Below are positions 1 through 62,939 of a stretch of DNA of 62,939 bases, one piece after another (the stretch's first letter is position 1; every line of letters starts with the position of its first letter). The stretch is from Catajapyx aquilonaris. Lineage: Eukaryota. The notes under the pieces were generated by a model. That model was not told where the DNA came from. It did not search any database and saw nothing but the letters and a program-made list of their open reading frames with translations. Location: contig KZ538546.1 in assembly GCA_000934665.2 (NCBI GenBank), positions 1-62,939 on the forward strand, read 5' to 3'. The translations under genes were made by a program, and so were the position numbers.

Positions 1-436
1 CCGAGATATTCTCGAAGCATCGGTATCGCTTACAGCTGCAACAGTGTGGATCTTCCGTTAGAAATCATTGTTGCAGAGTAGGTATTAATGGAAAAAATAC
101 AGGACAGTCCTGCAGGTTCAGGTTGCAAATTATTATTTGGCAGCTACAGTAGTTTCATTGATTTGCTTGACATTTACGTGCAACTCCATGGAAATGGCAA
201 TGTCTGAAAAATTACACCCTGCGGAAGGCATTGCCTTTACTGCCCTGACCTCCAAAAATGTAACCTTACTTGCAGCAAGAGCTAATAACTTGCTTGCAGT
301 CAGGTCCTGTAGCGCGAGCTGCTACAGGCTTTCCCGTGTGGTTCACGTGGCTGCGGCCTTCCACCTTGGCTACCCGGATCTGAACAGCCTGTGGAATCTT
401 CCTTGGGCGCTTACGTGCCGTTGCGTCTTCTGCCAT
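1..436 (-). CDS. 5' part of a probable Sola-type DNA transposase (2 exons, runs off the window)
   Basis: ATG at 436 in the context CAACCATGG. Exon 1 436-294 encodes MAEDATARKRPRKIPQAVQIRVAKVEGRSHVNHTGKPVAARATGPDC. A phase-2 intron ends at acceptor TTGCAG (AG at 37-36), and exon 2 35-1 completes N and encodes CKRYRCFENIS. The joined GKxVxARxxGPDCxCxxxxCFE resembles the N-terminal Cys motif I recall from Sola-like transposases. Subterminal repeats lie just upstream. Confidence 0.6.
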
Positions 437-527
437 GGTTGCACAATGGTTGCACAATGGTCATGCATAAGTAGCACCAACCTCGTCCAATGGAGCGGAC
501 GCCATTTTGAATTTGGTGTTTTCTGGT

Positions 528-752
528 AAAACAACCGATGTCAGTGACATCGGTTGTTTTTCTGGAAAACCGCTCTTGACATCGGTTGTTTTTGCGTAAC
601 CTGTATTTTTTTACAATGGTATTTCTCCCTTTGACATCGGTTGTTCTTGGGTGCGATTTTAATGGGACGTAGGACAGGCTTGGAAATATCTGAATTTGTA
701 TTTATTTCATTTTGCCCATTTTTTGACATGGGTTGTTTTAAAAAAAAAACCC
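528..752. mobile_element. Transposon terminus with subterminal repeats TGACATCGGTTGTTTT
   Basis: Perfect 16-bp palindrome at 528-543/545-560, with further copies at about 577, 632 and 724. Probable end GGG near 752 on the minus strand, directly upstream of the transposase ATG. Confidence 0.65.
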
Positions 753-1499
753 TTATCGATCCTCTGGTGGCTAGGAAGGCAGTCATATACGTCGGGGCAC
801 TGAGTTCATATACAACCTGTATAGGCCTACTCTAAACCCAATGGTCCACGTGGCATTCATCACACTCCTTGATAATCTCAAGATCGTACCAGTAGTGTAC
901 ACCAAAATACACTCCAAATCGGCCCTATTTTGCCTTAGACCTAGAGTCACCTCAATGTACACTGTACAGTACACCGTTGAGTACTGTACAAGCGTGTAAG
1001 CCACTAAATCCGCCAATTGTCAGAAAATTTCCAGAATACCAGTTAGATTTAGTGTAAATAATTTTCCTTGTATTTTTCCCATGTCCGCCCCATAGCTTAA
1101 ACATTTCTTACTGGTTGCTGGTTGCACCATGAAATAATAGCCTATAGTCTATACAAAAGTAACCTTTTATAGGCTATCATTTGTGCAATTTTCAGGTACT
1201 TCCCAAAGTACTACTTGTTAAGATAAGTATGAAAAGCTAGGAGCATTCTCAGGAAAATAATGTTAATTTCGCAAGCTGTATACAGTTTCCTTTTTTCAAA
1301 TCATTTGTAATACCGTACATAGCCTATAGTCCTATACAGTCCTCAGTGTACACCAGGGGAAAATGGCAAAACATTTGCAATAAATATGGCATGTTTACTA
1401 TGTTGGCATATGCCATGTTTTCGTTTGTGTGTGCTGTAATTACAGCTAAGTCATCTGTTCCCTGAGGAGTTAATTATTATTGTTCACAGATTCATTTTC

Positions 1500-1975
1500 T
1501 ACACTATCTACAGTATAACACTGCCTTCGACTTTGAGGATCACATTGTTATACAGTACTTGCATTTCAAACTTGATTTCAAGGCTTTACTTGTCAAAAGC
1601 TATTGGTCTCTACATCTTCTGGCCCGGTATTAAAAGATTTAAGAAATGGAGCGAATACAGTATCAAGGCTAATATGCAGGATGTTCCAACCGAGGCTCCA
1701 CCTTGTCCTTATAGTGACTAAGGATTCGGAGGTAATAAAATGGTATTTAAAATGCAACGGCCACACGTGTTATAAGCTTATAACCAGCCATTACCAGAAA
1801 TAAGCTGACATGAAACATGGATGTCGTTCATGGGAGTGGGGATGTCTTCAAAGGCTCTTTGTGGAGATGAACTACAGAAACATTAGTGGACACCCAGCAA
1901 GATTTTATCATCGTGGCATCTCAGCTTGCCAGAACATATTAAGTTGCTGTTCGTACCTGGAGAAGATATTGAGGC
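1500..1975 (+). pseudogene. Highly degenerate pogo/Tigger-like transposase remnant
   Basis: Broken frames give KRFKKWSEYSIK (CENP-B HTH-like) and PSKILSSWHLSLPEHIKLLFVP (DDE_1-like), with many stops and frameshifts. Confidence 0.35.
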
Positions 1976-1992
1976 GAGGGGGAAATCACTTA

Positions 1993-2975
1993 GGCCGGAA
2001 TCGCGGTGTCTCCCACATGTGTGCTCCTGCAAGTCACGTGACGCCTGTAAACATGGCGGCCGGTAAAGGAGCCTTATATCTAAAGGAGAAGTCCATCGTG
2101 GTGAACTAGCTTATCGGCTCTTTAATCGGCCGGACTAACCCCCCCGCAACCCCCAGATATCACTTGCAAAGCCTGGTATCCGTGACGCAATGGGCTCTAA
2201 CAGCCAATCCCGGAACAGGCTTCTCGCGCGGTTGCATGGGGGGTGTGTGTAGGTGGTGGCAAGGGTGGGGGTGGGGGTTTCTCTGTCAGGTTGGGGGGTA
2301 GGGTAGGGTGGCAATCATCGGCGTAGGGCCCTAGGTGCGCAATGTGAACCATGTGGCCGGCGGGCGGTGCATATCCTTCCCGACTACGTACGACTACGTA
2401 CGACTACGACTACGACTCGTACAATGAGCATCCAAACTGGCCCTCGGGCTGCCCCTGGGTGCACCCCACACCATTGCATTGCATTCGGTTGGGGATGTGA
2501 TGATAAATCCGACATTACAGAACTGAGAACGCACATTCAAAGTGGCCCCGGGCCGCCCCGGGGCCGCCCCTAGCCACGGTCCGCCCACAGCCACGATCCG
2601 TCCCGGTCCTCACTCCACATGATTTCATTGCATTTGGTTGGTGAGGCGATGTAAAATCCGCCCTGACGGAAGTCACATCCTAAAAGGCCCCCGGGCCGCC
2701 CCGGGGCCGCCCCAAGCCCCATGCCTCCCCCGAGCACTCTCCCCCGCAACCTGAAGCAAACCCTGCCCCACCAAAACTCCCTGGGGGCCTGAAAAAGCCC
2801 AGGGCCAACACTCCCATAAGTCCTATGGAATCTCGAGACGTCCCGTGGATTTACAGGATGTTTTCAATCGCGCGCCTCCTGTAACTTTTCACCACGGTGG
2901 CGTCCGTCGTCCGTATGGGAGTTACGTCACAATTTATGCCCCTGCAGACTTACGCGAGCCGCCACGATTCCGGCC
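1993..2975. mobile_element. PIF/Harbinger-type non-autonomous element
   Basis: TIR GGCCGGAATCGCGG / CCACGATTCCGGCC with TTA on both flanks. The GC-rich interior holds a degenerate ~140-bp direct repeat at about 2470-2715. Confidence 0.75.
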
Positions 2976-3982
2976 TTAGTAAGTCCGTTGACCGTTGCAC
3001 ACCGACACCTAAGTCCGCCTTAAGTTCGACTAAGTCCTTTGTACAGTCAGGCACATAGTGATTTCCCCCTCGTACTGAGGGCCATTCGGATGAACTGAAT
3101 GCTCACTGGGAAAACATAAAGCCCATTCCACACATCCAACATGTCCACAGTGTGCATTGTGTTGGTGATTATGGCTTGTCAGATTGGCTGAAATGTCCGG
3201 TATGGCATGGTGACCAATGTATTCTCCACACTTTTGTTCTCTAGAGAATCAACCATGAATTCGCCGAGTTATGAAATAATTGTCAAGCATTAATTTTAAT
3301 TAACTATTATCTTCATTTATTATTTTCTTTTGTAAAATATGTCTAACGTATATTTAGTGTTCCAAATCCCTTCTTTCCCCCTCCTCCCACTGCCATCCCC
3401 CTGGATCATAACAAAGTTGCATAGGGACAGAGAATGCTTTTGGCCTTCTCAACGTATCATTTGGTTGCATATGTTTTGTTCTTTTACAGATATAGTGGCC
3501 AAAAATTGAGGATCATGTCTCAATATTTCTCAGAGGTCACCACAGTTAGAAATGCTGATTAGTTTTGTTCCCTGGTTTTCTCATTATTTTAGTTGCACTC
3601 TTCATGAATCAAAATGTTCATCAAGTTGTGCAACTCAGCTAGATATCTGTGTAATCATAGTCTATAATACTAGAACAAAGCTATTCATCCTTTTTCTGGT
3701 TAAAAATATTTTTCTTTTCATTTGTTATTTTGTTCATGGCTATAAAGAGATTTTCTTATACTTTCTTCCCTTGTTGCTGATTTATGACATTCATTTTAAA
3801 ATCTATATTTGCATTTATTTCATGAACTGAAGAATAATTGAATTGCGATAATGACCATCGTAAAATAATGCATGATGTTGACAATCGCTTTTGGACACAG
3901 CAAGGATTCGGGCCAGCCCAGGTTGAAAAGAGAGGAGTGGGACCTGGGACCTTGAGAACCACTGATCTATTATGTATATATA

Positions 3983-4449
3983 CTAGTGCACCCGTAGCCA
4001 AAATTTGGCAAAACCTGCAATGAGGAAGACAATGGTAATGAAAAAATTGAATGAGAGGGCTCGCGGAGTGACAACTAAGAAATAGAGTAGGCCTATAGCT
4101 GGTCGTAAGACGGGGTTGAGAAATTGAGTGGCATTGACTCAATGGACATACTGTACACGTCCTGAATCGGACGTGAGAGAAGGTTTCATAAAACCTCCCG
4201 ATATACAACATTGTGTGCAAACACTCTGTTGTTGGAGAGCAATGTTCCGTACGTTGAGCAGTAGGAGTAGTGAACACTTTGACCTGACTTGGGTTGCGAG
4301 ACCGGGACAGTGCCACATACAGCTGGCCATGATTGGGAGAAGACAGGTTCATCCAGGGAAATGATAACGTGCTGATCTAGCCGGGCGAGTTATTGTTGAT
4401 CGCCATGGCATAGGCTGGGATGACATTATGTAAATGAACATATATAAGA
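3983..4449 (-). mobile_element. Internally deleted Helitron
   Basis: PIF1-helicase C-terminal remnants PAYAMAIN and HGQLYVALSR. A 3' hairpin GCCAAATTTTGGC is followed by CTAG|T at 3983. The 5' end reads TCTTATATAT at 4449, but its flank is G rather than the canonical A. Confidence 0.75.
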
Positions 4450-4627
4450 CTTTTGGATCCGGATCCAGCAGGCAGCCAGCAGGCTATGATTACTAAGGCT
4501 AATAATAATAGCTGATAATAGCTGATACAGGCATATTTGAGTGACGGGGCAACATGAGGGATGGAGCGAGTTGCCCTTTGTGTAGGTAATAATGCTGTAT
4601 GGCTTTATGATACTGTCATCTGTTATT

Positions 4628-4850
4628 GGGCGACACTGTGGCGGAGTGGTTACCTCTAAGGTCCCGAGTTCGATCCCCGGATCGGACAGAGTATATGCTT
4701 ATGTGGATATAGTTTCGATGGGTTCTCTCCGTGTTCGCGTGGGTTTTCTCGGGGGTTCTCCCGTTTCCTCTCACAATCAAAATCCATCACAGAAAAGGCA
4801 ATGATTAAAGTCGGTCAATTAAAAGATGATCCCCTAAAAAGCTGAAGGAG
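4628..4850 (+). mobile_element. tRNA-derived SINE with V-domain-like body
   Basis: A box TGGCGGAGTGG and B box GAGTTCGATCC, then TTCTCTCCGTGTTCGCGTGGGTTTTCTC...GTTTCCTCTCACAATC resembling the V-SINE core. The 3' limit is approximate. Confidence 0.75.
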
Positions 4851-4967
4851 GCTTATCACGGGGTATCCATTATCTCCACTGTCATCTGTTGTGGCCCCGC
4901 CAGGCAGGGTTCGTCGCCCTGCAGGATATTTTTATAAGTAATGCGGAGAGGAAGCGGAGCTGGGCGA

Positions 4968-5054
4968 TTATTGTGAGTTTCGTATCCGCAACATTTACAG
5001 TACTGTCCGTCTCGTGGCGGCGGAGGCCAACGGACGTTATTGTGGCTTTGCCAA
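4968..5054 (+). repeat. Interspersed repeat; second copy at 57744-57826 (minus)
   Basis: TTATTGTGAGTTTCGTATCCGCAACATTTAC...GGCCAACGGACGTTATTGTGGCTTTGCCAA matches the reverse complement of 57744-57826. Confidence 0.85.
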
Positions 5055-5358
5055 CCTCCAATCCCCTGCTGATCCCACCGCTGATATCTTGTTTGCTTGC
5101 TCCGGGAGGTTCATGCTACGCCGCCAAATAAGTCGCAATGGTTTACTCTAAGCTAAGCTATATCCGCTGAAAATCATAAAAGATGCTAGATCCGGATCCA
5201 AGATGGCGGCATAGTTAGAAAGTGGGGCTGAAAGTAGCAGCGTGTATGACAGCTTTCTGAATATTCTGAGGCTCAGATTGAATCAGTTGGCAGACCTGTA
5301 TTGCCGGGAAAGGAAATAGGTGGCGGTTAGGACTTTTGGCGGGAAGGGAAAGCGGCGA

Positions 5359-5457
5359 CCTGAAGAATTAGTACCGTACTGACCAAAAGGTGGCAGCACT
5401 CCCTTGGCCGCCGCGGGAGTGCTGCCACCTTTTTCGTCATGGCACTACTTCTTCAGG
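5359..5457. repeat. Short palindrome / mini-MITE with inverted CTCF-like motifs
   Basis: Perfect 19-bp stem at 5385-5403/5415-5433 with an 11-nt loop. The stem extends imperfectly to CCTGAAGAA/TTCTTCAGG. Confidence 0.8.
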
Positions 5458-6016
5458 CAGCAACATCTGGAGCGTTCCCGTCGAGAGTTCCAGACAAGGC
5501 TATTATTATGGGGAAAATTGTATAGGTTAATTTATTTCTATAAGTAAATTTTACATGCTATAATGAAAATACGGAGTTGTATTATTGACTTAATGTCCAT
5601 ATGAAATACAATAATGTTGGAACAGAAGTAGGTACTGTAACAGAAGGGTAGACTACTGGAACTTTGCATGATCATCTCTCTCAGTCAGAATTATGTTTCT
5701 ATGCAGCAGATCACCTAGTACTAGTAGCAAAAAGATCGCCTCAGCATGAAGGTCATCAGGTCAGCATCAGCATCTGGAACTACCAGAAATGAAGACGAAA
5801 AAGAAAAATCTTCTCAGGTTATCCAAACAACTAGAACCTCACTGATCATAGACAGCTCAGCTGCCACTGGGGAACATAATTGTTGCACTATTTTAGGAAT
5901 GTTATCACTGTTGAATTCAAGATTCTCAAGATGCCAGTGAACGACTAACTTCAGGGTACTTGGAAAATACTGTACTAACAAAATGGCCAAATATACCCCA
6001 CTATAGTATCATTATA

Positions 6017-7247
6017 CAGGGTCATCGAAAAATAATGTCCCAATTTGAGAACTCTATAACTCGAAAACTTGTAGACATATCTTAATGATTTAAGTTTTGA
6101 AATGATCAGAAGTGTCTAAAGTTTTGGCTTTACCATAATTTGTTTCGATATGACCTTCATTTGTCATGTGAAAAATTTTAATACAGTAATCAGTGTCGTG
6201 CCAAACCCGCTCAGACATGTCTGGTGTTACTGTTGCAATCTTATCCCACAGGTGCTGGTGATGCCGGATCTTTTCACCATACATGTGTCTCCACAAAAAG
6301 GTCCATCAAGGTAAGATCTGAGCTTCTGGAGGGGCTAGGCATGGCGAAACTTCTCATTAAAGGCTTCGCACACTGGGAGGCTGAACAAATGAAACTTTCC
6401 TATGGCAGGCTTGTTTCATGGATGAGGCGATTTTTTATGTGAATCATCAAGAACAATGTGTGTGGTGTAAAGACCCAAGATATCCAGCACCTAAGGGATA
6501 TGATTTCAATGGTAACTCCAGATATGAATGATAGGGTTTGTCTCAACACCAATTACAGTGTTGGGCAGGATCTAGATCCCAAATGCGTGATCTATGACCT
6601 GATCTAGGTACTTTAAAAATGGAGTATCTGTACTTGTATCTAGATACTTTTTTCATGGGATCTATGATCTAAAGATCTGAATTTTCCAGATCATGTCTTT
6701 TTTTTTTGCCTAAAGCCTTCAAAGCCGTTAAGATCCATTAGTAATTTTACAGAACAATGCGAACCTTTCTCATTTATTGACTAGGCCTGTATATTTCAAC
6801 TATTTTTATGTCTGTAAAATTATTCTGTGATGTACTTATTATAATATTTTCAATTGCAGGGTTATTATTTTTGACACATTCACCAATGGATCTTTTCTCA
6901 GTGTTTTCTGTTGCAATTTAGCAATATGCCCCTGGGGGTGGCAGACAATATTCAAATTCCCTCTATCCCTCTTCACTTGAACTAAACTGCTAATTGACGT
7001 AAATCACTTTAGGTTGTGTGATCTAGGATCTGATCTAGATACATTTTTGGGTGATCTTTTCCAACACTGCAATTACCGCCTTTTTAATATGCCGAGCGAC
7101 ACATGAAGCTCATATCGAAACAAACTCATGTGAGACCAAAACTTTACGAGCTTTCTTAGCATTTCAAAACTTGAATCATTCAGATACATCTACAAGTTTC
7201 CGAGTTAGAGGGTTTTCAAATTGGGACACTCTTTTTCGATGACCCTG
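6017..7247. mobile_element. Tc1/mariner fold-back element
   Basis: TA|CAGGGTCATCGAAAAA...TTTTTCGATGACCCTG|TA. Both arms carry the transposase C-terminus (VTPDM...GHIET / VTPDM...ICRATHEAHIET). Confidence 0.85.
6556..7069. mobile_element. Nested MITE with 6-bp TSD (hAT6-like)
   Basis: TIR CAGTGTTGG/CCAACACTG. TSD CAATTA at 6550-6555 and 7070-7075. Subterminal GATCTA repeats. Confidence 0.8.
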
Positions 7248-7339
7248 TATTTATAGTGTGCAATTATTGTAAGGAGGATTCATAATCACATTCAAACTAC
7301 ACTCCTTCAAACACTGGTCAGACAGTAACTAGCGTATTA

Positions 7340-7516
7340 TAGTTGAATCTGGATATAACAGACTTCAAGGGACCGCGGAGATCAGTCTGTTATAACCTAT
7401 AGGTCTGATATAGCCAAATACACAAACCATACACGGCAGTATGCTGGGACCGGCCTTTCGAGTCTGTTATAACCAAAGTCTGTTATAGCCAAGGCTGTTA
7501 CATCCAGATTCAACTG
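7340..7516. mobile_element. pogo/Tigger-like MITE
   Basis: TA-flanked AGTTGAATCTGGAT/ATCCAGATTCAACTG, with internal GTCTGTTATA repeats. Confidence 0.8.
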
Positions 7517-9508
7517 TACTAGCTGTTTCGTGATGCAACTGCAGTGATTTAAGCACAACCTATTCTTTACTTCTCTTCTGTTTCTTGACATTCGCAGCAT
7601 GAGCAACAGTGCTAATGATCAAGGTGGATCGAGCATTTATTGGTGTGGTGGGTCAGGGTTTTCAATCCACAGTCTCAGCTGGAGCCTTGGACAAAGCAAA
7701 AATACTCAAGATCACCAAACAGATTTAATAACTGTAAATCTGGACACAGTAAATTAATTTGCATACAGGTATAAAATATCAATCCACTTTTCCTGATTGC
7801 CTTGGCAATGGAAGGTGTGAGATAAAGCAAGCCACTCTTATATGTTCACAGAGGACTGCTTGATTTTCAGGGGCTTCAGTGATGGGTATCAGGAGATAAG
7901 GTCTGTTACAAAATTGATTTTAATACTTGTAGTAGTATGGTACGTAACATTACGCTAGCCTTGATTAGAAACAACACTCCACAAAACACAGTTAATAAAC
8001 TCTCATTGTTAGGAAGGCACATTAATTACACTATTGAGCGGCAGTACAAGTCGTGATTCATCTACTGTTCCTAGCACATGCACTCCTTTCATCCTGTATG
8101 TATTAGAAAGTGAAAAAAGAGTCATTCCTACTAAATGGAACTGCCACACCCACACACTACCTTTTACCATACCATGCCCAGCATTCCTTTGCATAAGATA
8201 TGGGGCCCCCAATATGAGGTTGGTGAGCAATGTGCCTTGCTGGCAGGAATGCTGAACATGGACTTGGGCACGAGCTGGGTTGTGCAGTGAATTTGGTCGT
8301 TAAACAGCTGGAAGGCATTGGACAATTGGCATCTTATTGCAACCGTTGCAAGATAGTTCTGAAACTGCACTCGGTAGTCTGCATTTAATGGAAACGTGAT
8401 TAACTTTCACACCTGTTCCCACCAGCATGGTAATCAGTCAACTCCTCTAAGGAACCATGGGAGGCACGCCAAAGCATTTCAGTACATGTTAGTGCTACTG
8501 CATCCATGATCATAGTTATTTCTTCTGGTTATATATGGAAGATTCCAACCAGTCAATTGGCAGGCGGCAATATCCCTATCGATGTTGCTGAAATACTAAC
8601 GACTTGTTTCAACAATGAAATTTCCGACGTACTGTACACCTCATGAAATCAACTAGGATAATCTTGACGTTCTGCAACATTCCCATGTACAAACATAAAC
8701 TACAGTACTTTGTCATCAATTCGAGAGCTTGGCTAGTCTGAATTCCTATTGCTGAGGGGGAATTTAAGGGGAAAGAAACAGTTTGGGTATTAAATATAAA
8801 ATGTATCAGTGTTACAGTCACCACATGTGGCTGTGCTACTTGTCATGCAGGAAATTTAAAAGTACGTTTTCCATTTGCTTGCCCTGATGGGGATCCCAAA
8901 GTATTGTCGCCTTCTAAGCATATAATTTCATTGGTTCCACAATTCAAGAATGTCCCTTGACCTCTTTTCTGCCTTGCTCACCATAAGAAAAAATTTTAAA
9001 AAAGGAAAGCGGTCACACAAGCAACGTACACTAGTAATGAGACGACATATGTACACTTTTCCTTACTCTGCCCCTTCCTCCACGTGTCATTAGCATTTGA
9101 AATTTACATCACAAGCTAAGTCCCTGGGCTTGCCGCAGTCAAACTTTGAAGGCACAAGTGGATGCATGTTACCAATGCTTTGAAGAGGACAGATCTAAGC
9201 ATGGCATTGCCCATCCCTATCCAGAGATTCATCACGAGATCACCGTGCCCAAATGCAAGAATTTTCCCCTGCGCGGACGATGAGGGCAAGGTTGGGATCC
9301 AGTTGCCAGTTGGACTACCGTGTACGTTGCCAAAACTACTACGATGATTATGCAGCAAGTCCTCAGGATGGGAAAAAGTCCAGCCACAATATTCAAACTG
9401 ATTGGTCACTGCGATTAATAATGTTTAGTTTTGAAAGCCATGTTTGGCACATGGGCTGGCCATTTCCCCCTCCCTCTGCTAAACTGATGTCAGGTTCTGC
9501 TCCAAGCC

Positions 9509-12500
9509 TCAGATGGGTCTCGTAAAATTGGCTGGAAACAGACCCTTCTCTCCAGATGACTCCTTGACACCCATCAACCAGCCCTCCTCCTGCAAGCATA
9601 TAAATTCCAGCTTAGTTGCCCATCCACACACACAGTAGCATACAACCAACCTGTTCTTCAGGATCGTCATATTCAATCACTTGAATGACTTCTCCAACAT
9701 CAAATGAGAGCTCATCCACGTCTTCTTGGTTGTATTTGTATGTGGCACGAACCCTGTACAATACTCCAGGTGGCAGGTCATCTGTTGTGGCACCTGCAAG
9801 GTTTTGTATCTTATGACAGTTCTATTCACTAGTTTTTGAACTAAGCAAACTACATGTTATGCCAGAGATTCTGTAACAAACAACAGTTCACATTTCCATG
9901 CTTCAAGCCAAATGCACACTTCACAGGTTCAAGTAATCATCTGGACCTAACAATTGCACGTGCCATTGCAGTAGTTACTGTTTGAATGCTCTGACACGCA
10001 AAGCACATTTTATGTTACACATGCAGCCACTGAGCAAACTTGATAGTCAGATATGAATTACGACTCCTAATGCAGGAGTAGCATCACACTGGTCTTTATA
10101 TGAACATAGAGGCAAATCTGGTAGCAACCCACTTTATTTGAGTTTTCAGCCACAATGCAGAAACATGCTTGCACATAATGCAGCATATTTCACCAAGTGT
10201 ATGCAACAATAGGAAAACTCACTGTTCTCTCCCTTGCTTTCGGCCAGTCTCTAGATACCCAGTTGTTGAATACACTTAACAATTTATGAGCATGCCCATG
10301 TCACTTTTGGGGAATGGCACTGTAGCTGCATGTGTGAATTAAGGTAAGAAATCTTTTTCTTTGACTGAGAACCTTATTGTCAGACTTCTAGTGGGTTTGA
10401 AACATTCCCTAAGTTACAGGGAAATAACACAATGGATATCTGTGAGGATTCAGTAATTAACAATCTTTTATTTGTCATAAACTTCTTTCAATGAAAATGC
10501 CCCACTGGGATAGAAGATTGAAAATCCTAATCTTCGCCTATATTTAAACATATTTGGAAATAATTACATACTTGTCCAGTGTCAAACAAGTTTGGAAAAA
10601 TCCCTCTCCTGGTTTGTCAGTGATAACAAAGTTACTGCCACACAGCTGTGAGGTAATGAAACCCCCATTCACACTCCCCTCCAAGTCACCCAATCACTAC
10701 CACCTCTTTTTGGGGATCCAAAAAAATCTATTTTAGGTGATCCATAACAAACAAAACGGCAATGAACGGCGGTGTTGTCCAGTGGCTGTATGAAAAACAA
10801 GCCCTCGCACAAGAGGGGTAATTGCAAAACTTTCCTAAGAGTGGAGCAAATTGATGTCTCTGCATTATGTTTTTAAAAGGCGAAGAAAGGTTCATTCCCA
10901 TATCCTAGTTGTGTGTGTGGTATCTATTTAGATTTATTTACTAAAAAATAAAAGATTGCTTATTTCCTCTTGCATGTGTGCAATATTTGTTCACTATGTT
11001 ATTATTCCTTACATCAAGAGGCAGCAATTGAGATGACTGGTAAGTCATCGTTGTCCCCCCCCCCCCCCACCCCCCGTTCATAATTTTTTTTACAAATTTA
11101 TACTTAGGTGCGAAAATCTATGTAGTGTCCATTTCCATGGCTTGAGCCATGTTGTGAAATCTCCTGGCTGGAGTACTCACCAATAGGGATGTCATAGAGC
11201 TCCTCGACATGCTTTCTGTCACTATTTGGAGGGAGAGGCTTAGCATTACCATTGGGAGTGTTCCCAATTTGACAGCTTGTTTCCATTGGCTCATACTCTT
11301 TCAAAACGTCTGTGTCCTGCTTGGACTTTCTGTTGGAAGTCTCGGGCTTTCTGGGACTCGCTAAAACATTGTTCGACAGAACATGTTAGCTGTACAACAA
11401 TGGCCAACTTGTACAATTTTTAATTCACGCATGTTTTCATGCACAGTGCCCCGGATGCCTTAATTATATTATGCTAGTATTTTGAAATGTTAACTACATA
11501 AAGAGTGCTGACAGACAGGTAATGAAGATTCACTGTATTATGGTACTTTACTGCAAAGTTGAGAACCACAGCCAATAATGTACAGAAGCCAAGAAGGAAG
11601 AGAACATTCCTTACATAAAACATCGAACTTCAGAAATGTTCGATATATTACCATTGCTCAAAAGGTACAAAATTATGCTTCCAGTATGCAGCAAAAATGT
11701 ACAAAACATAGCTGAATTTTACAGCAAAAAGTGATGTGATCTTCAAAGTACAGGGAAATGTCCACATTCTTTTTTCACTTGAAAGCATCTGTTGCATCCA
11801 TACAGGGTGGTGCATTGCCTGAATCCACATTCCAAGAAGGCAGAAAGAGAAGAAATCACAGGAATGTTTACTCCAGTGACCAACTGAAATGGGGTCTTCT
11901 GACAGTTCCATGAAAGTTGCTAGTCCCTTAATTCATCTGAACCAATCTGATTCACTTGCAATATTTGAGAAACTATCAGTGACAACAATAGTGACAATAA
12001 AAGTGATTGAAAAGTGAGAAGAGTGAAGACTCATTAATGCAAGTGAGTTAACTATTCTATCACAAAATTAACTACATACTATCCTGAGATTTGATATACT
12101 ATCAAGAAGTTAGGTATACTACCCATTCTGTACCAAACGTTTTCCTAAATTTACCACTTTGATTTGTTCCAGGACTATTGCAAGAAAGGTTGTGGGAAGC
12201 TATCAAAAAATATTTTCATTGTTGGCCTTCATGAGTGGCAAAGGGCAGCAAGGGAAACAATGGTGTCCTACAATCCACTAATACTTTTGATAGCCATTAA
12301 AGTAATGTAACTGCTCAAATTATGTAGATTAGTGCTAACAACAGCCACAGCAATCAGAGAAGTGATCACCCTGTATAGCCAGGTGTTACATAGTGTAACT
12401 TGGGACCCACACTTTCCTAGATGAAAAAATAGAAAGGCCTTCAAAAAATGAAACTCGATATAATGGGCTGACATACCTGAATTATTGGGATCTAATACGA

Positions 12501-15500
12501 TTCCATCATTGCTATATATACCAGGACAGCACCATTCAATGTGAGAATTGCCACATTGCATTGCATGTAAAGTGAAGAAATGAGTGAAGAGAAAAATGAG
12601 GTACTTAGAACAAAAGTGGCCCAAGTCCAAAAAAATAATGCTACAAAAATTGACCTGAAATGCCCCATGGCAGAGGCAATTCTCCTTGGGGCATAAATAT
12701 GATTACTCCATCTACTGGCCAAATGTCCAAATTAGGACCTACACCAACTGTGGACCAACTTGGAGTAGTCTTATGAGCGTGATGGCGGTCGCTTCTCGGC
12801 AGTGGCAAATATGGACTTGGGCCACTTTTGTTCTAAGCGCCTCAAATATACAGATTGTCCTAGCATCCTATATTTAGGATGTCTTGTAACTTCTGTTGTA
12901 ATTAAAATACACTGAACTATTTTTTTCTATCTTAGTTTCTGCCTTCTAACACATGACTTAAATATTATTAAAATATCATAAGTAGATCAACCTTGGGAAC
13001 AAATGGGTTAATATCGCTAACAGTAACTTGGGTAGGTTTACCACGTATAGATACAACAATGTAACTTGCAAGTGACACATTCTTTTGAGCTGATCACAAG
13101 TTATTTGTATTTTTTCACAATATGGTTGAGTTCTCCAATATTTGTCAGCAACCCAACATTTGTGCAGTTTATCAATTTTGGCCCAGTAAAATGTATTGCA
13201 GGTTATGTTACTACAATACACACACAAAAAAAAACAACTCAGCACCTTGATGGAAAATGTTAGCACTAACAATCCTACACTGATAATGAGCATTTCACAC
13301 TATCCATAATTAGACTTTTTATCCATATCAGGTACTATATCGCTCAAAAACACAGACAATTTTGCATTTGATTCAAGTGCAGCTCTATGTTTTTGAGTGA
13401 TATAGTACATATCCACATGAGAAGTAACAATCAATGCTGGGAAGATATCCAAGAAATATTTGGCTTCAGGCCATTTGTTGAATTAAACAAACTTATATCT
13501 ACGACCTGATGTAACACTTCTTTGGTTATGCAATCGACATACGACGGCTATTTTTTAATTAGTTCCGATGAGCTGTGAAATAAAAAACCAGAGTAATGAA
13601 ACATATTTTAATACTCACAAAAGTGAGACTCATCCTTCTGCTACTTCTCCACATAGTTACCTTCCCAATTTAGTCACTTTTCATAATGTGGAGCCATATT
13701 TTGTAACCCTAATACAATCGACGCTCCGGTTCCAAATGTTATGTTCTCCCTGTAATTTGATTTCTCCAAGCCTAGGACACAACACAGCCGAAATTCTTAG
13801 GAGATCGTGTAATCTGTATGGAGAAACGTGCATGAGTGACATTGATGTGTCAGAATTTACAAGAAGGGCGAATTGATGTCCATGATGAGGCAGGTTAGGG
13901 GAGAAAGTCAGTGGTGGTGACTTATGATATTGTTGAAAAGTCAATATTATAGTTTTGGAGCTACTCGGGTTACAATTTCTGACCTGTCTGACGATTTTCC
14001 CCCACATTCAGTCTTTTCTTTACGACATAGTGACAGGAAAGCTGGGCTATCACTATCATTATGCAAACTGGGAAGAGTTGAAAAAGTGTGTGATGGGAAA
14101 GGCTCAGTATCCAGGTGGCAACCTTCCATGGGGAAGGCATACAAAAAATGGTGTCACGTTATTACAAGTTATTCAATTGGGATGGTGACTATGTGGAAAA
14201 GTAGCATAAGAATGTAGGTGTCTTCTGTAAGGATTAAATTTTTTTCATTGCTCTTGTTTTTATTTCACAGCCCTTTAGAACTTAATTTTAAGATAGCCCT
14301 CGTACATCAGATGTATGTCTAATGGAGAAGGAATGTTCATCAGTTCAAAACCCAACTGCACAAGTCATAGGCAATATGAAAATATTTTCCTTTCAGCATA
14401 GTTCACTTGGTTATTTAGGTATGTAATTCTAAGATTTCCTACTTTTCTTATTCCCAACTGATAATTCATGGTTGGGCTTCCACTGGCCACACTGTAAGTT
14501 GTTATAGCCTGTTTCCATAACTATACTTTTCTGTTCAGAGGACAACAAGAAAACATTTATTTGAACAGGCATTTATTGTGAAAATTTATTGTCCAGAGAT
14601 GCATGAGGATGCATAAATGGAGAGATATATATTTTTTTAAACATTTTGCAGTGTGTACAGCACAGAACTTCATGAACATACCTAGCATGTACAGTACTAT
14701 CGGCACAGAAATGGTCCGGACACTTGTCAATGGTCAGCCTACCTCCAAGTGTCCGGACCATTTCCGTGCTGATAGTGCATGAGAAGGTTCTTGCATTACA
14801 CTTATTAAAAACCGAAAATACTTCCAACTAGCAAAGAGTGTAACAAAATTCCACCAGAACAAAATTGGCTCCCTGGTGTGGTTGGCATGCTAATTGGCTG
14901 ATATACATCGTGCAAACTGAACTGCACAAATTAAAAAGCAACTGCAAGAGAGCATGCAAATATGTCATGTGTCCCATTCAACAAAACAATAATTGCCATG
15001 TTAGCAACTACTTCAAGTCCTTGCACAATTCTGACAACTCATGGCAATGCCTGTCAGTGATGGAGAAGATGACTTGCATATTCTCCAGTAGTCTAGGTAT
15101 TAAATGCCACGAAAGATGCACAAACGACATGTGATGCAGAAAAAAAGTAGAGATGAAAGGAGGACAGTGTCTCTTGGTAAGTGCTGTCTGCAAAGTAGGG
15201 GCTGTAACGTCATACCAAACGTTTACAAGCCCACAACGGAATCCTAACATGAAAGTGTGAATTATGTGCTCTGCCACACTGTAAGTGTTGTGGCAATAAG
15301 GAGTGTGTAGAAAGTAAATTCTTCTCCCTTAAAACCAAAAGACAGGGAAACAAAAAGAGTGGGTCCATCCAAAAAAAAACCAAATAAAGGTTTCATTAGG
15401 GCTTCAGACTCCTTCTGGCCTCGATATCCAGAATTCTAAGCAAAGTAAAAAGTGCCTTCCCAGACTGTGGTCTGCGAGTGTTGAAGTGAAGTTTTGTCGT

Positions 15501-17826
15501 GGCGACAGAAAAACGAAGGGGAGAAGGCAAGCTTGACACTTACTTGGTTGATTGTCACTATCAACCAATCCATTAGCTGCTCTGGGAACTGGGGACCCAG
15601 ACCCTGGTTCAGATCCTCCTTTCTTCTCTAAACTGTTAGTTACATCATTCTCCTCTAATGGCGGCAGTTCAAACTCACCTTTCACTGGGGACATTGGTGA
15701 CATGTTGATACTGAAAGACAGGAAGTATGAACTTGTATGTCAACAAATGAGGCATTAATGCAACAAGTCCAATTTTGTCTTTACCTGGAGTTGATAGCTG
15801 TTGGTGATTTCGGGGAATTTGATGAATTTCTCTTCACAGTGTAAGATCCCTTCTGGTGTTCCTTTGTGAGTTTGTCCACTATGGCTTCCAATTCACTGTA
15901 AACCTACAACCCAAAATCGAAAGTAGGTATGCTGCATAGGGGTTCTCTTCCAAAAAGTACACCAACCTTGGCAGTTTCAGCATGGAACAGCTGTTCTGAA
16001 GCAAACATAGTTTGCAAATTGGTGACCAGGAATAATATCCTCGACTCAAACAGTGCTGGTAGCTCATCATGAAGCTCACTGTTTAGAACTTCATATGTTC
16101 TTTTGGCATCTTCAAGCTGCTCTTTACACTTGTCTATTTTGACCCCATCTCTTTTCTTGGGATTATTCTTGAGAGACTGGAAGTTGTGACGCTGGCTGTC
16201 ATAGTCCACAAGCTTTCTTCCACGTTTGTCGATTTTTTTCTGCAAATCAAGAAAAAATTAGCTTTCACAAGTTCATAAGTCTGAGGAATTCATGGTTCTA
16301 ATGCTATCTGTTAAATATCCAAACTAGTTTCATTTCTTACCCTCATTTCTGGAAATTGACTTTGATATGTATTGAGAGGAATCAGCACTTGGTCCGCCAG
16401 TTTGTGACTAAAATCTTGCCATAGCATGTCCACATTTTGGGCTTGCACATGGTAAAGTTCCTGTCCCACCCAGTCCGGTTCATATACATCATTCAGAATG
16501 TCCATGAGATTCTTGCTAGAGGACTGTAGTGCTGCATTTTTAAAAAAAACATGCAAGCTGTTGAGCTCAGTATGGCTATGCTATATAAATCATACACTAT
16601 AAAAATAGCAATTGACATGAACAGTCTCACCTACCATCTGACTCGCAGGTATGCACATAGGGGTTTCATCACTTACCTCTTACACACCTGATGTAATTGT
16701 TCAATTCTTTTTGTAGTCTATTGGCAGCACTCTGCTGCCTGGTAAAATTTGAAACGTGCTCATCAAAGATCTCATCAGCTGTCCTGTCAACTTTCCCAAG
16801 ATTTTGTAAAATCTGCAAAAATTAGAAAAGACATGAGGCAAAGAATTCTGTTCGTGGATCATCACACCAGTGATCTAGAAGAAAAAGGCTATCATTGACC
16901 ACTTTCAAATCAGTAATGCGCTTTTAGGCACTTGGGCTGTTGACTGACACTAGTAGGTATTGGGACATTAACTGTTTCAAATTATGAACGAAGATAGTAT
17001 GCTGCATCCAGTCTGAGAGGTGTTATCCCCGCCGGGAATCGAACCCGGGACCCTGCCCACTAAGAGAGCAGTGCTCTGCCACTAAGCTACAGGGATCAGC
17101 AACAACCTCCATTGAACGATGACCCACATTGTTTGGGGATGAAATATATGGTGGTTGGGTAGGAAGCTAAAAATCCAGTGCCACACTCTGTGCTACATTG
17201 TACAGAGTTGCCATGTGCCCATGTGCAGTGCAATTCAGCAATATTATACCTTTCTAATCACAATGCCTACTTTACTATAAATGTGTATAAAACAAAAGGT
17301 CCTGAAATAAACTTTGCCAAACAAACGACCACCGCTGCCATTATGTAACTGGCATTTCATACACACACTATTTATGGAAAAAACATAACCTAAAAAAGCT
17401 CCACAACAGTGGAGTGTTCCTAACATTTTATTGTCAGTATCCCATTCACTAAATGTGCTTCCAATATTATTCAAGGACGCTATCCATGTGTATCGGGACG
17501 TGATGCTGATCTGCGTCGTCAACATCCATAAACATCATCAATACCGCAATTTTTATTTGATTTCGCAATCAGCACTTCCAACTTCGTAAAAATGGGCAAC
17601 CTTGCGCCATATCTCTCGATTATTGACAAAATAAAAGAAGGAGTGTTAATCAGCAAAAGGCGGTTCCCAACGTGTGACGCTTACATCGCGGAACCATTGC
17701 ACACTCGACTTGGAGCCTTCATGGACTCTCACGTTCTCGTTCACATGCCAAAAAAAGTTGCAATAATTACGAGACTCGTTATCATCTCTGGCTGCTCACA
17801 CCTTCACAACTCACAACACTTTGCGG

Positions 17827-17879
<53 letters not shown>

Positions 17880-20800
17880 CGGTTTGTTTTGCGTGGTTTA
17901 TCAACAGTCGAGACCTTCACATATTGTGGTCCGCAGCCTCAAGGTGGTCAGACTTTCACCTGGAGCCAGCCAGGCATCACTGGCTTCTCTTCCGGATAAC
18001 GGAAAAATCATGTCCACCCCCCACCCCACCCCCCACTTCCCAACCCCAATCATCCCCAGCATCCTGAAGAAGTCTGGCTGGCGGCCGATTGTCGGTCGTC
18101 CCAACATTCCGTTGGCTTCCGGCCCATTGGGACTCTCCGAAACCCAATACCCCAGCACCCCCATATCGTTCACTGCCAGTATCGATTGAGAGAGAAAAAG
18201 TACACTTGTACAGGATACGACATAAGTCGCCTCAGAAATTTCGGCAGATTAATCTAGGTCTAGGGGTGCATGCTGCACATGTCACACCCTTTGCCTTCCA
18301 AGCCTCGCCTAATAAGAATCTTAGGTGTGTGGAGCCACAGGGTGGGTGGTACAGGTGCCCAGGATCAACTCCCTACGCTGGATGCATGTCCTTTTTTGGT
18401 GCCTTGAGAATCAACCTACATGACTGCTACGCACACCTACGAGACACGGGCAGGTAAATGCTCTCGAGGCATATGGTGCAGCAGGAAGTACCTAAAGTTG
18501 CCAAATATCAAGCAGAAATAATTATCATCATTAATCATTGTCAACACTATGACATTATAGAGGGTATATGCCCTACCATCTCCATCAGCGCCCTGTGACT
18601 CTGGACCAGATCTTTGGGTCACTCACCTAGCCATTTTTAGGCGGTCAAGCCCGTCTGGAAAGGGCACTGACCGCCATTGCATACCATTTCCGAAAAGGTC
18701 TGTACAACCGATGGGACCGTCTACACTCTACAGTGTCCGCGAAGGTCGGCAGCCCCTCCGCTCGGGAGGAGGTTGCAATATATAGCAGACACGTCATGTG
18801 TATCTCGAGTAGAGGACAATCTTAGCAGCATGCAAATTGCCCGTTTTTAGGCGGTCAGGTATTGCGGATGGTAAGAGCGGACCCGCCGCCTCACGTCTCC
18901 TTGGGATTGTCCTTGGGCTGCCAACAACCTTGCATTGCAACAACGTAGGTCTAACTGCTTCCCACGGGCTATAAATCCCTATTGCGCTAACCTACGCATC
19001 TCCCTTTCATGCATAAAATAAACCTGGTTGCCAACTGTCGCAGAAGCGGAACCTGTGTTCACACGGGTGTCGTTGTTGTTAGGCAGCTCAACGACAAGGA
19101 CATGCCACTCTGATGGGCTACTTCCACGTAGGAACTGCAATATCCACTCGGTCGAAACAATGAATGAGCGTGGAAATGAAGCACAACGTGCCAGTACGTC
19201 CATCCAGTTGGCCCATTTCCACCCAAAAAGACCGCACTGTACGGCAGTTAATCCTCGCATGATCTTCGAAATGTCGCGTCCCACACGCACCGTCACATGC
19301 GCCCACACCTCCGGCCATTCAAGAGACTGACGGTGGGCGAACTAAAGGTCGCCCGTGTCCACTTTAAACAGCCTTCAAGGTCAGAAAATGGACATCCTTT
19401 GCATACAGTTGGAGGAAAAGATGAGGACTTCTTGGCAACGTCGCGACTACACGCAGTCACTTGTGTCATGCAATTGATCCCATTACACAGTGTCGATTGC
19501 GATGCACTGTGTTTGTTTATGTATGGTGCACTGGGTGTTACGTATATCCGCGGTTAGGCTTGCATTGGGCGTGACCTAAGACCAAATTCTGGTTCAATGT
19601 GTCAATGACAGTGAGAATGATTGGAACATTAGGGCCATTCACACTGCACCAAAGTTACGTGACTGGATCATTTTAAAATTGTCACTGATTGATTTGCATT
19701 TTTGGTTCAACATAGGTTTGGCTATACTTCACTAGAATAAATGTAATTTTTTTTAAATTAATTCTTGCATATGGCTGTGCCACCAGCATGACGTGCTTTA
19801 TGGACAATCCATCTACAATAAATTATGGATACAAATCATTTTTGTCCTATTAGCGCTCTGGCCACATTGTTGCGATATTTATCATTTCCTTGCTCAGCCA
19901 ACCACTTTAATTACTTACATTGTACCCTATTACCTCGACAACAAAGCATTATTAAGCGCACTTTAACGCTGCCGCTGGCACCTTGAGTGCCACCTTGGTG
20001 CGTCTAGCAACCTGCAATAACTCTTCCCTTTACCCCTTGTTAACATACTATTTGGCTATAAAAATAACAAGCATATCCACCGTTTCTTAGGGAGTATTTT
20101 GGTTTAAAGGCCGCTACGCCTGGCGAGTAGACTTCACGCGACATGAGAGAAGCGTTTAAGGTTCCATACCCAGACAGGATAAAACGAAGCTCTCCAAGGA
20201 CAATAGCTCCGATCTTTTTGCCACTAGAAACTCCGGAATGTTGTTTGCCACTGCTGGAAACAGCAAGGTCCCCAAGTCCCTGTGGATGAGTAAGTTGGTG
20301 GAGAATTTAACCAAAGTTTTAAGCCCCGACCTATCTCGGTCTTTGTCTGGAGGAAGTTCCAACTCGGGATATATCTTACGCCATGCGGATACCCAATACC
20401 ATTCTCCTTCGAGAATTGCTGTTGGGCTAATGTACGGTTAGCAAATATTGCTGTGCTGCATTCTCCACCTCCCGTTTCCTGATGTTGTAACTAGGCACAA
20501 TTACGTGACGCAAAGCAATCCATCCCGGCTAACCAAGTTTTTAAAATAAAATAAAAAATCATCATGGGAGGTCAATTTTTTTAAAAGAATCTCTGCTTTA
20601 TTAACTGTGATTCTAATTTTGGCATTTGCCTTGTACATTCTAATAAACCCATAATTTTAGAAGCAATCACCATGCTGTATACCTGTTTTGCTACGGAGCG
20701 ATACACTTCACAAATCGGGTGAAAATTCGGCCTAAAAATAAATAGCTGGCATCAATAAAAAAGTTCAAAATTTCCGATACTAATTTAATCTGAGGTTATT

Positions 20801-23800
20801 TGTCACACATTATGAATATGAACCGAATAATTTTAATATAGTGAAGCTTATTGACTATAATGAACTTGGGATACAGCGTATGATTTTCAGTGTAGGCTAT
20901 TTCTGTCGCTTAAGGCGGATTTGTCAGCATTATGCGGATTAACATGGCAGTCAATTAAACCATTCAGACTGTTTATAAAATGGTTATTATTGTACTTCAA
21001 ATAATGGTTTCAAATCGAATAAGGAAACCAAAGTTTTCTTCCCTTTTCCTTATGTGAGGGGAGGGGGGGAGGGGGATCTCCACGCCCAAAATGTAAAATG
21101 CATAAGCCGACAACGAAACAATCGGCACAAGGTTCACTTTCGCATTCCTGTCACCCCGACTTGCCTTCCTCAGCTGAAAGAAACCCACACTTTTCGAGTC
21201 AATTAACCACTAACGTTAACCAACCAGGAAGATGAGTCACACGTTACTTCCGTCTCTTCCCCGCAAATAGAATGAACCTGGGAAACACCCACATCTTTCT
21301 CCTCCTTTTCCTGATCGTGAATTCCGGAAAAATTCGGTCGTCCTTTCCCTCCGGCCAAAATTTTAAAAAAACTTTTTAAAAAAAGTCTCCCCAGACGCAC
21401 CCAGTAGGTCGTCGGTCCATGTTCTGTAGAAGTGGAAAGGATTTTGGTTTAGGGCACAGGGTCGGTTGGAAGGTCAGTTTCCATCAGAAGATGAAGAAGT
21501 GTTCCCGATGGTGGTGCGGATGCACAGGGCAGGTGCCCAGAAATAAACCTTGTATGTGGGCCAAGAAGCCCGGGGCATCCAGGCTCAAGGGCCAAACGAG
21601 TGTGATGATCTCCGACTTTCCCTCCACCGATTCAGAAAACGCATCCTATTGACTAGGCCTGCTTTCTTTTTTGATCCATCAATCAGAAGAGTCAAATTTT
21701 ACTTTACAAAGAATCGAATGTCTAGAGAACAAGGTAATGTTTGAAGTTAAAGTTTATGAAACATTCTGGTGGTACGACCACTCTTACAATAGTAGCTGTC
21801 GGTGGTATCCGATGGATAACCGGCAGAATATACCCTATACTGTACAGTACGTCGATGTTTTTCTTGCCGGCACGGCGCAATGTCCCCAGCAACATTTTGA
21901 TGAAAAGGTGAAAGTCCGTTTTTTTTTACCTACTTGTATCAGGATTTGAAATTTCGTGGTTTGAATAATGCAATTTCGCAATTATTTTCATTTATAAATG
22001 GCCGCAAAGAACTGTAATTTTTTGTTTACCTATCGACGCGACGGGAGGCCACACCCGCATTCCACAAGACACGCTTTACACAGGTGAAAAATATTTGCGC
22101 AGTATACAACACTGGTTGTCTATAGAATGCCCACAATCCTTATGAGTGATGCCATCGTCCCATCGACATGCAAGCATACATGCAATTATAGATAGTTTTG
22201 TTTTCATTTTTACTATTGGGTCTCAGATTGCAGCCTAGCTAAAAAAAATATGCACAAAAATATATTGTATTAGGCGCATGGTAAGACATAAATAAGTAGT
22301 AGCACCATATTGTAGTCTACTTCTATAGCCTATTACTCTTATCATTACCAGTTATCGATACTTATCATTACTTCGCAGTTGTTACAAAAATAGCTCGAAA
22401 TGATAATGTATAATGGGTGGGTAATTCCGCAGTCTCTCCAAATGAATAATGTATGAAAACTGGACAATTATTTTGATGGCCTTAACAATTTAACATTAAA
22501 ACATAAAACATTCATGTGAATTGGACCATAACGGAGCTTTTGTACCCCATTTAAAGTAAAGCTGTAATTCTAGAGATGCTGCGTATATAGGGCACATTCA
22601 AAATGTAACCTGTCGTTAAAAAATCTAAATGTAAGCAAAAGGGAAAAAACGGAGGGGGGAGGGGGAAGCTTGCATAGTCAGTCACTAAGATTCCTAATGT
22701 ACATGTTTTTCTAAGATTACAATAGATATGATTTGTTCTAGCATGCTTTACCTTTGCCTCAACTGACACATGCAAACTTGTATATCTTCCAGCCTGCTTT
22801 AACTTGTAACATTTAAAGAAATTGTAACTTTTTAAACCCTTAGAAATAGAAGTTGGCTTTGTTTTGTAACCCCACTGCTTGGAAAAGTCCCTTCACAACA
22901 GACATCCACTATCACTTCCACTCGATGTTTATTATTTACAGCCCACTCAGACCTCTGTGAAGGCACGAGAACTCGGAAATGGGGTCACCACTGGTTCCAG
23001 ACCCTGAAGCAAGAGTGAATACAAGACCCATATTCAGCTGAAAAGTCTGTGATCAGGTACCGTTACGTGACGTGACCAAAGTGTGAAGAGCTGCTAAGAG
23101 CGACCCCTGTTTGGAATGACATTTTTCAAGGTATCTCTTCGGTGTTATTTCAGATGACACTTTTGCATATTTCAAGTCAGGGTTTTCAGCTCACGACTGC
23201 TCAAGATAATCAGGTGGTGTTGCATCAGAAGGTTCATGACAATCCATGTGCTGCCGTACAATGTTCCATTATACTATGTCGTTTTGTTAGTACTATCAAG
23301 TGAAGATTACGTCTTCCAAAATTTCATAACTGCTTTAGTGAAAGACGAGGAATTACAATAAACCTTGTGCAGGCCTAACTCACGCTATACAAGTTGTAAT
23401 ATTACAATAAAAATGGTTATCCAGTAATCTGACCAACTGTAGCTTATATGACTTTTCTACTCACTGTCTTTTCAATGTTGCTGTCCGTTTTTCCTTAAAT
23501 ATCGAAACCTTATTAATATAGGTACGATCATTTTAAATATACCTTCCCGCATACTAAAATCGGGTCTATTCATTCGATTTGATGTCACTGATTTTCTTAG
23601 GAACTACTGAATACATTTGACTTCGTGATTTGACATTTTGTGGCACAACAGCTGTGATGGCTATACTGAGCCAGTCAAAAAGGTTATGTTGTGCAAATAT
23701 GTTAATAGCATGAGATAAGATGACTTGACACCTCTTTAGTCTCTTCATCATTTCAGTCGGCCAAACTGCAACCCATATTAGGGCCTACTGCCCTATACTC

Positions 23801-26800
23801 CAATATACCCTGGATAGTTTGTTCCAATTGAGATGTCCGTTTCAATTAGCGATTTAGAACTTGGCTGCTTATTTTAAGCAGGTGATTTCGTACTGTTACT
23901 TTCAGTCATTATAAAATGGGATCAACATAATTATAATCTCACAGCCCAGTGGATCAAAATAGGTCACCCATCACTAGCAATGACTCACATTCGAAAATTC
24001 ATTGCAATTTGAGACACGATTGAGTACCTTCCAAAACTGTCATTGTCAGCTAATTGCGAGAAAATCTCTAACTGATCCTGACACCCTAATTAGAACACAC
24101 TGTATAATAATTAATAATGTACTCTCAAAATCCAGTCGTGTTCACACTGTCATGTTAAATTCGGGAAGTCATCGTTCTAATTTTTTAGAGCGAAAATTGT
24201 GCTAGGTTTTTTTATATATTTAAAATCTGGCACCTAGTACTTGGGCGAAGCGTGCATCCATAACTTTTACCGCGTTCCATTTTACACTGAAGCCAACGTG
24301 TTTGAAGACCGCGTGCCAGCCGCGGTCAATCAGCAATAGAAAGTGTGGTAAACAGGATTGAAGGAAGGAATTTACCCTACGCCGAACTTCCGCGATACCA
24401 AAAGGTGGGCCCTATCAAACGACCAACTTTGCCCATACACCGACAGACATTCGGTTGGCATCTGCGGAGGCGTGGGCTCGTCGGATGGAACAATAAGTAA
24501 CACCCGCCAACTCTGCCTAATATTTCCTTCTTCCCCCGCCCCCGCCCCTCCCGACCACACCCGTCACGTCAATGACGCTCGCCTATAAATATTCACGTCC
24601 AGACCAACTCCGATACTGGTCTTCTCTTTGGATGCTTCGCAGGCGCTGTCATGTCCTCACTACCGAATCTGACAACGCTGCGTGGAGACCTTCCAATAGG
24701 CACAGCGACCTTGAATCAGTAGCCTATAGGGACTCACAAACGCAACGTTGCCATTGCTCCGTTTTTCAATTTGAAAAAAAAGGCAATACCAGTACGTTAA
24801 ATCAGAAACAAGGGGCAATTTCTGATTAGGCAGAAAAAATTCTTTGGCATCTTGCGTCCACTCTCTGCATGTCTTCTAACAAGTGCAGTATTGTGTGTAA
24901 TGAAGGTTCGCTCCACGCAACATTCCGCGAGATTCAAAAGCATTGTTGTTATTGTTCCGTTTCTCCTAATGTATTATGCCTGAGTTACGTGAATGTAGTA
25001 ATTTCCTGGGCAGAAAAAAAACAGTAACATCATGCACGCATGTTCAGCTGACCACCGTGGTCACGTAAGACTCACACTGAGATTGTCACCGCGCAGGATG
25101 ACCTTTCCACGTCCGTAAAAGGCACAGATGACTCAGGTCATATCTTTTTTCAGATAACTCTCCAACTTCCTTCCTTCCTAAACCAATAGCATATGCATTT
25201 TTGGTACATTTTCTACCTCCAGTGTGTGTCCTGGATACTATGAAGCGTTGCAAATCGCTAGTCTCGTGCCTCTGAGTCGTTTATTTTCTGGCGTCGTTCG
25301 TCACACATGATTGTGTGGAAAGTGATGCCAGCCCTTGGGTCGTTTTCCCACAACAGGGGAATTCGTTAGTTCCGTATCGATAGGGTAAAAGGTCGAGTCG
25401 CTTTATGATGAAATCAGACGGCGAATCGAATTAGGGGTTTTTTTTTTAACGTAATGCACTCAACATGTTTCAACTTTTGGAATCATATGTCAAGGGCAGA
25501 CTGGCAGATATTCATAAATGGTAGTGTCATTGCCTGAAACAAATGTGTTGTCGCACTCGCGTGCAATAACCGAATAAATCATGTCACAGTTTCAGGATAT
25601 TACAGCATATTCCATACGTGCAGGCAGATTGTTGACGCACGGTGCTATATTTCAATCCCACACCCTACCAAAATTTGGCAAACTATTTTTGCATGCAATT
25701 TGGATAGGCTCTTCATGGATCGTCCCATTTACCTATCTCAGCCAATCGGAAAATTCATCACATCGCAATAATGAACCAAAATAATCACAGCTTCCTGACG
25801 TTAGCACATCCCAGACATACCTATGGTTATTCCCATTTTGTTATTCAGAGTTATTTTTACCACTACTCGCAGACATGCTGAAGGTGACTGACATCATACT
25901 TGGAATTTATCGCGGAAAACTCGTCGACCAAAAATGTGACCGCGATAATCCTGGCCTGATCTGTCCGGCCCCCTCTGGAGTGCATGGGCCACTCCTATGT
26001 ATAGTACTGGGTTCAATCCTCGGTGGGCTTACCTGCCCTACAGGTCAAGGTCTCAGCGGTTCTCACTGGTCAGATTGTTACCGCCACTCTACACTTCTTT
26101 GCACTCCAGAATTGTGTCATCTCGGATTCAGAGTTACATCTCTTGTGACAGTAATCTGTAATTGCTTTCGAGAACTCATCTCTTCCTATATTATTTTAAA
26201 TGTCGGCTATATAAAAGACGAATTGACGGAGGCGAAGGCCCCCCAAAGAGTTCACTAGTAAACAGGTGATGTCTTGGCACCAACGCGGATATATACAGTA
26301 GTAGCGCAGGTCATTGGTCTTGACGTGTACTATACTGTATTGCGCTGGAGCAAAGACATCGCCAATTTTTTTTTATCACTGGAGCGTCGCAACATGAATC
26401 GTCTGAATTTAGCTACTTTACCGACTACAAAATAATTAAAATATGGAAATACAATAGTTATTGCACAAAATGTTCAGATAATTACCGATGGTTCACACAT
26501 TTAAAAATGCTTCGCCTGTACCATGATCAATATGCTTGTGACCTCAAGACAAAATAATTGAAGGCACGCACCCGCAATAAGAGGAAGGGAGGGCGCGGTG
26601 GGAGGATTGTTTGCAAAGGGTGTGGGTATCACATCATGAGTCGTGAGCTTTCCTTCCTTCTTCCTAGACCATAGCTGTCCTTTTATGGGGGCCAATAAGT
26701 GCCTTGCCCGTACATTGCCGTGTATTAGCTCCATCATGCAGTCTGGGCCCCGTGACATCATTGTTATCCGTTACGTAGCACCTGTCGAAAAAGTCCCCAG

Positions 26801-29800
26801 TACCTAGCGTCAAGTGTCACTTTTCCACCAGATGAACCCTTCTACGGGGCTCTTACCCTCAGGTATGTGGGAGGGTACGTGTGGTGGGGGAGAAAGAGGT
26901 ATGTTGGCAAACGTGTAGCTAAGGTGGTCACACCAGTTTACACAGGACGAACAAGACTACGAATCCTGAACTTTTTTTTTTTTTTAAAAAAAAAAAGAGC
27001 ACCTTGGATCAGTCAAAATTGTCAACAGTCTGTTACAAACTACCGGAAATGCACACTTGACATGCTTACCAACTCGTCCGAAATAATCACACTCATCAGT
27101 CGATTTCGGAGGACAGTATAGCCTCATTGTTCGAAAATGAGAGAAAAACCTTCGAGACTCTCTCACTTATCAGTAACAACAAAAGCCGATCGGAGGAAGA
27201 TCACAATTACACATATCCTTACACTATGTATCCTTCCCTAACCATCATTGACTGATCAGTGTGCAATACCTTGCCGAACATCCTGTCTGGAAGTTACATT
27301 AGATTGGCCATACAATATGAAACAAGTACGCAAATGTCACCCCGTTGCCTTCAGGTTCTAGGTCTGCATGTCGTATCGAGTGGGTTTGTTTATAAAATTA
27401 CAAGAAACCACCAGTACCTGAAAGAGCTTTAAAAAAATATCGGTTACAACAAACGTTTACGAAACTCTCCCGCCCACCTACGCTTAGCACTCCAGGTTGA
27501 AGTTGCATGACTGGTTTCTTCAGTCACAGGCTAACCTACACGCATGCTTTACATGGGCATCGCACAGTCCACTTTTCCTACCACCAAATACGCAGATGAC
27601 CCATCCTTCGCGTTGGCTAGTCCAATAGCACTACAAATAAAATGCATCTCTAAAAACAATAGTTCCTGGAGTGACGTGGTTGTTAGACCTTGGCATAAGT
27701 GCAGGGGATGAGGCCGATCACCTAACCATGTCCAACATTTTTCGGCCCTTCACGCTACCTTGGGCGGTAAGGTTCTCACGATATTTTTTTCTCCTTTTTT
27801 CAGAAGGAGGTACCCGCTTCGCATATGTTACAATCAGCCTTGGAAACCGATATGACCAGATCACAACACGCGCACACTCCAACGAAATGTATAAACAAAA
27901 TATGTGGAGTGACCTCCCATTTCCTCAGCAACAATAGGTCATGGCCGTTACATTCTTTTTAGACACAAAATATATTACATAACGTGTACCTGCTGAATAT
28001 CCGCTGTGAATATATTTTTTTGTTTAGAGTCCTGCAAAACTGCGCAGATTTTGACCACCAAGGTCGGGCCTTTGAAATATGCCACAAAATTAGCCTATTT
28101 TGACGCCTACGTGGTGCAACAGGGGGTATTACATATTTATCCAAGTGGGTACGCACCAAATCTCGTGGCTGGATAAAAAAGTAACCCACTGATAGTTGAG
28201 CATGGAAGGGTCACATGAGAACGTACAGTTAGCGAATGCACGTAATAATGAAGACACGAGCGTGCTTGGAATGTGGTCATTTCATGGTGGCCTCGTACAA
28301 GAATTTCAGGTTGTAACGTCGGGGTACAAAGGTGCTGTTCGGTTCCAAATTGACTTACGGCGAGAGAAGGGTCACGTATAATGTGCCTTCCAGAAATGAA
28401 TACCAATCATGAATGTGCATTCAGAGCTCAAACATCAAGGGTCAAGAGTCAATATTTTCGTTGCAGTCAACAATTGAATATCGAACAAAATATTTGAATT
28501 TCGCCTCAGATTATATTCGGTAGCAACCCAATGCGCAAATATATCACTCTGGACATTCATATCCGGAAGTATGTTGTATTACACACCTTTCTCAAACGCA
28601 GATAAATAGCTAGAAATTTTACAGGGTGTCATAAAACGGCAGACTTCACGAAGGATAGTCAAATTTGACGAAATAATTTGGCGTCATATTACTGATGATA
28701 CTGCACTTCCGGATAGGAAACACCCTCATTAGCAATTTCCTCATTATTTTCATCCCAACACTTGCTACGCCCTTGTAAACGGGCAGTTTCTTAGGTTCCC
28801 CATACCCTCTCCACACCAGGAGTAATAAGAAGCGTTCAAGGTGGAGAACACCTTTTTTTGCTTCTCATTTGCATTAGCTCCTTTACGCAGCATATCGAAG
28901 GCTATTCATTGCAAGCACTTTCTCAGTATGATGCCACGTCGTGTGAACCCACCTTTATATGCATCAGGTAGTTTAAATGGACAGCCCAAAAATTAATTTA
29001 TACATGGTATGGCTGACGAGTTCAGTCCTCCCCATGCTATGAACCACCGCACTTCACTGGATCGCTGGGCACCACGATGTTGCAATATGCATATACTGTG
29101 CCTAGTATTCTTCCTACCGTACCATATGACAAGTGTTTCTCCTCGAGATGCATTCCTATACGAAAAGCATGCAGTCACGCCACTTCAAAGAATACGCTAG
29201 TGAAGCTAACAGTTATAACCCCCCCCCCCCTTCACAGCCTCTCAGAGCACCAACCTTACGGTACGTGTTCCTCTTGGCAACGAAACATACGGGACGAAAA
29301 ATACCTCGAGCAATTCACGTACTTTTCACTTTTTCGCCATTTACGAACGTACAGTACTAGCACAAACCCAACACCACTTGCAGATTATACAGCTGAGTCA
29401 TATGATTCATTCGACAATGAATACACAACAATGGTCAGCCAACGGAAGTACCACTTGGCGATCCATCTTATATACCCACTTAGCTACATATTATACCATC
29501 GTTTTTTTCTGCCCAACAGATGTCAGTGACCGAACCCAGCCCGTCACGGAAAAGCTTTTGGAAACTTAATTACAACTAGGGAGTTCGGTGGATGGGGGTT
29601 CATTTGCCTGTAATAGTAAATTTCTGGCAGGTAAGAAAAATGGTGCTTTCACTTGTAAGGTGAGGTAAGAGCACGCAGACTTCAAGTAAAGGCTTTGAGT
29701 TGCGGCAAGAAGATCCTGCCCTTGTCGCTAATGGCAGGTCACCAGAGAAAGGTGGAAGTCTGGTGCAATAATGGCCAGAACTCTTCCGCTTTGGCACTTC

Positions 29801-32800
29801 GCGCTTGATTCACAAAAAAATACCACTACCTAATTGGAATAATAGTGATTGTAAGGAACAAAAAGTAGCTCCTAATGCGGCCTCCTAAATAAACAGCATG
29901 CCACTTCGGCTCAGGTTCACTGGCATATCTAATCACCCCTGGGTGGGTGGCGTAACGGCATCCATCTCCCCCCACTCTCGTTAAAAACTCACTTAAAAAC
30001 CGCCGTTTACGTGGAAAGAAACAGGCATATTTCCACTCAAATCAGTTGAAAATGAAACTTGAAAATTTTTAGGCGAGTTTATGTGGAAAAATCGAATTTT
30101 TGACTTAAATCAGTGGAAATGATGGCAGTTTTAAGTGTAAAATGCGTTTCTTCCCAACCACCGCCAAAATGCACATTTGCATGATTTTTCAGAAATAATT
30201 TCATTTGCTATATTTAAATAGGCGCAAAATCGTCATGTTTACGGAGTAACCAGCTTTCCCCCCGATTTCTAACTGACCTTTAACAGCTAACTGCAGTTAT
30301 TTGATATGGCATTTGAACTCCCGTTACATCTTAACGCAGTAAGTTACAATGCTGTAAGAACCGGGCATTTGTGTCTCAAAAAGGTCAGGCGTCTTTTTCT
30401 ACCATGACCTATACAGAAAGGCGGAGTAAACAAATTCTAGTACAGCTCCTTTTTCGGGAGGAGACAAACTATCCACATTTAAACTGTACTCATGAGACCG
30501 TCTCAACTACTTGGTAGTTCTGCTTGTTAAAAAGAAGAAGAAGAAAAAAAACACTTGACCAAAAGGTCATTCCCTGAGCAATAACCCAAACGTGTTCACA
30601 CAACTTTTTTCTCTCACATGACGATGAAACTTGTCCGGGCTTAAGGCCAAGGATGAATCTTGCTTCTAATGACAGCCGCCTACGGTCAATAGGTCACGCA
30701 TAATGGCAATCTACCCTAAGCTCAAACTATGTATTACAAATGGGTCCAAAAAATTCGCAAAATTTTCTCCTGGGAATTTTCATTTATTCCCTATCCTATT
30801 TGCGGCCACACGGCCCTTGAACCTGTGCAATGTTGATAATTTAAGCTACATTGTGGAAAAAAAGTGCGCTTTCAGCTGTAAGAGGGGACAAGCCAGCTGC
30901 AGCAGCTGGTCACCCTATGAAACATGGACGGAGGGGGGGGGGGGGGTCNNNNNNNNNNNNNNNNNNNNNNNNNNNNNNNNNNNNNNNNNNNNNNNNNNNN
31001 NNNNNNNNNNNNNNNNNNNNNNNNNNNNNNNNNNNNNNNNNNNNNNNNNNNNNNNNNNNNNNNNNNNNNNNNNNNNNNNNNNNNNNNNNNNNNNNNNNNN
31101 NNNNNNNNNNNNNNNNNNNNNNNNNNNNNNNNNNNNNNNNNNNNNNNNNNNNNNNNNNNNNNNNNNNNNNNNNNNNNNNNNNNNNNNNNNNNNNNNNNNN
31201 NNNNNNNNNNNNNNNNNNNNNNNNNNNNNNNNNNNNNNNNNNNNNNNNNNNNNNNNNNNNNNNNNNNNNNNNNNNNNNNNCCCCCCCCCCCCCCCCAATT
31301 TCCTTAGCCAATCCGTTAGTTCTAGCTTATGACCATAGATGGGAATAAATTGGCCGTCATAAAAATACAATTCGTAATAATTCGTGCGAAGTGTCCTACA
31401 TAGCACCTACTAACCTACAGAGCAGGCTAAGGAACTCACATGCGGCCAAGTTGTGTCCCCTGGCAAGGGGCAGGCAAGCACTGCGACTATTTTGGTGGGT
31501 ATTTGGCCCAAGGCGCTGCATTCTACAGACGGGCGACATACAGGAGTCACTGTCCGCTATGATCACACTTTCATACCTGTCTGCACTACTTCATAACGGT
31601 TATTTCATCTCGAAAAAAAAATTGAGCCGGCCTCACTAATATTTTATGAAATATTATATAGCTTTTGCATACATGTCCTTCTGGTTTCAACCCATCAGGA
31701 AGCTCCGCTCACTGTACAACCTTGCCATTTATTTCGCATTATGCAATAAGCAGGCAACCGTGCCGCCATTGCGGTCCATACCTCATTCATTCAGTTCCAT
31801 GCCGCGATTTGAAGCCGCGGACATTTTCAGTATTGAAATCATTTTTTTTAAAAAAGCGCATGCTATAGCGTAGTGCATGCCATATAGATGGTAATGATAC
31901 TCATGGCCTCGAGCTTGACCCATCCTTCATCATCCAAATGACGCAATAAAAAAACAGCCTCCCCACAAGTCCACCACACCAGCAAACGTCGCGTTCACCA
32001 GACAACAATCATGGTCACGACAACCACTCCTACCTGGCCTCAAAAAAATGTAGGTAAAAAATATTACATCATTCCTTCTGTAAATAGACCTGTAATCGGG
32101 GAGGTCAGAGGGCACAATATTTGTAAGAAACGGAAGCAACTGCAGGCAAAGCCATTTCAAGCTCTACCCCGGTCCCTTTCCTGCCTATCCCCCTCCAGCA
32201 AACGGGTGTTAAAAATATAACCTGAAACACAAACTGCTCCTCTTGCCTGTGTAGGTATCGTGCCGGTCTCGCAATGTGGGCTAGCTTCCAATTGGGCGTA
32301 GGTTACTTACTCCCAAAATCCATCCATCCATCTGTTTCTCTCCTATGCAGGTCATATCAACTCAAATCAACACTAAATTATTTTTATACTGTATATACTT
32401 TTTAAAATGTGTGTCAATATGTTGAACATATACTTTCGCTGTATACGCACCCGGTGCGTAGTGATTGTGCTTTTTTTAAAAAAATTGCTATTCATCACAC
32501 GAGCGGTGAAAGTTGATGTTAAGTACACCGAAAAACGAGCCAATAGGGGCCTGACCCACTTGGACATGTTCCCTTCTTACAAGACGCCTTCAGACAAAAA
32601 TTTCATCATGGAAAACATTTTTTCCCACGCCTTCAATACCGGCAACGCCCCAATCACCCGCGGGCTTTGTAAGGTAATGCACAATGATGGTCTGTAATAG
32701 TGTTACAGTAGGTCTAATAGCGCACTATCAGCTGGCGAGCAATCCTTGAATAATATTAGTAGTAGGCTATTTTCGAGATAGCAACTTGCATATTATGCAT

Positions 32801-33001
32801 CTTCACAAACCGGTAATGATGATACTCAAGAGGAAGTGATAACCGGAACTATAAGAGGAACTGACGATACTGATTAAAATAGTTATTTTTCTGAGCGCTA
32901 TATGAGATGACGAGGGTAATGGCCTACAGTACCTTCTCTTTGGCTCTCCCTGCGTGTTTTTGCACCGTCTTGGCGATCAGAGCCCCTTTACTCTCCGCCA
33001 T
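9509..33001 (-). CDS. Amph: Amphiphysin (N-BAR + SH3), about 452 aa
   Basis: Exons 33001-32933, 16812-16677, 16531-16341, 16239-15967, 15903-15785, 15710-15544, 11360-11181, 9793-9651, 9589-9509. All introns are GT-AG with consistent phases, 1359 nt in total. The protein starts MAESKGALIAKTVQKHAGRAKEKILQNLGKVDRTADEIFDEH and ends in the SH3 domain LYRVRATYKYNQEDVDELSF...EEGWLMGVKESSGEKGLFPANFTRPI*. It closely follows insect amphiphysin. Confidence 0.96.
12598..12843. mobile_element. Sola-type MITE
   Basis: About 32-bp TIR GAGGTACTTAGAACAAAAGTGGCCCAAGTCCA, GAG...CTC ends and a 4-bp TSD AAAT. Confidence 0.8.
13335..13405. mobile_element. Tiny TA-flanked MITE/hairpin
   Basis: CTATATCGCTCAAAAAC / GTTTTTGAGTGATATAG between TA dinucleotides. 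Confidence 0.65.
14697..14775. mobile_element. Tiny Tc1/mariner-like MITE hairpin
   Basis: 30-bp inverted arms CTATCGGCACAGAAATGGTCCGGACACTTG / CAAGTGTCCGGACCATTTCCGTGCTGATAG. Confidence 0.7.
17024..17096 (-). pseudogene. tRNA-like cloverleaf (Lys-CTT-derived SINE head or atypical tRNA)
   Basis: Acceptor ATCCCTG/CGGGGAT, D stem GCTT/GAGC, T arm CCGGG-TTCGATT-CCCGG. The anticodon arm is 19 nt, CTGCTCTCTTAGTGGGCAG, which is 2 nt too long. No oligo-T terminator follows immediately. Confidence 0.6.
17827..17879. repeat. (ATT)n microsatellite, possibly a retroelement tail
   Basis: Pure trinucleotide run; it explains the poly-Y and poly-I ORFs in the track. Confidence 0.95.
30949..31280. other. 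Assembly gap (others at 35445-35599 and 36480-36485)
   Basis: Runs of N flanked by poly-G, poly-C or (CT)n. Confidence 1.
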
Positions 33002-33513
33002 CTTCCGCACACTCCACTTGACTGCGGCTGGGCCGGATTCTGTGCACACCCGACCTTACTCCCGACCCGCTGGAAGATACTTGGAGTAATAGGCGTTAGA
33101 GGGCAGATTTGTTGGTTTTGACTGGTGCTGCCTCTGCTGGAAAGGGTATCGTGCAGGTCGAGGTGTAGGTATTAATTAGACGGAACAATGATGGAAATGA
33201 CAATTCATGTTCTATTCAATTGGTGGGGAAGTTTCGTATTGTCTTGAGTCGATTGTTATAATAGGGCTCAAATGGTGCAATAAATGGAGTTGTAGAATTC
33301 GTGTTCAGAAGAGCGAAAATTCCAGTCTTTTGGAGCGAAAAGAGCGCTTTTGAGAGTGTATAGGGTTTGCAAAAATTTGTATTTCATATTTAATGCGGTA
33401 TACCTGCTCTGGCTCAATGTTTTGTTCTTTATCATTGTGTACTGATGTACAGTACTGTAGAGTAGGCCTACTATGTGCAATGTAGTTCGTGACTCCTGTG
33501 GTAAGCTAGATAT

Positions 33514-33739
33514 TAGTGGTTCCCAAACTGGGGGTCGCGCGTGGCCGCGGTTATTTTCATAAACAAAAAAACGACTAAAATTAAAAAATTAACAACATAA
33601 ATTTTGTAGGAAATTTCATTACGAAGGTGGTTTGTTTCAACACCTACTAACGCTAGGGGGCGGGGCGGGGGGGGGGGGTCACAGGTTACTTGACTATCAT
33701 AAAAGCGGGTCGCGACCCGAAAAAGGTTGGGAACCCCTG
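33514..33739. mobile_element. hAT-like MITE
   Basis: TAGTGGTTCCCAAAC...GTTGGGAACCCCTG with GGGGTCGCG subterminal motifs. TSD is degraded. A related right end lies at about 34820-34852. Confidence 0.7.
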
Positions 33740-34146
33740 TAGTGTATTATATCCTTTCGCACAAGTGCACAGGAAGAGATATCAAATTGGAGCCTCACGC
33801 CAAAGACCAAGGCCGCCGCATCCTTGAATACATATGGAATTTTTAAAAATAACTCTTCGTCGCCATATTTACTGAGTCGTCAATTACTACTCCTTACTCG
33901 TCCTTTTCTCGGTTACCATGCAGGTGTCCATTTCCATGAGTCAGTATACCGGTATACTGTATTTCTGAATTATATAGGCCTACTGTATATGGGCAGATAT
34001 GGGTGATTCTCCAAAAACTTACCATTTTCAAAGCAAGAATTAATGAATTTCAAAACTTGTTTTAGAAATCTGGAAAAATTCTCACTTACTCTATATGAGG
34101 TCACAAATCAGGGAAAAATATGGAGAACTAATTCTGATATTCTAAT

Positions 34147-34450
34147 GCCAGGAGAGTGAATATTTCCAGGAGTTCGGGAGCCAGAAGAATGACCTATGCA
34201 TGCAATAGGATTAATATCATGGTCCAGAACAAACGTTGTCTATGGAGATTTCGGTGGGTTCAAGAAGACCCTTCATTCCATGGAATCACAGTTATTTCAA
34301 AACATTTAAGCTATTATGTGACATAGAAAAATGAGCCAGGAGTGTGAACTTTTAATTTCCGGGAGAAAAATGACCTTTGGATGCATTAGGATTAATATCA
34401 CGGTCAAGAACAAACGTTGACTTTGGACATTTCTGTGGGTTCAAGATGGC
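34147..34450. repeat. Diverged direct duplication (~120-bp unit)
   Basis: AATGACCT...AGGATTAATATCA...GAACAAACGTTG...GTGGGTTCAAGA occurs twice, at about 34147-34270 and 34335-34450. Confidence 0.8.
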
Positions 34451-34453
34451 TTA

Positions 34454-34730
34454 CACTGCACTCCCGATTATCCGTGATAATAATTAATGCACGGACATTC
34501 CCGGATAATCGCAAAACACGAATAATGCGTATGTGGTCCTAGACACCGTAAAAATGAGCTATTCATATGTTTTTAAATTTTACCAACTGTATGCTGCTTT
34601 ATATGTGTACAAGGTTTTATCAAAATAATATGCTAGACATATATTGGCATTCTTTCGGACTTTCATTTCTAACCATTTTTTCGGCGATGCACGGATAATA
34701 ATCCGCGCACAGATAATCGGGAGTACAGCA
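34454..34730. mobile_element. pogo/Tigger-like MITE
   Basis: CTGCACTCCCGATTATC / GATAATCGGGAGTACAG inverted ends, with CGGATAAT repeats. Confidence 0.65.
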
Positions 34731-37700
34731 TAATAAACCACTATTCTTGCAGGTATGTAGATAGGCGAGTGGAGACAAGCGGCTGCGAAATTTTCACCGA
34801 TTGCAAGTAAAAATTACCGCGGGGGTCGCGACCCACAGGTTGGCAACCACTGGTGTGAATGATACGTGAGACACACGTTCGGATGGTCTTCACCTGTAGC
34901 GGTGACGTCAGTGGTGGATGTTTAGTAACCGGATGAGCCCTCACTCCGACCAATTTTCGCATAAAAACACGTGCTCTGCTCGCACCGGAGAATGGCGGAC
35001 GTGGAGGCAGTCTGGTGCACCTGAACCGGGCCTCGCAGAGTTACGGCCCATCAATATTGAGCACTCCGAAAATTTCAACACATCGACGGAGCGCATGCGC
35101 AGAATGGTCACATGTAGTATGTAGATTATTAAAAGCCGACTGTGATGGAAACTCCTCCCGCACCGTACGACCTACAGCGTTGGGAGTGGTCTCGAAATTT
35201 AGCCCGCGTTTTCTAGATTTGCAATGAACTTTTTTTTTTTTGGAAACAATACCCAGGGACTTTGTAAAACGCAATAACCTAAAAAAAAGGGAGAAATGAC
35301 AGTTGCACGGGATTCCCAATTCCGCCGCTCAGGGCGCCACCTCCTCGGTCGGGACTTGCTTACTTCTGCACTTTAACGTCGGATTAATAATATAGATGTC
35401 GCTTCGATGCTGCTTCCTGGTGCGTCTCTCTCTCTCTCTCTCTCNNNNNNNNNNNNNNNNNNNNNNNNNNNNNNNNNNNNNNNNNNNNNNNNNNNNNNNN
35501 NNNNNNNNNNNNNNNNNNNNNNNNNNNNNNNNNNNNNNNNNNNNNNNNNNNNNNNNNNNNNNNNNNNNNNNNNNNNNNNNNNNNNNNNNNNNNNNNNNNC
35601 CCCCCCCCCCCCTTCCAAAAAGATTCCTGTCTATTGAGCAAGGGCACCAAACGGAATCTTCTCTAATCACAAAACGAGGGACAAATCTCTGCATTGACTC
35701 TCCCCCTCTTCAAATTCAGCACGCTAACCCTTTCAAGTGACTCCCACATTCCCTGAATCTCCGCCAGACAGCAGCCCAGTTGTCCTGCAATTTTGTTGCA
35801 ATGATGAGGAGATATGCGGGGGAATTCATAAGTGAAAAATATACATATAAGGTAGATCTTACGGGCCAGACTGTCACTCTTCATGCAAATGCCCAGGGTA
35901 AATTGGTATCGTGGTTGTTTCATGATGCTCCTGACCATGAGCTCCTCCCATCATCCCATGACCTGCAGTGCTGTTTTCTTTCTTCCTCACGTCACAACAG
36001 CCAGTGGTCAATCTGACTCGAAAGGGGTGCATCTTGTATATACCATCCTGCCAAAATAATAATCATCCAAAGACAAGAAATACACTGACGATAAGAGCCA
36101 TCTGTCGCCAGACGAATAGGCCTTCCTCCTCCCACCTGATCTATGTTGCCATCCTGTAGGTGTGTTCCTTTGTTTGGTGCCATCAGAATCATATCAGAAT
36201 AAATTCACTCTTGTTGGTATTAAATCTGGGTTTACAACAATGGTCCTAGCATCCTGTTATTTGCTGGATTAAACCCATTGAGAATTATGGGCACTTTCCT
36301 TTGATCATCTCGGGGCTATACTCCTACTGTTCCTACACTCTCATTCAGTTTCTACTTAGAGAAGTAGAAATTATTGGTGATTTTTTTGCACTTATGAAAT
36401 TGAAAGGATGACACACACTTCTGCCCCTTAAGACCGCCATCTTTTCACTTAAATAAGAGGAAGAAACAATTTTCTACTGNNNNNNCCCCCCCCCCCCCAA
36501 GTCATCATTTCCACCTTTAGAAGTGAAAATTGGAAAGGAAAATAAATGCTAGCCTATGCGTAAACTAAACCAGCGTAGTGTAATACAGAATCCCACCCTC
36601 CACAATAGTATCTACACCTTGCCATGGTGGAGAGCTTGTGTTTCTCCCTAGAGCTGAAATATTTTATTTAAACATGATTTTTTTTTGGTCACATCCTTCA
36701 CATGCTGGATGAGGTCAATGATATTTGATATGCTGAGAGGTATTGCCTTGAAGGAGTTTAAAATAGCACAAACCCAGCCTATCTCAGCCATGCAAATAAG
36801 CAAAGAATTTCACACTGTCCCTCCTGAGCTCCCAAAGCATTTAGCCATTTACCTGGTGATGCCAATTAGTGCCAATTAGGCAGGGATATGTGATGACTGG
36901 AGTCCGGATATTTAGGCAAATGCCAATTTAGTTCCTTAACAGTTGGGATGGTTTTGTGAAGAGATATATCAATTTCATAAGTGCAGGATGCGGAAAATGT
37001 AGGTTTTATAGTGCCTAAAATTGCCTATTTCGTGGTTTTGGGAACTATTTTGCCTATTCTGCCTATTTGGCATTTTTTGAGATAGTTTTTGAACTTTTTG
37101 CAGTAATTCCGAGACTATTCCTTCAGAGGCATGTTTGGTTTTTTGAGGAGTATTTTTTGTGCTCCTGAAAGAACCAAAATCGTTCCAAATATTTTTCTAA
37201 ATTTTCCTCTGATTGGAAGAACATTTGGCCACATATTGTGCAAGTCAGGTCCAAGTGGCAACTGGCTATCAGCGGTAGAGTTCAGAGCAAGTGACACTTG
37301 CTTGCACTTTGTGATTTTCTGTCAGTTTATCGTTGTTATTCGATTTTTGCTCTGGTTTGTGACCTTATAATTATACCTTAGGCCTATAAAATTATTCTGG
37401 CTTTTTTATTTTCTGTAACATTATCCTCCATACGCCCAAAAAAGTATACTTTTTGCGCCTATTTCGGGGGTTTTTCGTGCCTAAAAAATCTAGTGATGAC
37501 CCAGACACCAATGGAAGAGCCCAAGTGCACAGGTAGAGCCCCATTGCACCATCACCTTTCGGGCAGGACCCACATATCACAACTATCACTTATTTTATTG
37601 AAACAAATATGGATTTAAAAAAAAATGAAAGTAGATATTTAGGTCTCTCATCAAATGTAAGGAAAAATCGAGACTGCTATTGAACAGTAGTGAAACAGAT

Positions 37701-37870
37701 ATCTTAAAAAAATTATAATAATTATGGACTAACCTGATCAGATATGACTAATATAATTATTTTGCATTTCATTTGATTCTTCAAGTTGTTCACCATAATA
37801 CAAGGACCCATCTTAATCACTGAGAAGTGCCCTCAACAAAATCCAGCCCCCTGCCACTCCTACAATACAG

Positions 37871-38116
37871 TAGTTTAATATAAAACTCTCCACCGGACCT
37901 GGAATTTGGCGCTGGTGCCGCCCCATAGGAATCTATCAGTGGCAGCCACCCAAATCCTAGTCTGCAAACGCCCTCCGAGGAAAGGACGGTTTGGGTTGGT
38001 TCCGAAGGCGGCCAACCCAAACCGACCCCCAGTAGATTCCTGGGGTGGGGTGGGGTGGGGAGGGGGCGCCGCTAGTGCCACATTCCCCGAATGGCGGAGA
38101 CTTTTATATTAAACTA
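37871..38116. mobile_element. MITE with TAG...CTA ends
   Basis: TAGTTTAATATAAAACTCTCCACC / GGCGGAGACTTTTATATTAAACTA, with a central palindrome CGGTTTGGGTTGG/CCAACCCAAACCG. No clear TSD. Confidence 0.7.
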
Positions 38117-38360
38117 CCATCAACACAGGGCTAAGCTGGAAGAGACAGGGGGCTGACGAAATCATAAAACTGTCCCATAACAGAGAACATTTCTGAGGGC
38201 CATAGGGCAGTTCAGTTAAGCTCATTTTAAACTTACTCGTACATTTGTTTATGATAATAATTTGGGTTACGATTTTAACAATCCTGTAGCCAACCTTCCT
38301 TGGTTAGATCCTGAATGTGCCATTCACTCTCATCATCTATTTCCACCCTAGTAGTCCTGA

Positions 38361-38508
38361 CAAGGGGGTAATCACTCGACTAAAAAGTGTACACTGGAGT
38401 ACCAAATTCAAGGAGTACCACGGAGTAATAAAGAGCGAGGTGCCTGAGGAGTACCAGGGAGTACCACTCCCAGGTGTACACCGGAGTACCGAAGTGATTA
38501 CCCCCTTG
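38361..38508. mobile_element. P/hAT-type MITE with perfect 8-bp TSD
   Basis: TIR CAAGGGGGTAATCACT/AGTGATTACCCCCTTG. TSD AGTCCTGA at 38353-38360 and 38509-38516. Internal GGAGTACC repeats. Confidence 0.9.
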
Positions 38509-38797
38509 AGTCCTGACATCCTGTTGAGGTGTTGCCACAACCATATATCACTTTTGCAAAAAGAACCACAAACTTGACTATTTTGTAATACTGATTTTAA
38601 GATAGAAACCAACCATGTTCACTGACTACATATATTGTTTTGCATCTACATGCTTGAGATATCAGAATTTCAAGTAACAATAATTTTAATACATGTCTTG
38701 ACTACAGCTGTCACAGCAGCCCTGGAACACTGTAACAAGAGAAGGGTTCAGTTTTGTGCCATACATATTGTACTACACATCTTACCTGCAATACATG

Positions 38798-41700
38798 CTA
38801 TTTCTTCAAAAGCTGATGGCGCAAAACAAGGAAAGGGATGGACAATCCACTACCAAAGAAGACGACAAAGAGGGCAGCCAGCCGATACCTGTTCTGTATC
38901 TGGAATGGCAAATTCTGTGGAGGAAAAGAATATTGCTAAGTTATAGACAATCCATATCACCTTTAGGTTCAAAAGCAGTTTCACAAGATGGCTGATAAAC
39001 CCTATTAATGCCTTTCAATCGCAATATTTTGTAACAAAGTGTGAGGGTAAATGAATGAGTTAACTTATCCTTTTAGAAAGCTAAATCTAATGAAAATGCT
39101 TCAAGTGGACTGTAAGACTGAAAGTTGGGAAGACAGAATGGTGCTGCAGTAATGTACTATGACAGTAATGACACACAAAGGATTGTTGCAATCGTATCAG
39201 TTTGGTGTTCGCGAGTTCTAGATTAGGCCTCCTCCCGCAAGGTGCGCTGCCAGTGTCAGCAGACGGAGTGGTGTCAATTAGAGTAGGCTACCAACATACA
39301 TGATTCGTTCATGTGACCTGGACAGAACCGTGTTGCATATAGTGATTGGCAGAGTGGTAAGGGCTGGGGAGGGGCGGATGAGGTTGTGCAAAGGTCTCCT
39401 CAGGCATTTTGTAGGATAAAGAAAAAATATGCCTCACACACACAGCCACCACAGATATTAACGCCCAGGGGTTTCGCTCAAGAAGTACTATGGGGCTCAA
39501 TTTGTTGTGGCCACTTTAACCCGATCTTGAAGCAACCCTTCGCACAGGCCCCATGGTGAGCAGGTGTGTGTGTGTGTGAAGGGTTGCTTCAAGACCAGGA
39601 TAAAGTGGCCACAACAAATTGAGCCCCATAGTACATATTAGGGACAACATCTACAGGCCACCTGTTCAGCAGAATGGCAGATACAAGACTGAAGTCAACA
39701 AACACTGCCCCTAACATCAAAAGCAGTCTGGCAACCTGGGCAACACACAACAGCCGGGGTGCCAGGTCGCTACACTCCTCCCCCCTTAAAACAAAACAAG
39801 ACGCTTCACGTTCCAACAATGCTCCTCTTCTAGCTTGGACTTCTTCCTTTTTTCCCCCAGTTCATCCTGCTCAAATCTGTCCCTCTCCAGCTGGACTTAT
39901 TTCCAAGGTCACGCTTCATGTCCTCCCACAGCTTGTCACCAGTATCTGCTTGGCCACCAAACTCCTCCAGTACAACGTCTGCTTCCCCATCAGACTTTTC
40001 AAATACACTGTCTGCTTGACCACTAGACTCCACACGCACATCGTCTTCTTGCACTTGGGCCTCTTCTCACCCCTCGACTTGGTCCAGCGTCTCGACACCC
40101 TCTCTACGGACATTCACCTTGTCTTTGACCTATGTGTTCCACTGACTACCTCCACCACGGTGACAGCTCTTGGGATGATTCTGTACTGGCCTCTGAAGTG
40201 TCATTGCTTTCATCCAGACCTCCTGTCTCTGGCTTTAGGATCTGTCTGCCTCCTGGCTCTCTGCATCATGGCCAGCATCCCCCAGTACCTCTCCCTATGC
40301 TTTTTTCCAGCCCATCGATGGTACGGAGCAATCCCATGGTGCCCTCTGCCTGGCACTCCTCGGCCCCCATCTGCTCTCGGCACATCAAATCACCCCTCCC
40401 CAGGAGGGTCTCTGCAGCTCTCTTACAGCTAAGAGTGACATATTCCTCGCTGCTGTCATATTCTGCCCAACACATGTCTGTCTGCCCCCCCGATGGTATC
40501 TCCACCTTATCGTGGTGGTGGGGTTTGCGTTTCTGCTGTGACCCCAAGAGTTATGCCGGTGGTAGCTTCGTCTTCTGGCAGGGCCACCCAAGCCGGACAG
40601 GTCTTTGGGATAGGAGACCAGTCTTTCCTCTCTTCTTTTTCCTCTTCGTTTCTCTCTCCATCCCACCTTCGCATCTTCCTACAGTCAGATAGCCACAGTT
40701 GCTTTGGCTTCTTCCTAATAAACCAAACCAAACCATGTCTGTCTGCCATGACTTCTCCTGGCAGAATGTGGGCAGACACACTCTGCTCGCCACTCTGTTA
40801 ACCCTGGAACTGTGCCATGGGGTCTTTTTGGACCCCAAGGAAAAAAATGCATTAAAATGATAATTACAATGAACTTTTGCCATTTTTTTTTACAGTATTT
40901 TACAGTACAGGACGTGCAGGTTTATTTTGAATTAGCAATCATTTTAGGCATTGTTCAAAGAATGATTGTATAATTATAGTCCATACATTGAAAAGTATTA
41001 TATAATAATTAATAAAAATTAAAATATGGTGGGGTCTGAAAAGACCCCACGGCACGGTTGCCGTAATACTCGTAGGCACGGCACGGTTCCAGGGTTAAGT
41101 CCAATGGCTGACGTGCCTGTGCATAAACTGCAAGATAGTGCTTGCCTGTCCTATAAGTACCAGAAGGTTCAAAATACCAGCTCGTGCTCGTCTTTACCCT
41201 GTCCGTTGAATGGTGTCGAAACAGTAGCACCGCAAAAACTTATTTTCCAAGTGACCCTCGTAAGGAGGTAGGGAAAGAAGAAGAATTATGCTGCGTTGTT
41301 TACCAGTTTGAAAAGAACAAAGTGATCTGTGTCAATCAACGATGAGGGTAATATTAACTCGTAGTGATTGTTGATGAGGGTAAATGCTGGGGTAAATGTC
41401 TTTCCCTACTCTATCACCCTCATCTTTGACCTGGTGACTTGGGTAGTACACAGCAGCTTGTGTAAACTACACATAAACAGTGTGCAGCATTTAGAGCCTA
41501 TGCAGTGTGCAGAGACCTTTATTCACGCGAGGCACTGTTATCGTCATTCTGACATTGGTCCAAGTCGTGGGTTGAACCTACTGGGGATGCGCAGCAAACA
41601 TGCACCAATTCTGGGCAAATTTTGATAACAAAAAGGACCTGGATACTTGGAACACACCATATGCAGGCTGTAACAAAAGTCAGTTCAGAACTCTTATCAG

Positions 41701-41977
41701 TGCAAGCCCATTTACACTCCTCATTCAAGTTTACACCCCACGGATAAGGTGGATTGTCAGCAACCCTCCTTTACAAGCACACGGAATGTTGTCTGTTAAC
41801 ATTGCTTAAGCTTATGTGAGCATAGCTTATCTGGAAGCCAAAGCAACTGGGGCCATGATGCATGGGGGGAGAGGAGTCAATACTAACCCCTCCAGGAACG
41901 CCTCCGTCGTGCCCACGACGGTACGCCGAAGTGAAAATATTGCGAGTAGCTACAGCCGTCCTACCGATCAGCGACAT
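38798..41977 (-). CDS. COX7C: Cytochrome c oxidase subunit 7C, mitochondrial (68 aa)
   Basis: Exon 41977-41888 encodes MSLIGRTAVATRNIFTSAYRRGHDGGVPGG, followed by donor GTTAGT. Exon 38914-38798 follows CAG and encodes NLPFQIQNRYRLAALFVVFFGSGLSIPFLVLRHQLLKK*. The GGVPGxNLPF and PFLxxRHQLLKK motifs are characteristic of COX7C. There is a 3'UTR intron at 38785-38730 and ATTAAA near 38690. Confidence 0.95.
39410..39774 (-). mobile_element. 3' LTR of a degenerate Ty3/gypsy-like element
   Basis: TGTAG...CTACA ends, preceded on the minus strand by a polypurine tract AAGGGGGGAGGAG at about 39775-39788. Decayed internal sequence extends toward about 41500. No 5' LTR was found. Confidence 0.6.
39488..39631. 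mobile_element. TA-flanked MITE inserted in the LTR
   Basis: About 54-bp arms CTATGGGGCTCAATTTGTTGTGGCCACTTTA... / ...TAAAGTGGCCACAACAAATTGAGCCCCATAG. Confidence 0.85.
40487..40733 (+). mobile_element. Short non-autonomous retroelement with RTE-5'UTR-like head and (CAAAC)n tail
   Basis: 14-bp TSD CATGTCTGTCTGCC at 40473-40486 and 40734-40747. No A/B boxes. The head reads CCACCTTATCGTGGTGG...AGGGCCACCCAAGCCGGACAGGTC. Confidence 0.8.
40802..41094. mobile_element. piggyBac-type MITE
   Basis: TTAA|CCCTGGAACTGTGCC...GGCACGGTTCCAGGG|TTAA, with subterminal GGGGTC..GACCCC palindromes. Confidence 0.9.
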
Positions 41978-42957
41978 TTTGCTTGCGGAAGGGGACGGTC
42001 GAAAGTGCGGAGGCGATGTAGTAGATCTAGTGCCTAGTGGATAGTCGTAGATTGATAGAACGATTAGAACCAGATGGGACGAAGGAGGAGCAACACCTTA
42101 CACCTGCAACAGGAGTAATATATACAAGCCACCCTAGGTCTCACATTTTGTATATGGCATATTGTATGTTACGCCCGGTTACACCCCTCGCCACTAGATG
42201 TCTCTAGCGTAGACAATACTAAATTAGCTTGCTAAAAGCGCTCGTTTGGATAGGTGTTGGGAGGCGGAACTTGCTCATAATCATATGAATTCTAGCCATA
42301 ACATTTGCTATGTCGGCCGGTAGATGGCCAAGTGCTGCAATGACCTTTCCTGCTACTTGTTCCTTGTTGTACCCAAGTTGTACCAGAGATCTTACCTGTA
42401 CAGTACGGAGTTTTATGGTCTAATTTGCTTACTTTAATTACTGGGTACCGTATAAATAAAAGTGGTCTGAATTCTGAACATGGCCGTTTCAATGAGCAGC
42501 ATAGTGTAGTGTCCGTTCGTGGTAAGGTCTATGGGGCTACAAATGTAGTCTTCCCTCGTCTAGCTAGGAGACAGTAAACACTACGCTGCTTCAGCACATG
42601 CTTCAGTATGACTTCAGTCAGCGTGAAAGTGGCAACAGGGGAATAACCTGAACACATCGATATTTAGATATATCAATGACATACAAATGTATCGATGTTG
42701 TATATTTTGACAATCAGGTCCGTACCAATATTTACACTGTAGAGAGGAGATAAGTGTATCTGATCAATCTAAAATTAATGGAAAATTCCGGTATGATATT
42801 GTCATTTTATCAGCCTGAGTACTTTATCGATATTGGAGATATATCGATTGTAACATTTTAATAATATCGATATTCTGATCCGATATTACCAGGGCTAGTT
42901 GGCATTCTCGCCATTGAGTTTAGGTTGGCATTTCAGAAGTTGGCAGTACTGATCAAA
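41978..42957. promoter_or_regulatory. Bidirectional promoter region of COX7C and MCCC2
   Basis: Divergent ATGs about 980 bp apart. TATCGATA (DRE) at 42825-42832 and 42865-42872, plus near-matches. Confidence 0.7.
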
Positions 42958-45900
42958 ATGTTGGCCTTGTTGCGAAGCTCGACTGCGTTGTTTTCCAGTA
43001 CAAGTGCCCGCCTAATCCGCAGGGAATGTCTCCAAAAGTTTTATTTCACCGATGGTACCACATCTGTCATAGGCACAGAACCAGAAAAGGACTCTACCAG
43101 TTATCGGGTGGGTAAAGCATATTTTAGAATTTAAACATTTTAAACAATGGTCATGTGTATCATGGGCACACTTATTCAGATGTTGTTTGATGTGGCACTA
43201 ATTTGAGGGAAAAGTGAAGTTACAAAGCAGTAGGTCAGTCACCTGGAGCTACACCATCATGTAGGCCTACAGTATCAGTCATCAGGACATTCCACATACA
43301 TTATAGATACCCATGCAATATATCTTAACGGCAACAGGGGAAGATATGAAAGGCAGGTGTACATTCAAAGCTTGCAATATTTTGTACAGATAACAGCAGT
43401 GTCTTACTTGCTGATTTATATCGTGTGATGAACCGAGTGCCAGTGCTACATTTTAAGTATTGATGGCCTCAACTCAATAAAATGTGTTCCTGTTATGGTT
43501 CCTTTCCATTGTATCATGATTTTGAATTAACGCCACATTTTCCTAAAATGATATCGAGATGTTATATGTTCGTGATGTGTTACGAGAAGTTATAATTCTC
43601 CTCATTTGCTTTATTGTAGGAGAATTACCAGCAGATGCAAGAGTTAGTGACAGAGTTGAAATCAGTGGTAGGACATATTGTCAAGGGTGGTGGTGACAAA
43701 GCCATTAAACGCCACACCTCCAAAGGAAAACTTCTGGTACGTGAAAGAATTAATTTGTTGCTGGATCCTGGATCACCATTCCTGGAACTGTCACAACTAG
43801 CTGCCTATAACCTATATGGAAGTGAGGAAGTGCCTGCTGGTGGAATCATTACTGGAATTGGGCGAGTATGTGGGTAAGTGTTGAACATGCAGTTCTGGGT
43901 TATGTTGGTCAATCTAGCAAAGGTTGGATATGTTTGCAAGCAAACAGTTCCAAGCTGATTTAGAGATTTCAAGCCTACTTTAATTGCTTTTAAGGACCAC
44001 TTCATGGCTGCATGTTAGATTTTTACCAACATCTCGACAGTAGTTTCAGTTTTTCTTGTTCATTATTTGTCCACTCTGGACTTTTCCAAGAAATGCTCTA
44101 CAACATTCAGGAAGCCATTAACAATAGTAGCACCAGGTCCATGCTCTGTTGCTACTGAGGAATTTCAGTACCTGCCTCTGTGACGAAGTTGCATGGTAAC
44201 AGGATTTTGGACTAAATGACAACCTTCTGAGTATCTGACAAACTGGTAAATATACAGGGTGTTCCGCTTAGAGGTATAATAAAAGAAAAATTCATAACTT
44301 ACAAAGAACTAGTTGAAGTGACGGAAGCTGTGTGCCAGTTTAAATAACAGATCTGAATTTTTTTTTAAATGTCTAATACACTTCTACATGAACTCCACTG
44401 GTAGCGCAGAAAAGGTCAAACCGGACGTCTGCCTCAACCCATGCATTGAGAAGCATTTTGGGGTGTTATGTTTTTAATTGCAGCGCAACTTATGTTGTGC
44501 AAGTCTGCCAAATTATGCACCTGTGTAGCCTACGCCTGTCTTTAACAAACCTCAACAGGAAAAAGTTAGGTAGAGTTCGGTTTGGTCATTTGGGGGACCA
44601 TGAAATGAACGTTGACCGTCTCCCAATACATCCTGCAATGGTCATCCCAGAATGTGCCGACATCATTGGCAAAGTGAGGTGGGGCCCCATCTTATTGAAA
44701 ATTGTTCCTTGAGGTTATCTGAAGCATAGCGAATTTCTGTAACATGCCCAAGCATGTAAGTCCAGTTACCATGGTCTCCGAAAAAAAAAAAAAAAATAGG
44801 GACCTGTGATTTTGCTCTTCATGACCTCACACCAATCATTGCATTTAGGAGAATCCTGTTTGTATTAATGAAGTGTATTAGTATATTGAGTGTATTAGAT
44901 ATGTAGAAATATATTGAAATCTGCTCTTTAAAGGGACACTCCACTCAAAATACAAGTTGGGTTCTTAAAATCTTGCAAAAAATCCTGATTCCGAGGGTAT
45001 AAGCAGTTTTTCTTAGAGACGAACGGTAAGGCCAGTGTGAAAGCTGGAAGTGTGTCGTTCGAAAACCGCGCGCGGGGCGGTGGGCAACGCCACCAGAGTG
45101 GAACCGGGCGGAACTAGAGAAAGTAATGGCGCGGCCAGGGTCCCCTACATGGTTGCCTCCCCCACCCTAACTCTCTAACTGTCTAACTGTCTAGGTGGGG
45201 GAGGCACTCATGTAGGTGACCCTGGGCACGTCTCCTTCCCTACTTCTCCGGTTTGCCGCGAGATGCTGTTGTATCGCCCTTCTTAGCAGACGACGTGTGT
45301 AGATATATTATTTTCCGTGTTACCGTTGGGCGTAGGAAAAAACCGATTGCACATTCGGAATGAGGATTTTTTGCCCGATTTTTGGGGGCCAACTTGTATT
45401 TTGAGTGGAGTGTCCCTTTAAACTGTCATACACCTTCTGTCTTTACAACTAGTAGCCTACTTTGTAAGTTATGAATTTTTCTTTTATTATACCTCTAAGC
45501 GGAACACCCTGTATGATTGTAAGCTGTCTCTGATTACCGGTAAATTTTTGTATCTGTGGATAAACTTCCTTTGTTTATGGATTTTTGTGTCACCGGTCAC
45601 CAACTCTCTAAACCCAGGTTATGTCCCTATTATTGGAACAGCAATAATCAAGAAAGAGAAAGAGATAATAATAGAAAACATATGTAGAATCGAATTTTCT
45701 CCCAAATCAGTTCTAGCCCACAGCAGTTGTGAATAATTGGTTATTCCAAATGCTGGTTTTGACATTTTGTCCACAGAGTTTGACATGAGTGTTAGATTTA
45801 GCCTGGTGGGTGTGATAGAGTGGGGTGGGTGGGGGGGGGGGGGGTCAGGGGCGTGACAATGGGTGGGCCACACTTACTGAACTCTAATACAGGCAGAAAT

Positions 45901-48900
45901 AAATGAGTCTGAAATAGCATTATACAAGCTTTCCAGTTGTAGTACTGTAATGCTTTTTGGATTTAACAAGGATGAAGCTTCCTTCGCCCCTAATGGGTGG
46001 TGTAACACAATGGCCTATATATATGTAAAGGGAGTTAGGACAATGTATGGACTATTTTTTTGCACCAATATTCCCAGTGCAAAATTCTTTGTGGTTTGGG
46101 GAGATGAAGTGGCGCCGCGGTAACGCGCGCGCCCACGGATATTAAGGTCCCGGGTTCAATCCCCACCCGGGGTTCCCACCTTTATCCGTGCAGAGTTGGG
46201 CCATCTCTGGCTTCATTTCGGGTGGCAAATTCCGGCAGACTAAGCCACCCGGGGGAGTTCACAAAATGACGATTAGAGACATTGCACTTGCACTTTGCAC
46301 ATCCCCTCCCACCCACCCTTGGAGCATACTAATTAAGATTCTTCTTCAACTTGCTCCAAAACAAATTCCAAAGGTGGCAACCCACCCCCCCTAAGGAGTA
46401 GTATAACTCCCCCCGTGGGGTAATGAAAAAAAAAAATCTTTGTGGCTATTAGTAAATGTAAAATACAGTTATCAAATTTTCATTTATGAGATTTTATGAT
46501 CTTGCCAAGATTACACAAGCTTATGAGCAGAAAGTGGATATGAGCCGGTAGCCTGGATTCTTCTGCATGTTTTCACCATTTAGAAGGCCTGTTTGACCAT
46601 CAAGTAGAGTAGAGGATCTCAAAAAACATTCATGAAAGGCACTGAAATTACTGTGATAGTGCTAATTAGCATCTTCTAATCATGAGGATTTCTTTTATAG
46701 CCTACTCATCTATATTTTCTTTACAGCTTGGAGTGCATGATTGTGGCGAATGATGCAACTGTTAAAGGGGGTTCATATTATCCTATTACTGTGAAAAAGC
46801 ATCTACGGGCACAAGAAGTCGCTCTAGAAAACCGCTTGCCTTGCATATACCTGGTGGATTCAGGTGGGGCCAACTTGCCACGACAGGCAGAGGTTTTCCC
46901 GGATCGAGAACATTTTGGAAAGATATTTTATAATCAGGCCAACATGAGCTCTCTTGGAATTCCACAGGTGAGTTTGTCACTGAATGGTAGTGTGCTCCAG
47001 AATTAATTTTTTGCATGATACCCTGTAGGTGGCAGTAGTGCTTGGGAGCTGTACTGCTGGAGGGGCATATGTACCAAGCATGGCAGATGAGAGTATCATA
47101 GTTCGGAAGCAAGGAACAATATTCCTGGGTGGTCCGCCATTGGTGAAAGCAGCCACTGGGGAGGAGATATCTGCTGAAGAATTGGGAGGGGCTGATCTCC
47201 ATTGTGGGTGAGGATATGCCCATTTCAGTGCATCTTCTGTTTGTTCTATCTTCAGCCTTACCTGCACCTTGCAGCAAGTCGGGCGTGACTGATCACTATG
47301 CTGTGGATGACCATCATGCATTGCATTTGGCTCGCCGAGTGGTGAGCACATTGAATCTACAAAAGATTCCTCAAGTCACTACCAGTGATCCTGAGGACCC
47401 TCTGCACCCACCAGAAGAGCTATATGGGATTGTGGGTAGCAATCTGAAGAAGGCATTTGATGTTCGAGAGGTGAGTAGAGTGTTGTAATAAAAAAGCAAA
47501 AATTCTGACTCCACAAACCTTGATTTTTCTGGTGTTTTGGGAAAAATTATTTTACTGCGAATGGTCAAAGTTTTCAGAAACTATTTGGTTTTTTTATGCT
47601 CATTATCAAGCTACTACTTACTTTGTCTGTAGCAATTAATGTAACTTGTCACACACAAGTCAAATTAATTGCTACAGACAAAGTAAGCAGACCCTTATCA
47701 CCCTCTAGCTGAGACACAATTGGTGCCATTTCTTCAAATTACTCACCAATCATTACTTTCAGGTGATTGCTCGAATAGTGGATGCATCTAAATTCGATGA
47801 ATTCAAGAGCAAGTACGGTGAAACTTTAGTTACAGGATTTGCACGGCTTTACGGTTATCCTGTTGGCATTATTGGAAATAATGGGGTTCTCTTTTCCGAA
47901 TCAGCTCTAAAGGTGAGTTTTGTGAATATATTGTGTATTTGCACCCTCCAACACAGTTTTGGATTGCAGGGAACACACTTCATCCAGCTCTGTGCACAGC
48001 GAAAAATACCTTTATTATTCTTGCAAAACATCACAGGTATGACTATGTTATGTGTATGTTGCTACAATGGTACCTGTCTCTAACTGCACATATCCCTCTT
48101 GGCAGGTTTCATGGTTGGTCGTGATGCAGAAGCAGGTGGGATAGCAAAAAATGGAGCAAAAATGGTTACCGCCGTTGCCTGTGCCAAAGTGCCTAAGTTG
48201 ACTCTGATCATTGGAGGGTCTTATGGAGCTGGAAATTATGGCATGTGTGGTCGTGCTTATAGGTGAGGCCACTTTTGAATTGCGCGTAATACGGAAATTT
48301 TCCAGTCCAGGTCAAAAGTCAGCTTTTGTGAACAATGTGGAAATATGCATGTGGTACATGCGTTGAGTTGTAAATCATTGCACATATTTTTTAAATTCGC
48401 AAACTGTAGCATGTACAGAGATTACCTTTACGACCTTTAGAAAGTCCGACGAGTACAATTTGATATGGTATATAGATGGGGCACAGATTGCAAAGGGGGC
48501 CAGTAAACAAAAGCAGATCTTAACCCCACCACCACCACCACATAGCCTGAGCCTGATGCGCTTCGAGTGGCAGTGTTCCTTCATCAAAGTCCAGGTCATT
48601 CTCGGTTATGGTGCCGTTGCCATTATCTATGAGCAGTTGGTGAGAGCTGTAGGTGTCATCAGCACTCTACAACTACGCACAGTCCAACACTGGGCCAACG
48701 CTTTCAGCGGAGGGCAAGAGGATAGACTCTTCAACCAGTCCCGATCCAGTAGACAGCATCATTTCATCACTGGAACTGTTGAATGTTGCAGGACACTTGT
48801 GATAATATACAACATAGGAGCTTGCTTTCGAGTGTGGGACAATTCGGAGCACAATGCTTAGGACTCTGAAAGATATGCAACGTTTAATGGCTCCGGAGAT

Positions 48901-51900
48901 GGAATGATGCTGTGGAGGTCTAACAGATCTGGAGTGATCGAAGAGACTTTCCTCTTGCCCTCAGCACCAAAGACAACTACAGCTCTCAGCAACTGCTCAT
49001 GGATGATGGCAAGGGCACCACAGCCGAGAACGACCTGGACTTTGATGAAGGAATGCTGCCACTCCAAGCGCATAAGGCTCAGGCTGTCTTAGGGCAATGG
49101 GGGTGGGGGGTCAAGATCCTCGTTTGTTTACCGACCCCCTTGCAATCATTGCCCCATCTACCGTATTACCTCACATAGAGCAGCATGCCGGTGTAATCGA
49201 GGTCGACCAGTTTTTAGAAATGCATGATCTGGTGGCTATACCAACATGCCGGTATAGGGCGAGGTATTCTGGTATACGGCGAGGTTTTCACATAAGTTAC
49301 AGTATCCTTTCCGAACTTGACGCATTTGCCTGAAAATCGAAATTCAAGTGAAGGTTATCGAAAAGGCACGTACTGATGGTCTTGCATATGGCCCATTGTT
49401 TTAAATTGCAGTGTCTGGCAATAATCTCTATTTAACAGCAGGCTGACAATGGGATTGGTCACACAATCTACATTTTTTATGTGCACTGTGCAACAGAACT
49501 TGCATATTCTCACAGCCTGTACAGTGTTGGACGTTAATTGAGGCATACTGCTAGTGACATTTTCCGAAGTGGCAGAATAAGAAATCTTGCTCCCCCGGCT
49601 TGCAGTATCCTTATCTTCGATTCCTTCTTCTGCCACTTCGGAAAATGTCGCTGGCAGTATGCCTCGATTAATGTGCAACACTGTACACGCGCCCATTTTC
49701 ATCGTAACATAATTTCAGCACTGTACAAGAAGCATTCCATTAAAAAATGACCAGGATCAAAATTACGGAAATCTATCTCGGTTATTGCGGCATGCCGGCC
49801 ACGCCCAGGTTATACCGGCAAGCTGGTCGACCTCGTTTTATACCAGCATGCCTCTTTATGTGAGGTAATACAGTATATACCAGACCAAATTGTAATCGCC
49901 GGAGCTTCAAAACATACAGTAGTAAAGGTCATCTCACTATATTGTTACTGTTTTTGAATTTAAAAATACATGCAATGACTTACGACTCAACCCATGTATT
50001 AGCCTAGGCCCTAGGGTCTTAGGTTAAATCATAACAGAGCTGCTCCTGTTCATATTGGCTCACATTAATGAGGGTTACAGGGTGGTCAGTAACTATTACA
50101 TATTGGTCAGTCCTTGACCCATTCTAGAACTAAAGTGCTCTGCATTTATTTGATTTCGGCTAGGAGGAGTCATTGTCACATTTGGCAATAGAGTATTTAT
50201 TTATTTATTTATTTATTTAATTTACCCCGTGTTCGAGCCTTTGGCTCGTTTTGGGGGACACAGCCACATATGTATTACATACAAGTTCGGTATGTGTGCA
50301 TTAATGCTCATTTATATTTACAATTTTGATCACGTTTTGAAAAAAGAACAATTTATGTACATCTGGTTTTTGGCTATTTTTAAAGAGCATCAAGATCTGG
50401 TCAGGTGGAAATTTAGGTATATCAAACAGGTATTTCCGTCTTGGAGGAATGAACAAGGGGCATTCGTAAATTATATGAAAAATTGAACAGTTTACCTGCA
50501 TTTGGCAATAGAGTATTCCTGATGTTGCTACATTATGTATAGAAATTTTCTTGCTAGTCAGACCACTCACCTACTACTCATGGAAGTAGAGTGGTACAGT
50601 GCTGGACATTAATTCCGTTGTACTGCTAGCGACATTTTCTGATGCGGCAGAAGTGCAGATCGAAGTGACAGAGTGTGAGCTGAGCGAGTAAGAAATGGTA
50701 GGCCTTGGGTGACATCGAAAAAGGCTTGGCCCCAGCTGGTGAAATCACCCAAGGCCTACCATTTCTTATTTGCATGTCTCGGACTCGATCATTTCGATTT
50801 GCACTGCTGCCGCATTGGAAAATGTCGCTAGCAGTACAACAGAATTCATGTCCAGGGAGTGGATTCACAAAGGAGCGCAAAGAGGATATGCGGCGCAAGT
50901 TCAGTTCATTTACGCGCCACAAGAGGGGTGGTGCTGCCAGTAGGATTTACAAAGGGGCGCAACTATTTGATCCCTATACCTGGTCGGAAGGAGGTGTAAG
51001 TGGGAGAAGTGACATGGCCGACAATTGGCTATTTTTCGGGATGGAGCTAGAAGACAAAGATAGGCCTCACCCCTCCTTTCCCCCCGTAATCCGGTATCAC
51101 CTGTGGACCCCCATTGCATGGAGGCCATGGGTAGGCCTACTCACAGTGTTGACTTCGTCGTGAGTAAGTCCTTCCGCTTCTCATACCCGGCCACGGTCTC
51201 ATTGGCTGTAAAATTTGCTGCCGGCAGATGACGAGGGGTAAATCACTCGTAAAGTTAATTTTACTGTACGGTAAAGTGCGAAGTTCGACAAGTCTGGCTT
51301 TTTGCGAGTCCGTTGTATGCTCAACTACCGAGTGATTTACCCCTCGGCATCCGAAGTATCAGTTTCGGCCATCCTTGCCTGTCTGCAGGTAACTCTGTCA
51401 CAGAGCAGGAATAGGGGAATGGTCAGTAAATAGCGGTATTTCTGCTGGCCCTTTTGAATTAGAGCAGAGTGCTCACCATTTTCAGGCCTTCCACCAAAGA
51501 TACAGATACTTGTCCCTTAGTATCTTTGCATTCCGCTCGGTTGGCTCTAGTGTGGGTTCTGGCTGGGTTCTGGTGGCCATTTCCCAACGCAACCAATAGC
51601 AAGCCCTGTTACATGGAACGCGACTTTTACACTTATTCCCTACTTACACAGAGTGCTGTGCATCTTTGTGAATCACTTTACACCTCTCACTTAAACCAGG
51701 TGTAAGTGCAGCAAAAGTTACAAGGAGTAAATCACTTACACCGCGTAAAGTTGTGCCCCTTCTTGAATCCACTTCCAGCACAGTGCAGGGAGCAATAAAT
51801 GAATGTGCATCCCTATGAACACATTGTGGTAACCCAAAAATGGGGAAATTCATTTATAAACCAGCAATTTATTCATTAAACCTATGTCTGCCAGATCATT

Positions 51901-54000
51901 TTAATCGGAAGTGAGTATAGCCAGCAGAAACTAACAAGGGAATGACCAGGAGTGGTCCCTTCCTTTCTGGCTGAAACTTGCATGAGGTGGTCAATCATGT
52001 GCCACAAACACAGTGGAGAAAGTCCTAAATTTAGTTGTTCAGCTGTTTCCGAGATATGAGCGACAGAATATCCGAATTTTGGCTGCGCGTACAGGGGTTG
52101 GGCAGGAAAGAGACAAGTGCAAGGCCTGGCCAGACCCCTATACCCCTATTCGCGTAGCCAAAATTCGGATGTTCTGTCTCTCATATCTCAGAAACGGCTG
52201 AACAACTAAATTTAGGACTTTCTCCACTGTGTTTGTGGCACATGATTGACCCCTCATGCAAGTTTCAGCCAAATTGGAGGTGACCACCCTTGGTCATTCC
52301 CTTGTTAGTTCAAATGTGATCTTGGAGAAAGATATTGGCAAAGTATAGTATCCGTTGATTCCAACAAGTGTGGCAAATGCTCTTTTCAAATCGGTCCAAC
52401 CTAACAAGCTGGAATGGTAGAAGCCTTGAAGGCAATATGTCAGCATATGTGGAATTCAGGTTTTTGCAATGACTGAGAGATGCAGCATATCCATGGTGTT
52501 TCTTACTAGTAAGTCAACTCACAGTCCACGTATTCCTTGGCCCAAACCAAGTCTAAAATGTAGGGGGGGGAGAAATATCAGGGGACCAACCGGTAATGAG
52601 GTGGCCAACCAGAAACATTGGCTTACTCGTAGGCATAGGCAGCAACACTAACGACACCTCTTTGTATGGAGATCCCCTGTCAGGTGGACCTGCCCACCTT
52701 ACAGTGGTTGCCTAGAGAGCAGGATATAAGTGTGATAATCACTTCTGCAAAAGAGCTGATCTCACAAAATCTCATAAGTCGTTATTATCATGCTCATATC
52801 CTGCTCCCTAGCCAACCACTGTAACGCTTGTGTGTCCATTTGCCAGGCGATCTCCCTACTAAGAGGCTTTGTGTGTTGCTGCCTGTGTCACGTGGGACTT
52901 GGGGGTGGAGGGTGGTGGTAGGGATGGTTCGAGCCTCGGACCCAAAGGGGTTAGGGAGGCTCTGGCAAGGGTCAGTATAGGTGGGGGTGGTGGTGAGGGC
53001 ATGGCTTTTCTAGGAAGAATTGGGGAGGGGGAATAGAAAAAGGCTGATGGGTGAAGATGGGGTCAGGTGGGCATCTGACTGATTCAGGAGGAGGGAAGGA
53101 GGGGGGGGGGGGGGGTTTAAATGCTGTCTGCTTTGCTTGCTGATGTTGCTAGGCGTCGCTCCGTCGCTGGCGTCGTCAGGCATAGCTCCCATATAGCGGG
53201 CATCGCCGGGCGTCGCTGGCATCGTCGGGCATTGCTTAACGGTGAAGCTAGTCCGCAGCCAACACGGGCATGAGACAAGGGAAGGGACTTAGACCCTAGG
53301 GTAGGCAAAAATTGTTGGGCTGCATATACCTCATTACTGGCTGTGGTTACTGGTTGGTCCTTCAACATTTCTCCCCCCTACATTTTTGAAGTGGTTTGGA
53401 CTAAGGAATGCTCTCCCTGCCCGTTGACCTACTAGTAAGAAACATCCCATGTGAATGTTCATATGTGTTATTTTCATTGACATTATGCTATACGTATGGT
53501 AACAATTTTTTAATTGTCACATTGCTGTTGGATTTTGATGAGATCACTAAAGTTTATGTGCTTGTAGTCCTAGGTTCTTGTACATGTGGCCCAATGCTAG
53601 GATTTCCGTGATGGGCGGCGAGCAAGCAGCAGGTGTCTTAGCACAAATCACACGAGACCAGCGCAAACGAGAAGGCAAACCTGTAAGAACAATATCCTTG
53701 TGATTGTCGTATACGTTTTAACTGTCACATTTTGCAGTGGACTGAAGAAGAGGAGCGGTCATTGAAGCAACCAATTATAGAACGGTTTGAAGAGGAAGGG
53801 AGTCCATACTTTTCTAGTGCCAGGTACTTTTGGGTACCCATAGAGAATTAACTTTTTCATAACTGGCTATTACTCATTTCAGGCTTTGGGATGATGGTGT
53901 GATTGATCCAATGGACACCCGAAAAGTCTTAGGATTGAGCCTGAGTGCAGCTCTTAATGCACCAATTCCAGAGACACAATTTGGTGTGTTCCGAATGTGA
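42958..54000 (+). CDS. MCCC2: Methylcrotonoyl-CoA carboxylase beta chain, mitochondrial (570 aa)
   Basis: Exons 42958-43107, 43620-43873, 46727-46967, 47029-47207, 47275-47470, 47763-47912, 47970-48036, 48106-48262, 53568-53682, 53738-53823, 53883-54000. All introns are GT-AG with consistent phases, 1713 nt in total. Motifs include [48 protein letters not shown] and the C-terminal FGVFRM*. The N-terminus looks like a transit peptide. Confidence 0.97.
44255..45511 (-). mobile_element. Defective Tc1/mariner element
   Basis: About 52-bp TIR CAGGGTGTTCCGCTTAGAGGTATAATAAAAG..., TA-flanked. Minus-strand remnants GPYFF, DGAPPHF, IGRR..W, NFFL..FVKD and CATSGVHVE lie at about 44370-44820. Confidence 0.85.
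44932..45417. mobile_element. Kolobok-type MITE nested in the mariner element
   Basis: TTAA|AGGGACACTCCACTCAAAATACAAGTTGG...CCAACTTGTATTTTGAGTGGAGTGTCCCT|TTAA, with a central palindrome at about 45135-45227. Confidence 0.85.
46098..46436 (+). mobile_element. tRNA-derived SINE
   Basis: A box TGGCGCCGCGG, B box GGTTCAATCC, poly-A tail and TSD TCTTTGTGG. Confidence 0.85.
47617..47687. repeat. 71-nt intronic hairpin
   Basis: 24-bp perfect stem CTTACTTTGTCTGTAGCAATTAAT/ATTAATTGCTACAGACAAAGTAAG. Confidence 0.85.
49161..49873. mobile_element. pogo-like MITE nested in the fold-back arm
   Basis: TA|CCGTATTACCTCACATA...TATGTGAGGTAATACAG|TA; it interrupts the right arm. Confidence 0.85.
49522..49683. 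mobile_element. Tc1-like MITE (third nesting level); sister copy at 50597-50861
   Basis: TA|CAGTGTTGGACGTTAATT...TACTGCTAGTGACATTTTCC with matching inverted arms. Confidence 0.75.
50198..50498 (-). mobile_element. 5'-truncated LINE 3' end
   Basis: 19-bp TSD CATTTGGCAATAGAGTATT, a (TAAA)n tail, and an ORF2 C-terminal knuckle remnant [14 protein letters not shown]. Confidence 0.85.
50597..50861. mobile_element. Tc1-like MITE, same family as 49522-49683
   Basis: CAGTGCTGGACATTAATT...TACTGCTAGCGACATTTTC / GAAAATGTCGCTAGCAGTA...ATGTCCAG. Confidence 0.7.
51227..51351. mobile_element. Small MITE
   Basis: CGAGGGGTAAATCACTCG / CGAGTGATTTACCCCTCG inverted ends. Confidence 0.7.
51929..52310. mobile_element. 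Near-perfect fold-back MITE
   Basis: Arms of about 170 bp, AACTAACAAGGGAATGACCA.../...TGGTCATTCCCTTGTTAGTT. Confidence 0.85.
52492..53448. mobile_element. mariner-like MITE family, copy 1 (with a GC-rich internal insert)
   Basis: GGTGTTTCTTACTAGTA/TACTAGTAAGAAACA ends. It shares ACCAGAAACATTGG and TCATATCCTGCTCC blocks with 58302-58941 and 59828-60210. Confidence 0.75.
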
Positions 54001-55204
54001 GACCATATGAGAGAGATTTTGAACAAAGGCATGATCTACGGGCACCTGACTTGGATTCAAACTCAACCTGTAGCTTATGATGTGGGCCAAAGTCAAAGTG
54101 GCATCACAGCACATAAGAGTTCCTGGTCGATATATTTTGTCACTGTCAAACTCAAGTTGTGAGTCTTCCATATAATCTTGTCTGGGAATCAGCAGATGTA
54201 GCAAGATTTTGTACTTATCATGCAAGTGCTTGTTTCACAATTTGCCCAAACATGGTGACTTGTGAGTTAGATTTCAGCTGTCTTGTCACAGTGTAGCATA
54301 TTTTTTTGGATGGCTGTGGCTCCATCTGGTATTCCATTATAGTGTTACTCTTGTGTCATGATAGACTAATATATTTTCATTTTTAATGATAGGTGTGATT
54401 CACACTTTAATGTTGGAATTTGCATTTACGTTAAAATGTAATATGTACTTTTATCACTTGATTTCAAGTGTTATACTGTTTTGAGAGATTTTATAGTGAT
54501 AATGTGAAGATATGAAATATATTATATGTTGAGTGATAATGACTTGGTATCTGTTTTCAGAAAGTAGTACTTTCCTTCTCTCTGCTGGAGGTAGAAAAAT
54601 AAAACCCTGATTGCTGCCTGGCTCTCGCCAAGGCCAACACTGCTGACTGTGTCTTATAGTGTCCTCTTTGCTCAGCTCAGAGCACCTGCTATGAGGACTG
54701 GGCTCATGTGTACACCAAGAGCTCCCGACAGCTCCAAGTGGTCTGACCACATTGGGTGTTTGTTTGTGTGTTGCAGAGAGGCTCCTTCTGAGTTCCTCTC
54801 CTTGGCTCCAGGCCATTGCCAAAGTGATGCCAGATGTGTCCACAGCATCATCTGTTCTGACTCACAGAGGTCCCAGATGGCGCTGCAATCCTACTTCTTC
54901 GGCACCCATCTGTTGCTGTGTTCTGTTATCCAGTGCCTCCAGCAGCTGGCTCTGCTTGGGGTGTCTGAGTTTCTGTTGGGTTCCCAGGCATGTGGGTATC
55001 CAGGGAGGGGAATGAGTTGGTGGATGAGGTGGCCTGCACCGCCTCTGCCCCCGTGCCCAGGGCTGTGCACCCCATGCAAATTTTGAGGCATGTGACGAGC
55101 AGCCCAGTGAGTGGCAGGTCCCTTGGGACAGGGAGATTGGGAACAAGCTCCATTGGTGAAGTTGGTCCTCTCCCCCTGACCCCTTCTGGTCCACCCACCC
55201 TTCC

Positions 55205-55535
55205 CTCCCTTGCCTATCTTGTCTGATTTGGATCCAACCATTTTGTTGGCGAGCTCTCCTTTCGTTCCTGAAAACCAACTTTTACAGGCATTTATGAATG
55301 TTGGCTGTTCAATATACTACCATAGTAATGTTGTGTTTCACATACCATACTTATTAGAATTTTATAAAACTGGAGCTTCTTGTGTCTTCCATGATAAAAT
55401 ATGTAGGCTAAATACCTTTCCCCCTTTTTTTGGCATGGGTTGGCAGAGACTGCACAACATAACACTGTGTTTAAGTGGTTTAAGGCAATATAACCATTGC
55501 TGCTTTTGTGCCATAAAAGCCAAATCAATCCATTC
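55205..55535 (+). mobile_element. 3' end of an I/Nimb-like LINE
   Basis: DLDPTILLASSPFVPENQLL resembles I/Nimb ORF2 C-termini from memory. The tail reads GCTGCTTTTGTGCCATAAAAGCCAAATCAATCC. Confidence 0.45.
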
Positions 55536-55804
55536 ATAATAATAAATTTTCCCGGAATATGATTTCCATGTGCCTCTGACTTCATTTTCACATTTTGAGT
55601 GGAATCATGCATGCCGGTACCATTGTATAGCACCTGGACCTGGTATAGCAGCTTGAATGGGCTTTCCAGCAATGTGCAGCCTTGGTGCAGCCAGGTGCAG
55701 CTCACTGCCAAAATAAAGGCGAGGCAACAGGAATGAGTGGAAATTAGCATCCCAAGAATTTTATTGATAAGAATTTGTGCCAATGTTTGGGGGACATTCC
55801 CTCT

Positions 55805-55840
<36 letters not shown>

Positions 55841-56736
55841 CCCNTCTTCAAGTAATTGTCCAACACATGGTGGCGAGACCATGGTTGCAAGTTGCAATAC
55901 TGTAAATCAGTGCCGGACAGCACCGGATAGCCAGAAACAAAATTTGCAAGTTGCGAACGATGCTTTTCATCATCTTTTCATCACTCTTTGCTTTTCATAA
56001 TATGCCTGCGTACCCTGTTCGAACGCGCCCACTAGCCACAACCCTGCGAATCAAGCTGCGAATAGTAGTTTACACGTGTCAGCTACTAGCGGCTACTAGC
56101 CAGGTTCGCCACTCAGAACAGAACTCGCATGCTCAGTAGGTCCTCTACTAGAGTGTGTGAACCGGTTTCCGCTTCCTTCCCAGCAGCCTGCCGTGCCGCC
56201 TATCCGCCATATTGGAGACAACGCTGCTGTGCCGGTTGTTGTCTCCAACTGGTGGCTAGCGTCGGTTTGTCGCTCTAGTAGTGGTGCAGGCCGGTGCGGG
56301 CCATGGTCCCTTCATTGCCCTTGTGAGCGGAATTACGTAGGCTTTCTCTTCGCTGCAGTTCCGTTGACCCTAGCGGCACCGAAGAGGTGAGAAGAATAGT
56401 GTGTAGAGGTGGTTATGATGTGTGGCTGACATTGGTATTGGATTTGACTGATTACTTGGCTTTAGTAAGGTGCAATTAAGAGCACGATGATGGAGACACA
56501 GTTGGATAGGACCCCATGGACAGTCAGTGAAAAATTGGCCATTTCCGTTGAGTCTTGGTGTTGGCTGGTCCAGTTCCAAAATTTTATGCACCTGGAGTAC
56601 CATATTAACCCTCAGAGACCGGCAAACCGATACGTTGGTTAAGGGTAGATGTGCTAGAAACCTGGCAGAGCAATGAGTTGGTTGGTTGTGTGACTGTTCC
56701 ACTTTTAGATCACCATCATGTGCTTCCGGATGAAAT

Positions 56737-57104
56737 TTTTAATTTTTTTAATTTGGTTTAAAATTTAGTTTACCCCGTGATGACCCTTACGGGTGCTTTA
56801 GGGGGGTGGCATACCATCATCAGTTTTCTGTATATATATTTTCACTTCATTCTCTGGTGCAAGGAAACAGGGACAATGGGAAAGGATAGGGATTTTTGGG
56901 GAGGGAACATGGGTGCAAGATGCAATGTCGTAGCTATGGGTCATGTGCTGTTCCCCAGGAGGTTAGGTTGCCAGACACCTCCTTGGTGCAGGTCAGAGAG
57001 CCTCCTGACGCAGGTGAAAGGAAAGTTCCCCAAGCGGGGATCGAACCTGGGGCCTTGCACTCAGCAAGCCGAGACGTTACCATCTCGGCCATCTACACCT
57101 CCCC
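56737..57104 (-). mobile_element. tRNA-derived SINE
   Basis: A box TGGCCGAGATGG, B box GGTTCGATCC, A-rich tail and 14-bp TSD CTTCCGGATGAAAT. Confidence 0.9.
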
Positions 57105-58301
57105 CTTCCGGATGAAATGTAGGCATGGTTATTTTTTCTAACAACAGAGGAAACATGTCTCAGACTATGACCTGCCAATATTTTGTTCACCAAATTTCAA
57201 AACAAGGTAATTTTTTGAAACAACAGAGGGCATAATGTCTGTGACTTGCGCTCTCCCGCTTTGCTGCAAGCTAGGCACATACTTGCTGCTGCGGTAGGCA
57301 GATGCTTCCCGCCCCACTTTCAAATCAGGTCAGGTGCACTGGTTGGGTCGGGTTGGTTATGCCAAAATGTTTCAATGGAAAGTCTATCGTTTATCCGCAC
57401 CTAGCGACGCGGTGGGATTGGCAGGTCCAAACATGTTGGCTACGCGTCGCAAACAACCGGTTGCCGGGAGAGCATAACAAAGGGCGTCTTCTTACCCCTG
57501 CCATGCGAACTGTTCAGACGAGTGCTAGGACCACAGTATTAATGAAGGAGGTGTGAAATATGAAAGCCATGATGGTTGCTGCGGTCCGTTAACCAAAAGA
57601 ACGATATGATGTCACACCAGCCGTGTTTTCTGAGTGTGTGCAGTAGTATGCCTGCAGAGTGAGTCGTGGGGATGATTGGAGGGGAGAGCCGGTGGTGGTG
57701 GGCAGAACTTGGTGTCATGACTGTGTGAAGGTGTACTTCGTGCTTGGCAAAGCCACAATAACGTTCGTTGGCCTGCGGCGCCACAAGACGGACAGTAAAT
57801 GTTGCGGATACAGAAACCCACAATAAGCACAGTCTTAGAAGAATAGGTCGGGACACTCGCCACCATCTTGCGTGCCGTTAACCTTTCCCGCATTGGTGCT
57901 AGTATATCTGCAATAGAATCACGCTGTGGAACATGCTGCGCCATAGCGACTAGCAACCCTGACGGTACAACTATGCATTAACACCAAGCTACCGATAGCG
58001 TGCCGTCTCCATCTAATTGCTCCCGACAGTACATACGCAGTGAGTGACTCACCTGAGCATAAGGAGAGGAGCCTATTGCGCATGCGTACCCGCCTCCTAC
58101 TTGCCTCCCGAGTCGGTTTCCGGGTGATTCAGATGGCCAGTTCTCGGGCGAGTGGGCTACTGCGCAAGCGTAATCCCCAACTCGGCCAAGTCACTTGCTA
58201 CGTGTGTAGCCTGCTTTGGTACAATGGCAAATTAGAAAGTGTTTTGACAGCGTTTTAAATTCCAAAGCTGCATTACAGAAACCCAAAGTGACATACACAT
58301 G

Positions 58302-58941
58302 CAGGGTGTTTCTTATTAGTATGGCAGTCAGTGTATTCCTTGGCCAAAAATGTAAAGGGGAGAAATGTCAAGAGAGCAACTGTTAATGAGGTAGACAACC
58401 AGAAACATTGGCCTACCCCTAGTCAGTGAGATCACCTCTTTCACAGAAGTGATTATCACTCTCATATGCTGCTCCCTTGGCAACCCCTGTAGGGCCTGGT
58501 GCAAATGAGGAAATTTGGGAGAAACTTATTGCCTGCCCACCCACCCAAGATCTCACAGCGCATGCACTCTCCTGGGGCAATGTGCGTGTGCAGATTTCTT
58601 GCGGCCAAGAAATTTGGAGCCGATCTGGGCGTGCTGGCATGGGCTGGGTTGGGCCGCGACACTTGCACCCTCTCGTGGGCAACATGAATATTTGGATAAG
58701 TGTGTGTGCCTCCCACATTTCCTCATTTGCGGCGGGCCTAAGGTGTGCGAGTCCATCTGCCAGGCGACCTCCCTACAAACAGGCGTGTGTTGCCACATGT
58801 GTCTAGGAGTAGGCCAGTATTTCTGGTCGTCTACCTCGTTACAGGTTGGTCCCTTGACATTTCACCTCCCTATAATTTTGACATGTTTTGGTCCAAGGAA
58901 TATGCTGACTGCCATTGGCCACACTGGTAAAAAACACCCTG
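58302..58941. mobile_element. mariner-like MITE family, copy 2
   Basis: CAGGGTGTTTCTTATTAGT...ACTGGTAAAAAACACCCTG with long arms. Confidence 0.8.
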
Positions 58942-59192
58942 CATAAAAGGGCAAGTTTTTATCTACTTGTCACATAGTCACCATAAACATTGATGCACTT
59001 ATCTCACTGGACCACTAGTTTTTCCATGGGAGTGCAGGCTGGTGCTTCTTCCAAACCATACACCCTTGCTTACCATCTTTTGATGACCATCTCATTGGAC
59101 CTGATGATAAAACCTAATCACAGTGACCATCTAGAAATAATTATAACATGTTGGGTATCTTTGTGGGTTTATGTTTTAGTTTTACACAGTTA

Positions 59193-59484
59193 TAATAAAT
59201 AAATAAATAATTCATACCCTGTTATCAGCCATCGGCTCTTTAGGGGGGAAGTTTGTTTTTGCCTAGAACTCCTTGCTTTTCATTTTACTGTGCTCTTTGG
59301 GATAGGATAGGGACGGAAGGAAGCGGCTGTGGCCTATTAATTACGGAAGCAACTCCGGAATTTTCCTGGAAGGACCGTGGGAAACCACAGAAAACCACGG
59401 TCAGAGTTGCCGGCCCCGGGATTTGATCCCAGGACCTCCCGGTTAGCAGTCGGACACCATATCCCCTACTCCAAACTGCTTTGG
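59193..59484 (-). mobile_element. tRNA-derived SINE
   Basis: Degenerate tRNA head, body CTGACCGTGGTTTTCTGTGGTTTCCC...AGGCCACAGCCGCTTCCTTCC, and a 16-bp TSD TAGTTTTACACAGTTA. Confidence 0.85.
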
Positions 59485-59563
59485 TAGTTTTACACAGTTA
59501 CATTAATAATACAGTGAAACTTGCACCGAGTGGAAACTTGTCTGCTGCAGAAAATTTGTGGTA

Positions 59564-61247
59564 CCATAAAATGGGGGGACTTCCTAAAATGGGGAAAATA
59601 AAATAAATAAATGGGGGGACTTTGGAAGCATGGGGTGATATCGGACGCTTACCATTTTCTTTGCTTGGGGCAGTGTGAACACTTATTGGTAGTTTTAAAA
59701 AGCAATTTGTCATGGACATTGGGCAGAGTGAGTTTGAGAGCTGCACCATGAGCACACCAGATTCCCATTGAGAGGACTTCTTACACACTTTATTTCCCTG
59801 ACTCAAAATGACATACATTCGGATATAGAGGGTGTTTCTTAACTAGTATGGCCAACAGCTGGCAGCATATTCATTGGGCCAAAACAAGTCGAAAATGTAG
59901 GGGGGAGAAATGTTGAGGGACTAGCTGTTAATGAGGTAGATGACCAGAAACGTTGGCCAGTGGTTGCCTAGGGAGCAGGATATGGGCATGATAATCATGA
60001 CTGTTGGGATTGGCGAGGTCATCCTATTTCACAGAATGTGATCATCACTGCTCATATCCTGCTCCTTACGCAACCACTGGCCAATGTTTCTGGTCGTGTA
60101 CCTCATTAACGGTTGGTCCCTCGACATTTCTCCCCTCTACATTTTTGGCTTGTTTTGGCCCAAGGAATGCACTGCCGGTCGTTGGCCATACTAGTAAGAA
60201 ACAAACCCTGTATGTTAAAGTAACTAGTGCCCACACTTCCTTGCTGCATGGAGGTAAACTGGAACACAGCTAATTTGTAATGAAATTAGCACGAAATTAG
60301 TCTCCCTTTGTCCCAGAGTATTTGTTGTAACAAAATTCGGGGTTGCAAGTGGGGAGGCCTTACCAACCCTACAGGGTTGGAGACCTTAAATGGGCTGTGC
60401 TTGTTGTGAAAGTTCTTTACATCAGGTCAGCAGCAGAAAAGTACCGGGTCCCATGCAGCACCATTTCAGACAAGGTCCGAAACAAACATAAAAAAAAAAA
60501 CAAGAAGGGCAACCAGTAGACCTATTAACTGTTGAGAAGTAAAATAAACTCAGTGAAGGGCTACTCAGCTGTGGTGAGTGGGCATCAAAAAACAGTACCA
60601 GGTCAAAGTGATGCACAAAAAGTGTTTGTGAAAGAAACATATTTCCAAGCACATTTCAGATGTCCATATTTTGATGATAAATGTCTTATGGTGCAAACTC
60701 AGGTTTTTCGCAAATTGGTGAAGCCCCGATACCTTCGCAGAGGGCGTTGTATTTATAGTGACATCAGTGGTGCTCATGTGGTATGCACATACAGGTATTC
60801 ATATCTACCTAGTATTGTATCACATATGCCCCCTTGTGGGATTCAGTAGGTACTGGTACAGTGCTGGACATATTAGAAATCCCTAAATGTGTACTTCTTT
60901 GCCAGGTAACGCCAGCGCTGCCTATGCCGAAAAATGAACATTTAGGGACTGCTAATAGGTTCAGCACTGTACCGTTCCAATATCGTTTATTTGTAGATGC
61001 CCTTTGTGAATTTTTAAGTACTTTAATGTGTCCGAGGGTGCACCATTAATGTGTGGACTTATTGTACAATGTCAAATGAAAGGGCGTCTGAAGACACCAC
61101 GCCAAGTGGGGTGAACTATTATTATGAGCTTCGATAAGGGACATTTCCACCTGTCTAGGTTAATTAATTCAGAATCTTACATCAAAATGTCTTAATGGGA
61201 CAGCTAACAAACTGCCAAAAAGTGGTTGAAATCGCCCCATTCTATGG
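59564..61247 (+). mobile_element. Defective pogo-like element with pipsqueak-HTH transposase remnant
   Basis: TA|CCATAAAATGGGG...CCCCATTCTATGG|TA. About 60380-60585 encodes DLKWAVLVVKVLYIRSAAEKYRVPCSTISDKVRNKH (HTH_psq-like), followed by a frameshift and stop. Confidence 0.7.
59828..60210. mobile_element. mariner-like MITE family, copy 3 (nested in the pogo element)
   Basis: TA|GAGGGTGTTTCTTAACTAGTATGGCCAAC...GTTGGCCATACTAGTAAGAAACAAACCCTG|TA. Confidence 0.8.
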
Positions 61248-61702
61248 TACCTGCTGCAAGATAGGATTTCCTTTGCATTTTTGTTGGATTAAAGTGGAAC
61301 ATGGAAATAAAGCCTCTTTTAGGCCCATCATTAGTTAAAACCCTGGACACTCAGGAATAAATATATATTAGTGCTCGTAGCTTGGGGTACCACTAGTCAG
61401 ATTGTATATTGTTATTTTCATATAGGCCTAATCTGTTTTCCAGATGGGCAGGCCTTGCACGACCCTTTTCTAAGTCAGGCCTGAATTACAAATCCAGGGA
61501 CACCAGTAATATGCCTAAGATTCTTAAGATATCTAAAAAAATTGGCACTGTCCTGTATCATGGAAACTGTAATTAAATTTTCATTAAATGAGGAATAACT
61601 CATGTAACTGAGCAATTTTGTTAGTGGTAAGTTTAATAGTATTTGTTAAAATCTTGTGATTTAACCGTCCACAATATTTGAGGGTGATGTAGTTTCAGTG
61701 TA

Positions 61703-62620
61703 TAAGGTGTGTTCAAATGAAACAAAGTGAGGCAATATCTCAGGAGCTATTTGTCTCAGCTGTGTGCTAGTGGTATCTCTAAGTAGGCACTTGCATGGCT
61801 GATTTTCATGCTAGTAGTTAGTAGTCAGTATATATGTAGTGGGACAGCATTTTATGCAAGTCTCCCAGGGCTATGGATTTGTCCAAGCAGGCACAATTCA
61901 CCGCCATCCTTTTTCCTCATCAAGGAAGGAACTGCACCGGTGGACATTGTCCATTGGTTGCCAAGGGCATGTGGGAAAGCCTGCTTCAACCACACCATCT
62001 TGGTGGACAAATTGGTGCTGCAAACAACTAAGGAAATGTTCTCTCGAAAGGTCCTCCATGCACACATGTCTGGACAGAAATTCCCTACACCTTTTGAAGA
62101 GAGTTTTGTGGTTGAAGCAGACTTTCCCATGCAGCTTCTGCATCCAATGGACAATGAGTACGTTTACATGGGACTAAAAATCGGCCTAGCCTATGCTAGG
62201 CGAACCGGTTTACTCCCATGTAGCCGCTGGGCCTACGATAGACCGGCCTTATCTGATCCGTTGTCGGGCGCAGCCCAAGCCTTTTGGGTCGGGTGGTCTA
62301 CCTAAGGCGATGGCCTTGCTTAGGAAGCCTGGGTCAGGCCGATTTTTAGTCCCATGTAAACGTACTCAATGTCCACTGGTGCAGTTCCTTCCTTGATAAG
62401 GGAAAAGGATGATGGCGAGTTGTGCATGTTTGGATGAATCCGTAGCCCTGGGAGATTTACATAAAAATAAAATTCTCTCTTGCCCACTACATGCATACTG
62501 ACTACTAACTACTCCGCATGAAAATTAGCCATGCAGGTGCCTACTCAGTCAGAGATACGACTAGCACTCAGCTGAGACAAATAGCCCTGAGTTATTTCCT
62601 CTACTTTTCCTGTGAGCACT
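61703..62620. mobile_element. mariner fold-back element (two 5' ends)
   Basis: Long inverted arms, each encoding IKEGTAPVDIVHW...GK.CFNH (mariner N-terminal HTH). The right terminus is eroded. Confidence 0.8.
62156..62367. mobile_element. PIF/Harbinger-like MITE nested in the fold-back arm
   Basis: TIR GAGTACGTTTACATGGGACTAAAAATCGGCCT and a 3-bp TSD AAT. Confidence 0.85.
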
Positions 62621-62668
62621 GAGTTTCAAATATTTCTGCTATTCACAGTGACAGTTACAGCTTGTTGG

Positions 62669-62780
62669 ACAGCAGAGGATTAGGATTAGGAAGGAACCAC
62701 TGTGACTAGCTGCCTATAAACAGCAGAGGATTAGGATTAGGAAGGAGGCACTGTGACTAGCTGCCTATAAACAGCAGAGG
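62669..62780. repeat. 51-bp tandem repeat, about 2.2 copies
   Basis: Unit ACAGCAGAGGATTAGGATTAGGAAGGAACCACTGTGACTAGCTGCCTATAA. Confidence 0.9.
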
Positions 62781-62939
62781 TGTCCCTTGCTAAGCTGCCA
62801 GCCATGCTGTCTGCAGCAATTCCTGTGCCTACTACGGTGGAGTGGACTTCTGCCAAGAAGTATGATAATATTTTGATTTTCTATGCGAAACTTACAAGTG
62901 GTGGTGTCCTGCACATCCTTCTTTTTTTTTGGGGGGGGG

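Follow-up and report, generated by a model that had tools for sequence, protein, structure and literature searches.

An abundant non-autonomous retroposon family of Catajapyx aquilonaris with a head related to the 5' terminus of Rex3/RTE LINEs and a candidate HDV-like fold

Background

Derivatives of RTE-family LINEs that have no ORF and join a 5' part to a 3' part are a described class of bipartite element (Kojima 2018, PMC5786205), and passages of the same paper present bipartite LINEs as thought to be transcribed by RNA polymerase II (Pol II) from the extreme 5' region of the LINE. HDV-like ribozymes have already been reported at RTE 5' ends, according to passages that cite Ruminski 2011. 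As portions of the literature describe them, most HDV-like ribozymes have a P1 helix of 6-7 bp, and one tested HDV-like ribozyme with no spacer or a 1-nt spacer between P1 and P2 had no or little activity. In passages of PMC3185411, the first 77 nt of the L1Tc element act as promoter and as ribozyme alike. HDV-like RTE 5' ribozymes and bipartite RTE derivatives are both already published, and ribozyme-headed non-autonomous non-LTR elements are also in print (NARTc and the R2 internal-deletion elements of Eickbush and Eickbush 2012), so that the original prediction for the locus described here was too hopeful in ranking it as the best candidate for novelty.

Insertion, limits and abundance of the element

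The window analysed, a stretch of 62,939 bases of the C. aquilonaris genome (contig KZ538546.1), contains at 40487..40733 an entire copy of a non-autonomous retroposon, which is 247 bp long and lies, like all features of it given below, on the forward strand. The copy is bracketed by two exact occurrences of the 14-mer CATGTCTGTCTGCC, the 5' (40473..40486) and 3' (40734..40747) copies of the target-site duplication (TSD). These are the only two occurrences of this 14-mer in the window; shuffling gives an expectation of 0.02 matches, and none of 100 shuffles contained at least two. A complete 247-bp insertion with a 14-bp TSD, a structured head not derived from tRNA and no RNA polymerase III (Pol III) boxes is what had been predicted, and each of these points held. 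In a scan with the A-box and B-box consensuses, no B-box was found within 2 mismatches, and the one A-box-like site had 2 mismatches. Rfam gave no match to tRNA, 5S or 7SL RNA at E<=10 in 40400-40820. With neither such a match nor a B-box, classification as a SINE in the strict sense, with a Pol III head, was rejected. The copy is too short for endonuclease or reverse-transcriptase domains; tblastn with the protein of L001, the Rex3-type LINE described below, found nothing in it, and RTE coding sequence is absent from the window.

Evidence on the family comes from a single sample, represented by three sets of DNA contigs, with 981-1060 contigs placed per run. In run X1, summed depth is 5,578-86,740 over the element and 29.5 on the unique 5' flank, which puts the element at hundreds to thousands of times the depth of the flank; in sequencing run X5, of unspecified kind, coverage is confined to the repeat parts. 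On the 5' side, 17-18 contigs go to unrelated sequence exactly before the 40486/40487 boundary, and on the 3' side 20-21 contigs diverge behind 40724, within tail repeats of varying length. The element belongs to a very abundant family, and the limits of that family, marked by loose contig ends and by steps in depth, are the ends defined by the duplication.

Three parts can be distinguished in the window copy: a head module (40487..40618), delimited by its blastn match to L001 and by the departure of contigs after 40618; a pyrimidine-rich linker (40619..40678); and a tail module (40679..40733), which has a summed depth of 38,586-86,740 in X1 and ends in AAACC repeats (40720-40733). The linker and tail are present as originally described. 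After 40618 many contigs depart from the sequence of the window, and what intervenes between head and tail varies from contig to contig. The junctions of the linker in the form found here are rare within the family, being spanned in X1 by a contig depth of 391-457 at 40618-40619 and 538-792 at 40663-40666, against 35,776-59,476 in the neighbouring bins. The rarity of these exact junctions is what might be expected if the copy were a lone LINE that had lost its interior, with no family behind it. That alternative has practically no probability, and is ruled out by the number of contigs placed in each run, the excess of depth over the flank, the 17-18 distinct 5' flanks, and the presence of the window-type junction in several diverged contigs. 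The deleted junction is common to several diverged contigs, so that copying of this form may have gone on even though the fold was not intact. One contig of 7.6 kb carries the head at its bases 1007-1135.

Relationship of the head and tail to RTE LINEs

The proposed resemblance of the head to the 5' end of RTE LINEs proved right: by blastn, 40502-40609 of the window aligns with 189-296 of L001, a LINE of Rex3 type, with 71.6% identity over 109 aligned positions. Within this match, a core of 29 nt differs between the two by one base, at 40519. L001 is a full-length LINE with an ORF of 1064 amino acids, containing endonuclease and RVT_1 domains, directly downstream of the head match; the ORF is followed by stop-GCG-(GAA)2-(GATG)n, which is the published tail signature of teleost Rex3 (RTE family). 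No TSD was found for L001 (the longest shared string was 5 nt), so its 5' end is undefined. Searches for further relatives by motif scanning gave no matches in viral contigs; in genome contigs they gave none and then two (L002 and L003), which were rejected as chance, each being 22-23 nt long. A phage collection, which is of little informative value here, also contained nothing that matched. A scan guided by the protein of the L001 ORF found no relative in viral contigs, and in genome contigs it found partial Rex3-like ORF fragments in two records of bacterial metagenome-assembled genomes (L004 and L005). The head is absent from both, and a head search of those two genomes returned only a 21-nt match with an E value of 0.02.

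The tail had been likened to a LINE end near 55490 of the window, where blastn gives no match. A 23-nt, 91% match to the tail was seen on the minus strand at 41856-41834, with no adjoining repeat tail, and is taken as chance or an old fragment.

The favoured interpretation, to which we assign a probability of roughly 0.55, is that the element is a bipartite non-autonomous retroposon put together from non-coding sequence of the 5' terminus and the 3' terminus of an RTE-family LINE, and that its head is the HDV-like 5' RNA of that LINE. Of the features of such elements, the homology of the 5' part to the 5' end of an RTE LINE is provided by L001, and the element is non-coding, TSD-flanked and multi-copy; the AAACC-repeat tail is present and would be the 3' part. 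We infer that head and tail both descend from one RTE. Mobilisation would be due to an RTE reverse transcriptase acting by target-primed reverse transcription.

The original prediction had instead proposed a chimera borrowing the reverse transcriptase of another LINE. An RTE head joined to the tail of a different LINE clade, whose enzyme mobilises the element, would agree with the variable sequence between head and tail and with the failure to see a parent LINE, but it is unlikely, for nothing points to another LINE as the source of the tail: the claimed likeness near 55490 is absent, short tandem-repeat tails have been reported for the RTE-type elements Rex3 (GATG) and Perere-3 (GTAA), and derivatives consisting of both ends of one RTE are, as noted above, a described class.

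Structure of the head

In the proposed fold, the 5' strand of P1, CCCCG (40488..40492), begins at nucleotide 2 of the element, 1 nt inside the 5' limit of the family (40486/40487), and pairs with its 3' strand TGGGG (40519..40523), which directly follows the P3 hairpin. The latter (40502..40518) is formed by CCACC and GGTGG around a 7-nt loop, L3 (40507-40513), and lies within the 29-nt core; this stem, one of several in the original prediction, exists and is invariant between the window and L001. L001 is able to form the same 5-bp P1 helix one register over (178-182 with 206-210), and its P3 consists of 189-193 and 201-205.

The proposed 5' strand of P2 is TGGTATCTC (40494..40502), the partner of which is absent from the window copy. 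L001 has an 8-bp counterpart of its own, 182-189 with 314-321, in which every base finds its complement, a result equalled or bettered by 21-29 of 2000 shuffles. Arthropod contigs that run on past 40618 read AGACTAAGAGAGATACCA..., and the GAGATACCA within them matches the reverse complement of 40494-40502 at every base; this proposed P2 3' strand (P2') comes from the consensus for 10-11 contig ends, whose agreement is 0.53-0.54. The fish and arthropod P2 sequences are wholly different, yet they occupy the same place and their complementarity is kept. Because P1 and P2 cross, the fold would be a pseudoknot. P2' is preceded by a joiner consisting of C and then N-A-A-G in L001 (308-312) as well as in three of the arthropod variants; it reads C-A-A-A-G in L001 and C-T-A-A-G in the family consensus and two other variants. 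In an HDV-like ribozyme this is the place of the catalytic C, with a constrained A, a role that the C of the joiner may have here. The first ATG of the L001 ORF lies 12 nt after P2'.

Between P1 and the end of the head lies a P4-like peripheral domain (40524..40618), with helices 40543-40552/40599-40609 and 40556-40560/40592-40596 and hairpins 40561-40565/40572-40576 and 40581-40583/40587-40589; the domain has 5 pairs changed on both sides relative to L001. Across the 32 proposed pairs, in an alignment of two homologues only (the window head and L001), 96.9% of cells are paired and 5 pairs are changed on both sides, whereas slid controls gave 40.6-60.9% and 0-2 such pairs; the observed pairing values were reached by 14 of 500 shuffles. 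The compensatory change in P1 requires a one-base shift of the alignment, and on the columns given by MAFFT it is one broken cell. Within the family, variants at 40557, 40560 and 40593 of the P4-like domain keep pairing, and a near-fixed T>A at 40574 restores a pair. Among 41 of the 49 variants, none falls in 40487-40534, against at least 17 variant positions in 40535-40619.

The other stems of the original prediction fared unevenly. Compensatory changes relative to the fish homologue support CCCAAGA/TCTTTGGG and, of the two pairings offered for TGCCGG, CCGG/CCGG; that with CTGGCA found no support. GTTTCT/GGAGAC is peculiar to the window copy, the near-fixed C of the family at 40535 giving CUCC/GGAG in its place. 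Folding of the window head as a whole is no better than that of shuffles (z -0.35).

The window copy has neither the joiner nor the 3' strand of P2; its longest exact complement to the P2 5' strand is 5 nt. A substitute P2' at 40687-40695, an 8-bp duplex interrupted by one bulge (-6.8 kcal/mol), was rejected, since 850 of 2000 and 178 of 2000 shuffles were equally good. With these two pieces missing, the window copy probably cannot cleave. It is an internally deleted and probably inert variant, and as it stands it is an ordinary decayed repeat.

Possible function of the head

In the intact head, as predicted from sequence, the strands succeed one another as in the nested double pseudoknot of HDV-like ribozymes: first P1 at the 5' end, next the 5' strand of P2, P3 with L3, the 3' strand of P1, an extensive P4, the C-N-A-A joiner and, last, the 3' strand of P2. 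This arrangement is found in L001 and in the continuing contigs of the family, though not in the window copy. The head would thus be the 5'-terminal structured RNA of the LINE, and its most likely function, at about even odds, would be to cut itself where P1 begins, at the first base, by which the exact 5' end of the element could be freed from any longer transcript, a process already described for other RTE elements. The 5' processing ribozyme of the original prediction is a reasonable candidate function.

Some dimensions depart from those of HDV-like ribozymes: P1 has 5 bp in place of 6-7, P2 has 8-9 bp in place of about 7, and the spacer between them is 0-1 nt. P3 has 4-5 bp, the P3 of HDV having 3. 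For P1.1, the 1-2 bp that connect L3 with the bases following P1', only a weak A-U and a G-U pair are possible, in a core identical in the window and L001. No Rfam ribozyme model matched at E<=10 in 40400-40820 of the window or 140-380 of L001, and hammerhead, hatchet, pistol, twister-sister, hairpin and VS models were likewise without a match at E<=10 in either head.

These departures and the lack of an Rfam match would also suit a non-catalytic 5' UTR of conserved structure, serving as an internal Pol II promoter or initiator, as a binding site for an RTE protein or as a structure for translation initiation, with the 5' end of the element set by initiation of transcription. Conservation and covariation indicate a functional RNA or DNA and do not specify catalysis; the proposed Pol II transcription of bipartite LINEs from their extreme 5' region, the double role of the start of L1Tc as promoter and ribozyme, and the copies with the deleted junction in several diverged contigs also point this way. 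Such a 5' UTR is possible though doubtful, since the crossing of P1 and P2, the succession of P3/L3 and P1', and the C-N-A-A joiner before P2' are specific to the HDV-like plan, and P1 begins at the end of the element.

The head of Rex3-type RTEs might be a self-cleaving ribozyme with an architecture of its own within the HDV-like plan, having a 5-bp P1, a 4-5-bp P3 and a three-way P4 of about 95 nt, and conserved from a teleost LINE to a very abundant arthropod non-autonomous family. This more specific suggestion is a tentative one and rather improbable; were it true, it would imply constraint of great age, or else that an RTE lineage had passed between fish and arthropods.

A new ribozyme class for the head is very unlikely. 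The absence of matches to known ribozyme models, the unusual lengths of P1 and P3, the three-way P4 domain of about 95 nt, and the conservation of a CACCCAAG stretch and of CTGG(C/T)AGGG, which are unpaired in the nested model, would be in keeping with it. HDV-like ribozymes, however, can escape sequence-based models, every conserved long-range pairing fits the HDV-like strand order, and the candidate cleavage is itself a proposal from sequence alone. The uncharacterised fold that the original prediction had envisaged gives way to a topology of strands in the intact head that is HDV-like and already reported at RTE 5' ends.

Extremely little probability attaches to a variant of the twister ribozyme such as is found 5'-terminally in Perere-3, an RTE-clade LINE of Schistosoma mansoni. 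The short strings CUCC, GUAGCU, CCCAAGC-CGG and GGAG do occur in the published order of the S. mansoni twisters, which are also located at a non-LTR 5' end with the TSD adjoining the cleavage site. The head, however, has an additional 7-bp helix between the CUCC/GGAG helix and the CCGG helix, and by visual comparison it lacks the loops for two pseudoknots and the UAA cleavage loop. L001 has CCCATGA where twister has CCCAAGC, the cut would fall downstream of about 50 nt that are kept in every copy, and no Rfam twister match was obtained at E<=10.

Conclusions and comparison with known elements

Should the intact head cleave, the HDV-like set would gain, in this family and in teleost Rex3, members with a P1 shorter and a P3 longer than the norm, which would be informative on the tolerance of the HDV-like fold; release from any host transcript would then explain the precise 5' ends and high copy number of a promoter-less element. 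The likeness of a non-coding head between fish and arthropod is usable as a marker of the spread of RTEs between phyla.

The element resembles the bipartite RTE LINEs RTE-N2_Lch, WALLSI3/RTESINE2 and MAR4_MD, as passages on them describe these, in retaining nothing but a piece from the 5' side of an RTE, in most of those elements its extreme end, and what is probably a 3' piece, in having no ORF and no Pol III head, and in its size (about 250-300 bp; RTE-N2_Lch consists of 214 + 70 bp). It differs from them in that the origin of its tail was inferred and that the nearest available relative of its head is teleost Rex3 and not an arthropod element.

R2 internal-deletion elements reportedly keep the 5' ribozyme. 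Like the present family as interpreted here, they have lost internal sequence and retain both termini of the LINE from which they come, but they are confined to one rDNA site, whereas the C. aquilonaris family is dispersed with varied flanks. [quoted passage not shown] 2021 (PMC8501958) give of it, is different, and the defining features of twister are not found in the head. NARTc, together with L1Tc of Trypanosoma cruzi, is a counterpart of the Ingi/L1Tc clade, not of RTE, whose RNA cleaves at +1 by experiment according to passages of PMC3185411, whereas the head described here is known from its sequence.

Compared with the HDV-like 5' ribozymes of R2, RTE, baggins and L1Tc, as parts of the literature present them, the head differs in its 5-bp P1 (not 6-7 bp), 0-1-nt spacer, 4-5-bp P3, doubtful P1.1 and lack of an Rfam match. 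It shares with them the order P1-P2-P3-L3-P3'-P1'-P4-joiner-P2' with crossing of P1 and P2, the position of P1 at the 5' end of the element, a conserved P3/L3/P1' core beside a variable P4, a C followed by As before P2' and, in L001, a fold that adjoins the start of the ORF.

Limits of the element

The sequence description of the 247-bp insertion at 40487-40733 given in the original prediction was borne out on inspection. The target-site duplication (TSD) is an exact 14-mer, CATGTCTGTCTGCC, at 40473-40486 and 40734-40747, with exactly two copies in the window (0.02 matches expected from shuffles; two copies in 0 of 100). The hexamer CCAACA at 40467-40472, which abuts the upstream TSD copy on its 5' side, resembles the end of the element's tail (CCAAAC, 40728-40733), and the direct repeat therefore reaches 20 nt at 90%, which suggests that the tail repeats may have primed on the nicked target through microhomology. 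Thirteen nucleotides located 175 nt upstream (40311-40323) show 85% likeness to the start of the element (40486-40498), probably by chance. Rfam models (E ≤ 10) gave no tRNA, 5S, 7SL or ribozyme match in 40400-40820. The element had been said to contain no Pol III boxes, and a script scan agreed: allowing up to two mismatches, it found no B-box in the element, and it found a single A-box-like site, which carries two mismatches. The tail had been likened to a LINE end near 55490, but a blastn search of the window with the element gave no match there, and with that likeness absent the description of the element as chimeric is unsupported. On the reverse strand at 41834-41856, 23 nt with no adjoining repeat tail match the tail's GCCACAGTTGCTTTGGC region at 91%, and may be an old fragment or a chance likeness.

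A high-copy family with a rare internal arrangement

The element is a member of a family, not a one-off. The locus occurs in four contig sets of one public DNA sample; three of these (X1, X2 and X3) and a fifth run, of unknown kind, were mapped on 40337-40883 at a likeness of at least 80%, and 981-1060 contigs aligned per DNA run. Summed contig depth in X1, which is not copy number, was 29.5 over the unique 5' flank (40413-40469) and 5,578-86,740 in bins inside the element, a contrast of hundreds to thousands of times. Contigs diverge to unrelated sequence just before 40486/40487 (17 in X1, 18 in X3; agreement 0.38-0.39) and, on the 3' side, behind 40724 within tail repeats of variable length (20-21 contigs); the ends of the family are therefore the TSD-defined ends. 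Many contigs also depart from the window sequence at 40618, the end of the head module. Those spanning 40618-40619 as in the window have a summed depth of 391-457, versus 35,776-58,064 in the two adjoining bins, and the junction at 40663-40666 is likewise low (538-792), so the window copy joins abundant modules in a rare arrangement with an internal deletion. Its head-linker junction is common to several diverged contigs. The 3' flank (40748-40883) is itself repeated, with summed depths of 801-1,454 at 40755-40792 and of 14,460-62,620 beginning at 40793, and divergence ahead of 40798 is seen in 29-30 contigs; the element may have inserted 14 bp within the edge of another repeat family.

Relation of the head to Rex3-type LINEs

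A core-motif scan of metagenome contigs retrieved one record, L001, which carries a full-length Rex3-type LINE from fish. Its conserved head stretch (189-296) aligns by blastn with window 40502-40609 at 71.6%, and a 29-nt core is identical at all positions but one. On the 3' side lies a single 1064-aa frame (318-3512) with the domains Exo_endo_phos, Exo_endo_phos_2 and RVT_1, and the stop codon is followed by GCG, two GAA and then GATG repeats, a pattern published as a signature of teleost Rex3, which is described as RTE-family-related. The head's likeness to an RTE 5' untranslated region, proposed originally, is thus confirmed with real sequence upstream of an endonuclease and reverse transcriptase frame. 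No RTE coding sequence was found in the window with L001 as reference. A TSD of the Rex3 copy in L001 was looked for and not found, so its 5' end is undefined; positions 1-177, ahead of it, look like another fish repeat. Fragments 81-84% identical to the Rex3-type frame occur in L004 and L005, records filed as bacterial metagenome-assembled genomes, and the simplest explanation is that DNA of the host (fish) was binned together with bacteria.

Conserved fold and strand order of the head

Thirty-two nested pairs were proposed in a two-sequence alignment of the window and L001, in which 96.9% of cells pair and five pairs are altered on both sides: three in 40556-40560/40592-40596, one at 40547/40604 and one at 40564/40573. 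Control partners slid by 1-3 columns gave 40.6-60.9% paired cells and 0-2 both-side changes, and 14 of 500 shuffles reached the observed pairing values. Each of the family variants 40557 (C>T), 40593 (C>T) and 40560 (T>C) preserves pairing. By this comparison, whose power is small with two sequences, domain 40524-40618 is clearly a conserved fold. Folded by itself, the window head does not outdo its shuffles (z -0.35); the L001 head does better, with a z of -2.5 (as good in 3 of 200 shuffles). The window copy has private changes at 40535, 40537, 40551, 40574 and 40579, where the family is near-fixed for other letters. With the family letter at 40574, a lost pair of the hairpin 40561-40565/40572-40576 is regained, and with that at 40551 a G-U pair becomes G-C. 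The predicted stem GTTTCT/GGAGAC stands for the window copy itself; with the family's letter at 40535 it becomes CUCC/GGAG. The window copy has lost part of the head fold.

Five nucleotides at the very 5' end (40488-40492; L001 178-182) pair as P1 with 40519-40523 (L001 206-210), directly 3' of the P3 hairpin in both sequences. For P2, an 8-nt segment of L001 immediately ahead of the CCACC hairpin (182-189) is exactly complementary to 314-321, which comes right after the large domain and the short sequence CAAAGT; a duplex as good arose in 29 of 2000 shuffles when everything downstream was shuffled, and in 21 of 2000 when shuffling was confined to the part beyond the domain. Arthropod-family contigs that extend beyond 40618 carry the consensus AGACTAAGAGAGATACCA..., whose initial 19 letters are identical between X1 (from 10 contig ends) and X2 (from 11), with an agreement of 0.53-0.54. 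GAGATACCA is the exact reverse complement of 40494-40502, the segment just 5' of CCACC, and a second arthropod variant has ATACCAT, complementary to 40493-40499. The P2 strands are wholly different in sequence between fish and arthropod, with position and complementarity kept. These placements give the order P1, P2 5' strand, P3 with its loop L3, P1', large P4, joiner and P2', in which P1 and P2 cross.

This order in the intact head is the plan of HDV-like ribozymes, and the suggestion that the fold could be uncharacterised is unsupported. Such ribozymes are described as cleaving at the first nucleotide of P1, with a core to which L3 and the joiner leading into P2' contribute. Further features agree with this plan: the 5' limit of the family is 1 nt ahead of P1, the near-invariant 29 nt comprise P3, L3, P1' and the bases after P1', a C followed by N-A-A-G stands ahead of P2' in L001 (308-312) and three arthropod variants, and the first ATG of L001 lies 12 nt 3' of P2'.

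Missing from the window copy is the segment AGAC-TAAGAG-AGATACCA. In all of the copy's downstream sequence, exact complements to its first 20 nt reach no more than 5 nt, and its best substitute P2 duplex (40687-40695) is no better than shuffles; as it stands, this copy is most likely unable to cleave.

Other features of the window

Across the whole window, the sole Rfam family to reach gathering score is represented by a tRNA gene on the reverse strand (17024-17096; 54.6 bits), beside which lies a long TAT/ATA-type simple repeat (about 17827-17879). About 7 kb downstream of the element and on the same strand, an open frame at 47709-48083 (+) matches the Carboxyl_trans domain (E 9.3e-24) and is presumably one exon from a gene of the methylcrotonoyl-CoA carboxylase beta type.

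Comparison with known ribozymes and retroposons

Twister variants are reported at the 5' end of Perere-3 of Schistosoma mansoni (PMC8501958), and the head has a few short strings in common with them in the same order. A twister reading was rejected: an extra helix intervenes, the head has neither the UAA cleavage loop nor the loops that the two pseudoknots of a twister require, the AAGC string is missing from L001, and a cut would remove about 50 nt kept by all copies.

The HDV-like reading has misfits of its own. P1 is 5 bp, versus 6-7 described for most HDV-like ribozymes, and the P1-P2 spacer is 0-1 nt; in one tested HDV-like ribozyme, no spacer or a single-nucleotide spacer reportedly gave no or little activity. 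P3 is 4-5 bp, and P1.1 could form only A-U plus G-U, in a core that does not vary. One P1 pair, G-U in the window and U-A in L001, counts as compensatory only after a one-base shift of the 5' strands, the MAFFT columns giving one unpaired cell, and Rfam models (E ≤ 10) matched neither the window head nor the L001 head. Ribozyme function of the head is plausible as a prediction from sequence, and the chance that the intact head, a putative ribozyme, self-cleaves may be put at roughly even.

The insertion is genuine and complete, a copy with a TSD on each side of a high-copy retroposon that is probably bipartite and derived from an RTE. Its head corresponds to the RTE 5'-terminal structured RNA, which in intact form has an HDV-like topology. 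Bipartite non-autonomous LINEs without open reading frames have been described, built from a 5' and a 3' portion of RTE, Ingi, Vingi and R2 elements; the extreme 5' end is usually retained, a feature tied to 5' ribozymes predicted for several RTE families (Kojima 2018, PMC5786205). A review places HDV-like ribozymes in baggins elements and RTEs, and NARTc is reported to have an HDV-like ribozyme head in common with L1Tc, with cleavage at +1 (PMC3185411). The intact head resembles HDV-like ribozymes in its crossing P1 and P2 helices; P1 at the element's 5' end and the C-N-A-A-G ahead of P2' would be consistent with that plan.
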